The notes below the pieces were generated by a model. It was not told the origin of the DNA. It saw only the letters and a program-made list of their open reading frames with translations, and searched no databases. Positions 1 through 64,000 of a stretch of 64,000 nucleotides of DNA are shown piece by piece. The stretch is from NCBI RefSeq assembly GCF_003704095.1, contig NW_020845558.1:620001-684000 (forward strand). Reading direction: 5' to 3'. Made by a program: the position numbers and the translations under genes. The stretch comes from Pocillopora damicornis. Its lineage: Eukaryota. How positions within the stretch are numbered: position 1 is the first letter of the stretch; every line of letters begins with the position of its first letter.

Positions 1-175
1 ATAGAGTATATGACTTGTGGATAACGTTATTGTTTCATTTGTTTTTTGGTGCCACCAGTCTTGAAACAGAATCCAGAAGTCGAGTATTAGTGTGCAGTTT
101 ATTAATAGGTGATGCAACGTTTGTTTTTCTGTATTGCATAGGTTGCATAAGGGGCTCTCTGAAATGCCGTCTCGG

Positions 176-377
176 TAAACCCTTAAATCTCTTATGGTGA
201 AGAGCATCACTGTGGTTTTCCTAATGAATCAAACTTAAGGCTCTTGAAAATAAGGAAATGATCAAAAACTTAAAAAACTCCTGTTTTTTTCTAAATTCTC
301 CTTGTCAGTGCTATAGGAAGTGTATAAAGAACTGTATGGAGAATATACATGCTAATGTTAGGGTGTAAAGGGTTTAA
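176..377. mobile_element. ~200-bp MITE, TTAACCCTT-terminated family
   Basis: Ends TAAACCCTTAAAT...GGTGTAAAGGGTTTAA; the body is a reverse-complement match to the copy at 52777-52993. Confidence 0.7.
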
Positions 378-1720
378 TGCGCTATATGCATTTTGAATAT
401 ATCATTCATGTCAAGCCGAGGTTTTGCGTTTTATTTGATAAGAACTAAGCGTTTAACTTCACTCGCATCTGTACTGTGTACATGTAACTATGTACATGTG
501 TCATGATGGTCGTTGGAAAGCACTTGGATTAAGAGATAGATTGTGTTACGTTAGCGAACTCAGGATCCAGTTTTCCAAAAGTTGAACTAGCCGCGAAATG
601 CTGTTTGTACATTTTCTCTTTAAAATTGCATTTTTAGAGATGCGTGGTACAAATTACGAAGAATAGTCAGTCCTCTATGAGAAATGCAGATCTTCCCAAT
701 GCAAAAACCCGGTAAATCTTATTTTGCATCTTGAAGGTATAACGAAAGCCAATTCCACTTTCGGTTTGCTTTACCCAAATCACTTACAAAACTTTTGCCT
801 AGGCACTCTTTATTTACGTTCTATCAGAGAATGACATAACGAAAATGATAAATTTAAGATTCAGGTGTTTTAACAAGTGGAATTTGTGATCAATTATGTT
901 TCTCTGTTGCCGACGTCATCAGTTAAGGGAAATGTTCGTTGCAATCAGTTTGTGCGTGTGTGTACCCACTCAGTTTCACTGTTAGCCCAACATAATGCAC
1001 TAATTAATTGAAAACTTCGAAACCTGAACACAGTAGTGTCGGAAGTACACGAATTATCAATCTTAGCAAATTAATGGGAGTCGATCATTGATATACATAT
1101 CACGTCACCTAGCACGTTCCAAATACTCGACATTAAGATCTGTCCTTCATGAGAAATACCAATCCCAAAATTGACTCTTCTCAGACATAATTAACCCCTT
1201 TATTGGTAAAAATTTTGCCGTAGAAAAATATAAGTTTGAAAGTTTTTATACCCTTTTTTTTTAAAATTAATGACTATGAGAACCGTGCATGTCATTCTAG
1301 TGATATTTCCCAAACCTTATCTCTTGACCTTCACTTCACTGACTAATCCTAAAAAATTGTGATAAAAATTGTCATTGAATGGGAATGCCATACCTAGCAT
1401 TGTAATCAATCAAATATTTTCTGCTTGCGCGCGATTAGTCTAAACGCATCACATGACTGAATACTTCCCAGCTAAAAATGGGGAATATCCGAGGATATAC
1501 CTCAAGGGATATTCCACAATTTCAAACCTTACGTCAACTACGACGAGCCTCCATTTAAAAGTTTATTCAAGATGACAGAGCGTTTTGGGGTTGTTACAGA
1601 AAAAGGGACATTTTTGTTTGTTAATGACGTCATACCAGAGAGTACTGAAAAGTGAACATCCAGGGCAGCAAACAGTATTTTTTCCCGCGTCGCAAAATAT
1701 TTGAAGGTATATATTTGATG

Positions 1721-1909
1721 ATAAACACTATAGCCTCTTTTTGGCGCGAAAATACGCTCGTATATTTGTCTTTGGACATTATCTGTTCCTCGAAGCTTGC
1801 AGTTTTCCACCAGCTTCGCTCCCGGAAAACTGTCTGCAAGTTGAAACAGATAATGTGCACGCACAAATATCAGTGTGTATTTTCGCGCTAAATGGAGACT
1901 ATTGTTTAT
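1721..1909. repeat. Long imperfect palindrome (MITE-like)
   Basis: ATAAACACTATAG...GCGCGAAAATAC...ATATTTGT...ACATTATCTGTT...CAGTTTTCC pairs with GGAAAACTG...AACAGATAATGT...ACAAATAT...GTATTTTCGCGC...CTATTGTTTAT. Confidence 0.75.
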
Positions 1910-2079
1910 TCTATAGCCTATTACTGATATGAATGAGCTGCCAGGAACAAAATTTTCTACCTGTAAGTCTGGTATCTGCAAGGATCTGTTCTTGACCTTT
2001 AAAGTTTTAAAGTCTTACATGGTTGTCTGGTTGATGACCGATAGGTAAAAGATATGTAGGTAACACAGGCATACTATAC

Positions 2080-3478
2080 CTTCTTTATAAACTTGCCAAC
2101 CAGTATGAGGACTGTAAATAGAAAATGGAGTCACAGAACGGATGAGGGAGGCAAGACCACCAACTTTAGCCACCTCTATAGCGCCATATACTCGATAAGC
2201 CACTGTCTTTCCATAACTGATCCACTTCTCATTAAAAACCATAATTTTACCCTTTGCCTGCAGGGGAAAAGAAATGACATAATCTAGATATACCAGGGAA
2301 GTGAAAAAGTGCTATAGTTACCCCGTTTGCTTTACTTTTGGCATTTTTTTAGGGTAACTTGACATTGACTTTCACTGCAATCATCGAAAGATTTTTCTCT
2401 TAAAATAATTCAGAGGGAACAACCTGCTGGCCACCTCTTTAGCCCAGAATCATGACAAGCATTTTAGTTGGAGGATATGATCTTCCATGGCTTTTGTCAC
2501 TCTCATCACGAAGTTTGACAGTTCTTGTTGGTGGCACCAGGCTAATTTACATTGTCATTTTTTTGTGGAAGTTAAAGTGGCTTTAAGGTTTGAACGAGCT
2601 CGCTGCATTTCGAATAAGTCCCAGTGGGTTCTCGCTGAAAGTTTGTCTCTTCACCCAGTAATCTGAATGGGTACAAGCGAAACCCAACCAGATGCGGAAA
2701 GTAGGTTATTTGGAATGGACTAGCGTCTCATATAGAAAGAATTTTATTACTCCTTATTGCTTCAAACTAGTCCAGGAGTTCAGATATGAGGTTAGGCTGG
2801 AACGAGTGGGTAAGTCATAAATGAGAGCTGGCATGGAGAGACGTCACAACTCTCTTTTTTGAAGATCCTATAAGCATACTTCTTGTATTAGGGATATTAC
2901 TGAATTTGGGCAACTGAAACTATGAAGTACAATTGATCTGTTAGTGCCGTTCGATTTGTAAAGTACGTTATAGTGTACGATGTACCATATACCTCGAAGG
3001 CCTTGGCATGAAGTTCATCAAATGAGCCCACAACCAAAACTTCTGCAGTGATACCTTCAGGCAGAGTACCTACACTGCCTCCGAGGCCAAGCAGGGCAAT
3101 AGAGTGATTCCTGGGCGTAATCATTTTGGCTGATTCCTTACCACGCACCCAGTGGGTTACATTCACTTCTTCACCATGTACATTATCAAGCTTGTCCTCT
3201 TTCAGTTCATCGAGCATGTAATTTATAGCATACTCCAGATTGGCAGAGCCTGCAACTCGACTGCCAAATGTATCGACAAATTTTGCAAGTCTGTCGTAAA
3301 CTTGATGCTTTCCTGGTCCTTTAGTCAAGAAGTCCATTATTTTGTTCGCTTCAACTTGATGATCGGTTATCTCATTCCTTATCATGTTCAAGGCCTTATT
3401 AACACTCCTGGCCGACACTAATGTTAACTGTGGTAGGCAAAAACAAGCAAGACATAGGAAAACGGCCCTTGACTCCAT
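2080..3478 (-). CDS. CPQ: Carboxypeptidase Q (M28 family) paralogue A; only coding exons 1-2 are in the window
   Basis: Exon 3478-2993 (486 nt: signal peptide, YDRLAKFVDTFGSRVAGSANLE, HWVRGKESA, LGLGGSVGT). Exon 2257-2080 (178 nt: AKGKIMVFNEKWISYGKTV...SLIRSVTPFSIYSPHTG). GT-AG boundaries and exon lengths match paralogue B exactly. No exon 3 or 4 found in 1-2079. Confidence 0.9.
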
Positions 3479-3934
3479 TCTGACTCTGTAATTCCAAGAA
3501 AAAGAACTTTGAATGGGGTCAACACAACTCCATCAAGTCAGCCCTGGCGTTAGCTAGTGACCACGTGCCCGGGAACTTTTTCGAGTCAAAGGCGTGAGAT
3601 TGTTATGTTGAGAAAATGCCTGGATAATCAGAGAGATCCGATATATTGGAAAATGCTTTGGATTTTATGAACATTTATGAGGGTGTATTGAAGAAGTCCG
3701 ACTAAAATTCATCAAACATTATTCTTAGTTTTATCTGCGTGGTTGCCCTTCAAGTAATTGTTGGGATCAGACTTAGTAAAGGGTGACCATGACCGCTTAC
3801 TAGAGGTGGCCGCTTAATACATATAAAATATTACACTCATCAAGTGAAGAAAATTTCGGGATGCTGAAAACCAACCGCTAATACAGGGTGACTGCTCAAT
3901 ACGGTGCCACTTATCACAGGTTTGGCTGTATTCC

Positions 3935-4900
3935 TTTTTCGGACAATATCTCAGCCGCAGGCATAATCAGCCGATACACCACCCGCCTGAAGGGGTTTAT
4001 TTACTAATTATAACCTCTTCCACTCTCTCATTAATTTTCACACGATTCTATTAACTGCTTTATGTCACGCGGTACAAATCACCGGATAGTAATTACGCAA
4101 TAATACCGTTTATGTCGATATTTGCGTTCCTATCATTTCCGTTTAGAAGAAACAAAGCCAGCAAGATAAAAAAAAGAAAAAAACAGCTCAAGAGTTTCAC
4201 TTTTGCACCTTTATTACTGTACATAAAAGATAAACGAACTTGTTTTGTTGACTCCAGTGGTATCGACATTAAAAAGCTGCTCTCAAATGCTGCTTCGGAA
4301 AGTACAAAAGGCAACAAAATTTTCGTGCGAAAAAGAAATTAATGGAAGGGTTATAAGATTAATAAAACCCCTTCTGGCTTGCTAGTGTGTCAGCTGATAG
4401 TGTCCTTGGCTGAGATAATGACCTCAAAATTTCGCATTTGCCATCAAAGCTTCGGCTCTCTGCCAAATATTCATTTCTCGGACAATATCTCGGCTGCGAA
4501 TATTATCAGCCGCCTGAAGGGGGTTATTTCCCAAGTAACCCTGTCAACGTACGTCGATAAATGTCCTCCGATTATTTTCCTTGAAAAGAAACAAAGATAG
4601 CGGAAAAAGTTAACTAAAGGCTTTCATCTCCATTATTCTTCATCTCTACTATTTAACACGGGAGAAAACGAACTCTTTTTGTAAACTCAGTGAAACTCAT
4701 TGAAAATGATATTTAAAAGCTGGTCAAAAATACGCATTTGCCATCAGATCAGCGCTGGCTTTTTCAAGAGTGCGATATGAAAATTAATGGGAGGGTTATC
4801 AAATAAACAAACACCTATCTGGCTTGCTGGTTTGTCGGTTTGATAATGTCCGCGGCTGAGAGATTGTCCTCAAAATTTCACATTTCCCTCGAGGCTTTGC
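3935..4900. repeat. Cluster of diverged direct and inverted copies of one repeat unit
   Basis: AAATTAATGG(A/G)AGGGTTAT...CTGGCTTGCT...GGCTGAGAT...CCTCAAAATTTC occurs at about 4336 and 4781. Inverted CGGACAATATCTC...CGCCTGAAGGGG occurs at about 3940 and 4478. Confidence 0.7.
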
Positions 4901-6967
4901 TTCTGGACCAAGCATACATACGTGTGTGTACACTCTTTTTTTGGTAAGAACGTTCAGAAATACAGGGAAATTACCTTAAGTTTAGTAAGTCCTTCTATGC
5001 GTTGGACAGGTCAGCACAAATGTCGTCCGAGTAATTTTCTAATCCCTCTTGGAGGTTGTTCAAGGTACTCATGTACCTATCACCTGCGTGAAACGTGAAT
5101 GGGCGTTTGGTAAAACGCGTGATTTCCGGTTGCAAGCTTCTGTTTCACGGGGAAGTCAGCATGTCAAGAAGAATTACATTTATGTATATTTTCTGATATT
5201 CATGAACCTTTCATTGGACTTTTGTAACCAAGAACCAAAACTAGCATTTCTGAGGCATGGAAGTCTTACAGGGCTGATGTGACGTGGAACATTTTGCTGT
5301 CGCGGGAAGGTGATTCGGTGAAAACTGACGTTAGAAGACTCTTGTTTTTAACTGCCACGAGAGGTAAGATTGCGATATCTCGGTATTTCAAAATTTCGCT
5401 TCAGCGGAGTTAGATTTTCAGACCAAGACACGCATCATTTAGAGTTTTATTCGTAACTTTCATGCATTTCTTCATTTCAGCGTACTCGTAGGGTGGTTGA
5501 CCTGTGTTTTGAAGGAGACAGGTGTTTTTAAACGTTGTGGGGGGGCGGGGTCAATCCTTGAGAAGGCAGTAGTTCCAAAAGCTCCTACTACGTATTATCC
5601 TAATGAAACGATTCGCGAGAGGATCATGAGGCGGTTTATTTCACCAAACCAATTTATAATTCGCAGGCGATAGTTCCTGCATTGAAAGAGGGAAGGAGCG
5701 AGGTCTGCTCCTACCCGACAGCCCCCTCGCTCCCTGCTGTTCGGTTAAGGTTTTGCGTTATCAATTAAACTTCCATGTGGTTTAATTTTAATTTTGGAGG
5801 TTCTCAGTGAAACCAGAAGAGTTTTGAAATATTGGTCTTTTGGTTGGCCTAAATTATCCCTCGGCGGTTTAAAAATCAACATTTTAGTAGTTTCCGTTGA
5901 AAAACAATTCTTTTATTTGAAAAATTCTGTCAATTACAAATCTTCCTCAAAATTTTGAAAGAGGGATTATCCCAGAAATAAAAAAATCCACATGTTGTTA
6001 CGTCCAGACAAGATTTTCCCCACAGAGATTAGTAAGCTTCAGCTATGAGTCAAAGCCTCCAAAGGCAGGATGGACTTTGATATTTGAAAAAAATGACAAA
6101 GGACCCATCTTCCCTGAAGGGGAATAGAGTATGTCTAGAAATAGTGACAGTAGTTTCACTTTAACAAGGGGAATCAACACCTTTTGCTGATGTCTGATGT
6201 CTATGTCAGCTTGGGTGCTATTGTGCTTGTGCCATATGACTACATAGTAGAGCTCTTAGGAATCCTCCTTGTACAGGAATTTGTTAAGTTGTCCTTGGGA
6301 AGCTATTGAATAGGATTGTAATGCCCCAGAAGACTTTTTCTTTCCCTGTACAGAGGACCATAACTTGCAAAACAGTAAGGAGTGAAATATTTCCCTACCT
6401 AAGTTTCCTAAAAAAACCTACAACTACAAAGTGTTAACTTAACTTAAATTAATTCACACCTTCAAAACCTGTTGATTTAAACCATGTTTAAGAGAACTCA
6501 TAAACCAAATTTCCCACAGGATTCAAGAAATGGCCAACTTCTGTTTTCAACGTGCTTCATTTAATGTCAACAAACATCAATTTAAGCAGCTTCTATGAAG
6601 AAAAAATTTTAAACCATGCTTTGGTGTGAATGGGGTATCATTTTAGTAGTATATACTTGTGTTTAAAAAAATATACTTTAACTACTAGAATCAAATTCCA
6701 ATGAACTATTCTATCTGGTGAAAGGCATGCAGTAGAATTAAAAAACATGTTCTCCTGTCTCTAAAGTATAGATCATGCCACACCCTCCCTCTCCTTTCCT
6801 ACCTAAATGTTCATCTCATCTCACACTAAATTATATTTAAAAAATATTATTTCATTTGCTTTAGTGTCTGTGTCTTGAGCTCATTGCTACCTTAAAAAAA
6901 GTAGTAAGACTTTTTACAATACTGAAAATGAAAGAGAACTACATTGGTAATCATAGTTCTGCTGTTA

Positions 6968-9900
6968 CTAGTTTCGAGGCAGCATTTCATCCAGATTGGC
7001 AACAGTGTAAGCCACAACAGTCCACACTGCAGCACACAGGTCCATGGCATCAGGATCCTGTACAGTCATGGTGTCACCATTTGAGTGGTGGAAATAGAAG
7101 TACTTGCTGTTCTCATTCTTCAAGCTTCCACCTGGTACCCCATCTTGGATCCAGAAGGTGATATCCCCACCAACATGAGTAACTGTTAGGTTAGTGACAT
7201 TAATTGGCTTCAACAGCTCCATCACATCCTTCATAATGACTGCTGCTTTTTCACTGCCTTGAAACACTATCCCTAGAGGCTTGAAGGTTCCAATATCAGA
7301 CTCCATCACCAAGCTGAAATTTCCTGCACTATCTTTGTGTCGGTTGTAGTATTGTTCTGCTCCAAGAAGACCCACCTCTTCTCCTGTCCATAGCACCATC
7401 CGCATTGTGCGTTTTGGTTTGAGACCTAGTTGTCGAATAACTGACAGTGCTTGCCAGGAAATGAATGCACCACCTCCATCATCCATTGCACCTTGACCAA
7501 CATCCCAGCTGTCAAGATGGCCACTGACAAGAACCACCTGAAAAAAAAGAGGACATCACAAATAGATGTTAAATACAATGACAAGATTCAGACATAATTG
7601 ATAAATCAGGCTCTGGTTATTTGCAAGGTGGATATAGCTATTCATTGAATAAATATCTAACTGGTGGACAGTGAAGTCTGTTTACAATACAATACAATTT
7701 ATTTTATGTCGGTAACGTAGGGGGTGGTTACCCAATCCCCCGAGCCTAATGGCTCATGTTGAAAACGCTCGACAGTTAAAGTACAGATGTGTATATAAAT
7801 ATATGTACAAGTTAAATATATGTATATATGACGAAAAAAAGAAACACAAAAATATCACCTAGCCCCCTACCCCTAGTCCTAATCCTGAACCTCCCCTGAA
7901 ACCCTACCAGCCCTAATCACCTAACTTGTAGCCCTAACCCTGAAGCCTAATTACCAATTCATAACCCTACCCCTACAATTGTATACTAATACATTTATTA
8001 CACTTACAGCCAAGCATAGTTATGCAAGATAGGCCAGTCTTAAATTCTGCTAGAGTAGTTGCTGATTTAACTGAAGATGGTAGCTGGTTCCAGGAATGAG
8101 AGATAATACATGAAAAAGAGCTATGAATATGGCTAGAGGTATTTACAGGCTGGGAAACATTAAGAGCAGAGGAGCGCAAATTGTAGCGACAGACCCTAGG
8201 TGTGAAAAAATTAGAGATATACGAAGCTCCCTGTAGCCTGTATGCCTTGAAAAACATGATTAAAGACGCAGTAAGTCCTGTTTTGTTAACACTCATCCAC
8301 TGGATAGTGAATTATCCTTTGGATAGTATTAAGCACCCTTTGACCAATTGGGCCCTGGTAGCCATTAAGGAAAAAATGAGCTCCATGAAATGCAGATACC
8401 TGTTCTGGATGCACGCTGCCTTCTATCTCAGCAACTGTGTTCCTAGAAACTACTTGTGGCAAATTTTGGGCTTCCATTTTCAAATTAACTATTATTTTTG
8501 TTCCTCTAGCAGCCATCCTGGTCATCATTTCTGCATCCTCTATTGTAATACAGGCTGTCGGAATTTTCTTCACTCCTGTGACAAATGACATCAATATCCA
8601 TTGAATTGCCATGCCCTACCTTGCATTTTATAGGCCTGTTTCTAATAAAAGTTAGATGCTTATAAAATAATTTTCAACCTGTATACTGCAGGTATCTGTT
8701 TGGTACAACAATTAATGCTTCTTTCTACATTATTCAAAAGATTGTCCAATTATAAATTTCAAATTTTTAAAGTCAAGTGACCCAAAGGGTTTTCTTCCCA
8801 TTCACAGACTTTTTTCTCTTTTTCTTATAACTAATTCTTGATTTGGTCAAGGCCTAGATGAAGATGCTTAAAGTTCTGAGATTTTGCCTTAATTTGTGCT
8901 TTCAAAAAATTAGAATTTAATCTCGAAGAAATTCATCTGACTCTCTCATGGTCTCAATTCCAGCATTTCTTTAGCATTGCCCTGTAGGTGAGAGACACTG
9001 GAGTATGGTGAGACCACATGACCACTGCAAAAAAAGGCTAGTAGGCTAATTAAAAAAAAAAGGCTTATCATATCTTATCATTTTCATGGTTGGTTAAAAA
9101 GCAATAGGTAAAGATAGAGAGGTAATATACTTAAAGGTTTTGATAAGTTTACCTTTCTCATAATATTGCCAACCAGTATGAGGACTGTAGATAGAAAATG
9201 GTGTCACAGAACGGATGAGGGAGGCAAGGCCACCAACTTTAGCCACCTCTGCAGCCCCTTGTGTACGATAAACCACTGTCTTCCCATAACTAATCCATTT
9301 CTCATTTAAAACCACAATTTTACCTTTAGCCTTTATGGAGGAAAGTATATTGCAATAAAGATATCATTATGACAACTCGAGTAGAGAAAAGAGTTGTTTT
9401 TTTACACAATATATTCTTTTGTAATATATATTTACTAAACAATGTCTCTGCCTTAATCTTCGAATTTGTTCTCATGCAAATACCAGTGAGTAAAGTAAGT
9501 ATAGCATAGAAGTAGCATTTATGAATGATACAGTTTCCTATGACTTTTAAATAACTGAAACTTCTGATGCTAGAAGTTAACTGGGAGCCAGTAGGGGGCA
9601 AGGGGAAAAAGAAATTCAGGAAGGATATGACTTGCTGTTTGGCAAGGAAAGTGACAATTCATTATGATGAAACAACAGTAGCATTTGCCCCCAAATTCCA
9701 GATCTAGGTCCTAAAAAAGAGAGCCACCACTTTAATGGTAGGTCCTACCTGATTTCTTATGAAGTTTTGACTTAACTATGCAAAAACAGAAAAAAGGAGG
9801 TAAGTTCCTAAAGAAACTGCATCGTTGCATCAGTAGGGAGAGGAAGGGGGGATTATGAGTTAATTTGAATTTATCAACTGAGTTGATACTACATAGAAAG

Positions 9901-10399
9901 ATGTACCATATACCTCTGAGGCCTTGGCATGAAGTTCATCAAATGAGCTCACAACCAAAACTTCTGCAGTTATACCTTCAGGTGGAGTACCTACACTACC
10001 TCCAAGGCCAAGCAGGGCAATAGAGTGATTCCTGGGCATAATCATTTGGGCTGATTCCTTACCACGCACCCAGTGGGTTACATTCACTTCTTCACCATGT
10101 ACATTATCAAGTTTATCCTCTTTCAGTTCATCAAGCATGTAATCTATAGCATGTTCCAGATTGGCAGAGCCTGCAATTCGACTGCCAAATGTATCAACAA
10201 ACGTTGCAAGTCTATTGTAAACTTGATGCTTTCCTGGTCCTTTTGTTAAGAAGTCTATAATCTTGTTTGCATCAGCTTGATGATCTGCCATCTCGTTCCT
10301 TACCATGTTTAAAGCTTTGTTAACATCCCTGGCTGATTCTGACATTAATGACAGTGAGCAAGTCAGAACAACATGCAACCAAATAATCCTTAGCTCCAT
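6968..10399 (-). CDS. CPQ: Carboxypeptidase Q (plasma glutamate carboxypeptidase) paralogue B, complete, ~469 aa
   Basis: Exons 10399-9914, 9330-9153, 8575-8400, 7537-6968. All GT-AG with consistent phases (486+178+176+570 nt). M28 zinc-ligand and catalytic motifs intact: SGHLDSWD, AMDDGGG, GEEVG, MESDIG, FHHS. A splice acceptor 7 nt upstream of the ATG implies a non-coding first exon. Confidence 0.95.
7607..8357. mobile_element. Palindromic MITE split in two by the LINE insertion
   Basis: Left half 7607-7683 (CAGGCTCTGGTT...AAGGTGGATA...GTGGA) is a degenerate inverted copy of the right half 8277-8357 (TCCACTGGATAG...CACCCTTTGACCAATTGGGCCCTG). Confidence 0.6.
7684..8270 (-). mobile_element. 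5'-truncated L2/CR1-type LINE fragment in CPQ-B intron 3
   Basis: ORF 7973-8296(-) has RT C-terminal motifs (YNLRS...SSFS...WNQLPSSVKSATTLAEFK). It is followed by a 3' UTR and an AATAAA-(TTGTA)n tail at 7684-7703. Confidence 0.8.
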
Positions 10400-10500
10400 G
10401 TTAACCCTAAAATTGCACAAGAAAAAAAAAATTAAGAAAAATCTAGACATGACAGTGCAAACACTTCACCCTACGTTAATTCTGCGCAAATGCTAGCCAG

Positions 10501-11249
10501 GAATTACAGTTAAATCACACCATGGTTCGATTGCTCCCAGTTAGATTGCTCCAACCAAAAGTTAGATCGCTCCATTTGAAAGTTAGAAAGTTACAAAGTT
10601 TCGTCAAATCAGTGACTTTGCCACCAACATAAGTTACTTGACTCCATGTAGAAAACTAAGATAATGGCAGCAAAACTAAGGTATTTAAATTGATAGTTCA
10701 TTAAATGACGTACATATTTTACTGAACAATTGATTGATATTGCTTGTGCATGCTTGAAATAAATCCGAGCTACTCAGAAAGAACAAGTAAAGCCTCATGA
10801 AAGGTATTCACAAAGTGTAATCTACTTTATTAATTAAAGATGGCAGATATCAGTTTCCTTATATCAAACTGCAAAAAAAAGCCACACTGGATAGTATTGG
10901 TATTTGAATGATCTTTTTCAATACACTTCAGACTATAACGTTATAATTTATTCTATGATCATTTATTCCATCATCACTGTACATCATACATCAGTAGCTC
11001 GGTGGCTAATATGAAGGACAGAGTGTATACGATGTACTTGAATTGTCTCAAGACACATCATCACCTATAAACTTTAAAGATCATTGGTAAGTAATACTTC
11101 ACTTTACAACATGGAGCGAAGTAACTTATGTTGGTAGCGAAGTAACGTATTTGATGGAGCAATCTAACTTTCGAGTGGAGTGATCTAACTTTTGGTCGCA
11201 GCAATCTAACTGGGAGTGATCTAACCATGGTGCGATCTAACTGGATACC
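10501..11249. mobile_element. Non-autonomous foldback-like DNA transposon with long, internally repeated TIRs and 8-bp TSD
   Basis: TIRs of about 145 bp (10501-10649 vs 11109-11249) built of GTTAGAT(C/T)GCTCC units. Exact direct repeat CTAGCCAG at 10493-10500 and 11250-11257. No ORF. Confidence 0.88.
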
Positions 11250-11260
11250 CTAGCCAGCCA

Positions 11261-11435
11261 TTAATCTTTAATGCTCTAACATCAGTTGATATATTCTTTA
11301 AATTCTTCTCGTTGACAACGAGAATTTGTTTAACATCAAAGCTTCTTAAGTTGGCTATCATTTCCATTTTTCTCATGCTTTAAATAAATGATTCTGCATT
11401 AATTATTGTAAGGAGGTATTGAATGCTGTCACTTT
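11261..11435. mobile_element. MITE, TTAACCCTT family (degenerate)
   Basis: CTAACATCAGT...AAAGCTTCTTAAGTTGGCTATCATTTCC...TTCTCATG body is similar to the copies at 22544 and 52777. Confidence 0.55.
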
Positions 11436-11907
11436 GATCACTTTTCGGGCGGAAGTTACAATTTGCAACATTTCAAATTCAACGGAATCCGTAATACTGA
11501 TAGTGTCGCGGTTGTTTAAAAGTCGATTAGAATATTGAAAAATCTGGCAGATTTACTTGTGGCTTTCTACCCATTGCCATTTCGTAATTTTGACAATTCT
11601 AACCTCATGAATTAGTTATCGCCGTGTGGTCGTTGCTACGGAAGTTGAACAATACCTTGCAGTCAGCATAGGTTCGAGAGTTAGATTAGGAACCGAAGTC
11701 GGTTTTATTCACTAAATGGAACAAGATTACCCGGACCTCCAACGTTCATGGACATCCACCCACTCAGCTGTTAGTGATTATGCAGATTCTTTCTAGCTTG
11801 TTACACTCCTTTGAAAAAGATCTGCAGCTCGTAGCAAAAACGACTAAGCTTTTTAATCCTAAGTTGCGAATAATTTTAATTTTACATTCCGAAAGACGAT
11901 TAGTTTT

Positions 11908-12141
11908 CGCTTACCTCTACCTGTAGTACTGTGAAGTCCTTTTCCTCTTGAATTGTTTAAGATTCAGTCAGCGCTTTCTTATACCGTAAAGGTTTCCTCA
12001 GTCTTTCACGCTTCTGAAAGACACTAATCGCTTCTGTGTACTTATGACCAGTAGCTGTATTCATCTTTCGTCAATATGTACCTCTCGACCTGCATTCTTC
12101 CTCATTTTCATTGGTTAGCACTTCTGTTCCTTTGCAATTGG
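11908..12141 (-). promoter_or_regulatory. Putative promoter and non-coding first exon of CPQ-B
   Basis: Two minus-strand CCAAT boxes (ATTGG at 12110-12114 and 12137-12141) and a strong minus-strand donor AG|GTAAGC at 11915/11914. The donor would pair with the acceptor at 10407-10408, 7 nt before the ATG. Confidence 0.45.
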
Positions 12142-12348
12142 CTGCTGTCCGATTTAGCCTGTCTTAATCTAATGGATGGGTGGACTACTAGAAACATTGT
12201 AAGTGATGTCTACATTCTTACAAAAGGAAAGAAGTGTATTAGCGCGGAAAAGAACGAAAATGTCGAATTAACTCACACACAGATATTTTGTGGTACTTTG
12301 ACTGTGTTGTGCGAATAACTGTGACCAAAACTAAAACATTGGTGCCAC

Positions 12349-13340
12349 GGGTACCTGTTAGTACAACATGCAGACTGCAGACCGGATACAAAATGTAGAC
12401 TAGGTACAAAATGTTGACTGCACACTGCAGAGTGGGTACAAAATGCAGACTGAGAATCTAAAGAGTTTTTTCGTCTGGTATGTGGCAACATGTCATCTTG
12501 CAATTTACCAAGCGTCACGCAATCGCTTTTCCGCGATCAGCTTCCACGATTATTTGCGCTATCGTGGAATATTCCAGCCCGTTTCATGATGAAAATCGAT
12601 CGCAATATAATTTCAAGCCTTCATAGAGTCTTCTCACTTTGTGCGCGAGGTGGTTGGTGTGATTTCTGTACAGATTTTACCAACGTAATAAAAGTAGAGG
12701 TAGATGTAGATGCAAATGAGATGTCACTATTGAATATTTGACACGCGAAACATTCGAGAAGCAATTGACGGCTTTGCACGTGGTCCGTATTATCATCCTT
12801 TTTAAGTGTATGTGTTTATTTTGTTGACATAAATGCGGACCGAGACCAAAACTGTTCCTTCGACTTAATATATTTTCGACGTTTGTAGATTACATCATAT
12901 TAACTATTCATTCCAGATAACAAAATCAAATAAACATGCTAACGATGGTATCTGAATTCGTCCTTGGCCAAACACAAGCGACTCCACAAGATCACTTTCT
13001 CCAGGCATCGAAAATATACACAAAATCGGTTAGAATTAATTTTAATGAAACATTCATCTAGAGATAGCACCGAGCAAACTAATCCAGAAAAATGTAATCG
13101 GCACACTCAACAAATCATGAATCTTGCGACAAAGCTTGCCGTTAAAGAACTGCTCAAATAAAAAAATGTTTGGTACAATTCATCAACGCCTCAAATAGTA
13201 TTTGATTCAAAATTTTTCCACTCACTATCGTCGTGAAGGAACAATAACCATGATCGCGCTACAGTGCACAGAACTCCACTTTCTCTCGAACAACTATCCA
13301 CCATTTCCACAGCACGAGTAACACGTTTACTGTAGGTAAT
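12349..13340. mobile_element. Probable non-autonomous DNA element with subterminal tandem repeats
   Basis: Tandem (G/A)TACAAAATG(C/T)AGACT units at 12370-12451. Imperfect terminal inverted similarity (GTACCTGTTAGTACAACATG vs reverse complement of CACGTTTACTGTAGGTAA at about 13322-13339). No clear TSD. Confidence 0.45.
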
Positions 13341-14093
13341 CTGATATTTTTCATCTGTCCAGTAGTATCGCATTTTCTCATAAAGCGCGGTAAAATACAT
13401 GTACACATTAAAAACACAGAAAAGCCAACGTTTCTCATTCATTCTCTCCGAATCCCCTATTACTTTGTTGAAATTTTAACTAAAAAAACAACACAAAAAC
13501 CTATCGAGAGTTATGAGAGTTGTTAGCTAGTACATGCCACACAAGTGAATAGTGCTTTTCCCGCGCGTTGATTGTTTAATTCGGAAGTGAATAACAAGCG
13601 CTCTTGACCTCCACTTTGGTGAATAAATATTAATTATTCCGGAGCCTACATCATTTCGTCCCAATGGGCATACCAGTATGGCTACTTTCGCACAATCCAA
13701 AACTTGTGAAGTCGGGCAATACTTAGATCGATTTTACTGCTTCTAAGTGTTGAGGTAACCTTATCATGACTGTGATGAGTGAGTTATCCTCCTTGGGTAC
13801 AGCGTTAGAACAATTTATACCCGAGGAAAGTCCCTCTCTCGTAGATTGGTTGGAAATGCAAAACTTAATCAAGAAAGAAAGCAAATTATGATCGAGTAGG
13901 GCTGGGTCTCATACTCCCATCATTCCTTGCTCGCCTACATGATAGCTCACCACCACGCGTTCCACCATGTCTTCTAAATTGTGTTTCTGATTCCTCGCTT
14001 TACCTCTTAGTCGTGTGGTGACTTAGTTATAGGGCTTTCCACTCTATCCATATAGGTTTAAGGAAATGTTTCAAATCACTGTTGGAGCGTAAA

Positions 14094-17000
14094 ATGATGC
14101 AAGCAGCGGGACAGGTAGTTGGTAATGGTGCAGTAGAAAGGCGTATGAGCTCTGATCATATCAAGGTAAACCCGCACAGAAATTCAATTTTGGGGCAAAG
14201 TTGTCGTAGTTAAGAGCTTAATAAGAAAGTGATGAGCAAAGTGCCTTCCAAGCTTCACCGAGTTTTGTTAAATTAAGTAAACTTCAGGGTAAATTTAACT
14301 GCCAAGGCATATTTTGCAAGCTGTGAAATCTGTTTCCTAGAGATCTGTTGATTTGACGTAGCTCAGTGGCCGATACATTTCTGTTTCTTAATCTGTGTCC
14401 GCTCAGAATTATCAATTCAACTTATTATGAGCATTTGAATTATTTTTTTTGTTTGAAATTAGCCGTTTTTTTGGTTGTTCAGTTGGTATGTTAATTTTAA
14501 ATTTGAGCTTTTCCCAATCGATGAAATTGGTTTTGCTTGTCAAGGATGGAGGTGTCACATTTTGGAGCACAACTGAACGCGGAATTAAAGCAGAACTGCG
14601 GCTACAACATCATCCTTACGACACAGAATCATGGGGAGTACTAATAAGAGAGGCACAGGTAAAAACGGGATTTTTTTTTAAACAAATCAGCGCTAAAAAC
14701 TTATTGCAAAGATGCGAATTATTCATTGTTATTACATTAGCTGTAACCCAGATGTAGAACTGCCCGAAATTTTCTAATATTGAAGAAAAAGGCAAGGCTG
14801 ATAATGTAAAATCATTGCCAAACCAAGTTTTAGTTTTTGTAAGATTTAATTTGAAAATACGTATTTCGTGTAGTCATTAAACTACATGATTATGTATGCA
14901 AAATGGCTTCCTTTCAGAATTCTTGGAAAGTGCTAAAGAAATTAGATTGCTTCATTTGTGAGATTATTTTTTAATGGTATGGAATCTAAGTTAAGTGTTT
15001 CTAGTGTTTCTACTGTATAATTTTATTGATAAAGAACACGCCAATATTGACACAGAATTGTGCACGCGTCTGAATTTCTTCGACCTTTAAACTCGACAAA
15101 GAAGCTTTAAAGCTTTCGAAAGTTAGATTAGACAACTTTTAAAAGACTGAAATGTATCACCTTAATGTCACGTTTTCACCACCAAAAAGTTCAATAATAT
15201 ACCATGCAGGTTATCCACCAGTGTGGGTAATCTGTTGACTTTTTTTTCGCCGTATGCAATAATTGGCCGGTGCAGGTAATCGGCCGTGTGGGTAAATGGC
15301 TGGAAATTACAGTAATTACTCTTCAGGCAAAGAACTGGTAAACTTGGAAGAAGACATTGAGGAAACAGAAGCTGTGATTGATCATTCTACAAGAATTGGA
15401 AACACTGAATGATCAATGTCTTTACAGCAGACATTTTGAAGCTATTTTTTTGGCAGACAAATGCTTTTGTTGTCAAGAGCTGATTGGCCTACATAGGCAA
15501 GAAACTGGCAAAAGACACAGGCAGTTTTATTCCTTTCACTCACAGGTCTAACTAAAACACATAGACAGACATTCCTGCCACACAGTGAAAAGCTATGGTA
15601 AATTATAATCTGAGTACCCTGATAAATGATACTAAGATCAATTGAGTGTTTTCATAATACACATGTAAATCCTCTTTTCACTTGTGTGCGGTGACAGTTT
15701 TGAGATGATAGCTGAGGATTTGTTGTTGGGTCTTAAGGAATTATTTTTGGGATGGTGTCCTCCTTTGGCTTGTACTTTGCAGGTGTTCAAAGAATTTCAA
15801 ACTTGAGTTATTGTTTGTAATGAGGTGCTTTGCAATTTCCTTGAGAAATTTTGCCAGCTATTTTCTTTTGAAGATTTTGGTGTGACTTCACTCATGCATA
15901 TTCTGTGCAACACACCATAAGTAAATTACTGATGGTTAGAAACTAAATTGAAGAAAGCCTGAAAACATTGTCCACCTCTTTCTCAAAATGACATTAATTC
16001 TAACTCTGAAAAAGTTCACACTGTGTTTGCAAAAAAGTACAAAAGCATACCATACAAACAAACATATCTCTTTACATAAACAAATGAGACAACTCAATTG
16101 TGTGATTTAATGACTTACTAACTGACTGTGCTTGGGATTGTGTACAACCACGTTGAGTTTTTCCATAGATCTCTTGCCCACAGACTACTGGGCTAATAAG
16201 GTTTCCAAACAACTTCTATATATGAAAGTATGGAATATTTAAGAAATTAGAAAGTATATGACCTTACAAAACTGTTCATGGGAAGTCAAGAGATGGCTAA
16301 ATAAACAACACAGACATATTCACTGATTGATTTATGACATTCTCAGCCATCCAAACCCAGCCTGAAGTCAAACATTTTCTCAGTGTGAGAAACATGCCTT
16401 ATCATTTCCCTTTTTATTTTAATCATTATAAGAAGCCACACAACTTCAATAAACCTACTGAATGCAAGTTTTGAGGCAACAGTGTCTATGGGGATCTGAT
16501 CTCTTTTCCATATCAGTGACTGATATTAACCACTGACATTGATTTTCTGAGTCATGGTACTGCTGGGTAAAAAAATATTTTTTCAAAGAGAGGTTCAAAC
16601 CAAAGACTGAAAAAAAAAAACTTTTGAACATTTATATTTAAGCTGTAAGCTGCAATTTTAAAATGGTTAAAATTTAGAGCTTCAGTTCCCCTTTCAACTT
16701 TGAAATTTTATTGGTTTTTATCTTAAATACAAAAAAGTTCTTAAAAATAATTTTCTCAATTTGTTTGTTTAAAAAATTTTATCACTGTTTTTGCTGTTGA
16801 ATGTTAAAAGTCACTTTGGATTAATCAGTTCAATTCTTTTAAACTGTAGGTTCTTTTATTATTATTATTTTTAATTTTCTCATCATTAATTTCCATGTAT
16901 GTATCATTAGAACTGATAATACAACAGAGATGTTTGAGTTAATTCTGTGTTAAGAGCAAATATTTTTTCTGTTTTATTTGCTTTAGAATACTCCTTTGGA

Positions 17001-20000
17001 AACATCTAGAGTTCTGTGTGAAAAGCTTGTAAGACGATTCCCTAATGCTGGTCGTTACTGGAGATTATACATTGAGCAAGAGGTTTTTAGAATTTGTAGT
17101 TTCTTTAAGATTTGTTAGCTCTGAAAATAATTTTACTAGTCTCTTCTTACAAATTCAGATCTTGGTATCTGGTGCACTTGTGTCTATAAGTCCATTCTTA
17201 GTCTCTGCAGACCCTGTGATGTAGTGTTAACATATTGCACTGTGATTTTGAGCCTAATTTTTGGGCAACCAGAGATAACTTGTGTAAATTGCTAGTAATT
17301 TTGCCGCAAATTTAGGTGATTTTTTTGCCCAAAGAATTACTAGCAGTTTGTACAGGAACTCTAAGGAAATAGTGTCTGCTCATAGTGCAGGACAAAATTA
17401 TTTGACTAGGGTTACAATTGTGCAAAAGCTTGATTTATTTCATAAGATATATGATGTGACCATAAATAAGGGAGGTTAAAGGTAGGCACAAAAGGTCACC
17501 TAACTGTTGGCACAATTGCCACAGAATAAAGGTTCTTGGTTGAGTTCTCTATTTAAAGTGAAATGCTATGTTTGTTTGCTCTGTTTAAGAGCGAAATAAA
17601 TGGGCTTTTTCAATACTGTGTCCTTTTTCAGACTAAACAGAGATTTGACTCTCAAAAATGTTTGTGTTGTGTTTGCATTTGTGTGCAGTCTCTTTATTTG
17701 CCTCAAGTGTCATTTACTTAACGTAGTATCCTCTGGGGTTCTTTTTTTAGATATCTCAGTTGTTATTTCCGTATTTAAACCGTCCAAATTTCTCTTAATT
17801 TTAGAGTAGAATTTGTTTCTGAGACCATTTTAAAAATATTATAATTTTTTTTTTAAAGTATCCATATCAACCAAAGAAATATCACGTGCCACTTAAATGT
17901 AGTAAAACCATTTCCAGGGCTGTCCATAATATTGTAGCTGGTTCAGTGACAATAAGCACAAAATTTTACTCTCCACCAGGAGGATACTAAGGCATGGTCC
18001 AAAACTTGAGAGTACTTTGTTGACGGGATAAAAAGAAAAATTTTACCCCCTAAGAAACAAAACAAGCAAAACAAACAAAAATTTACAACTGAAGAAATAA
18101 TATTGCATTGTTTCTGTCCAGAGGTTAATCTGGTGGTCAAAAGTGTTGGTATAGTTTCCAGTTTGTGCCCATACATAAAATGTTCAATTGAACCCAGGTG
18201 ATCGTTACATATTGATATAGGTGGAGACAGTTTCCACTTCATTACTGCGCTTAGATGATCCGTCACAGTTGGCTTACAAAACCATCCTCTTGTGACTGTT
18301 CCTCTTTAAATACAGTTCACACCCCCAAGGACTATGGTTTGTTGAAAGGGCTCAATTTATTATCTTGTTCCTGTTCAGTCTTCTTCATTTTCTCCCTTTC
18401 CCCTGTTTGGTTTATTTTCCCCTTGTTTCTTAGAATCAATGAAGAGCCATGGGATATCAACCTTTTTCTCCCTGATTAGAGGATTTACAACCTGTTTGTG
18501 GATTAGAAAAGTAGAGTTTATGTTTGCAGGCATAACTAGTTTTGGCTGAGGGTTAAAATACTCTTGGAAGGGCACATAACAGGTTTATACTCTAGGACAT
18601 ATACTGTATTACAATTATCATCACTTTGGAGGACAATAAAATAAAAACTGAAGAAAAAATGACTACTAAACAGTCTGAAATCTCCATTTTAGCCTGCAAA
18701 ATGCAGCGCAGTGCCCTTCAAAGTGATAATAATTAGTTTAAAAGTACATAAGTTTCTCCTGGAATTCTGGCATACATGTCTTGCCCTAATTCAAGTTATG
18801 GTCTTTTTATCCTATGGAGGGAAGAAAGAAATTTCACATTGGTGACTTACAGTGATTTAAATTCATAGTTTCAAGTGTTGTGTCCACAGATGTAAAAGCA
18901 GCCTTGTAACTAGTGTTAGAAGGGGGGGTGCAGTGCCTAGCACAGGGTGAGGTCAGCTGTAAAAGAGAAAAGAAGCCAGTTGGCCATTTTAACCATCCTC
19001 CTTCACCATTTTCTGCTTTATTTAATGGTCTATTTCCTATATTTTCAATTCTTTTTTTCTTGATTGTCATGCCTTTGAAATCACTTTGTGTTAAGATTTT
19101 GAAGGTAGCATCTGTTGATCTGTTGAAATACTCAAGACTTGATAATTTAACCTCATGCTCTATCCTCCTCTTCCAACCACTCAACCTCAACTGCATCAGT
19201 TTTAAGACCTTTTTTTATTACCAACTTACTCAGCTTGGATGACTCCAACACCAAACAATTATTTATGGTACTGGAACCTCCCATAATGACAAACCCAAAT
19301 CAAGAAGTAAAATGTGTGAACTCTTAGGACTTTTTTTCCATTACCAATTTGACAAGCTTCTGATTTGTAATTAAGAAGGCAAATTCAGTTTTCTATTTTG
19401 GAAAGAGTTGAAAATGCAGAATATTGGGGTTATTAACTAGGATAATTACACTTTTCAAACATAATTATTAACCTAGACTGCTGTGTTTTTTAAAATCTTG
19501 ACTAATTTCAAGTTGGACAAATCTAAGTTGTTCCTCATCTTGCCCCCCTTCCCTCCATCAGGGGTATTTTTTTCCACTACTCATATAAGGGAGGGGGCTG
19601 TGATGGAATGGGAGACAGAGGTTACCCAAGTGGAAACAGATTCTTCCATATTGGTTTGTTGCTAAAAACCCCAATTCTTGCATGCTTAAAACAAATTATA
19701 ATGTTAATTTACCTCCTTGCTCCCTTTGCACAAATTGTGTGCAGTGGTGTGCTTGTAAAGCATATTGGCTACCTAGTAAATCTTAGCTCCATTTGAAGCC
19801 AAACTGTTATGTAAGAGAAGTGGAAATTAGTTGGTTGTAAGTTTGATACTCTTGCAGTGAAGAACTGATGCCCTTTTCCATGCCAAAATTTAAGGTGCCT
19901 CCAAACTTCACTTGAGCACTGTCACTTGTCTCTTCCTTGCCAAGAATAATGAAGAATAGTCCCCAAACAATGAAGGCTGAATATAAAAACAAAGTTTAAC

Positions 20001-23000
20001 TGTTGTTTGGAAAAACCTTCTTTTGAATCAGTTTTAATATAACCAAGGGTTTGATTTAAACATGGATTTGAGAAGTGTCAAGAGGGTTGATGGCTAACAG
20101 AAAAACATTTAATATTTACTTCAAACAATCCTTGACACTATTCCAAGAGATCCTTTGATTGTTTTAAACTGCAGCATATAATGGCTGAATATCTTGATTT
20201 TTAAGGATCAATCTGCATCAGTTCCTGTATTTTTCCCCTATCAAGGGTACTAGTGAGAAATGTATTTTGAAACCATTTTTTTATGTGCATGGGGCCTGTT
20301 TCTCGAAAGTCCTGGTGGTTTAACAGGCCTGAAACCATATTTTAAAATAAAAATTTAAAGAAAAGAGGAGCAGGTTCTAGCCCCCCAAGCAATACATTTT
20401 GTTTCTTTGGCTGAAAGTTTTATTGTACAATTTTCAAAGCTTTTGAAACCCCATTTGTGAATGAAGACAGAACAGCTATACAGACCCATTAAATAAGTTA
20501 CTGGGACCTTCAAGAAACAGGTCCCTGCTCTTAAAGCCAAATTGGTTTGGAACAAGATAAATTTGTCCATGTCAAACATCTGTAAAAGTCTTCAAATTAG
20601 CTCTTTGTGTCTATCAAAATTGGCAATAGGAAATGCATTGTGCCACTGTTAGGCATTTGTACTGTCCAAAGTATTCATAATTTGATTTTGGGTAAAAGAA
20701 TGTTACTCAAGTTTGGTTAGATCACTTAGTATCAATATGGAGATGTGCACATCTTATTTTGTCAAATTAGTTTAAGAATGTTTTGAGTGAAGTCTTCATG
20801 GTTGATTTTCTTTCAGATGAAACATAAGAACTATGAACAAGTAGAAAAGGTACTAAGATAATCATTTTTTGATAGACCTAACTGAGACAGGTTAATGTTC
20901 TTGGCTTTGGCCTTGAAAGAGTTAATATGATTTTCAGTTGAACAAGATGAAACGTAAGTTTGGTGACCACATTTTGACTATAAAATTGTGGTGTTGTCAC
21001 AGGCAACTGGCACCATTTCCAATGGCAACAAGCTGATTGACTTCTTTTGGCAGGCTTTTGAGACTTGGTTAACCATTGGAAATGAGCTAGGGCCAGAGGT
21101 TGCCTGCGACAACACCACTATTTTATGGTCAAAACCTTTGCCAAACCTTGTCCATGCCTTACTCAACTGGTAATCATAGTACTTTGTAGAGATCTGAAAT
21201 GCAAATCCCCCTTTTTCTTCTTAATTATCAGTTGTGGTTGATTCCAATGGCAGTGATAAATTTCTTTGTTCTACAACCTGTGAAATATGGGAAAACTTCA
21301 TTTTCATTTCACTTTACTCAGTCAACGCTAAATCTGCTTCGGGTTTCGATTACTGGGAGGATGTGGAAAGGGGCATTTAAGAACTTGAGGGAAGGGGGGC
21401 TTAACTTTTAAGTCTTCAACTAACTGATCAAGACAGTAGTTCTCCTTATAATGGTAATGCATTTTAAAGCAGACAAGTGATGAGAAAAAAGCCATTAGGA
21501 CAAAATATCAAATAGGGGATTTAGAACTAACATCGTGAGAATTTTTATGGTAGACAGTAAGGAGAACTACTAATGAGATCTTGGGAGTTAAAGGGTTAAA
21601 GGAGACCTCCACTGTTAGAACATATTGATAGAATAAAAAAAATAATCCTCACAGTTAAAATTTGATCCTTGCAGTAATGAACACTACTTGAGCAGTAGTG
21701 GAAAAAGGGCTTGAAAAAAAATTCAGGCCTGTATGGGATTTGAACCCAATTTAAAATTTGTCTGCACAAGTAGAAATGAATTGTTTACAGCAATAGAAAA
21801 TTGAAATAGATGACTTATTTTATTTGAAGCTGGAATGTTTTGTTCACCCCTATCCTGGATTGTATGGCATTTAATGGTGACCACTACAACTTGTGTTATC
21901 TCCTTGGTGCTTATGGAAATAAAAGAGCTACTTTTGATTATGATAAGACATGACATATGATATCATACAATCCATACTTGTGCCTAGCAAAAAATTCAAA
22001 CAAACTTTTAAGACAGCTTAAATTTGTTCAGTTTTTGTGCATTCTGTTAAGGGAACTTCATAATTCAAATCATTTTTGTAGTGGTAAACAACAATTTGTT
22101 CAGCAGTGGAGGCATCCATCTGGGACTATAAGATGGGTGATGTTGTATTGTATTCCTTTGTAAAGCTGTGTGTTGTGATGATTTCAACTGAGATTTTTGT
22201 TGGAAAGACACCATTATGTTGATGTATACCTTTGAAGTGTCAGTTACTTCTACCTCTATTGAGCCAGTTAGGAAAAAATGATTCTGTGAGATATTTCAAG
22301 TATCAATAATTGTTTGCATAGATAACTCAGTAAGCTGGCCTTTTCTTATTTATTACACCTGTTTTCTCTTGACTCTTGTTATTTCAGCTCTTCCAGAAAT
22401 GCTTGATCAAGGTGTTAAACATTGATCTCTGGAAGTGTTACCTGTCATATGTAAAGGAGACTAAAAGCTCTCTTCAAAATTTTAGGTAGGCATGCATTTC
22501 AATTTCATTAAAGAAATTTTTATTTGGTTGAAGCTAAAGCAAATAACCCTTTACACCATAACATCAGTAGCCATATTTCCCAAAACCCTTCTCTCCACTT
22601 TTCCTTTGGTACTGACATGAAGAGTTCATCTATCAATTAAAGCATCTTAGGTTTGTGATTAATTTCTTTATTCTCATGATCTTAATGAATAATTTAGCAG
22701 TATTACTGGAAGGAGAAGTTAGATGGAATCAACTGCTGAGATTCTATGGATTTAATTTAAATCCGTAGAACTTCTGCATTTGATTCCAAATAACTCTAAC
22801 CATTAGGAGCAGTCAGTTAGTGTTATATATGGAGAGTGATAGGTACTCAAAGAATGGGCAGAAATGATTTTAAATATCAAACAGGGAATTCAAAATAATT
22901 TTCATGTTCAATTTCTTTCCAAACAAGAAGGACTTGAGTTTTGGTGAAATTACGAAGAAAATCCAGGAAGAGTATTATTAAATTTACTTTAGAGCAAGAT

Positions 23001-26000
23001 TTGCTTGTTTTACTGGTAGTCTTGGGAAAAACCATCAAAGGAATTTAGGGCCTTTTGGGTGGATGAGGGAAGAATGGGTTAGTTTTCTTTGATAAAAGTG
23101 ATAGTTAATCACAAACAAACAGGAGAGGATGTAGCCAACACTGAACTTGTTACTCAGCAGTCCAGTAGAACCCTGTGTGCATGAACTAAAACTGCCCTGA
23201 GAAACAAGCTCAAGACACAGGCTAGCTTGAGTTACACTTGAGGTGTTGGTAAATAACAACAAATGTGCTCTAAAAGGAAGTGGTGGAAGGGTTAAGAAGT
23301 GCAGGACCAGACATCTGTCCTGAATTAACAAAGCTCCACCATATAATATTATTTACCTCTTTCCATCTTGTCAATAGCTCATCACCAGTTCCACTCCTGT
23401 TTTCTTTGAACTCTCTTTTAATTTTTCATTGTTGGGGTTTTTAATCTTTGACCTTAAATCTCATTGCGCGATCCCTTGCACCTGGCTATGACCCCTCACT
23501 CTATTTTCAACCAACAGTGGGATAGATTAATTGTCAACTCCAGTATTAAGGAGGAAAGTTGTGGGACTAATTGAGCCAGTGTTTGCTTTATGCAGAATTT
23601 CACTTTTAATTGGAAATCTACATATTAAAGGTTTTGCTGTTGCCAGTACATTGTATTCCTTCTTTTTCTTGCTAATCAGTACATTTTCAGCCTCAGCTGG
23701 TAGAGCCCTTTGTGCTAAAGGTGTGGTCTTTACTTTACAGAGATAAAATGCAGCAAGCTTATGAATTTGCCCTGGATAAAGTTGGAGTAGACTTCAACTC
23801 TTACCAAGTCAGTCGATATAATATTGCAATACATCTTATATTGATTTTTTTTTTACCTGGTTGTTTTATTGATAATATGTTTGTCTAGGGTATGTTGAAG
23901 GTTTAATCTATCTCAGTAGAGAATAGCAGTATCCGTACAATAAACAGAACTTTTTTCCAAAAAACATGTCTTTGTGAACTCAAAACTCAAATTCCATGTG
24001 AAGGTTAATTACACATAATTTATGCACAAAGCAAAAAAAATGAAAAAGTGTGCTTTTTTTTTTTTCTTGCTATTTTCCCATAAATGGTATATTTTGACAC
24101 GAACAGGCATGTTCCTGTCAATCAAGACCATGATAGATATTCCAGCAGTTTTCATATGCACATGTAGGTTAAATGCACACATGCACAAAGTGAAACAACT
24201 TAATACATTTTTTTCATTTGTTAAGGGGAATAACATAATAATTTTATTAAATACAAAGGATATTGTTCTTGGATTTTTCTTTCTATCTATCTGATAATTC
24301 TTGTTTTGGTTTTGATTTGTCACTTTTTTCATAGATTTGGTTGGATTATGTCAATTTTTTGAAGTCAGGGTAGGTATATAATTGATAGACAAGTTACTAG
24401 ACACATGGCTTCTTTTTCACTTTGTCTTATATTGGCTTATATTAAGCACTTAAAATTTGTAAATGCGTTCTTCCAATTGTTTTAATTTCAGTGAAGCAGT
24501 TGGCAGTTATGCAGAAAACCGCAAGATAATCAACATTAGAAAAGTTTATCAGGTAACTTATGTAACACTTCATTGCTGCCACAACATTCCATGGGGAGAT
24601 CTCATTCTTGATACTGACTCTTTCCAAGAATTAAAAAAACACCTTTTCAAGTATCACTATCAAATTGAGTGCTTTTCTTTATAGAGAGCTGTGGTGACTC
24701 CTATCATTAATTTGGAGGCACTTTGGAGGGAATATAATGCTTTTGAACAGGTAGATATGATTTTTATTGATTAAAGGTATTGTCTGAACCTCTGGTCCTC
24801 ATTTTATGAGCTAGTCATTTGTCTGTGTTTTTTTTTTAAATCAGTATTCATAGTTATTATCCATAAGAAAGAGAAACATTTTTATGTTGACATCTCAGTT
24901 CTAAATGCACAATAGAATACATACAAATTTTTAGAAAATTATCGTAAATTTTACAACCGCCCAATCTTGTCTACATTTCAGAGTGTAAACAAGCTGTTAG
25001 CAAAGAAACTGATTGATGATAAAACAAGAGATTACATGAATGCCAGGAGAGTTTCAAAGGTAAACAACTACCTTCCTAAAGTAACATTAAGTTAAAGGAA
25101 AACATGAATATTGATGACAATATTGTACAAAATACATAAAGTACAGATTTAAGGGACATAACTTCCAGTACAAACTTGGTTTGGAATTGAAGCCTCCCTC
25201 TCTGGTCTGCTCCAGTTCCTGTAAAATGGATTTCAGGTATAAATGATTTCAAATCAGGTTGATTTGTATTTTCTTTAATTCCTTTAAATTGTGGTCATTT
25301 AACTGCAGCAAATGGAAATACACACTGAAAGTTTTCGACCTCTTTTTTTTCCAGTCCCAAGGGAGCAAACATTTTCTTGGTGACACAATGTACTTTCAAG
25401 ACTTGTTCATTAAATTGAAGTCTGAATGAGTTTCCTTTCTTTACAGGAGTATGAAGCCATTACCAGAGGACTGGTCAGAGGAAACCCTTCAGTTCCTGTT
25501 CAGGGAACTGCTGATGAAATTAAACAGGTACCGGTATAGATAAATTGTCTAGATCTTGGTTTCTCTTGGACATATCTTTGACTTCAACCTTTACAAATTA
25601 CAACTTCTTTCGATTCAACACAACTGTAACAATTGATTGGCAGCAGGAGTGATTTTAATTTTTTTTATTCAATGGCCAGCTACAAATATGGAAGAAGTAT
25701 ATTGCTTGGGAAAAGAGTAACCCACTGAGAACAGAAGACACTGCCCTTCTTACTAAGAGAGGTAATACTTAAAAAGTGATTCTGTAAATGCTATAGGGTT
25801 ACAGTTAACTTTATCTCTACCACTGTAGAGGAAACACTAGCTTGCTATCATGAACCTTCTCCTACATACCTTGCCAGAGAAGACACATTTGGCATAGTTA
25901 TTATTTTTGATTGGATTGTGCATAACAAACAGAATCTAGTCTATTGTATTTTTCTAACATTTTTTGGCATTTTTTGGCTGAAAAACAAACAACAGAAAAT

Positions 26001-38165: not shown

Positions 38166-41100
38166 TTACTCACAAGGAAAGAAGACTCGTTGAGCATAAG
38201 TAATCTGACTTCGACATAATGGGCACTCTTTACACATGGATGAACACTCCACACAACAAACCACATGGCCGCAGGGGCAGAAGGCAGTCGCAACCTCACT
38301 ATCCATGCAGATCTGGCAGATTCTGGCATCCTGTAGGTGTCGCACCATAACCTTGAGTTGATCTGGAGTCATGTTCTCCATGGACTCTCTCTCAACAAAG
38401 GCTCTCCGGCATTCACCCCTTGATGGTCCTGCTTCATCATATCTCTTGGTGCTGTAAAATCTCCGTTGAGAGAGAGGGGACTGGACTGGGCGGTACTCCG
38501 CTGACCCAGGAGATGAACGCAAACTTCCAGAGGTGGAACTTGCCATGTCAATCATGCGGCACGAATTGAGTTCACCCCACGCGTGACTGTAGGCTTGGCG
38601 ACGCGTGCGCTGCACGTCGAACAGGAAAATCCTACCAAACTCATTACGCGGTACAAACATGGAAAACAGCCGACCAGCTAGAGTCCTTGTACACTGATCA
38701 ATAACGGATCGTTTGACAGTGTTGCACTGGTAAAACGTATGGAACTCCGTAAAAGTCCGGAATAAAGCTACGGCATCGCTTTCGCACTTCATCTTGTAAG
38801 TGTCTCGCTGCGCCTGAGGTCCAGTTCCCCCGTGGACAACAGTAAATGAGCGATTGTTGTAGGATACAGTGGAGACATCTTCAAACGAAACCCTGCAACA
38901 CATGTCAAACGACACGCACAATTTTATTAAACATCTGTATCATTCACCGGCTTTACCAATTTGTCATATCTTCTTTGTGCCCTGAGAGACTTCGCCCTTA
39001 GGCCAAACCTTACTCACTTTACTACGCTAATCGTGTATATTGTTCAACAGTTTCCATTGTTCCGTTTGTTCCCTTTTTCGTTAACACGGTGAAGAATCCC
39101 ACGAGTTTACAGTTTAACAATTACACAGACAACATAGGATGTGAAAATGAATAGTATAAATATTCATATATCTAGGAAAACTCGGGAACAGTTTTCCTAA
39201 ACGTCAAAAAACGCTAACGGATAACACCTGTTATAAGGGTTCTAAAATGCCTTCAACCCACACAGGAAGACGAACCTTTTCTAGTAGAAAAATATTTTAA
39301 GAACAACAAATAAGGAAAAACAATAAATTCCCATCTGTTTTTTTATTTCAAGAGGAGGTTCTTAGAGGCAAAAGACATGATATTTTGAGTCTTCGATTGC
39401 GACATCAGAATTTAATATTTTAACGTGAGAAAAACCACACAATATTGCTTTGGAAAATCTAAAACAACAAAATAAAAGAAAAAACGGTAAACAAAGATAA
39501 TGGACGGAGTAGAAGATTGAGACGATGACAATAAGAAACTAGAACACAATATGGAACACTTTTTCTTTTTTATTTCCCTAATCATGGACATTTGATGGTA
39601 AATCTGTAAAGCCATGGTCTATAACCATTGCACCTGTCGTCTTAAATTTATAATTTCTGCAGAACTATATTCATTTCGCAGCACAAATGCAACGAATCAA
39701 ACGGGAGTCACCAATCTTTCCTCTTCCTGCCAATATCCAAAATTACATTCCCCCAAGTAACCGCGAGGCCCATTTCTACAAGTGCAAAAAGGTTAAAACC
39801 TTCTTGGCCATAGGACACGAAATAAAGCGAGTGCAACATGAACTGTTATATCTCGTCTACACTAATCCACTTAAATCTTCTGGATTGGTGGACTCGGGTC
39901 TCCTCTCTTTCCTGTTGTATTTAATATGTCTAATGTAAGTCTGGTAAACTTTACACGAACCAAAACGGCTAAAAAGTATTTAAAATATGGACCAACTCGG
40001 TATGTACCAAACCTTTCTGAAACGGGCTAAAAAGTTCAACACAGGCTTGTCATTTTGGTGCAAACGACGGAGGGAGCTTTTAGGAAACGATGACATCACA
40101 TCCGTCAAAAGAGTAAAAACGGAAAATAGCGTTTTCTAATTTATTCGTTTTGGTTCACAAGAAGTTACTCTGATGGCGTTTCCGAGTCTAATCGGAGAAC
40201 TATGGTCAGCAAAAATGAAGGTGAGGGGATTAAGACTGAACGTTTTAACTGGGCATTCGCACTTCAAAACGGGTCTTTTCACTAAGGGGGCACCGGGCCT
40301 TGCTAAAAACGACAGATGACTAACAACAGAGACAAGATCACTCTTGGAAGACATTTGCAATCAGTGATCGCGAGGCATGCCAGCCGCACACCACAGTTTA
40401 CAAATGAACGGATATTGAGCAGCGAAGGGAGAGTTATAACAAAATACCGCGGGTGCGCGCAATGACAGCCATGCTACATCAAGCAGCTGTGTTGAAATAT
40501 TATTATTATGAAGGCAAACAACGTTAGAGTGTGTCAAAACAATCGCTTGCGAAAATAGAACAAAAATTTATGTAAGTAAAATTTTAAAAAAAAAGCTGTG
40601 ATTAATAAAACTCTCAACGTTATTATTTACTTGCAGTTGATTTGACTAGTAGTTCGAAGGAGAAATTTTAATATCAGAGATGTAATCTGAGTCCGCTTCA
40701 CTCATATTTATTTGCAGAAATTGCATCTGCTTGTATAACGACACAGTTACTACTGTATGTCAACATCTTGTCGCAGTTGTTTTTTCTGAAGTCGAACTGT
40801 GCTATCGAATATCTGACATCCTGCTATTCTGTTCTGTTGAGAATTCTTTTCCTTGTTGTGTCGTCGTTGAAATTGTGTATTTTACTGAATGAGCTGCCGC
40901 AGAGAAGACAGAAACGCATTTAAATTAAATATATTGAAAGAGGAACAAATTTTTAGCGGACAATCTTGTGTTCTAAATTCCACAAAGCTATGTAAAAGTT
41001 GCTTTATTCAGAAAGCCTCAATACAAAAGAGGAAAACGGGTAGAATATCCCCATTAATGAAAAAGTCCTGTTTGCGGTTTTGACTTGAGAAATAAATTAT

Positions 41101-42806
41101 GCAAGAAAAGTAATATCCCTTCCCTGCACCGCCAGTCGGCAAGCGCGGAATAAACACTTGAACATTTCACTTATATTTCACAACATGACTTTGAATCTCT
41201 ACTCAGGTAGGAAATCGAAATTGGACTCAATCATTACAGCCGCGAGATTTCGAAAAGTAAACCATGTCGAGAAACAGCCAGAAAATATTCCGAAATATAT
41301 TCATGTCTCGATTACTTTCGACGAATATGGAAGTAAATCCTCACTTGTTACGATAAAAATTCTGTTTAGGGAGAAGTTTTGGTCTAGAGGATATCTCCCT
41401 GTTAAAATGGGGGAGATTTTGCATTTACTTTAAGCAAAGATAAAAAAAAAAAAAAAAAATAAAGCAAGTAATAATTTCAACCGAAAGGTTAATTTCTTCA
41501 ACTTGAAGACATTAAAATTTTCCTGTGATAATTATCCGCAATCCCCAGAAAAATAATACGTGATAGGCAGTTAAGGGCAACATTAAAGCTGTTGTTAACA
41601 ATACTTCTGCTCCGACTTGAAACTTATGACGCTTTTGTTAGAGGTTAGAATTAACTGAAAAAAGGCAAGTTATATCGAAACCAGTTTCGCACACATGTTT
41701 CTATATCAAACGAATTCTACACAACAAAGAGAAAAGCTTACCTTTTTTCGAGAATTCTCCTCGTAACGTCTTTTCCTTGTTTCAGATCGAATTCATGGTT
41801 AATGCTGAAGACACGTATACCATCGTTTCCAACGTGAATTTCTACCTTCTTGAGCGTTTTATCGTCGCTCAATCTTCCGTGAAATAACTCAATCCCGTAG
41901 CCGTGAATACTGCAAGCTATGTGCAAGAATTCAATTTTTGACTCGCTGACGGGAACGCCGACTAACTTGCTGTGTTCAATTGCTGCATCCTTTTGAAGGT
42001 TGGAGGTTTTGGCGTAGTCATTATAAACAGAAATGGGAATATACGATGAATATTTTGCCACCCGCTCCTGGCTGAAATCTCCGCTCTCTATATGAGCAAC
42101 CAAAGCGCATAATCGGGCAATAGTTTTCGTTTGAACGGAAGACAAATCTAACTTTCCTTCGTTTATAAAGTTCTTTAAAGTAAGATAATACTGGTGTCTG
42201 AAAGTGAAAGAAAATCATATTTCAGTTATAGCGATAAACAGACGAAAATGACAGAATACATATTTTTCCGATAAAATAATTACAGGACAAACACCATCCG
42301 AGCTAAGAGTATTTATTTCAGCACGGTTTATTCGACAGGTACCCAATGCAAAATATGCATCAAATTTTCACCAGGTTTGCTTACCGTGTAATTTCTTGCT
42401 GAAGTTCTTGTGGTTTGACGAAAAATTTTACCAAGAAATGCAGTCGATACGGTGGTTTCCCAGTGAGCTGCGATGACATAGAATTTCTCAAATTCAGCCA
42501 AAACTGTGTTCCTTTCGCGCCACCGAATTTCAAACCAAAATAGTCTCTTTCGACGAGTTTTAGCTTTTCGCAAACCTGCGAAGATTGAAAACAATAAAAT
42601 AATTACCAGACTAGTGTAAGGGAAGCGAATGATTAAAAAGAGAGCGAAAAATTCAACGCGTGTACAGGTGTCTTGGGAATATTCATGGGAGTTTGAGTCG
42701 CTGAGTTGTAATTCCTCACCTTCTCTAAACAATCTTGTCCTACTGCATTCTTCGGAAGGAATATTTCGTGAATTATCCCGTTTGGCTCCGAAATAAAACA
42801 CCACAT
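38166..42806 (-). CDS. MYLIP: E3 ubiquitin ligase MYLIP/IDOL (FERM + RING), 4 exons, ~486 aa
   Basis: Exons 42806-42720 (MWCFISEPNG...GQDCLEK), 42575-42385 (VCEKLKLVERDYFGLKF...WLNLRN...VKFFVKP), 42197-41742 and 38892-38166. C-terminal RING CQICMD...FCPCGHVVCC...CPLCR. Phases are consistent (1461 nt). Confidence 0.93.
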
Positions 42807-42972
42807 TTTCTTCCCTATGTCTTAACTTCCTTTAGAACGAGTATAAAGGTTGTGTCAGCCTCTGTGGCTCGTCTTTTTCTGAAGGTTTTATTCTCTCCAT
42901 TCACCGGATATTCATCACAAAGAAAAGCGACAGAATAACAGCTGAACGAAAAGACTTTGTGTATTGATTGCG

Positions 42973-43016
42973 AGCCAATCAGAAGCGTAGAACCGCACAA
43001 GTCGCTTCATTTGCAT
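42973..43016 (-). promoter_or_regulatory. MYLIP proximal promoter: CCAAT box and octamer
   Basis: AGCCAATCAG (NF-Y consensus) at 42973-42982 and ATTTGCAT octamer at 43009-43016, 170-210 nt upstream of the ATG in CpG-rich DNA. Confidence 0.5.
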
Positions 43017-45446
43017 AAATTAGCAAAATTGATTACATATAAATTATTGATAACGCGTTGTCATTGGATACATCAACCTTTTCCTTCTTGGCAAGTAAAT
43101 GTAGACTATATTTTTCGTTTATTGCTCGCTGGACGCTTTACCGTTTTGCTATTAGTTTGAAATTCCCATTTTAAGGAGGTCGTTGGCATCTTGTCGAATG
43201 TCAAAACATTGGTAGCGAAAAGACAACTTCCCTGGGCTACACTGGGCCACACAAGTATTCAGGAATATCATTTACCAGCTGTACTGTTATTTGACATCAA
43301 CGTAGGCTTCATTTGCTATTTACAGCTAGCCTGGATATAAATAACAATCCAGCTCTTTAATTATAGCGTGCGAATCACTTAAGCTTGTCTTTTTGTTTGT
43401 TTTTTTTTTTTTTCACAGCACCTGTTGATTCAAGCTTGAGGATAAACTACACTTTGCTACAAGATCCCTTTTTCATACACGCAACTTAACGTGCATGACA
43501 CGAGATCATTTGACTGGATTATCACCTAGAATTTTTTATGGTCATGCAAGCTTAGGAACGAATAAAAATTTGAACGTTTCCTGTTAAAATTATTCTCAGT
43601 AGAAAAAAAAAATATATATATTTTGTGGTTTTTTTTTTTGACACCCCGTGGACTGTTTCAAGAGACTAAATTCCGGTTCTCGTTGATAGTGGAATGCGTG
43701 AGTATTTTTTAGCTATTCGAAGATGTTGCTGTGTGCGATTATTTATCGCTGTGACAAGCATGAAAAAGGAGGTCGGCGCCATGCTGAATGCGTATGTCAA
43801 TGAAAGGAGCACGAGCTTAAAAAAAAAAAATCTCAAAAAATGGCCTCTACACCTCTGCACGTTGATTGAAAGAAACTTTTAAAACATTTTACTAGGATCG
43901 TGTCAAGCAGCCAGTTAACGTTTCTGATACTTTTCGAGTATTAGAGGAAAATCTTAAACTTGAGATCTGTTTTCGGATCGAAATAATGATAACTATTATT
44001 TGCTGCTATGGGCGAGACGGTTAAATTTTAATTCTATCCGACTTTGAGCTACGGGATAAATAATTAAGGACAAAACAGCGAAGTGCTTTGTGAGTAGGAA
44101 TAATTAAAAAGTTTCATCAGCTAAGCCGAGCTTGATAAAAGTTATATCCATGCCCAAGGTTTGAAGTGGTATATACATTTTTTTAAGGGATTCTTCAATC
44201 AACAAGTGTCCTAATCACTCAAGTGTTGAAATTTGCTATTCATGAACAAAAATCGAAATCGAAAACGTTTTTTTCTGTTTCTTTCATGTTTCTCTTTGTT
44301 TCAGTCTGGTATTAAAAGACAAAGGTTTTCCTTTCCTAAGGTGAACAAAAGCAGTCAACCACCTACAGGGATTTTCCAAGCATATTAGATTTTTGAATAG
44401 CCAGATAACGAGATACCTGTAAGGCGTCATCTTCATCGTTCATAGAACCCCTTTTTTGTTTCTTTACGCTATTCAGTCTATTCAAGCTATTTCTGCTAAA
44501 GAAATAAAAAATATTAACAATCCGTAGGGGTTACTAAAGCCATTTACATTTTGTTTAGATTTGGCACGGAGAGCATGATCTGAAGGATGTCACCACAATA
44601 TACCAAAGGTATACACTGATACATTATCTACCGCAATGGAGGCCGAAAATTGAAGCCAAAAGATTTGAACGTTAACATGGACGAAAAAAGTCGTATCAAT
44701 TATTGAAAAAGCATCCTTTATAGAGTAATTTTATCGATTTCCATATCGCCAAATGTTGTTTTGGTCGACGAAATATGATTTGACATTTAAACGGACTTGC
44801 AGACGCTGTCAGTAACACCGGCCACACCCCCGGGTATAATATAATCGGTAATTAAGTTTGCTCTCAGATCGTAGAAATTTTCATCGTATTTTTTTAGCTT
44901 TACTCTGTCTGGTTGGGGAAGTTATTTCCCTCTGATTAAATACAAGAGCTTAACGATGAGCTAATTTCACAACGTAGAGAGAGGACGAGGGAAGGTTGTT
45001 AAAAGAGGGAAAAAATGACAAAAATTTATTTTTAGATATTAAAATAGTATCAGGCTTATCATTTCCCCTATGATAAATTTCCTTGAGTGACAGCACAGTG
45101 ATGGTTTCATTTGCTTAAACACAAGATTCAATTATGGGATTCTAACTGAACTTTGCAAAGAAATTATGGTTAAAATCAGGAGCCCTGTTAAAATTCAAAA
45201 TAATTTACCCGATACGATGCAATTACAGTCGTTTGAACTCGCTGCGTCTCCTCGGCGCACAGGTGCCCCAAGTTTGGTGAAAGTAATCACAACCTTTTAG
45301 TCTCAGCACTATGAAGGCCGGAAGATTTATTGATTCGAGGGCGGGGGCCCACGGGCTCCTGTTCGGGGGGTATTTCCAAAGTCCATTCCACTCTAATTAT
45401 TTCTTGTCTCTATCAAGCGCGCAAGGCTATCTGGGAAAAAACTATC

Positions 45447-47943
45447 ATGGCGTACAGAGACGAGATTGACGATGGGTTTGATGCAGTTGTTTTTCTGGAG
45501 GAAAGGTAACCTTAGACTTGTTGGGTACTTTAAAAATCAATTAGAAATAAGGAGAAACTTTTTAAACACTAGATGCTATGAAGAAGGTCATAAGAGAGGC
45601 TATCAGGATGGTCTTTTGAAGGGTATGGAAGAAGGACGAGAACTTGGTATGGTGAAAGGAAGCGAAGTTGGAGGCGAGGTGAGTTGAGTGTTGATTCAAC
45701 CTACTTTGTTTTTATCAGAAATTTATTTTTAATTTGGTGGGAATCTTTTGACAGACGAGGGTTTTGTCTATCTGTTGAGGGGTTCCTGAGTCTTTCCAGT
45801 CTTTTATAAACTAGGTTCCAGTTTTTTTTTTCTCGTACGTTTTTTCTTCCCAAACCAGGGAATAGAAAGATTAATAGAAATATAAATCTTCCACGAGCTA
45901 CTTTTTGAAAAGTTATTTCATAAATTAAGAACATCCAATCAACAAATTGACATCTACGTATTGATTAACTAAATACTGTACTACTTTGAATAAGCGCCGG
46001 GACGCTTTTTTTTTTTTAAATTTCAGCTAGATGGGGGGGCACTTATCGGAAGGGAGATGCTTAATCAAGAGGAGTCTATGCTATAAACTATTAACTTGTG
46101 CTGATTCTGCTATAGCTGACGCTTAAAAAGTTATAATAAAGTGGCAGTAAAAATAGGTTTTATTTGTATCCCTACTATCTAAGAAAGTGAGGGAGAAGGG
46201 GAGGGGGGGTATTTGTTTCAAGAGGGACACCTGTTTGATGTTATGGCCAAGGGGGTGGGTGCTTATTTGGAGGAGGGTGCTTATTTGGAGGAGGGTGCTT
46301 GTTAGAGCATCGACTCTTATTCAAGGAATTTACAGTATTCATTAAACCTCATCAAGACAAATCCTGTTATTTTTTGTTTTTGCTGTACCTTGAAAGATTG
46401 CTGAAGTTGAGTTGGCTTGTGAACTCATTCATTTACTGTAGTTTTGTTTAATTCATGTTAATTCAATGGCTATTGCTGAAAAGAAGATAACATTGAATAC
46501 ACAAATACAAAACTTAACAGATTTATGGGACTGACCAGTATGATCCCTTTCAGGTTGGATTCTATCTTGGATTTGTCTCTCTCTGGCTTGAAATTTTGAA
46601 TGAAACTCCTGACCCAAAACAAAGGTATTGATTCACGTAATGGAAGCCTTTAAAAATAATTTTCCTTATTTATAAGAATTTACTGTTTAATGAATCAGTA
46701 TATACCAAAGTCTTGAATATTTACTACACACAATTAACTACTTGGATGGGTTTGATTAATCAGGGTGGTCCTCTGATTTTATTTGTGAAAGAATTAATTT
46801 CAAACAGTTTAAACAGGGCTTTACTGCATCTGTTTTGACGAGTTTGAAAACAGAATTGAACACTATCATTTCTTCTTTAACCCTTTAACTCCCATGAGTG
46901 ACCAAGACAGAATTTCTCCTTACAATATCAATATAAAATCAAGCAGACAAGTGATGAGAGTAAAGAAAAATATCAATTTGGGGATTATAAGTTGATCCAA
47001 TACCAAATTCTCTGAACTAACATCACCAAAACTGTATGGCAGACAGTAAGGAGAGTTACTAATGAGATCGTGGGAGTTAAGTACCATAGTAATGTGAAAC
47101 CCCACCATCTCAACCTTCCAAGGAAAACAAAAAATGGTTTGAGTCAGGGGGGAGGGGGCCAGAGTTGAGGTAGCTGATAATACATGTCTGAAAAAATGGA
47201 GTCAAGGGAAATCGGATCTTGTTCTAGTTACTGGGTTCTACTGTACTTGGCAATTTTTTCTTGTGTGAAGTCATTTTGCATTTAACATTTATTACGGATA
47301 CCAAACAGCCATTTTTTCTTTCTTTTTCTTTTTTAAGGCATATTAAGTTGTTAGAGACATTGAGGGAGATGATCTCTTCTCTCCCAATAAATGATGTCAC
47401 CAGTGAGGAATTATTTGTTAACCTTGAAAAGATTCGGGCCAAGTATAAACAGGTAGGCACAAGGTGGAGTTACACTGATGAGCTTATGTGCTTGGAAATT
47501 CTTAATATGAATGAAGATCATTTTTTCTTTCATCATTCTTCTAAAATATTAGTCATATGGTAAAACGAAAGGGGAATTTTTGTCTTGTGCATGGTTGCAT
47601 GGTTTGTGTACACAGGAAAGGAAATGCACTCACAACATAGCTTACATTATCATGAAAAGTTGATGTACTGCATTTATTAAAGTGAGGCAAAGAGTCTATT
47701 ATGTGAGGGTTATGTGACAAACATGGCCTATAGTTTTTCCCTGACTGTATTTTTATCATATCAAAGCCAGACACTTCAAATTTTATGGAACTTCACTTGT
47801 TTCTGTACATTTTAGTCATTATTCTTTTTTAAGAAAACTGCAGGTTTATTTTGTGTTAATTGTGTTCAATTTTGTGTCAGCTTTGTTCACTGTTAGGTAT
47901 TAGCACTGATTATAGTGGTGGTACGTCTGGAGCCTCCTTCTGA
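45447..47943 (+). CDS. LTO1: LTO1/ORAOV1, Fe-S maturation adaptor for ABCE1, 5 exons, 137 aa
   Basis: Exons 45447-45505, 45573-45678, 46554-46624, 47338-47452, 47881-47943 (414 nt). Complete deca-GX3 motif (EEGHKRGYQDGLLKGMEEGRELGMVKGSEVGGEVGFYLG), LEKIRAKYKQLCSLLG, and C-terminal aromatic residue (GASF). Confidence 0.93.
45975..46338 (+). repeat. Interspersed repeat family 2 (LTO1 intron 2), TACTGTA...TACAGTA ends
   Basis: Same body as 27120-27428; internal tandem GGGTGCTTATTTGGAGGA units. Confidence 0.75.
46877..47080. mobile_element. MITE, TTAACCCTT family (LTO1 intron 3)
   Basis: TTAACCCTTTAACTCCC...GGGAGTTAA terminal inverted repeats; matches 21401-21599. Confidence 0.8.
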
Positions 47944-49588
47944 GATAAAGCTATTCATTAGTAAAGGCTACTGTGTTGGAACCAGAATTCATTTTCCTGA
48001 AAGGTAGATTTGTACAAAGTTCTTACAGTTCATTTCCCCATCTTATGAGTTCTGCTGTATGAAAAGTTTTTAAAAAAACAGAGCAGTGAATATTGCTTCC
48101 TGTGCAAAGCGACTGGTTAGTTTGGTGGTTATTAGTAAGTTATTTTCACTTTTGAGCAGAAAAGGATGCCTCATTTATGCAATTTTGGTTAAAAAGCTGT
48201 GAGCTTTAGGCCAAAATATATGCTTTAATTTGTTGCTTTGGTTCATACTGAGACAAATTTAGCGCTGTAACTATCTTACACTTTGGTTCATTATTGCTCA
48301 TGTCATTATACTTATATGATGTGCCGGTAGGAGGACAGATTTCAACTTTTTTTTTTTAAGAGTAGAACAGAGGTAATTCTTGTCATATAAAAACAGGGCC
48401 TTAACTGTTTCTGTGATGTTAAGAGGCAATCATTTGTGTTCAAGCATTATTCATAGTGAATTTTTATCTTGCTCTTCTTTACAAAGTACATCTTTCTTAA
48501 ATTTACACTAGTCGATCATTAGCTTGAACAGCAGTATTTTCACTTCCTTCAATGGAGGGGAGGGCCCTCCCCATCCCTCCCCCTCCTCAGCCCTTGACAT
48601 GACTTTTACCAAAGATTTGCCTTGCTCTCACTTCTTCATTTGGCTCAAAGGAAATACTGTTGGGCAGAAAATCATTTTTAACAACTTTCTGAAAACAAGC
48701 AACATTCATATTATATACACCTGAGTAGTATTTCATGTAAAAGCTTAATAATCCAATCATTAAGCCATACTTACTGTTTGTGCTTGATAAATGGTGATCA
48801 TTTAGTCTTGTAAACAACAGCTACTGCAAATTCTGGTGCCCATAGCCAGGTTATGTTAGATGCAAGGTGGAATATACCATGCTATGGATATGGATAAGAA
48901 ACAGCTTGGAATTTTGATTTTTAGTATTATCAGCAAGGAACCTACCTATTGTTGGAGATAAGTATGTTTTTAATATGACCACAAATGGTATTTTTAAAAT
49001 ATTATAAAAAATTATTTTATTAAGGGCCATATGTGATGGCTGTCCTTGGTCTGCATGTTGTGGCCTTGAACCAGATATTTTCTCTCCCACTTAATCAATG
49101 AATGTGGTAGACAACTCTTCTCAATTTACAATAGAAATTACAACTTTTGAAATGGGGGAAATTGCTGAGGGAAACACATCAGATATTGTATTATTCCTTT
49201 ACTACCCTATTTTACCACACTAGGGCAATGGAACATGCAAATATGCCACAGTATTACACTGCATCAGGTTTTTTTTGTTGGTCATAGAAAACACTTCAAG
49301 GGTTTGACTTGTGTTGTTTCCATCTTAGTCTGTCTTTCATGCAGGCCATATTTGATTAATACTATCACAGGTGTCCCAAGCTCAAATCTCAAGAAAAAGC
49401 AAATGATTAATTCATGAAAGCCTCATGCATTGTGTGACTCAGTTTTAAGTTACGATAGGAACCATTGAGAATTTGAACATGTTATAAGGAATAGTACGGG
49501 GAACAAAATATGGTCAATTTACAACAATAAATATTTCAGAATATGAACATTTTACACGTAAAATCGATAGAATTTACCCTCACCTTGA

Positions 49589-49705
49589 GTGTCAGTTTTG
49601 GTTTCTGGCGTTCTCTGCTGTATTAAGCTTGCTTTGCTATCACTGGTATTCAGAAATACCAGTGAGCTTAAAATGGCAGAGAACGCTGGAAACCACAATG
49701 GACAC
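49589..49705. repeat. ~117-bp hairpin palindrome between the LTO1 and CCDC34 3' ends
   Basis: TGGTTTCTGGCGTTCTCTGCTGTATTAAGC...TCACTGGTATT pairs with AATACCAGTGA GCTTAAAATGGCAGAGAACGCTGGAAACCA. Confidence 0.85.
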
Positions 49706-50008
49706 AAATGGTTTCACATATGATAAACACACAGACATTTTAGTCAATGCTTGTACTCTTCCTTACCCCTATGGAGCTCAGTAAAATACTATGCAACTTG
49801 AAAAATGTACAATAGCCTTACATAATGTAACGTTCAGACCATACATTTATTTTATGAATGTATTGTTTGTGTTCCCATTTAAATAAAGTGTTTATTTTAA
49901 TATTAAATTGATTCATCAGAAAAAAATTGACAGTGTTTAGAAAATAGCTGAATGTGAAACTATGTGTGCAGGGTTCAATAATAAAATACAAACTAAAACT
50001 TGCACCAA

Positions 50009-51031
50009 TTATTTTTTCTTCTGTCTTGCTTGTCTGTTTTCAATGTCTCTAAAGAGAAGAGGTGGGGATGCAGGCTGCATTTCTACTTTGCCCTTCCTTC
50101 TGTTACAATCTCTTTTAATTTTAGGAGGCACCCATGGAATAGGATTGCAGTAACTAGGTGCTGGATATGAACCCCATTCATAATACCCTGTTAACATTCC
50201 TCCTGTGTAACCAAAACTGTTGTACACAGGTTTAGGTTTTTCTTTGACTGCTGCAATCCATTTGCTGTAAGCTTCTTCATTGTTCATTTTCCTAGTAACT
50301 TCTTGATCCTTTGTTATTCTTGCATGTTCTTCCTCCTTTATTTTTCTCTCATATTCTTTTGTCTTCTTCTCCTGGAGCCAATTGTTGAATTTGATTGCTG
50401 CTTTCTCTTGAGTAATACGGTTCATGTTTTCTTTTTTCTTCTCTTCAAGGCGTTCTTCTCTATGTTTTATTCTCCTCTCCTCTGTAAAAGACTTATTTTT
50501 GATTTCCAGCCATTCGACATATTTCTCACTTGCAACTCTCAAAAGTTCTTCCCTTTCTCTCTCCTTTTTCTCTTTTTCCTCTCGCGCCTTCTTCTTTTCA
50601 AGTCTTCTCGCCTTCATTTTTTCACGATCTTCTGCAGCCTTTTTAATTAGCCAGGTTTCCCACGGAGAAAGACAGTTTCCTTGGTTCTCAACTGTCTTTG
50701 AGATATTTGTTTTGCTGTCTTTGGCATTTGATCTCGGAGCTGAGTTTGTGCATTTACTAGCGGATTTTTTCAATCCTGAAAATGATGAACTAGTCGGGGG
50801 AGTGTAGCTTCTTGATACTTTGGTCTTGCTCTTAGGAGTGCTGGTTGTTCCTCCAAATTCAAAGCTGTAGTCCTTTTCGTGGTCTGTTTCGTCGTCATCG
50901 CTCAAGGAACCCCCGGATAGCTCCGGTTCTTCAAATCGACCTGAATTGCCATACACTGGAGTTAGCAAAGACCGAGTCGACTCACCAAGGGAATCATCTG
51001 AGAATGTATCTCCCTCTAGTCCTTTATGCAT
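50009..51031 (-). CDS. CCDC34: Coiled-coil domain-containing protein 34, intronless, 340 aa
   Basis: LSPWETWLIKK, a K/E-rich coiled coil, and KPKPVYNSFGYTGGMLTGYY...YPAPSYCNPIPW match the CCDC34 conserved blocks. Confidence 0.88.
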   Translation of the reverse strand: MHKGLEGDTFSDDSLGESTRSLLTPVYGNSGRFEEPELSGGSLSDDDETDHEKDYSFEFGGTTSTPKSKTKVSRSYTPPTSSSFSGLKKSASKCTNSAPRSNAKDSKTNISKTVENQGNCLSPWETWLIKKAAEDREKMKARRLEKKKAREEKEKKEREREELLRVASEKYVEWLEIKNKSFTEERRIKHREERLEEKKKENMNRITQEKAAIKFNNWLQEKKTKEYERKIKEEEHARITKDQEVTRKMNNEEAYSKWIAAVKEKPKPVYNSFGYTGGMLTGYYEWGSYPAPSYCNPIPWVPPKIKRDCNRRKGKVEMQPASPPLLFRDIENRQARQKKK

Positions 51032-51228
51032 TTTTCTTGGTTATCACTGTAATCTTTCTGTGTAAGTTTTGTTCGCCCTAACAACAACGGTCATTAAGCC
51101 GCCATTTTGATAAAAGTCGCGGGGAGACTAAGACGAGTGATTCGAAAGAGTTCAAATGGTGAAAGAGAAGGTGATGAAATGTACTTTGGACAACTTTGGA
51201 GCTGATTGAGAGGAACCTGCTGGTCAAG
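51032..51228. promoter_or_regulatory. Bidirectional promoter CCDC34/TMEM19 with YY1 site
   Basis: Start codons are only 197 bp apart, head-to-head, in CpG-rich DNA. GCCGCCATTTTG (YY1 consensus) at 51098-51109. Confidence 0.7.
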
Positions 51229-52683
51229 ATGGTTATTCATTACTTTCTAGCAAGAGCTTCCTTCGCTGTTTTTTCGTGTCTGGTTATTGTAAGAAACGGT
51301 CTGAAGAAACAATCACTCGATTTCTCGGGTGCCTTCGCTGCTGTTATAGTTGGGTTTATATTGACTCTGAGCAACTTGTGTTTCTTCGCCTCCTGCATAA
51401 CCTTTTTCCTAACGAGCTCTAAATTAACGAAGTTTAAATCGGACGTGAAGGAAAAAATCGAAGACGATTTCAAAAAAGGTTTGTCTTCATAATGCTAATT
51501 TTGTTTTAAAAAGCTAGATCAGGATTGACCTGTATTGTGATCAATTCGATCCGACCTTAATGTATGTAAACAAAGACGATAAAGCACAAGTAAGCGAATC
51601 ATTGATCTAGATATCCATGCAATGCCCATTTAAGTTTTGCCATTCTGGAAAAACACAGTGCTGCATGATCTACTTCATCTTTAAGAGGTAGAACTAGAGA
51701 TAGAAGTTATTTGTAGCAAAATGCCACAGAACTTTAAAATTGGTACCTGTTCCACATGGCATCATGTAAGGAGGAAGTGGCTAATTAAACCATTAAAAAA
51801 ACTAAAATGCATGTTTTGCGTGCAGTTCCCGCCATTGTGATGTTATCTGTTGATATGAATAATCCTGAGTATTAATTGATCTTTTAAAATGGTTGAACGC
51901 TATGACCCAATCGAGAGAGAAGCAAATCTTCAGTGTGATTGTTGTCAAAATTTCTTCGGAAGCATGTTTCTTACGATTGAGGTAACTTACTAGATTGTTT
52001 TCTACTCTGTCAATTTAATTCAGTTTTATCCATTTTGTTTTATAGGAGGCCAAAGGAATTGGATTCAAGTCTTTTGTAATGGTGGCATCCCAACATTACT
52101 GGCTCTATTTTACATGATCGATGTTGGTATTGGCGAACATGCGATTGATTATGCAAAGGATTTTACTGCATCAGTGCTTTCGGTTTCTGTGCTTGGATCA
52201 TTCGCTTGTAGCTGTGGTGACACGTGGGCCTCTGAAATAGGAACAGTGATGAGTTCACACGTTCCTTTGCTCATAACAACATTTTCAAAGGTCCCTGTTG
52301 GTACAAATGGAGGAGTCACAATAACAGGAACCATAGCAAGCATCCTTGGAGGCACAGTGATTGGGATTGCCTACTATATAACTTTACTGATGTTATTGAC
52401 TATCCGTAGAATTATAGCTGTTCCGCCTCAATGGCCAATTATTTTGATTGGTTGTTTAGGAGGCTTTTTGGGATCAGCATTTGACTCTTTACTAGGAGCC
52501 ACTCTTCAGTACTCAGGGTATTGTTCAGTGAAGAAATGTGTGGTTCACAAGCCATCCCCAACAGTTAAACACATATCTGGACGAGCCATCCTGGACAATC
52601 ATGCTGTTAACTTTGTATCTAGTCTTCTGATAAGTGTTGTAATGCCTGTAATAGGATACTTTCTATGGAGAGGGTTGATGTAG
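51229..52683 (+). CDS. TMEM19: Transmembrane protein 19 (DUF92), 2 exons, ~295 aa
   Basis: Exons 51229-51478 and 52046-52683 (phase-1 GT-AG intron). Motifs SLDFSGA, FFLTSSKLTK, GGQRNWIQVFCNG, GDTWASEIG, VPVGTNGGVT, DSLLGATLQYSG, ILDNHAVN. Confidence 0.93.
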
Positions 52684-52776
52684 ATAACAGAATCAAATTA
52701 GTGCTGAGTGGCATACAGGGTCCTAATCTAGTGAGATATTATCATCACTATTCTTATTTAAAGTTTGGGTCATTAA

Positions 52777-52993
52777 TTAACCCTCTACACCCTAACATTA
52801 ATATGCATATTCTCCACAACTGTTCTCTATACATTTCCTAAGGTGCTGATAAGGAGAATTTTATAAACAATCAAGAACTTTATTATTTGGTGATCATTTC
52901 CCTAATTCTGCTGACCTTAAAGTGTGATTCAGGGGTGACAGAGTGGGGAGAAATTAGATGTTAGTCACTTAGTCTTAGGGATCAAAAGGTGAA
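52777..52993. mobile_element. MITE, TTAACCCTT family (just 3' of TMEM19)
   Basis: TTAACCCTCTACACCCTAACATTAATATGCATATTCTCC; reverse-complement match to 176-377. Confidence 0.75.
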
Positions 52994-53104
52994 AGCACAA
53001 AATTGTTATGCAGAAAGTCATACATGAAGATACAGGAACGTGCTCATTTTCCTCTAAGCCATGGAGTGTAAGACTTCAACAATTATCCAAATGGCAATTT
53101 CAAA

Positions 53105-53430
53105 TAGCATATTGCCTCAAATAAGTGCCCTCGCTCTAATAATTGCTCCCTCCACAAAACTGCCCACCCCTTAGGCCATAAAATGAAACAACTGCCCCTC
53201 AGATAGCCACCCCTCCACCCCCACTATCTTAGATAGTAGGGATACAAGGAAAACCTGTTTCTATTGCCACCTTACTAATAAATTTGTAAGCTTCAACTAC
53301 AGCAGCATCAATACAAGGTAATAGTTTCATGAGCCTTCCCCCCTTAAATAAGCACCCTCCTTCCAATATGTACACCTCCTTTCAGCTGAAATTTGAAATA
53401 AGCACAGATGACATAGGTGCTTATCTATAT
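53105..53430 (-). repeat. Interspersed repeat family 2 (inverted copy)
   Basis: ATAGTAGGGATACAAGGAAAACCTGTTTCTATTGCCAC at about 53233 is the reverse complement of the sequence at about 27264-27301. Confidence 0.75.
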
Positions 53431-53728
53431 AGCATCCCTTTCAGCTTAGCTAGTATTATATCTCATTCAGGTCCCATTTTAAGAGATGTGAAGGACTCCA
53501 TAAGAGCTAGGTGTTGAATACTTTTTCCTTTCATATGAAATTTGCAAAAGAAAGGCCCCTGTGTGGACCTGTGCTTTATACTCGTATCTTAGAGGAGTAA
53601 TTCCAATAAGAACAAACAGTGATTATAGTGTGACATGGTGAAGGGATGATACTGTCAAAATTGAAGACTTTGACATTTTATTTCATCCATAGACATTATC
53701 ATCTGGTGGTAAACTCTGTGGTTGGGTT

Positions 53729-54480
53729 GTAATAATAATAATAATTTATAGACTTATATTGTGCAATTATCAATGTAAGAATTTTCAATTGCACATTACA
53801 ATTAAATGTTAAAAATTCAACCCCTACATTGATACTAAAAACTAAAAATAAATAAATAAAAATAAAAATAAAAAAAATTGTAAAAAAATTAAATAAATAA
53901 ATAAAAATGATCACTACGAAAATGTAAAAATATGAAATTAGATACAAAGAATTAAAAAGCTTTGGCAAATAAAAAAGTCTTAATGGCTCCTTAAACTTGT
54001 TTGAAGATTGGGTGTTTCTAATAGAGCCCAGAGGATCGTTCCACAATTTAGGGGCAGTGGCATGGAAAGATCAATCGCTGAGCGTGGTGAGTGTTTTACC
54101 CCTGCAAGGAGCAAGGAGTAAGCTGTCATTGGAATGGAAATCATATCTTCCGGTATCTATAACAGAAATCAGCTCACTTATGTAGGCCGGGGCAAGACCA
54201 TGTATTGCTTTAAGAGTAATTAAGATAATTTTAAAAACTATCTGATATTTTACAGGCAGCCAGTGTAATGATCTGAGCAGAGGTGTGATATGACAAAATC
54301 TGCTCTCCTGGAATATAAGGAGTGCAGCTGCATTCTGGACTCTCTGTAATTTGTGAAGATGGCACTTAGTAACTCCAGATAGGAGGCTGTTACAATAGTC
54401 CAAGTGGCTAGATATAAAGGCATGAATAAGTGTCTCCGTGCATTCCTTTGTTAAATATTTTCTAATGTGTTCTTGGATAA
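53729..54480 (-). mobile_element. 5'-truncated L2-clade LINE fragment
   Basis: ORF 54071-54511(-) ETLIHAFISSHLDYCNSLL...LQRVQNAAA...HITPLLRSLHWLPV is a classic L2 RT C-terminus, with a premature stop at 54071. T-rich 3' UTR and (TTA)n tail at about 53730-53746. Confidence 0.9.
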
Positions 54481-55209
54481 GATGGTTTACTCTTGCAATA
54501 CCTCTCCCCATCCCAGAGTGATAATGGGTATCTGAAAAATACTAACTTAAAGGAAAATAGGCAAAATATCTGGTTTAGGAGGAAAGGGAAATCCACCAAA
54601 AAGAAGTGACAATATTCTCAGTTGTGTTAAGTCTAAGGAACCAGGATTGGCTGTGGCAGTCATTGGGCTCTTATCCTTACTGGTTTTTTACATTAAATAA
54701 TCATCAAATTAAAAGCATTCTTTCTCTAGTGTCTATTGATTTAAATTTTTTTTATTATAAGTAATGAAATTATCCTTTGGTTAGGGACAGTTACCCAAGA
54801 TAACTCACATTTATTTTATTGCATATCAGCAACAAGAACAGTTACTCTAGCACTATTTAATATTTTGTGGTATTCTTAGTTTAAAGATGATCAACCATCT
54901 ATGATTGTTGTAAGTGAATATCCCAATGAAAACATTTTGAATAATTCAGTTGGTGTGAACATTTGAACATTTTTAGGAAAGTTTTAAATTTGCAGTAATG
55001 TTAAGGAATTGACAATAGACTAAATTTTAAATAATCCAAAGGTTCTTGTAACTCATTGAGGTAAAAGGTTGAAAATAATTTAAATGGAGTGTTTAAAGGT
55101 CTTTTATCTCCCAAGAAAGTCCCTTCTGATGCAGACAACAATGTTTTCATTGCATGCTGCATGAGTTGTTGAAAACCAAACAATTGAAATGGAGCTTCAC
55201 ACTTTTAAT

Positions 55210-56071
55210 NNNNNNNNNNNNNNNNNNNNNNNNNNNNNNNNNNNNNNNNNNNNNNNNNNNNNNNNNNNNNNNNNNNNNNNNNNNNNNNNNNNNNNNNNNN
55301 NNNNNNNNNTAGTATAAGCAAGAAAGGAGTGAAAAAATAAAAATAAATTGCATGAAAAAAAGACATGATTCTGAACCTTACATAGTTGCAAGATACAAAA
55401 CAATTCATAGAACAAATTGCACCNNNNNNNNNNNNNNNNNNNNNNNNNNNNNNNNNNNNNNNNNNNNNNNNNNNNNNNNNNNNNNNNNNNNNNNNNNNNN
55501 NNNNNNNNNNNNNNNNNNNNNNNNNNNNNNNNNNNNNNNNNNNNNNNNNNNNNNNNNNNNNNNNNNNNNNNNNNNNNNNNNNNNNNNNNNNNNNNNNNNN
55601 NNNNNNNNNNNNNNNNNNNNNNNNNNNNNNNNNNNNNNNNNNNNNNNNNNNNNNNNNNNNNNNNNNNNNNNNNNNNNNNNNNNNNNNNNNNNNNNNNNNN
55701 NNNNNNNNNNNNNNNNNNNNNNNNNNNNNNNNNNNNNNNNNNNNNNNNNNNNNNNNNNNNNNNNNNNNNNNNNNNNNNNNNNNNNNNNNNNNNNNNNNNN
55801 NNNNNNNNNNNNNNNNNNNNNNNNNNNNNNNNNNNNNNNNNNNNNNNNNNNNNNNNNNNNNNNNNNNNNNNNNNNNNNNNNNNNNNNNNNNNNNNNNNNN
55901 NNNNNNNNNNNNNNNNNNNNNNNNNNNNNNNNNNNNNNNNNNNNNNNNNNNNNNNNNNNNNNNNNNNNNNNNNNNNNNNNNNNNNNNNNNNNNNNNNNNN
56001 NNNNNNNNNNNNNNNNNNNNNNNNNNNNNNNNNNNNNNNNNNNNNNNNNNNNNNNNNNNNNNNNNNNNNNN
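55210..56071. other. Two assembly gaps (55210-55309 and 55424-56071)
   Basis: Runs of N. Confidence 1.
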
Positions 56072-57847
56072 AAAATAAGGAATTTTTTTCCTTGCTCTCT
56101 ATTGTACTAAAATTTGGTGAAAATTCTGTTAAGTGAGCACATAGTTAAGATTGTTTTGGACATTCAATCAGAAATCAGACAATAAACACGTATTTTCAGT
56201 TCAGCCTTAAGTGATCAAAGAAACACTTTGATTATTTCAACTGTTAGTTTGAACTTTCAAGATCATTTTGGGAACATTACCAAGAACATTATAGCCTACA
56301 TGTAGCCCACTCTTGAAATGGAAACCAACTAAGATTAATTTACTGCTCTCAACTATCAATGCAAACAGTCACAAGTTTGTGGTCTAGCAGGACTCAGCTG
56401 TCAATGGCAACTATTGTCTTAAAGCAACATGTATAACTTTTCTTTTATGGAAATGAGCTAAGCAACCCAGGTTTCTACAACAAGAGCCTGTAGAAACCAA
56501 GTAACGCTTCTAAGGGTTCAGCTTTGAGCTACTAATTGAGAATGCAAATACTATTTACACAAAAGTAAGGGCAGAGATTGTCATTTGGCTTGGCCTATTT
56601 ACAATGCACGGGAGGTAAAAAGCAAAGGAGAAGGTAAGTTAGAATTAATTCCTATAAGGATCTGAGTTTTCTGAGTGTATTCCTTTGCAATTCAGCCATT
56701 CAAGATTGTGCTGATGATCCCAAGAAGCTGTTATCAAATAAAATCCTGTTTTTATAGAACTCAATACATCATTTCTTTTTTTGTTCCTCTTGCTTCCTTA
56801 CAACAATGTCATTATTGTGGAGAGGCCTATTGAACTCAGTTACCTTGACAAAAATCAAGCTACCTTGGATTACCAGTAATTACCAAACTATGCATCGAAT
56901 CAAAGCTAAAAGAAAGGTCTCAGCCCCCTCCCACACCCCCTTTTAATTTTGGATATCACTTCAATATAAACATGTCTCAAAAAATTGTTTGTTATTACGC
57001 GAGGAGGGTGTGGGATACAATAGAATCCACAAATATCAAAATTTTCTATCCCTGTGATCAAAGTTTTTTCTCACAATTATTATCTCCACAGTTAGTATTA
57101 TTATCGATACAAAGGACATTGAAGAACATTGATAACAGTTTCACAGAACATCTTTCCAAAAAGTCGTATTTCATGAACCAAATAACATTACAACTTGAAG
57201 CAACTTACAAAAACTTCAGTCAAAGATTTCTCATCATCCCACATCTTATGAGCTAACGGATGACATTTCAACAGTCTATTAAGCCCCCAAAACCAATCAC
57301 CACCCATGTCATCAGTATCGATCTCCAGGTTCTGGAGCAAGTAAAGCAATGAGTAAAAAGGAACTGAAACACATGTCTCAGCTACAATGACAAGATTGGA
57401 TTGCTTTGTCACTGCTCTGTTGACAACTTTCTGAGATTTCAGACTGACTGAAAAAAAGTCATTCAATAAAGAAACAATATTCTTAGTAGCAGGAAGTTTA
57501 GCAGGCAATTACATTTTCATCCTCTCCTTTTGAAATTGCACTTTGATGTCCCTAAGGATGCTAAAATACAAGTAAATGTGGCTAAGGACATGTACAGCTG
57601 TGAAGGATGCTTCTTATTGCTTCCATCTTCACAGCTGAATCATCCACAAAGGTTTGTGAAACTTCTAAGTCCACCTTTCTTTATATGAAAATCACATAAA
57701 TAGAAAACTGTTTGAAAATCTTGACTCCCTTATAACCAGACTATTCCAGATGTTAAACCATTGATTTTTAAGTGAAAATTAAGAGACACAAATTATTTGG
57801 CATAATTTTAGAAATAAAAATAATATCATTATTATTAAGAAATTACA

Positions 57848-59666
57848 TCATGTTTTCCGAGTGGCCAAGAAAACAGCCATGGTTCCTAACAAAAGCACAA
57901 TACCAACTGTGTACCAGCTGGGTTCTGACAGGCGAAAATCCATCACAGCTCTCTGCAAAAAGGAAAATGCAAGATTACACAAAGTTCATTCTGACCTAAA
58001 ACAAACACTTTCTCTGTACAATCAATAACAAAATCTGGTTCAATTTACATATGGTTGCTGTTATAGGAAAATTTTATTCCCATGTCATGACCATAGGACC
58101 ATGAACAATTTGAATTCCAGGAGGATCCAATCCTGAAACCTTCATAATTAGAAACCATGGTAATGGCCTTGCTGACCTTAACGTATCCACAGCTCAGTAA
58201 TAGAGCACTGGTGCAAAGAATCCAAATTTCAATTGCCTCATGGAGAATTTTTTTCTTTGTCAACACTCACAACAAGACAAAACATCTCTCTCTACTGAGA
58301 CCTTCTTATTTCCCAGTCTGATGCTCTGTTGCTGCACTACAGAAAACTTGTTTGTAAGCAAACATTATTTATAGTAGGTGACTTCTACAGGACTCAGATT
58401 TTTTTGTCTCCCACTTCTAGTAAGCAATTAACACCTTCCTCAAAAACTTTTCGCATTTTTCCCTAGTTATTATTTCCAAGTCATTCCATTGATGCAACAC
58501 ATATTGCTGATGCAATATTTCTATAGAAACAATATTTTCAAGAAGCTTTCATTTTAACCCCTTTCCATCAAAAGTCACCCTACACAAACATTAGTAACTT
58601 TCTTTTAACCTGATACCTGATATAATTTCCTTGAAATGGATGTACTAAGTTTCAAATTGGCGCATTAATGAGCACTTTCTGAGCTGTCAAAATTTCGCTT
58701 AAAGTCAATGCCGGTCACTAAAAGACGCATCAAAAAGAAACTCGAAAAAAATAATCGAAAAATCTGATTCATCTGCACACACAATGAAACAAGTTTACAC
58801 ACTGATCAATGAAGCACACAACACATTATTATCAAACGACTACACGCATATTAGCGTGCATTTACACCCCAACAATCGATCGACAAGAGTCTTATTTAAA
58901 CAAGCAGATTAAGAAATAACAAGGAATTACGGATATTTCTAAACGAACTCAATCCATTGAGAAATAAACAATGAAGGGGATATCGAGCAGAGAGAAGGGT
59001 GAGATTATTCTAGACTTTTTACCAAAAGTCATTAGTTAGCTCCATACATCCCTCAATATCGAGTAACCGACATTTTACAGTGAATCTAACAATCAATCTT
59101 ACCCATCCTCCATGCTGAGCAATCCAGCGAGCGATCCGCTCTTTGAAGATAAAATCCACCACAAATCGTATGATTCTACGTAGAAAACTACCACTAAAAC
59201 CTCTGCGTATGACAGTCACGGCAATTTCGTAGCCAAAGCAAAGAAGAGCAACCACTCTTCCCCAGTTTATACCTGTACGAAACAACCTCCGAGCGACTGC
59301 GGCAAATGTCTCGTAGGCCGTTGCTGGCGTTAGGCTTAATGAGTCTATCATATCCTTGAATTGATCTTTGTATTTAGCATCTATTTCATCGCCTATCTCT
59401 CCGAGGCGTCTACCGATAACTGGTACATGCTGTGAAAATGGATGGATGTCATTGCAAGAACGCAATTCTTCCAGCGCGTCTGGACGTGCGCTGGCCGAAG
59501 GACTGTCCATTTCACCATGTTCTTCTCCTCTTTGTGTCTCATCCTGATAGCGTTGGAACATAAAATGTCTGAAAATCCCTTCAGTATCTTGGAATACAGT
59601 TCTTTCGTCCTCGTTAGGCGGAATATCCTGATTATTTTCACTAGAGTCTCCTCCACCTGAAGCCAT
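57848..59666 (-). CDS. BAK1: Bcl-2 family pro-apoptotic effector, BAK orthologue, 2 exons, ~222 aa
   Basis: Exon 59666-59103 contains QDTEGIFRHFMFQRYQ (BAK alpha1-like), BH3 IGRRLGEIGDEID, BH1 NWGRVVALLCFGY and BH2 WIAQHGGW, with the family-typical intron right after GGW. Exon 57952-57848 encodes RAVMDFRLSEPSWYTVGIVLLLGTMAVFLATRKT*, a tail anchor with a basic end. Confidence 0.92.
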
Positions 59667-61533
59667 TTTTCCCACACTACCAAATCTCGACGCTTTTGAA
59701 CTGACTGTACAGTACGCCAGCGGAAACTGCCAAACGTCCCGTTGACGATCCCGCTGTCCGGGACGAGCAAACAAGAGAGATTGGCGCGGTTTCGGCCACC
59801 CATGTAATGAAAATAGACATAAGTGACCTTCGCGTGAAATTCGCGTGCAATTCGCATTTTCATTATTCAATCTAAACTTATATAGGTAGTTGACGCAAGA
59901 GTGTAGCCGTGACGCTCTCTTCTATAAAAAAATCTAAGTAACGCAAAACAAGAACAAAGACAAAAAAGGACCAAAACAAACAAACAAACAAACAAATAAA
60001 CAAACACGTGAAAAATGTAACTTTCCGCTTCATTGTTCTTTAAAACCAAAATGAAGGCAATTACAGTTCTTGAACCTTTTTTTATCCTTTATCAGCGACA
60101 TTCTTGCTGAAAAAATTGACCATCAATCTACGAGATACATACCCTAATGCGGCGATCTGATCGGTGCGAGCAACATAACACTCTACACACTAACATAGTT
60201 ATTTTTTTTACATAAAAAAATAATAATAATAATAAATATTAAAAAAGGTGAGGCGGCCTCTGTTTTTCCCTAAACTTCGGAAAAAACTGTCTTCCCATTC
60301 GTCAGGGATTGTACCAAAAATTTTTCCCCGAGGGTAGTGAGTCCCTCGCAAGTAGTTTGGAATTAAATTCCATAATAAATCTAGTTCACTAATAAGAATG
60401 CCTCTCTCCCTTGAGCGTTACAGCGTAACTTTGGGAAAAACTTGGTCTCTCGTTTTCCGTAAACTGAGAGTAGAGTATGCCAATTAGCCTCTCGTGTTCC
60501 CTAAACTCGGAGAAATCTCTCCACCCCCCCCCCCTTACCGTTCCTTTTTGGCAGCATCAAAAACGTCATCACTTCCCGTGAAGGGTAGTAAGTCCTATAA
60601 CATCTGTTTGGAACTAAGTCCTACTCCTCCTCTCCCCCCACTCTTAGGTTAGCTCCTAGAGATCCTGGGAAGTGACCAGTCTTAGTGCTTGTTGTTTTAA
60701 TTTTGTTTAAAAAAAAAATAAAAACCTCGCTAAGCGCTGAGAAGCACGGAATATCATGAGAAGTTGGTCAAAAATTTTGTATACGTGACTATGCATAGCT
60801 TTGCTCTTAGTCATAGCTTGTGTGACAATTGTTTCTTTGTTAGAATTTGGTTGAAAGATGCGATTAGATAACTATAAAAATATTTCTCTTTTCTCTAGGA
60901 ACGAGGGAACTGTGCTTCCTTTCCTATCTCGTATTTCACTCAACTTTTGAGGATGTGTATTTAACCTTTAATGTAGGAAAGTGCGACTATTTATTTTAAA
61001 TTGTGACGTTTTGGAAATGACACAATTTATTTTAGAATACAGTTGTTAATTTTCGCCACCTGCTCGTCAAACATGACACAATGGTCAAAACCGTTAGCAA
61101 ATGTTTGCTGTTAACTCGTTAAATGCTGTGATGTCATTGGTTTAATATCATTCAAGGCTAGGAGCGACAACCGAGAAAGTCCTTTGTTTTTTTATTTTCG
61201 TTTTGAAAAGACTGCATTGAAGCTTGAAGAATTCTTGGGTGTTTTTCTTTTCTCGATTTAATGAAAGGCATTATAATGCCGGAGACAGTCATTAAGTACT
61301 CATGGGTTTTTGGTTCGAAACAAAGAGCTGAAAATTGCCTGCGGTGCGTTTTCGGTTCTGTTATTCTGGGGCTTTGATAGTTATCATAAATTTATGAGCT
61401 TCAAGTTTTCACCATGGCTACGACTGGTTTATCACAAGAAGTTACTCTCGGACATATATCACTTTTGCGGTGTAAAGATACAGTGCGGAAACGTGTCGAC
61501 GCGACTGTTTACCACTGAGCCGTTAAAGCAGGA

Positions 61534-62484
61534 ATGTCAGCGTCAAAAAAACAAGTTCGCTTTACTGAAGCAGCAGAGGGAAGGTTTTCTTCATTAGACG
61601 AAACTTTACATACACAAAAGTTAGAAACACCAAATGGTAACAAGAAAAAGAAGAAAAAGAAAAAGACTAAGCTGCAAGGGCTAAAATCGGAGAAGAAAAA
61701 GCTCCAAAGAGACCTGAAGGAAACAAGGCACGGAATATTGAAAGACAACGAACGAAAAGCAAGCCCGGATTATACTCCGTATGAGAATCGCCAAAGACTA
61801 GCACGTACAACGAGCGACACTCTTTCCAAGCTGAAAAAATTGGAGGGACAAATAACAACAAAAGAAAAGGAGAAGAAAGCGAAAATCCAGGGAAGATTGC
61901 AAACTAAGCTGAAGAAAAGATCCATTAGAGCGGATAAACAACACAGTCGACTGATTAAAATGACTACACGACTGGAAAGAATGAAACTAGGCGAAGATGA
62001 ACTCCGCGCTGAAATAGCACGAGAAGCTAAGGAGCAAGATGAAGAAAATTTGCGTCCCGCATCAGAGCCAAGAATTCGACTACCCCATATATCTGCCACT
62101 TCAGACGATTGGATGAGGCAAACAGAGGGGAAAAGTGAGGCATCATTGTCTGACTTTGGAACAGAAGGAGAGAAAGATTATTCTCGTCCCACCTCTGCTT
62201 TAAGCGAATCTGCACTTCAACTAAGCTCCAGGGAGAAGGAAATCGTAGCGAATAAGCTCGCTCATAAGTATGACATGACTCGTGAACTGAGAAACACGAT
62301 TCACGAACACATGATATCACGCTCGTACAGTTTCTCGTACTTCAATATAATACCTCCTTACAAGCGGAGAAAACCCAAGCCACAGAAAACTAAACAAGTT
62401 TTCAATCGCCTGGTTTACGAGGATAAAATTGGAGTTATGGATTTCAGCAAGTCATACCCCAAAAAAGTTGTCTTAAGTGCGTGA
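61534..62484 (+). CDS. Uncharacterised lysine-rich coiled-coil protein, 316 aa, single exon
   Basis: 951-nt ATG-initiated ORF in AT-rich DNA, with charged coiled-coil composition and an aromatic C-terminal block (HMISRSYSFSYFNIIPPYK). AATAAA at about 62674. No family recognised. Confidence 0.75.
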   Translation: MSASKKQVRFTEAAEGRFSSLDETLHTQKLETPNGNKKKKKKKKTKLQGLKSEKKKLQRDLKETRHGILKDNERKASPDYTPYENRQRLARTTSDTLSKLKKLEGQITTKEKEKKAKIQGRLQTKLKKRSIRADKQHSRLIKMTTRLERMKLGEDELRAEIAREAKEQDEENLRPASEPRIRLPHISATSDDWMRQTEGKSEASLSDFGTEGEKDYSRPTSALSESALQLSSREKEIVANKLAHKYDMTRELRNTIHEHMISRSYSFSYFNIIPPYKRRKPKPQKTKQVFNRLVYEDKIGVMDFSKSYPKKVVLSA

Positions 62485-63418
62485 AATTTTGGTTAAATGT
62501 TGTACCTTCAACTCAACACATCTTCGCTTACTTCATGCACGCACGCTTTTGTTTCTTAAAATGATTCATTTCAATTACTGACAGGTGTTAAATGTAATAT
62601 TATCGGAAATTTGAAACTTTAAACTGAAATTTTTTTATGTGACAAATTTATATCTAATGTGGCAATTCGTCGCAATAAAGATCTTTGGAATCTATTTTTC
62701 AGAGAAAAGTGACTTTTACAATAAGAGTTTAAATTATCCGTAAGAATGGGGAAACGAAGTTAAGTCAATACAATCCATTGTAACTAGGCAACTTTATGGT
62801 CTTGAAAATTACTGATCCCTTTGGTTCATTAGCAAGTGTTTGAGAACTAGAATACTCAATTTTAATGCTGTTTCAACTGAAAAAAAAACCAGACTATGAT
62901 ATCACCAGGCATGCAAATAAAATTTAGACGTATATGAGCTATGAGTCTTAGGGTTAAGTTACTTTGGTACTTTTTTGCTTTCTTTTTTTCTTAACCTTTC
63001 ATATCACACAACGAAAAAGGAGAAATGCAAACATGATGCTATCTTTTTATAACTTAAAGCCCAAACGCTTTGGTCACGTATACAGCTGGTAATTAAGCTG
63101 TCAAAGGTGTTAGTTCAGAGGGTGTTTAAAATTGCGGCAAACATTAAAAAGACGGCGAATCGTGGACATACGTTTAACTGCATCCCAATTAATGCAAGAA
63201 TAGGCAAGACTTTGACGAGAATTAACATATATATTAAATGGCCACGGGGCGATATAAGACGAATAAATAGCCCTCAGTCTAAATTCTCAAAATCGAACAA
63301 GATATCTCGATTCTAGACCTCGAGTACTATAGTCTTGAGCAAGTCAAGAAAAATAAGAGCGGAGAGGAGCTCGAGAGGAGGGGAAATTATATTGACTGAT
63401 TTAGCTGTGAGAAGGACT

Positions 63419-63737
63419 NNNNNNNNNNNNNNNNNNNNNNNNNNNNNNNNNNNNNNNNNNNNNNNNNNNNNNNNNNNNNNNNNNNNNNNNNNNNNNNNNN
63501 NNNNNNNNNNNNNNNNNNNNNNNNNNNNNNNNNNNNNNNNNNNNNNNNNNNNNNNNNNNNNNNNNNNNNNNNNNNNNNNNNNNNNNNNNNNNNNNNNNNN
63601 NNNNNNNNNNNNNNNNNNNNNNNNNNNNNNNNNNNNNNNNNNNNNNNNNNNNNNNNNNNNNNNNNNNNNNNNNNNNNNNNNNNNNNNNNNNNNNNNNNNN
63701 NNNNNNNNNNNNNNNNNNNNNNNNNNNNNNNNNNNNN
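63419..63737. other. Assembly gap
   Basis: Run of N. Confidence 1.
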
Positions 63738-64000
63738 TTTGCTATCATGGCTCTAAAACCTAATATTATTAGCGGACGAAACCCTTTGGGAACGGACTGG
63801 CCAAAAATGTGCTTGAGCTGAAAGTATGAAGAAGTAAAAAACGTTTAAGGGAAACTGAAGCCAAAAATTTACTTCTGCTTAACTTCAGATACATAAAATA
63901 GTTTTGCAGTTATTTCCATTCACTTCTTGTTGTTCAACCTTGGGCTCAAAATGATCAGTAGTAGTAGAATGTGACGTCCGTGGTGGAGAAATGACATACT

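Follow-up and report, generated by a model that had tools for sequence, protein, structure and literature searches.

Intron 3 of a coral CstF-77 gene as a candidate splice-or-polyadenylate switch

The level of CstF-77 sets poly(A)-site choice genome-wide, and the intron-3 site of the mammalian CstF-77 gene is a textbook case of a 3′-processing factor that senses itself, with cross-talk from U1. The vertebrate CSTF3 (CstF-77) intron-3 poly(A) site was reportedly described by Pan in 2006. A stretch of 64,000 nt from Pocillopora damicornis (contig NW_020845558.1, positions 620,001 to 684,000; hereafter the window) raises the question of whether a coral carries the same device. The original prediction, made from the letters of the window alone, proposed that it does and named the source a probable cnidarian; dozens of tandem GFP-like exon matches in the genome, typical of reef corals, agree with that assignment. 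No published report of a CstF-77 intron-3 device in cnidarians was found in a literature search.

The gene and its third intron

The gene is a CstF-77 (CSTF3) orthologue with 26 exons and 25 introns in a homology-anchored model. Six exons, each searched singly, match Pfam PF05843 (Suf) collinearly and in genomic order, at profile positions 32–61, 73–99, 266–296, 297–325, 371–404, and 477–507. P0014, an RNA-derived protein covering exons 1–3 of a close relative, has as its best solved relatives human cleavage stimulation factor subunit 3 (6uro_E, E = 3e-17) and mouse CstF-77 (2ooe_A). On the plus strand, which carries all features given below unless stated otherwise, the coding part of exon 1 (14094–14165; 24 residues, donor AAG/GTAAAC) has an N-terminus collinear with P0014 and P0022–P0025. 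It is followed by exon 2 (14545–14658; 38 residues), exon 3 (16987–17082; 96 nt, 32 residues), which provides the match to Suf positions 32–61, exon 4 (20817–20849; 11 residues), which is 91–98% identical in L015, L017, and L032, and exon 5 (22388–22485; 32 residues), which matches positions 73–99.

Intron 3 (17083–20816) is 3734 nt long, about 10 times the median of 379 nt, and the claim that it is the longest of the 25 introns held up in this model, in which the next longest measure 2328, 1538, 1255, and 1169 nt. Across five genomic loci its length is 3734, 4307, 3659, 3656, and 4028 nt, and in related genomes it is kept long, within 3.66–4.31 kb. Its position is exactly that of vertebrate intron 3, after the YIE(A/Q)E codon (coral LYIEQE/V versus human LYIEAE(75)/I); the homology of the two exon ends is seen in an alignment to the human CstF-77 chain 6uro_E. 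In vertebrates, exon 3 ends ACATTGAAGCAGAG/GT (Luo 2013, Fig S1, PMC3708835). The acceptor preceding exon 4, ...ttgattttctttcag, is about average among the 25 by a crude pyrimidine score. An interspersed repeat of ~235 nt (20290–20530, no strand assigned), present in at least 40 copies elsewhere in the genome at 74–82% identity, lies within the intron and outside the proposed switch; the remainder of the intron is single-copy at the sensitivity of the genome search.

A weak donor and a conserved poly(A) island

Exon 3 ends in LYIEQE and is followed, as had been described, by a poor 5′ splice site, GAG/GTTTTT (17080–17088), which lacks a purine at +3, an A at +4, and a G at +5 and matches five of the nine consensus positions. 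With a generic metazoan matrix, which ranks donors within the 25 of this gene, it scores −0.3 bits versus 3.6–11.6 bits for the other 24. Scoring all donors places it last by matrix, but only second weakest by U1 duplex energy (−4.2 kcal/mol versus a median of −7.5), the donor of intron 6 being weaker. All coral-like RNA contigs and genomic loci retrieved have these nine bases unchanged, and the expectation that the weak donor would be conserved across relatives is thus borne out. Corals share the rare donor start GAG/GTT with two mollusc-like lineages and nine vertebrates, the intron side reading GTTTTT in coral, GTTAAT in vertebrates, and GTTTAT in molluscs.

When three genomes were compared by blastn, only two blocks of intron 3 were conserved, one covering its first ~30 nt, 17083–17115, and the other 17554–17719. 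The intron start (GTTTTTAGAATTTGTAGT..., 17083–17118) is ~90% identical to L015 and L017, and read-through from exon 3 gives, as predicted, 11 residues and then a stop, the TAG at 17116–17118. In species D, a 1-nt insertion near the intron start shifts this frame while the nucleotide motif is retained, which places the constraint on the RNA rather than on the peptide. The second block, a putative poly(A) island, is 67–80% identical to L015 and L017 genomic DNA, whereas the rest of the 3.7 kb is unaligned, and it is conserved in genomic loci L015, L017, L018, and L032–L035. This pattern points to strong purifying selection on exactly two elements, the donor and the poly(A) island.

Within the island, the hexamer AATAAA at 17595–17600 is present in the window, in L015, L017, L018, and L032–L035, and in every RNA contig reaching that point; a poly(A) signal in the relatives' intron 3, which the original prediction had called for, is accordingly present. 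A variant hexamer, ACTAAA (17632–17637), lies 16–21 nt 5′ of the distal cleavage site described below and is conserved in the window, L015, L003, L005, and L032–L035. Further downstream, a GU-rich element (TGTTTGTGTTGTGTTTGCATTTGTGTGCAG, 17659–17690) is conserved in all genomic loci covering that stretch and is a sequence of the type bound by CstF-64. A small hairpin (GCTCT-GTTTA-AGAGC, 17578–17592) just 5′ of the conserved AATAAA is possible, at low confidence: it appears in the minimum-energy fold of six of seven sequences, is significant for the window alone (z = −3.7), and is nearly abolished in the seventh, L001 (−0.8 kcal/mol). Two of its pairs are changed on both sides, a result that 37 of 500 shuffles equal.

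Other motifs fared less well. Both AATAAA hexamers named at the outset exist, but the first (17525–17530) occurs in none of the relatives, L001, L003, L005, and L015 lacking it where they align with the window, and is probably fortuitous, whereas that at 17595 is conserved and used in relatives. The UGUA motifs at 17095, 17220, 17283, and 17349 are likewise present, but they lie 250–500 nt upstream of 17595 and find no support as upstream elements; no TGTA occurs in the ~100 nt that precede the conserved hexamer in the window or L015. Motifs by themselves are not above chance in intron 3, which has 5 AATAAA where shuffles predict 3.2, and 19 TGTA where they predict 24.8. The poly(A) site is regarded as real because of its conservation and the transcript ends in relatives, an argument that applies to the hexamer at 17595 only.

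Short polyadenylated transcripts in related species

In related species, the intronic site is cleaved and polyadenylated, giving the short mRNA that had been anticipated. Public RNA-assembly contigs of ~0.9–1.3 kb from five coral-like species carry exons 1, 2, and 3 spliced together and continue into intron 3; there are 14 of them (L001–L014), from 14 sequencing runs. In these contigs exon 2 runs straight into exon 3, and introns 1 and 2 are precisely absent relative to the window, L015, and L017. Five RNA-derived proteins (P0014 and P0022–P0025) correspondingly consist of exons 1, 2, and 3 followed by VF.. to a stop.

Poly(A) tails are found on contigs from three of the five species, either 13 nt or ~52 nt past the counterpart of the hexamer at 17595, and the position used differs between species groups. 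At the proximal position, in species D, L008 and L010 have 22–25 A after AATAAA plus 13 nt, and L013 ends at the same place. At the distal position, after ...GACTCTC, L003 bears a tail of 25 A and L005 one of 9 A; L006 and L007 end exactly there. By homology to these ends, the window is predicted to have a proximal cleavage zone at ~17612 (17610–17614) and a distal cleavage site at 17653–17658 (CTC/AAAAA). Of the polyadenylated ends foreseen at about 17545–17630, the proximal falls inside the range and the distal just beyond it. Genomic locus L035 is 99.2–99.5% identical to L005–L007 and has CTCAAACTGG in place of the CTCAAAAAAAAA of the RNA; since this same-species genomic DNA has CTCAAA/CTGG at the distal site, the tail is non-templated in one species. 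The contig of the closest relative, L001, ends in adaptor one base 5′ of the hexamer. In the species of the window, the short mRNA would be ~0.9–1.0 kb long with an open reading frame of 105 codons, 94 from exons 1–3 and 11 from the intron.

A possible feedback switch, its alternatives, and known systems

Intron 3 of the coral CstF-77 gene probably serves as a decision point between splicing and polyadenylation, with negative feedback. The weak donor GAG/GUUUUU would be recognized slowly by U1, so that the factors of cleavage and polyadenylation would have time to act at the island ~0.5 kb into the intron, where AAUAAA is followed by ACUAAA and then by the GU-rich downstream element. The island would depend on this GU-rich element as the binding site of the CstF complex, which is scaffolded by CstF-77; more CstF would then mean more truncation and less full-length mRNA, the short mRNA being a dead-end product yielding no useful protein. 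In this way the coral site may feed back on the level of CstF-77. Counting against a switch is the intron itself, which is ~9 times shorter than in human and would offer a smaller kinetic window. The coral hexamer is the strong AAUAAA rather than the suboptimal vertebrate AUUAAA, an observation that also counts against a switch, as do the lack of a conserved UGUA near the hexamer, the existence of two cleavage positions that differ by species group, and the donor's rank of second weakest, rather than weakest, by U1 duplex energy.

The short contigs could in principle be artefacts, whether chimeric assemblies, unspliced pre-mRNA, or products of internal priming at A runs in the genome. Adaptor remnants do occur in the Logan contigs L001, L008, L012, and L013, L020 extends tailless for 160 nt beyond its hexamer, and intron 2 is retained in L021. 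We nevertheless consider artefact highly improbable given the precise removal of introns 1 and 2, the tails, as long as 25 A, at points where genomic DNA of the same species or the nearest available has only AAA and then CTGG, and the independent contigs from different runs that stop at the same base. Their ends, 13 nt past AAUAAA or 16–19 nt past ACUAAA and just before the GU-rich tract, have textbook poly(A)-site geometry. Unlikely too, though less strikingly so, is a conserved site that serves to make a short N-terminal CstF-77 protein (the first HAT repeats and a short tail) that has its own function rather than to throttle full-length expression. Every short transcript retains an open frame, 97–123 codons long, with a stop nearby, the translated first 30 intron bases are conserved, and for Octopus bimaculoides a 142-residue product of this sort has its own entry in RefSeq. 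The tail peptide, however, is unconserved (for example VFEFALN, or a 23-residue version), its stop comes anywhere from 5 to 31 codons in, and the insertion in species D spares the nucleotide motif at the expense of the frame. The human 103-codon isoform gave no detectable protein, and its intron-encoded tail seemed destabilising (Luo 2013, PMC3708835).

A more serious competitor, although still a rather doubtful one, is a constitutive leak at a low fixed rate from a weak donor, with no feedback and no homology to the vertebrate site, the resemblance having evolved in parallel in an old intron that both lineages possess. Since cnidarian and vertebrate genes have many intron positions in common, finding the same intron is unsurprising; the coral and vertebrate islands are alike in motif types only, with no sequence similarity, and they differ in hexamer type and in distance from the donor. 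The fly and vertebrate sites are convergent in the view of Luo 2013 (PMC3708835), who detected no such site in C. elegans. Yet a functionless leak would not be expected to preserve a weak donor, a long intron, and a 165-nt island while the other 3.5 kb diverges past alignment. The GAG/GTT start common to corals, the two mollusc-like lineages, and the nine vertebrates also speaks against it. At least 14 runs yielded contigs that continue past exon 3 into the intron, which, from the way assemblers behave, would suggest that the short form is abundant.

If the intron is a switch, it may share ancestry with that of vertebrates and have a pre-bilaterian origin. The donor start common to corals, molluscs, and vertebrates favours this without proving it. 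That the device is one ancestral circuit, a GAG/GUU donor held purposely weak and a CstF-dependent poly(A) site that truncates the message, and goes back to the last ancestor that cnidarians and bilaterians had in common is a tentative reading that we hold at somewhat less than an even chance. Corals, molluscs, and vertebrates would then have kept the circuit, whereas flies and nematodes would have lost or relocated it. Were this true, the circuit would rank with the oldest autoregulatory loops of RNA processing known in animals, and the view that the feature is a vertebrate one, matched by convergence in the fly, would be overturned. With the same intron, the same odd donor start, and a poly(A) site used in relatives, the coral device makes a single pre-bilaterian origin directly testable, and its compact intron (3.7 kb versus 33 kb) suits minigene work.

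The closest known system is vertebrate CSTF3, in which a weak 5′ splice site, a large intron, and a GU-rich element each control use of the intron-3 site, and use responds to CstF-77 level and U1 inhibition; deletion of the GU-rich element lowered use of the human site ~10-fold (Luo 2013, PMC3708835). The coral and vertebrate cases involve the same gene and the same intron, in phase 0 after the YIE(A/Q)E codon and with the donor start GAG/GTT, and in both intron 3 is the largest of the gene. Both have a short open frame of ~100 codons (103 in human, 105 predicted in coral), conservation focused on the donor and the poly(A) site, and a conserved hexamer with U-rich or GU-rich downstream elements. 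They differ in that vertebrates have AUUAAA and a conserved upstream UGUA, whereas the coral has AAUAAA (and ACUAAA) and no such UGUA; the intron is 33 kb in human and 3.7–4.3 kb in corals, the hexamer lies ~225 nt from the vertebrate donor and ~512 nt from that of the coral, and no sequence similarity is detectable between the islands. A very strong 3′ splice site is a further feature of the vertebrate type. The response to CstF-77 level and U1 inhibition has been shown in mammals only.

Luo 2013 (PMC3708835) describe the site as conserved “across vertebrates” and the fly case as convergent, and report finding none in C. elegans. In Drosophila, the orthologous gene su(f) likewise undergoes intronic poly(A) truncation, and a truncated polyadenylated intronic RNA lowers full-length output (Audibert and Simonelig 1998, as cited in Luo 2013, PMC3708835), but the fly uses intron 4, and its truncated RNA contains no stop codon in frame (Luo 2013, PMC3708835). 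A site of the su(f) type was considered for the coral and rejected, as the coral site lies in intron 3 with a stop 11 codons into the intron, matching the vertebrate position and not that of the fly.

A broader parallel is telescripting, in which U1 snRNP restrains premature cleavage and polyadenylation, and autoregulatory intronic poly(A) sites have reportedly been described in mammals in other 3′-end factors such as PCF11. Here too recognition of the 5′ splice site by U1 competes with a nearby intronic poly(A) site, and in PCF11, as proposed for the coral, the gene of a 3′-processing factor senses the activity of its own machinery; these are other genes, in mammals, whereas the coral case rests on comparison and transcripts.

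Gene model and the intron 3 donor

The CstF-77 (CSTF3, suppressor of forked) orthologue spans approximately 14.0-33.1 kb on the + strand of the window. Its model was built from 26 anchored conserved peptide blocks, with GT..AG junctions picked to preserve both frame and homology, and consists of 26 exons and 25 introns, the same count as in the original prediction. When searched singly, the exons match Pfam Suf (PF05843) in collinear order, and the N-terminal part aligns with the human and mouse CstF-77 structures 6uro_E and 2ooe_A. The coding part of exon 1 (14094-14165) is followed by exon 2 (14545-14658), exon 3 (16987-17082), exon 4 (20817-20849) and exon 5 (22388-22485), all on the + strand.

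Upstream of CstF-77, two near-identical N-terminal exons and a Peptidase_M28 exon (2897-3478, 6968-7537 and 9860-10450, - strand) suggest an M28 peptidase gene in tandem duplicate. The M28 gene also adjoins CstF-77 in two relatives' genomic loci (L017 and L018), and synteny is therefore conserved. Two further open frames on the - strand (59019-59870 and 38166-38921) were judged by eye only; one resembles a Bcl-2 family member (...GINWGRVVALLCFGYE...) and the other a protein ending in an IAP-type RING. Elsewhere in the genome, GFP-like (PF01353) exons are found in large tandem arrays (contigs C1962, C2983, C2469 and C4221; 62 matches), and no match to the anemone toxin family PF00706 turned up genome-wide. 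Both results point to a reef-building coral.

Intron 3 begins with the donor GAG|GTTTTT, which had originally been described as a poor U1 match that opens the longest intron of the gene. Both statements hold. The donor has the lowest matrix score of the 25, at -0.3 bits versus 3.6-11.6 bits for the other 24, on a generic metazoan matrix that is not species-specific and serves for ranking only. It matches the consensus at 5 of 9 positions (median of the other donors, 6), and its U1 duplex energy of -4.2 kcal/mol (median of the others, -7.5) is the second weakest, after that of intron 6. The intron is 3734 nt long, against a median of 379 nt. The donor nonamer is unchanged in all of the coral-like RNA and genomic sequences compared. 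T at +3 also occurs in the donors at 29007 (AAG|GTTTGT) and 32281 (CAG|GTTGGT), both of which keep G at +5, and thus T at +3 by itself is no rarity among the donors of the gene; the combination of T at +3, +4 and +5 is confined, within the gene, to the intron 3 donor. A donor-like sequence, CTT|GTAAGA, lies in frame within exon 3 (17026-17034). It precedes the authentic donor by 54 nt and outscores it by approximately 5 bits. It encodes the L-V-R of the conserved KLVRRF, and splicing there would drop 18 codons. This candidate exonic site might be a landing site for U1.

Short transcripts in coral-like relatives

Read-through of exon 3 yields, as originally described, a tail of 11 codons and then a stop, which is the TAG at 17116-17118. 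In a protein word-index search with the open-frame piece containing exon 2 as query, the matches included five short proteins, 97-123 residues long, whose source is public sequencing runs assembled by Logan and which are predictions from those assemblies. Each is composed of exons 1, 2 and 3 and then continues as ...LYIEQE-VF... up to a nearby stop, and the tail of one of them, P0014, is identical to the 11-residue read-through of the window. The five N-termini differ, indicating five different related species (A-E). The source contigs number 14, from 14 runs, and are 905-1284 nt each. They lack introns 1 and 2, as judged against the window and related genomic loci, and consequently represent RNA; they pass unbroken from exon 3 into intron 3.

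Poly(A) tails are present at contig ends in three of the five species. In species B, contig L003 carries 25 A after ...ACTAAACAGAGATTGACTCTC; in species C, L005 carries 9 A after the same sequence, and L006 and L007 stop at exactly that base. In species D, L008 and L010 carry 22-25 A beginning 13 nt past AATAAA, and in species E contig L013 stops at the point where the species D tails begin, with adaptor directly after. Nextera/TruSeq adaptor remnants occur at several Logan contig ends (L001 at 1-21 and 886-905, and the ends of L008, L012 and L013). Such remnants can hide or mimic true RNA ends, and L001 is in this way cut one base before the hexamer.

A tail at a contig end could be copied from an A run in the genome. 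Among JGI/ENA metagenome contigs, a pattern scan recovered a genomic counterpart of the species C RNA, 99.2-99.5% identical to it, and this DNA reads CTCAAA|CTGGTTG where the RNA reads CTCAAAAAAAAA; the species C tail is therefore added and untemplated. A runs are also missing at the tail positions in the nearest genomic sequences of the other species. We regard an intronic poly(A) site in corals as very probably real. By homology transfer, the predicted cleavage sites in the window lie at approximately 17612 and at 17653-17658, and the predicted short mRNA would be approximately 0.9-1.0 kb long with a 105-codon frame.

A conserved island within intron 3

Genomic loci of relatives were obtained from ENA assemblies (L015, L017 and L018) and from the metagenome scan (L032-L035). 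The layout around intron 3 is the same in these loci, with introns of 4307, 3659, 3656 and 4028 nt. A blastn comparison of the whole window intron with the introns of L015 and L017 revealed two conserved blocks only: the first ~30 nt past the donor (17083-17115, ~90% identical) and an island at 17554-17719 (67-80% identical). Along the island, a possible small hairpin is followed by AATAAA at 17595 and a stretch rich in U; then come ACTAAA at 17632, the predicted distal cleavage site and a GU-rich tract at 17659-17690.

Hexamer and TGTA motifs in intron 3 are not above chance by themselves, with AATAAA observed 5 times (3.2 expected) and TGTA 19 times (24.8 expected). The original prediction, which named two AATAAA hexamers preceded by UGUA motifs and called for alignment of intron 3 across anthozoans, is only partly upheld. 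All of these motifs are present, and the alignment retains the weak donor and the poly(A) island with its AATAAA at 17595. The AATAAA at 17525 was dropped as a signal, as it is absent in every relative compared. The UGUA motifs were likewise set aside, their frequency being at or below chance and none lying close to the conserved hexamer; that at 17095 is conserved merely as part of the donor-proximal block.

The read-through frame of species D is displaced by an insertion of 1 nt that leaves the nucleotide motif unchanged, and the position of the read-through stop ranges from 5 to 31 codons among the relatives, placing the constraint on the RNA rather than the peptide. No Rfam family was found in intron 3 (best E-values 0.15 and 0.93, far below gathering scores). 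An interspersed repeat of ~235 nt (20290-20530), present in at least 40 copies of 74-82% identity on both strands genome-wide, accounts for the ~240 nt of the intron that are repetitive. The remainder is single-copy, so a transposon origin of the intron's length was rejected.

The possible hairpin (17578-17592) has a stem of 4-5 bp, ends 2-3 nt before the conserved AATAAA and shows two compensatory changes. It appears in the minimum-energy fold of six of seven coral-like sequences and is almost lost in the seventh, L001; significance of the fold is confined to the window, and covariation of the hairpin is weak (37 of 500 shuffles). By eye, the vertebrate alignment of Luo 2013 (Fig S1) has an 8-bp stem, TTGTTGCA...TGCAACAA, with variable loops directly before ATTAAA, a stem that goes unmentioned in that paper.

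What the comparison shows is that donor weakness, intron length and the poly(A) island are all conserved, and that relatives use the island to produce a short mRNA. Slow U1 engagement at GAG|GUUUUU would give the cleavage machinery ~0.5 kb downstream time to act. The island would depend on its GU-rich element, the type of sequence bound by CstF-64, with CstF-77 scaffolding the CstF complex. If so, greater CstF activity should bring more frequent use of the site and less full-length mRNA. The complete proposal, an intronic poly(A) switch including feedback, seems to us moderately probable.

Other phyla and known systems

A further word search, with the alignment of the short proteins as query, recovered from other phyla many short N-terminal CstF-77 frames that continue across this boundary, including a RefSeq product of Octopus bimaculoides and a predicted protein of the clam Tegillarca granosa. 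The donor type is shared, as GAG|GTTTAT, by cephalopod contigs and one mollusc-like contig (L022-L030), which read 0.6-1.9 kb of intron; none has a clear tail, and we take them as no more than suggestive. The cephalopod-like short frame has 123 residues and this donor, and is found in contigs of at least 24 runs (L022-L029). Some 1.75 kb inside the intron, L022 and L024 share an end that falls 15 nt past CATAAA and immediately ahead of a U/GU-rich stretch; L023 continues beyond it. In cephalopods, this end may mark a distant poly(A) site within the intron. The glass-sponge metatranscriptome SRR29297744 supplied a more distant contig, L020, whose source may be the sponge or some animal that lives on the sponge. 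Its donor, GAG|GTTTTTGAA, is the same and its hexamer context similar, and it reads past the hexamer without a tail.

Our search for published reports of CstF-77 intronic polyadenylation in cnidarians found none. Usage of the intronic site in the gene of human and mouse is set by each of three features, the strength of the 5' splice site, the length of the intron and a GU-rich element, and CstF-77 knock-down or U1 inhibition alters the isoform ratio (Luo 2013, PMC3708835). The feedback logic that we infer for the coral is the one demonstrated there. In the fly, the su(f) site occupies a different intron from the coral site, and was judged convergent by Luo 2013 (PMC3708835). In contrast, vertebrate exon 3 ends ...TACATTGAAGCAGAG|GTTAAT (Luo 2013 Fig S1, PMC3708835; compared by eye only), so the intron position is identical to that of the coral, in agreement with the protein-level alignment, and both donors begin GAG|GTT, with a T at +3, which is rare. 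The two devices differ in that the coral has AAUAAA and ACUAAA where vertebrates have AUUAAA, lacks a conserved UGUA nearby, and has a nine-fold shorter intron with a longer distance from donor to hexamer; the islands share no alignable sequence. The coral site belongs with the vertebrate type, with putative regulatory features, and it may plausibly share ancestry with the vertebrate device, a view that we hold tentatively.
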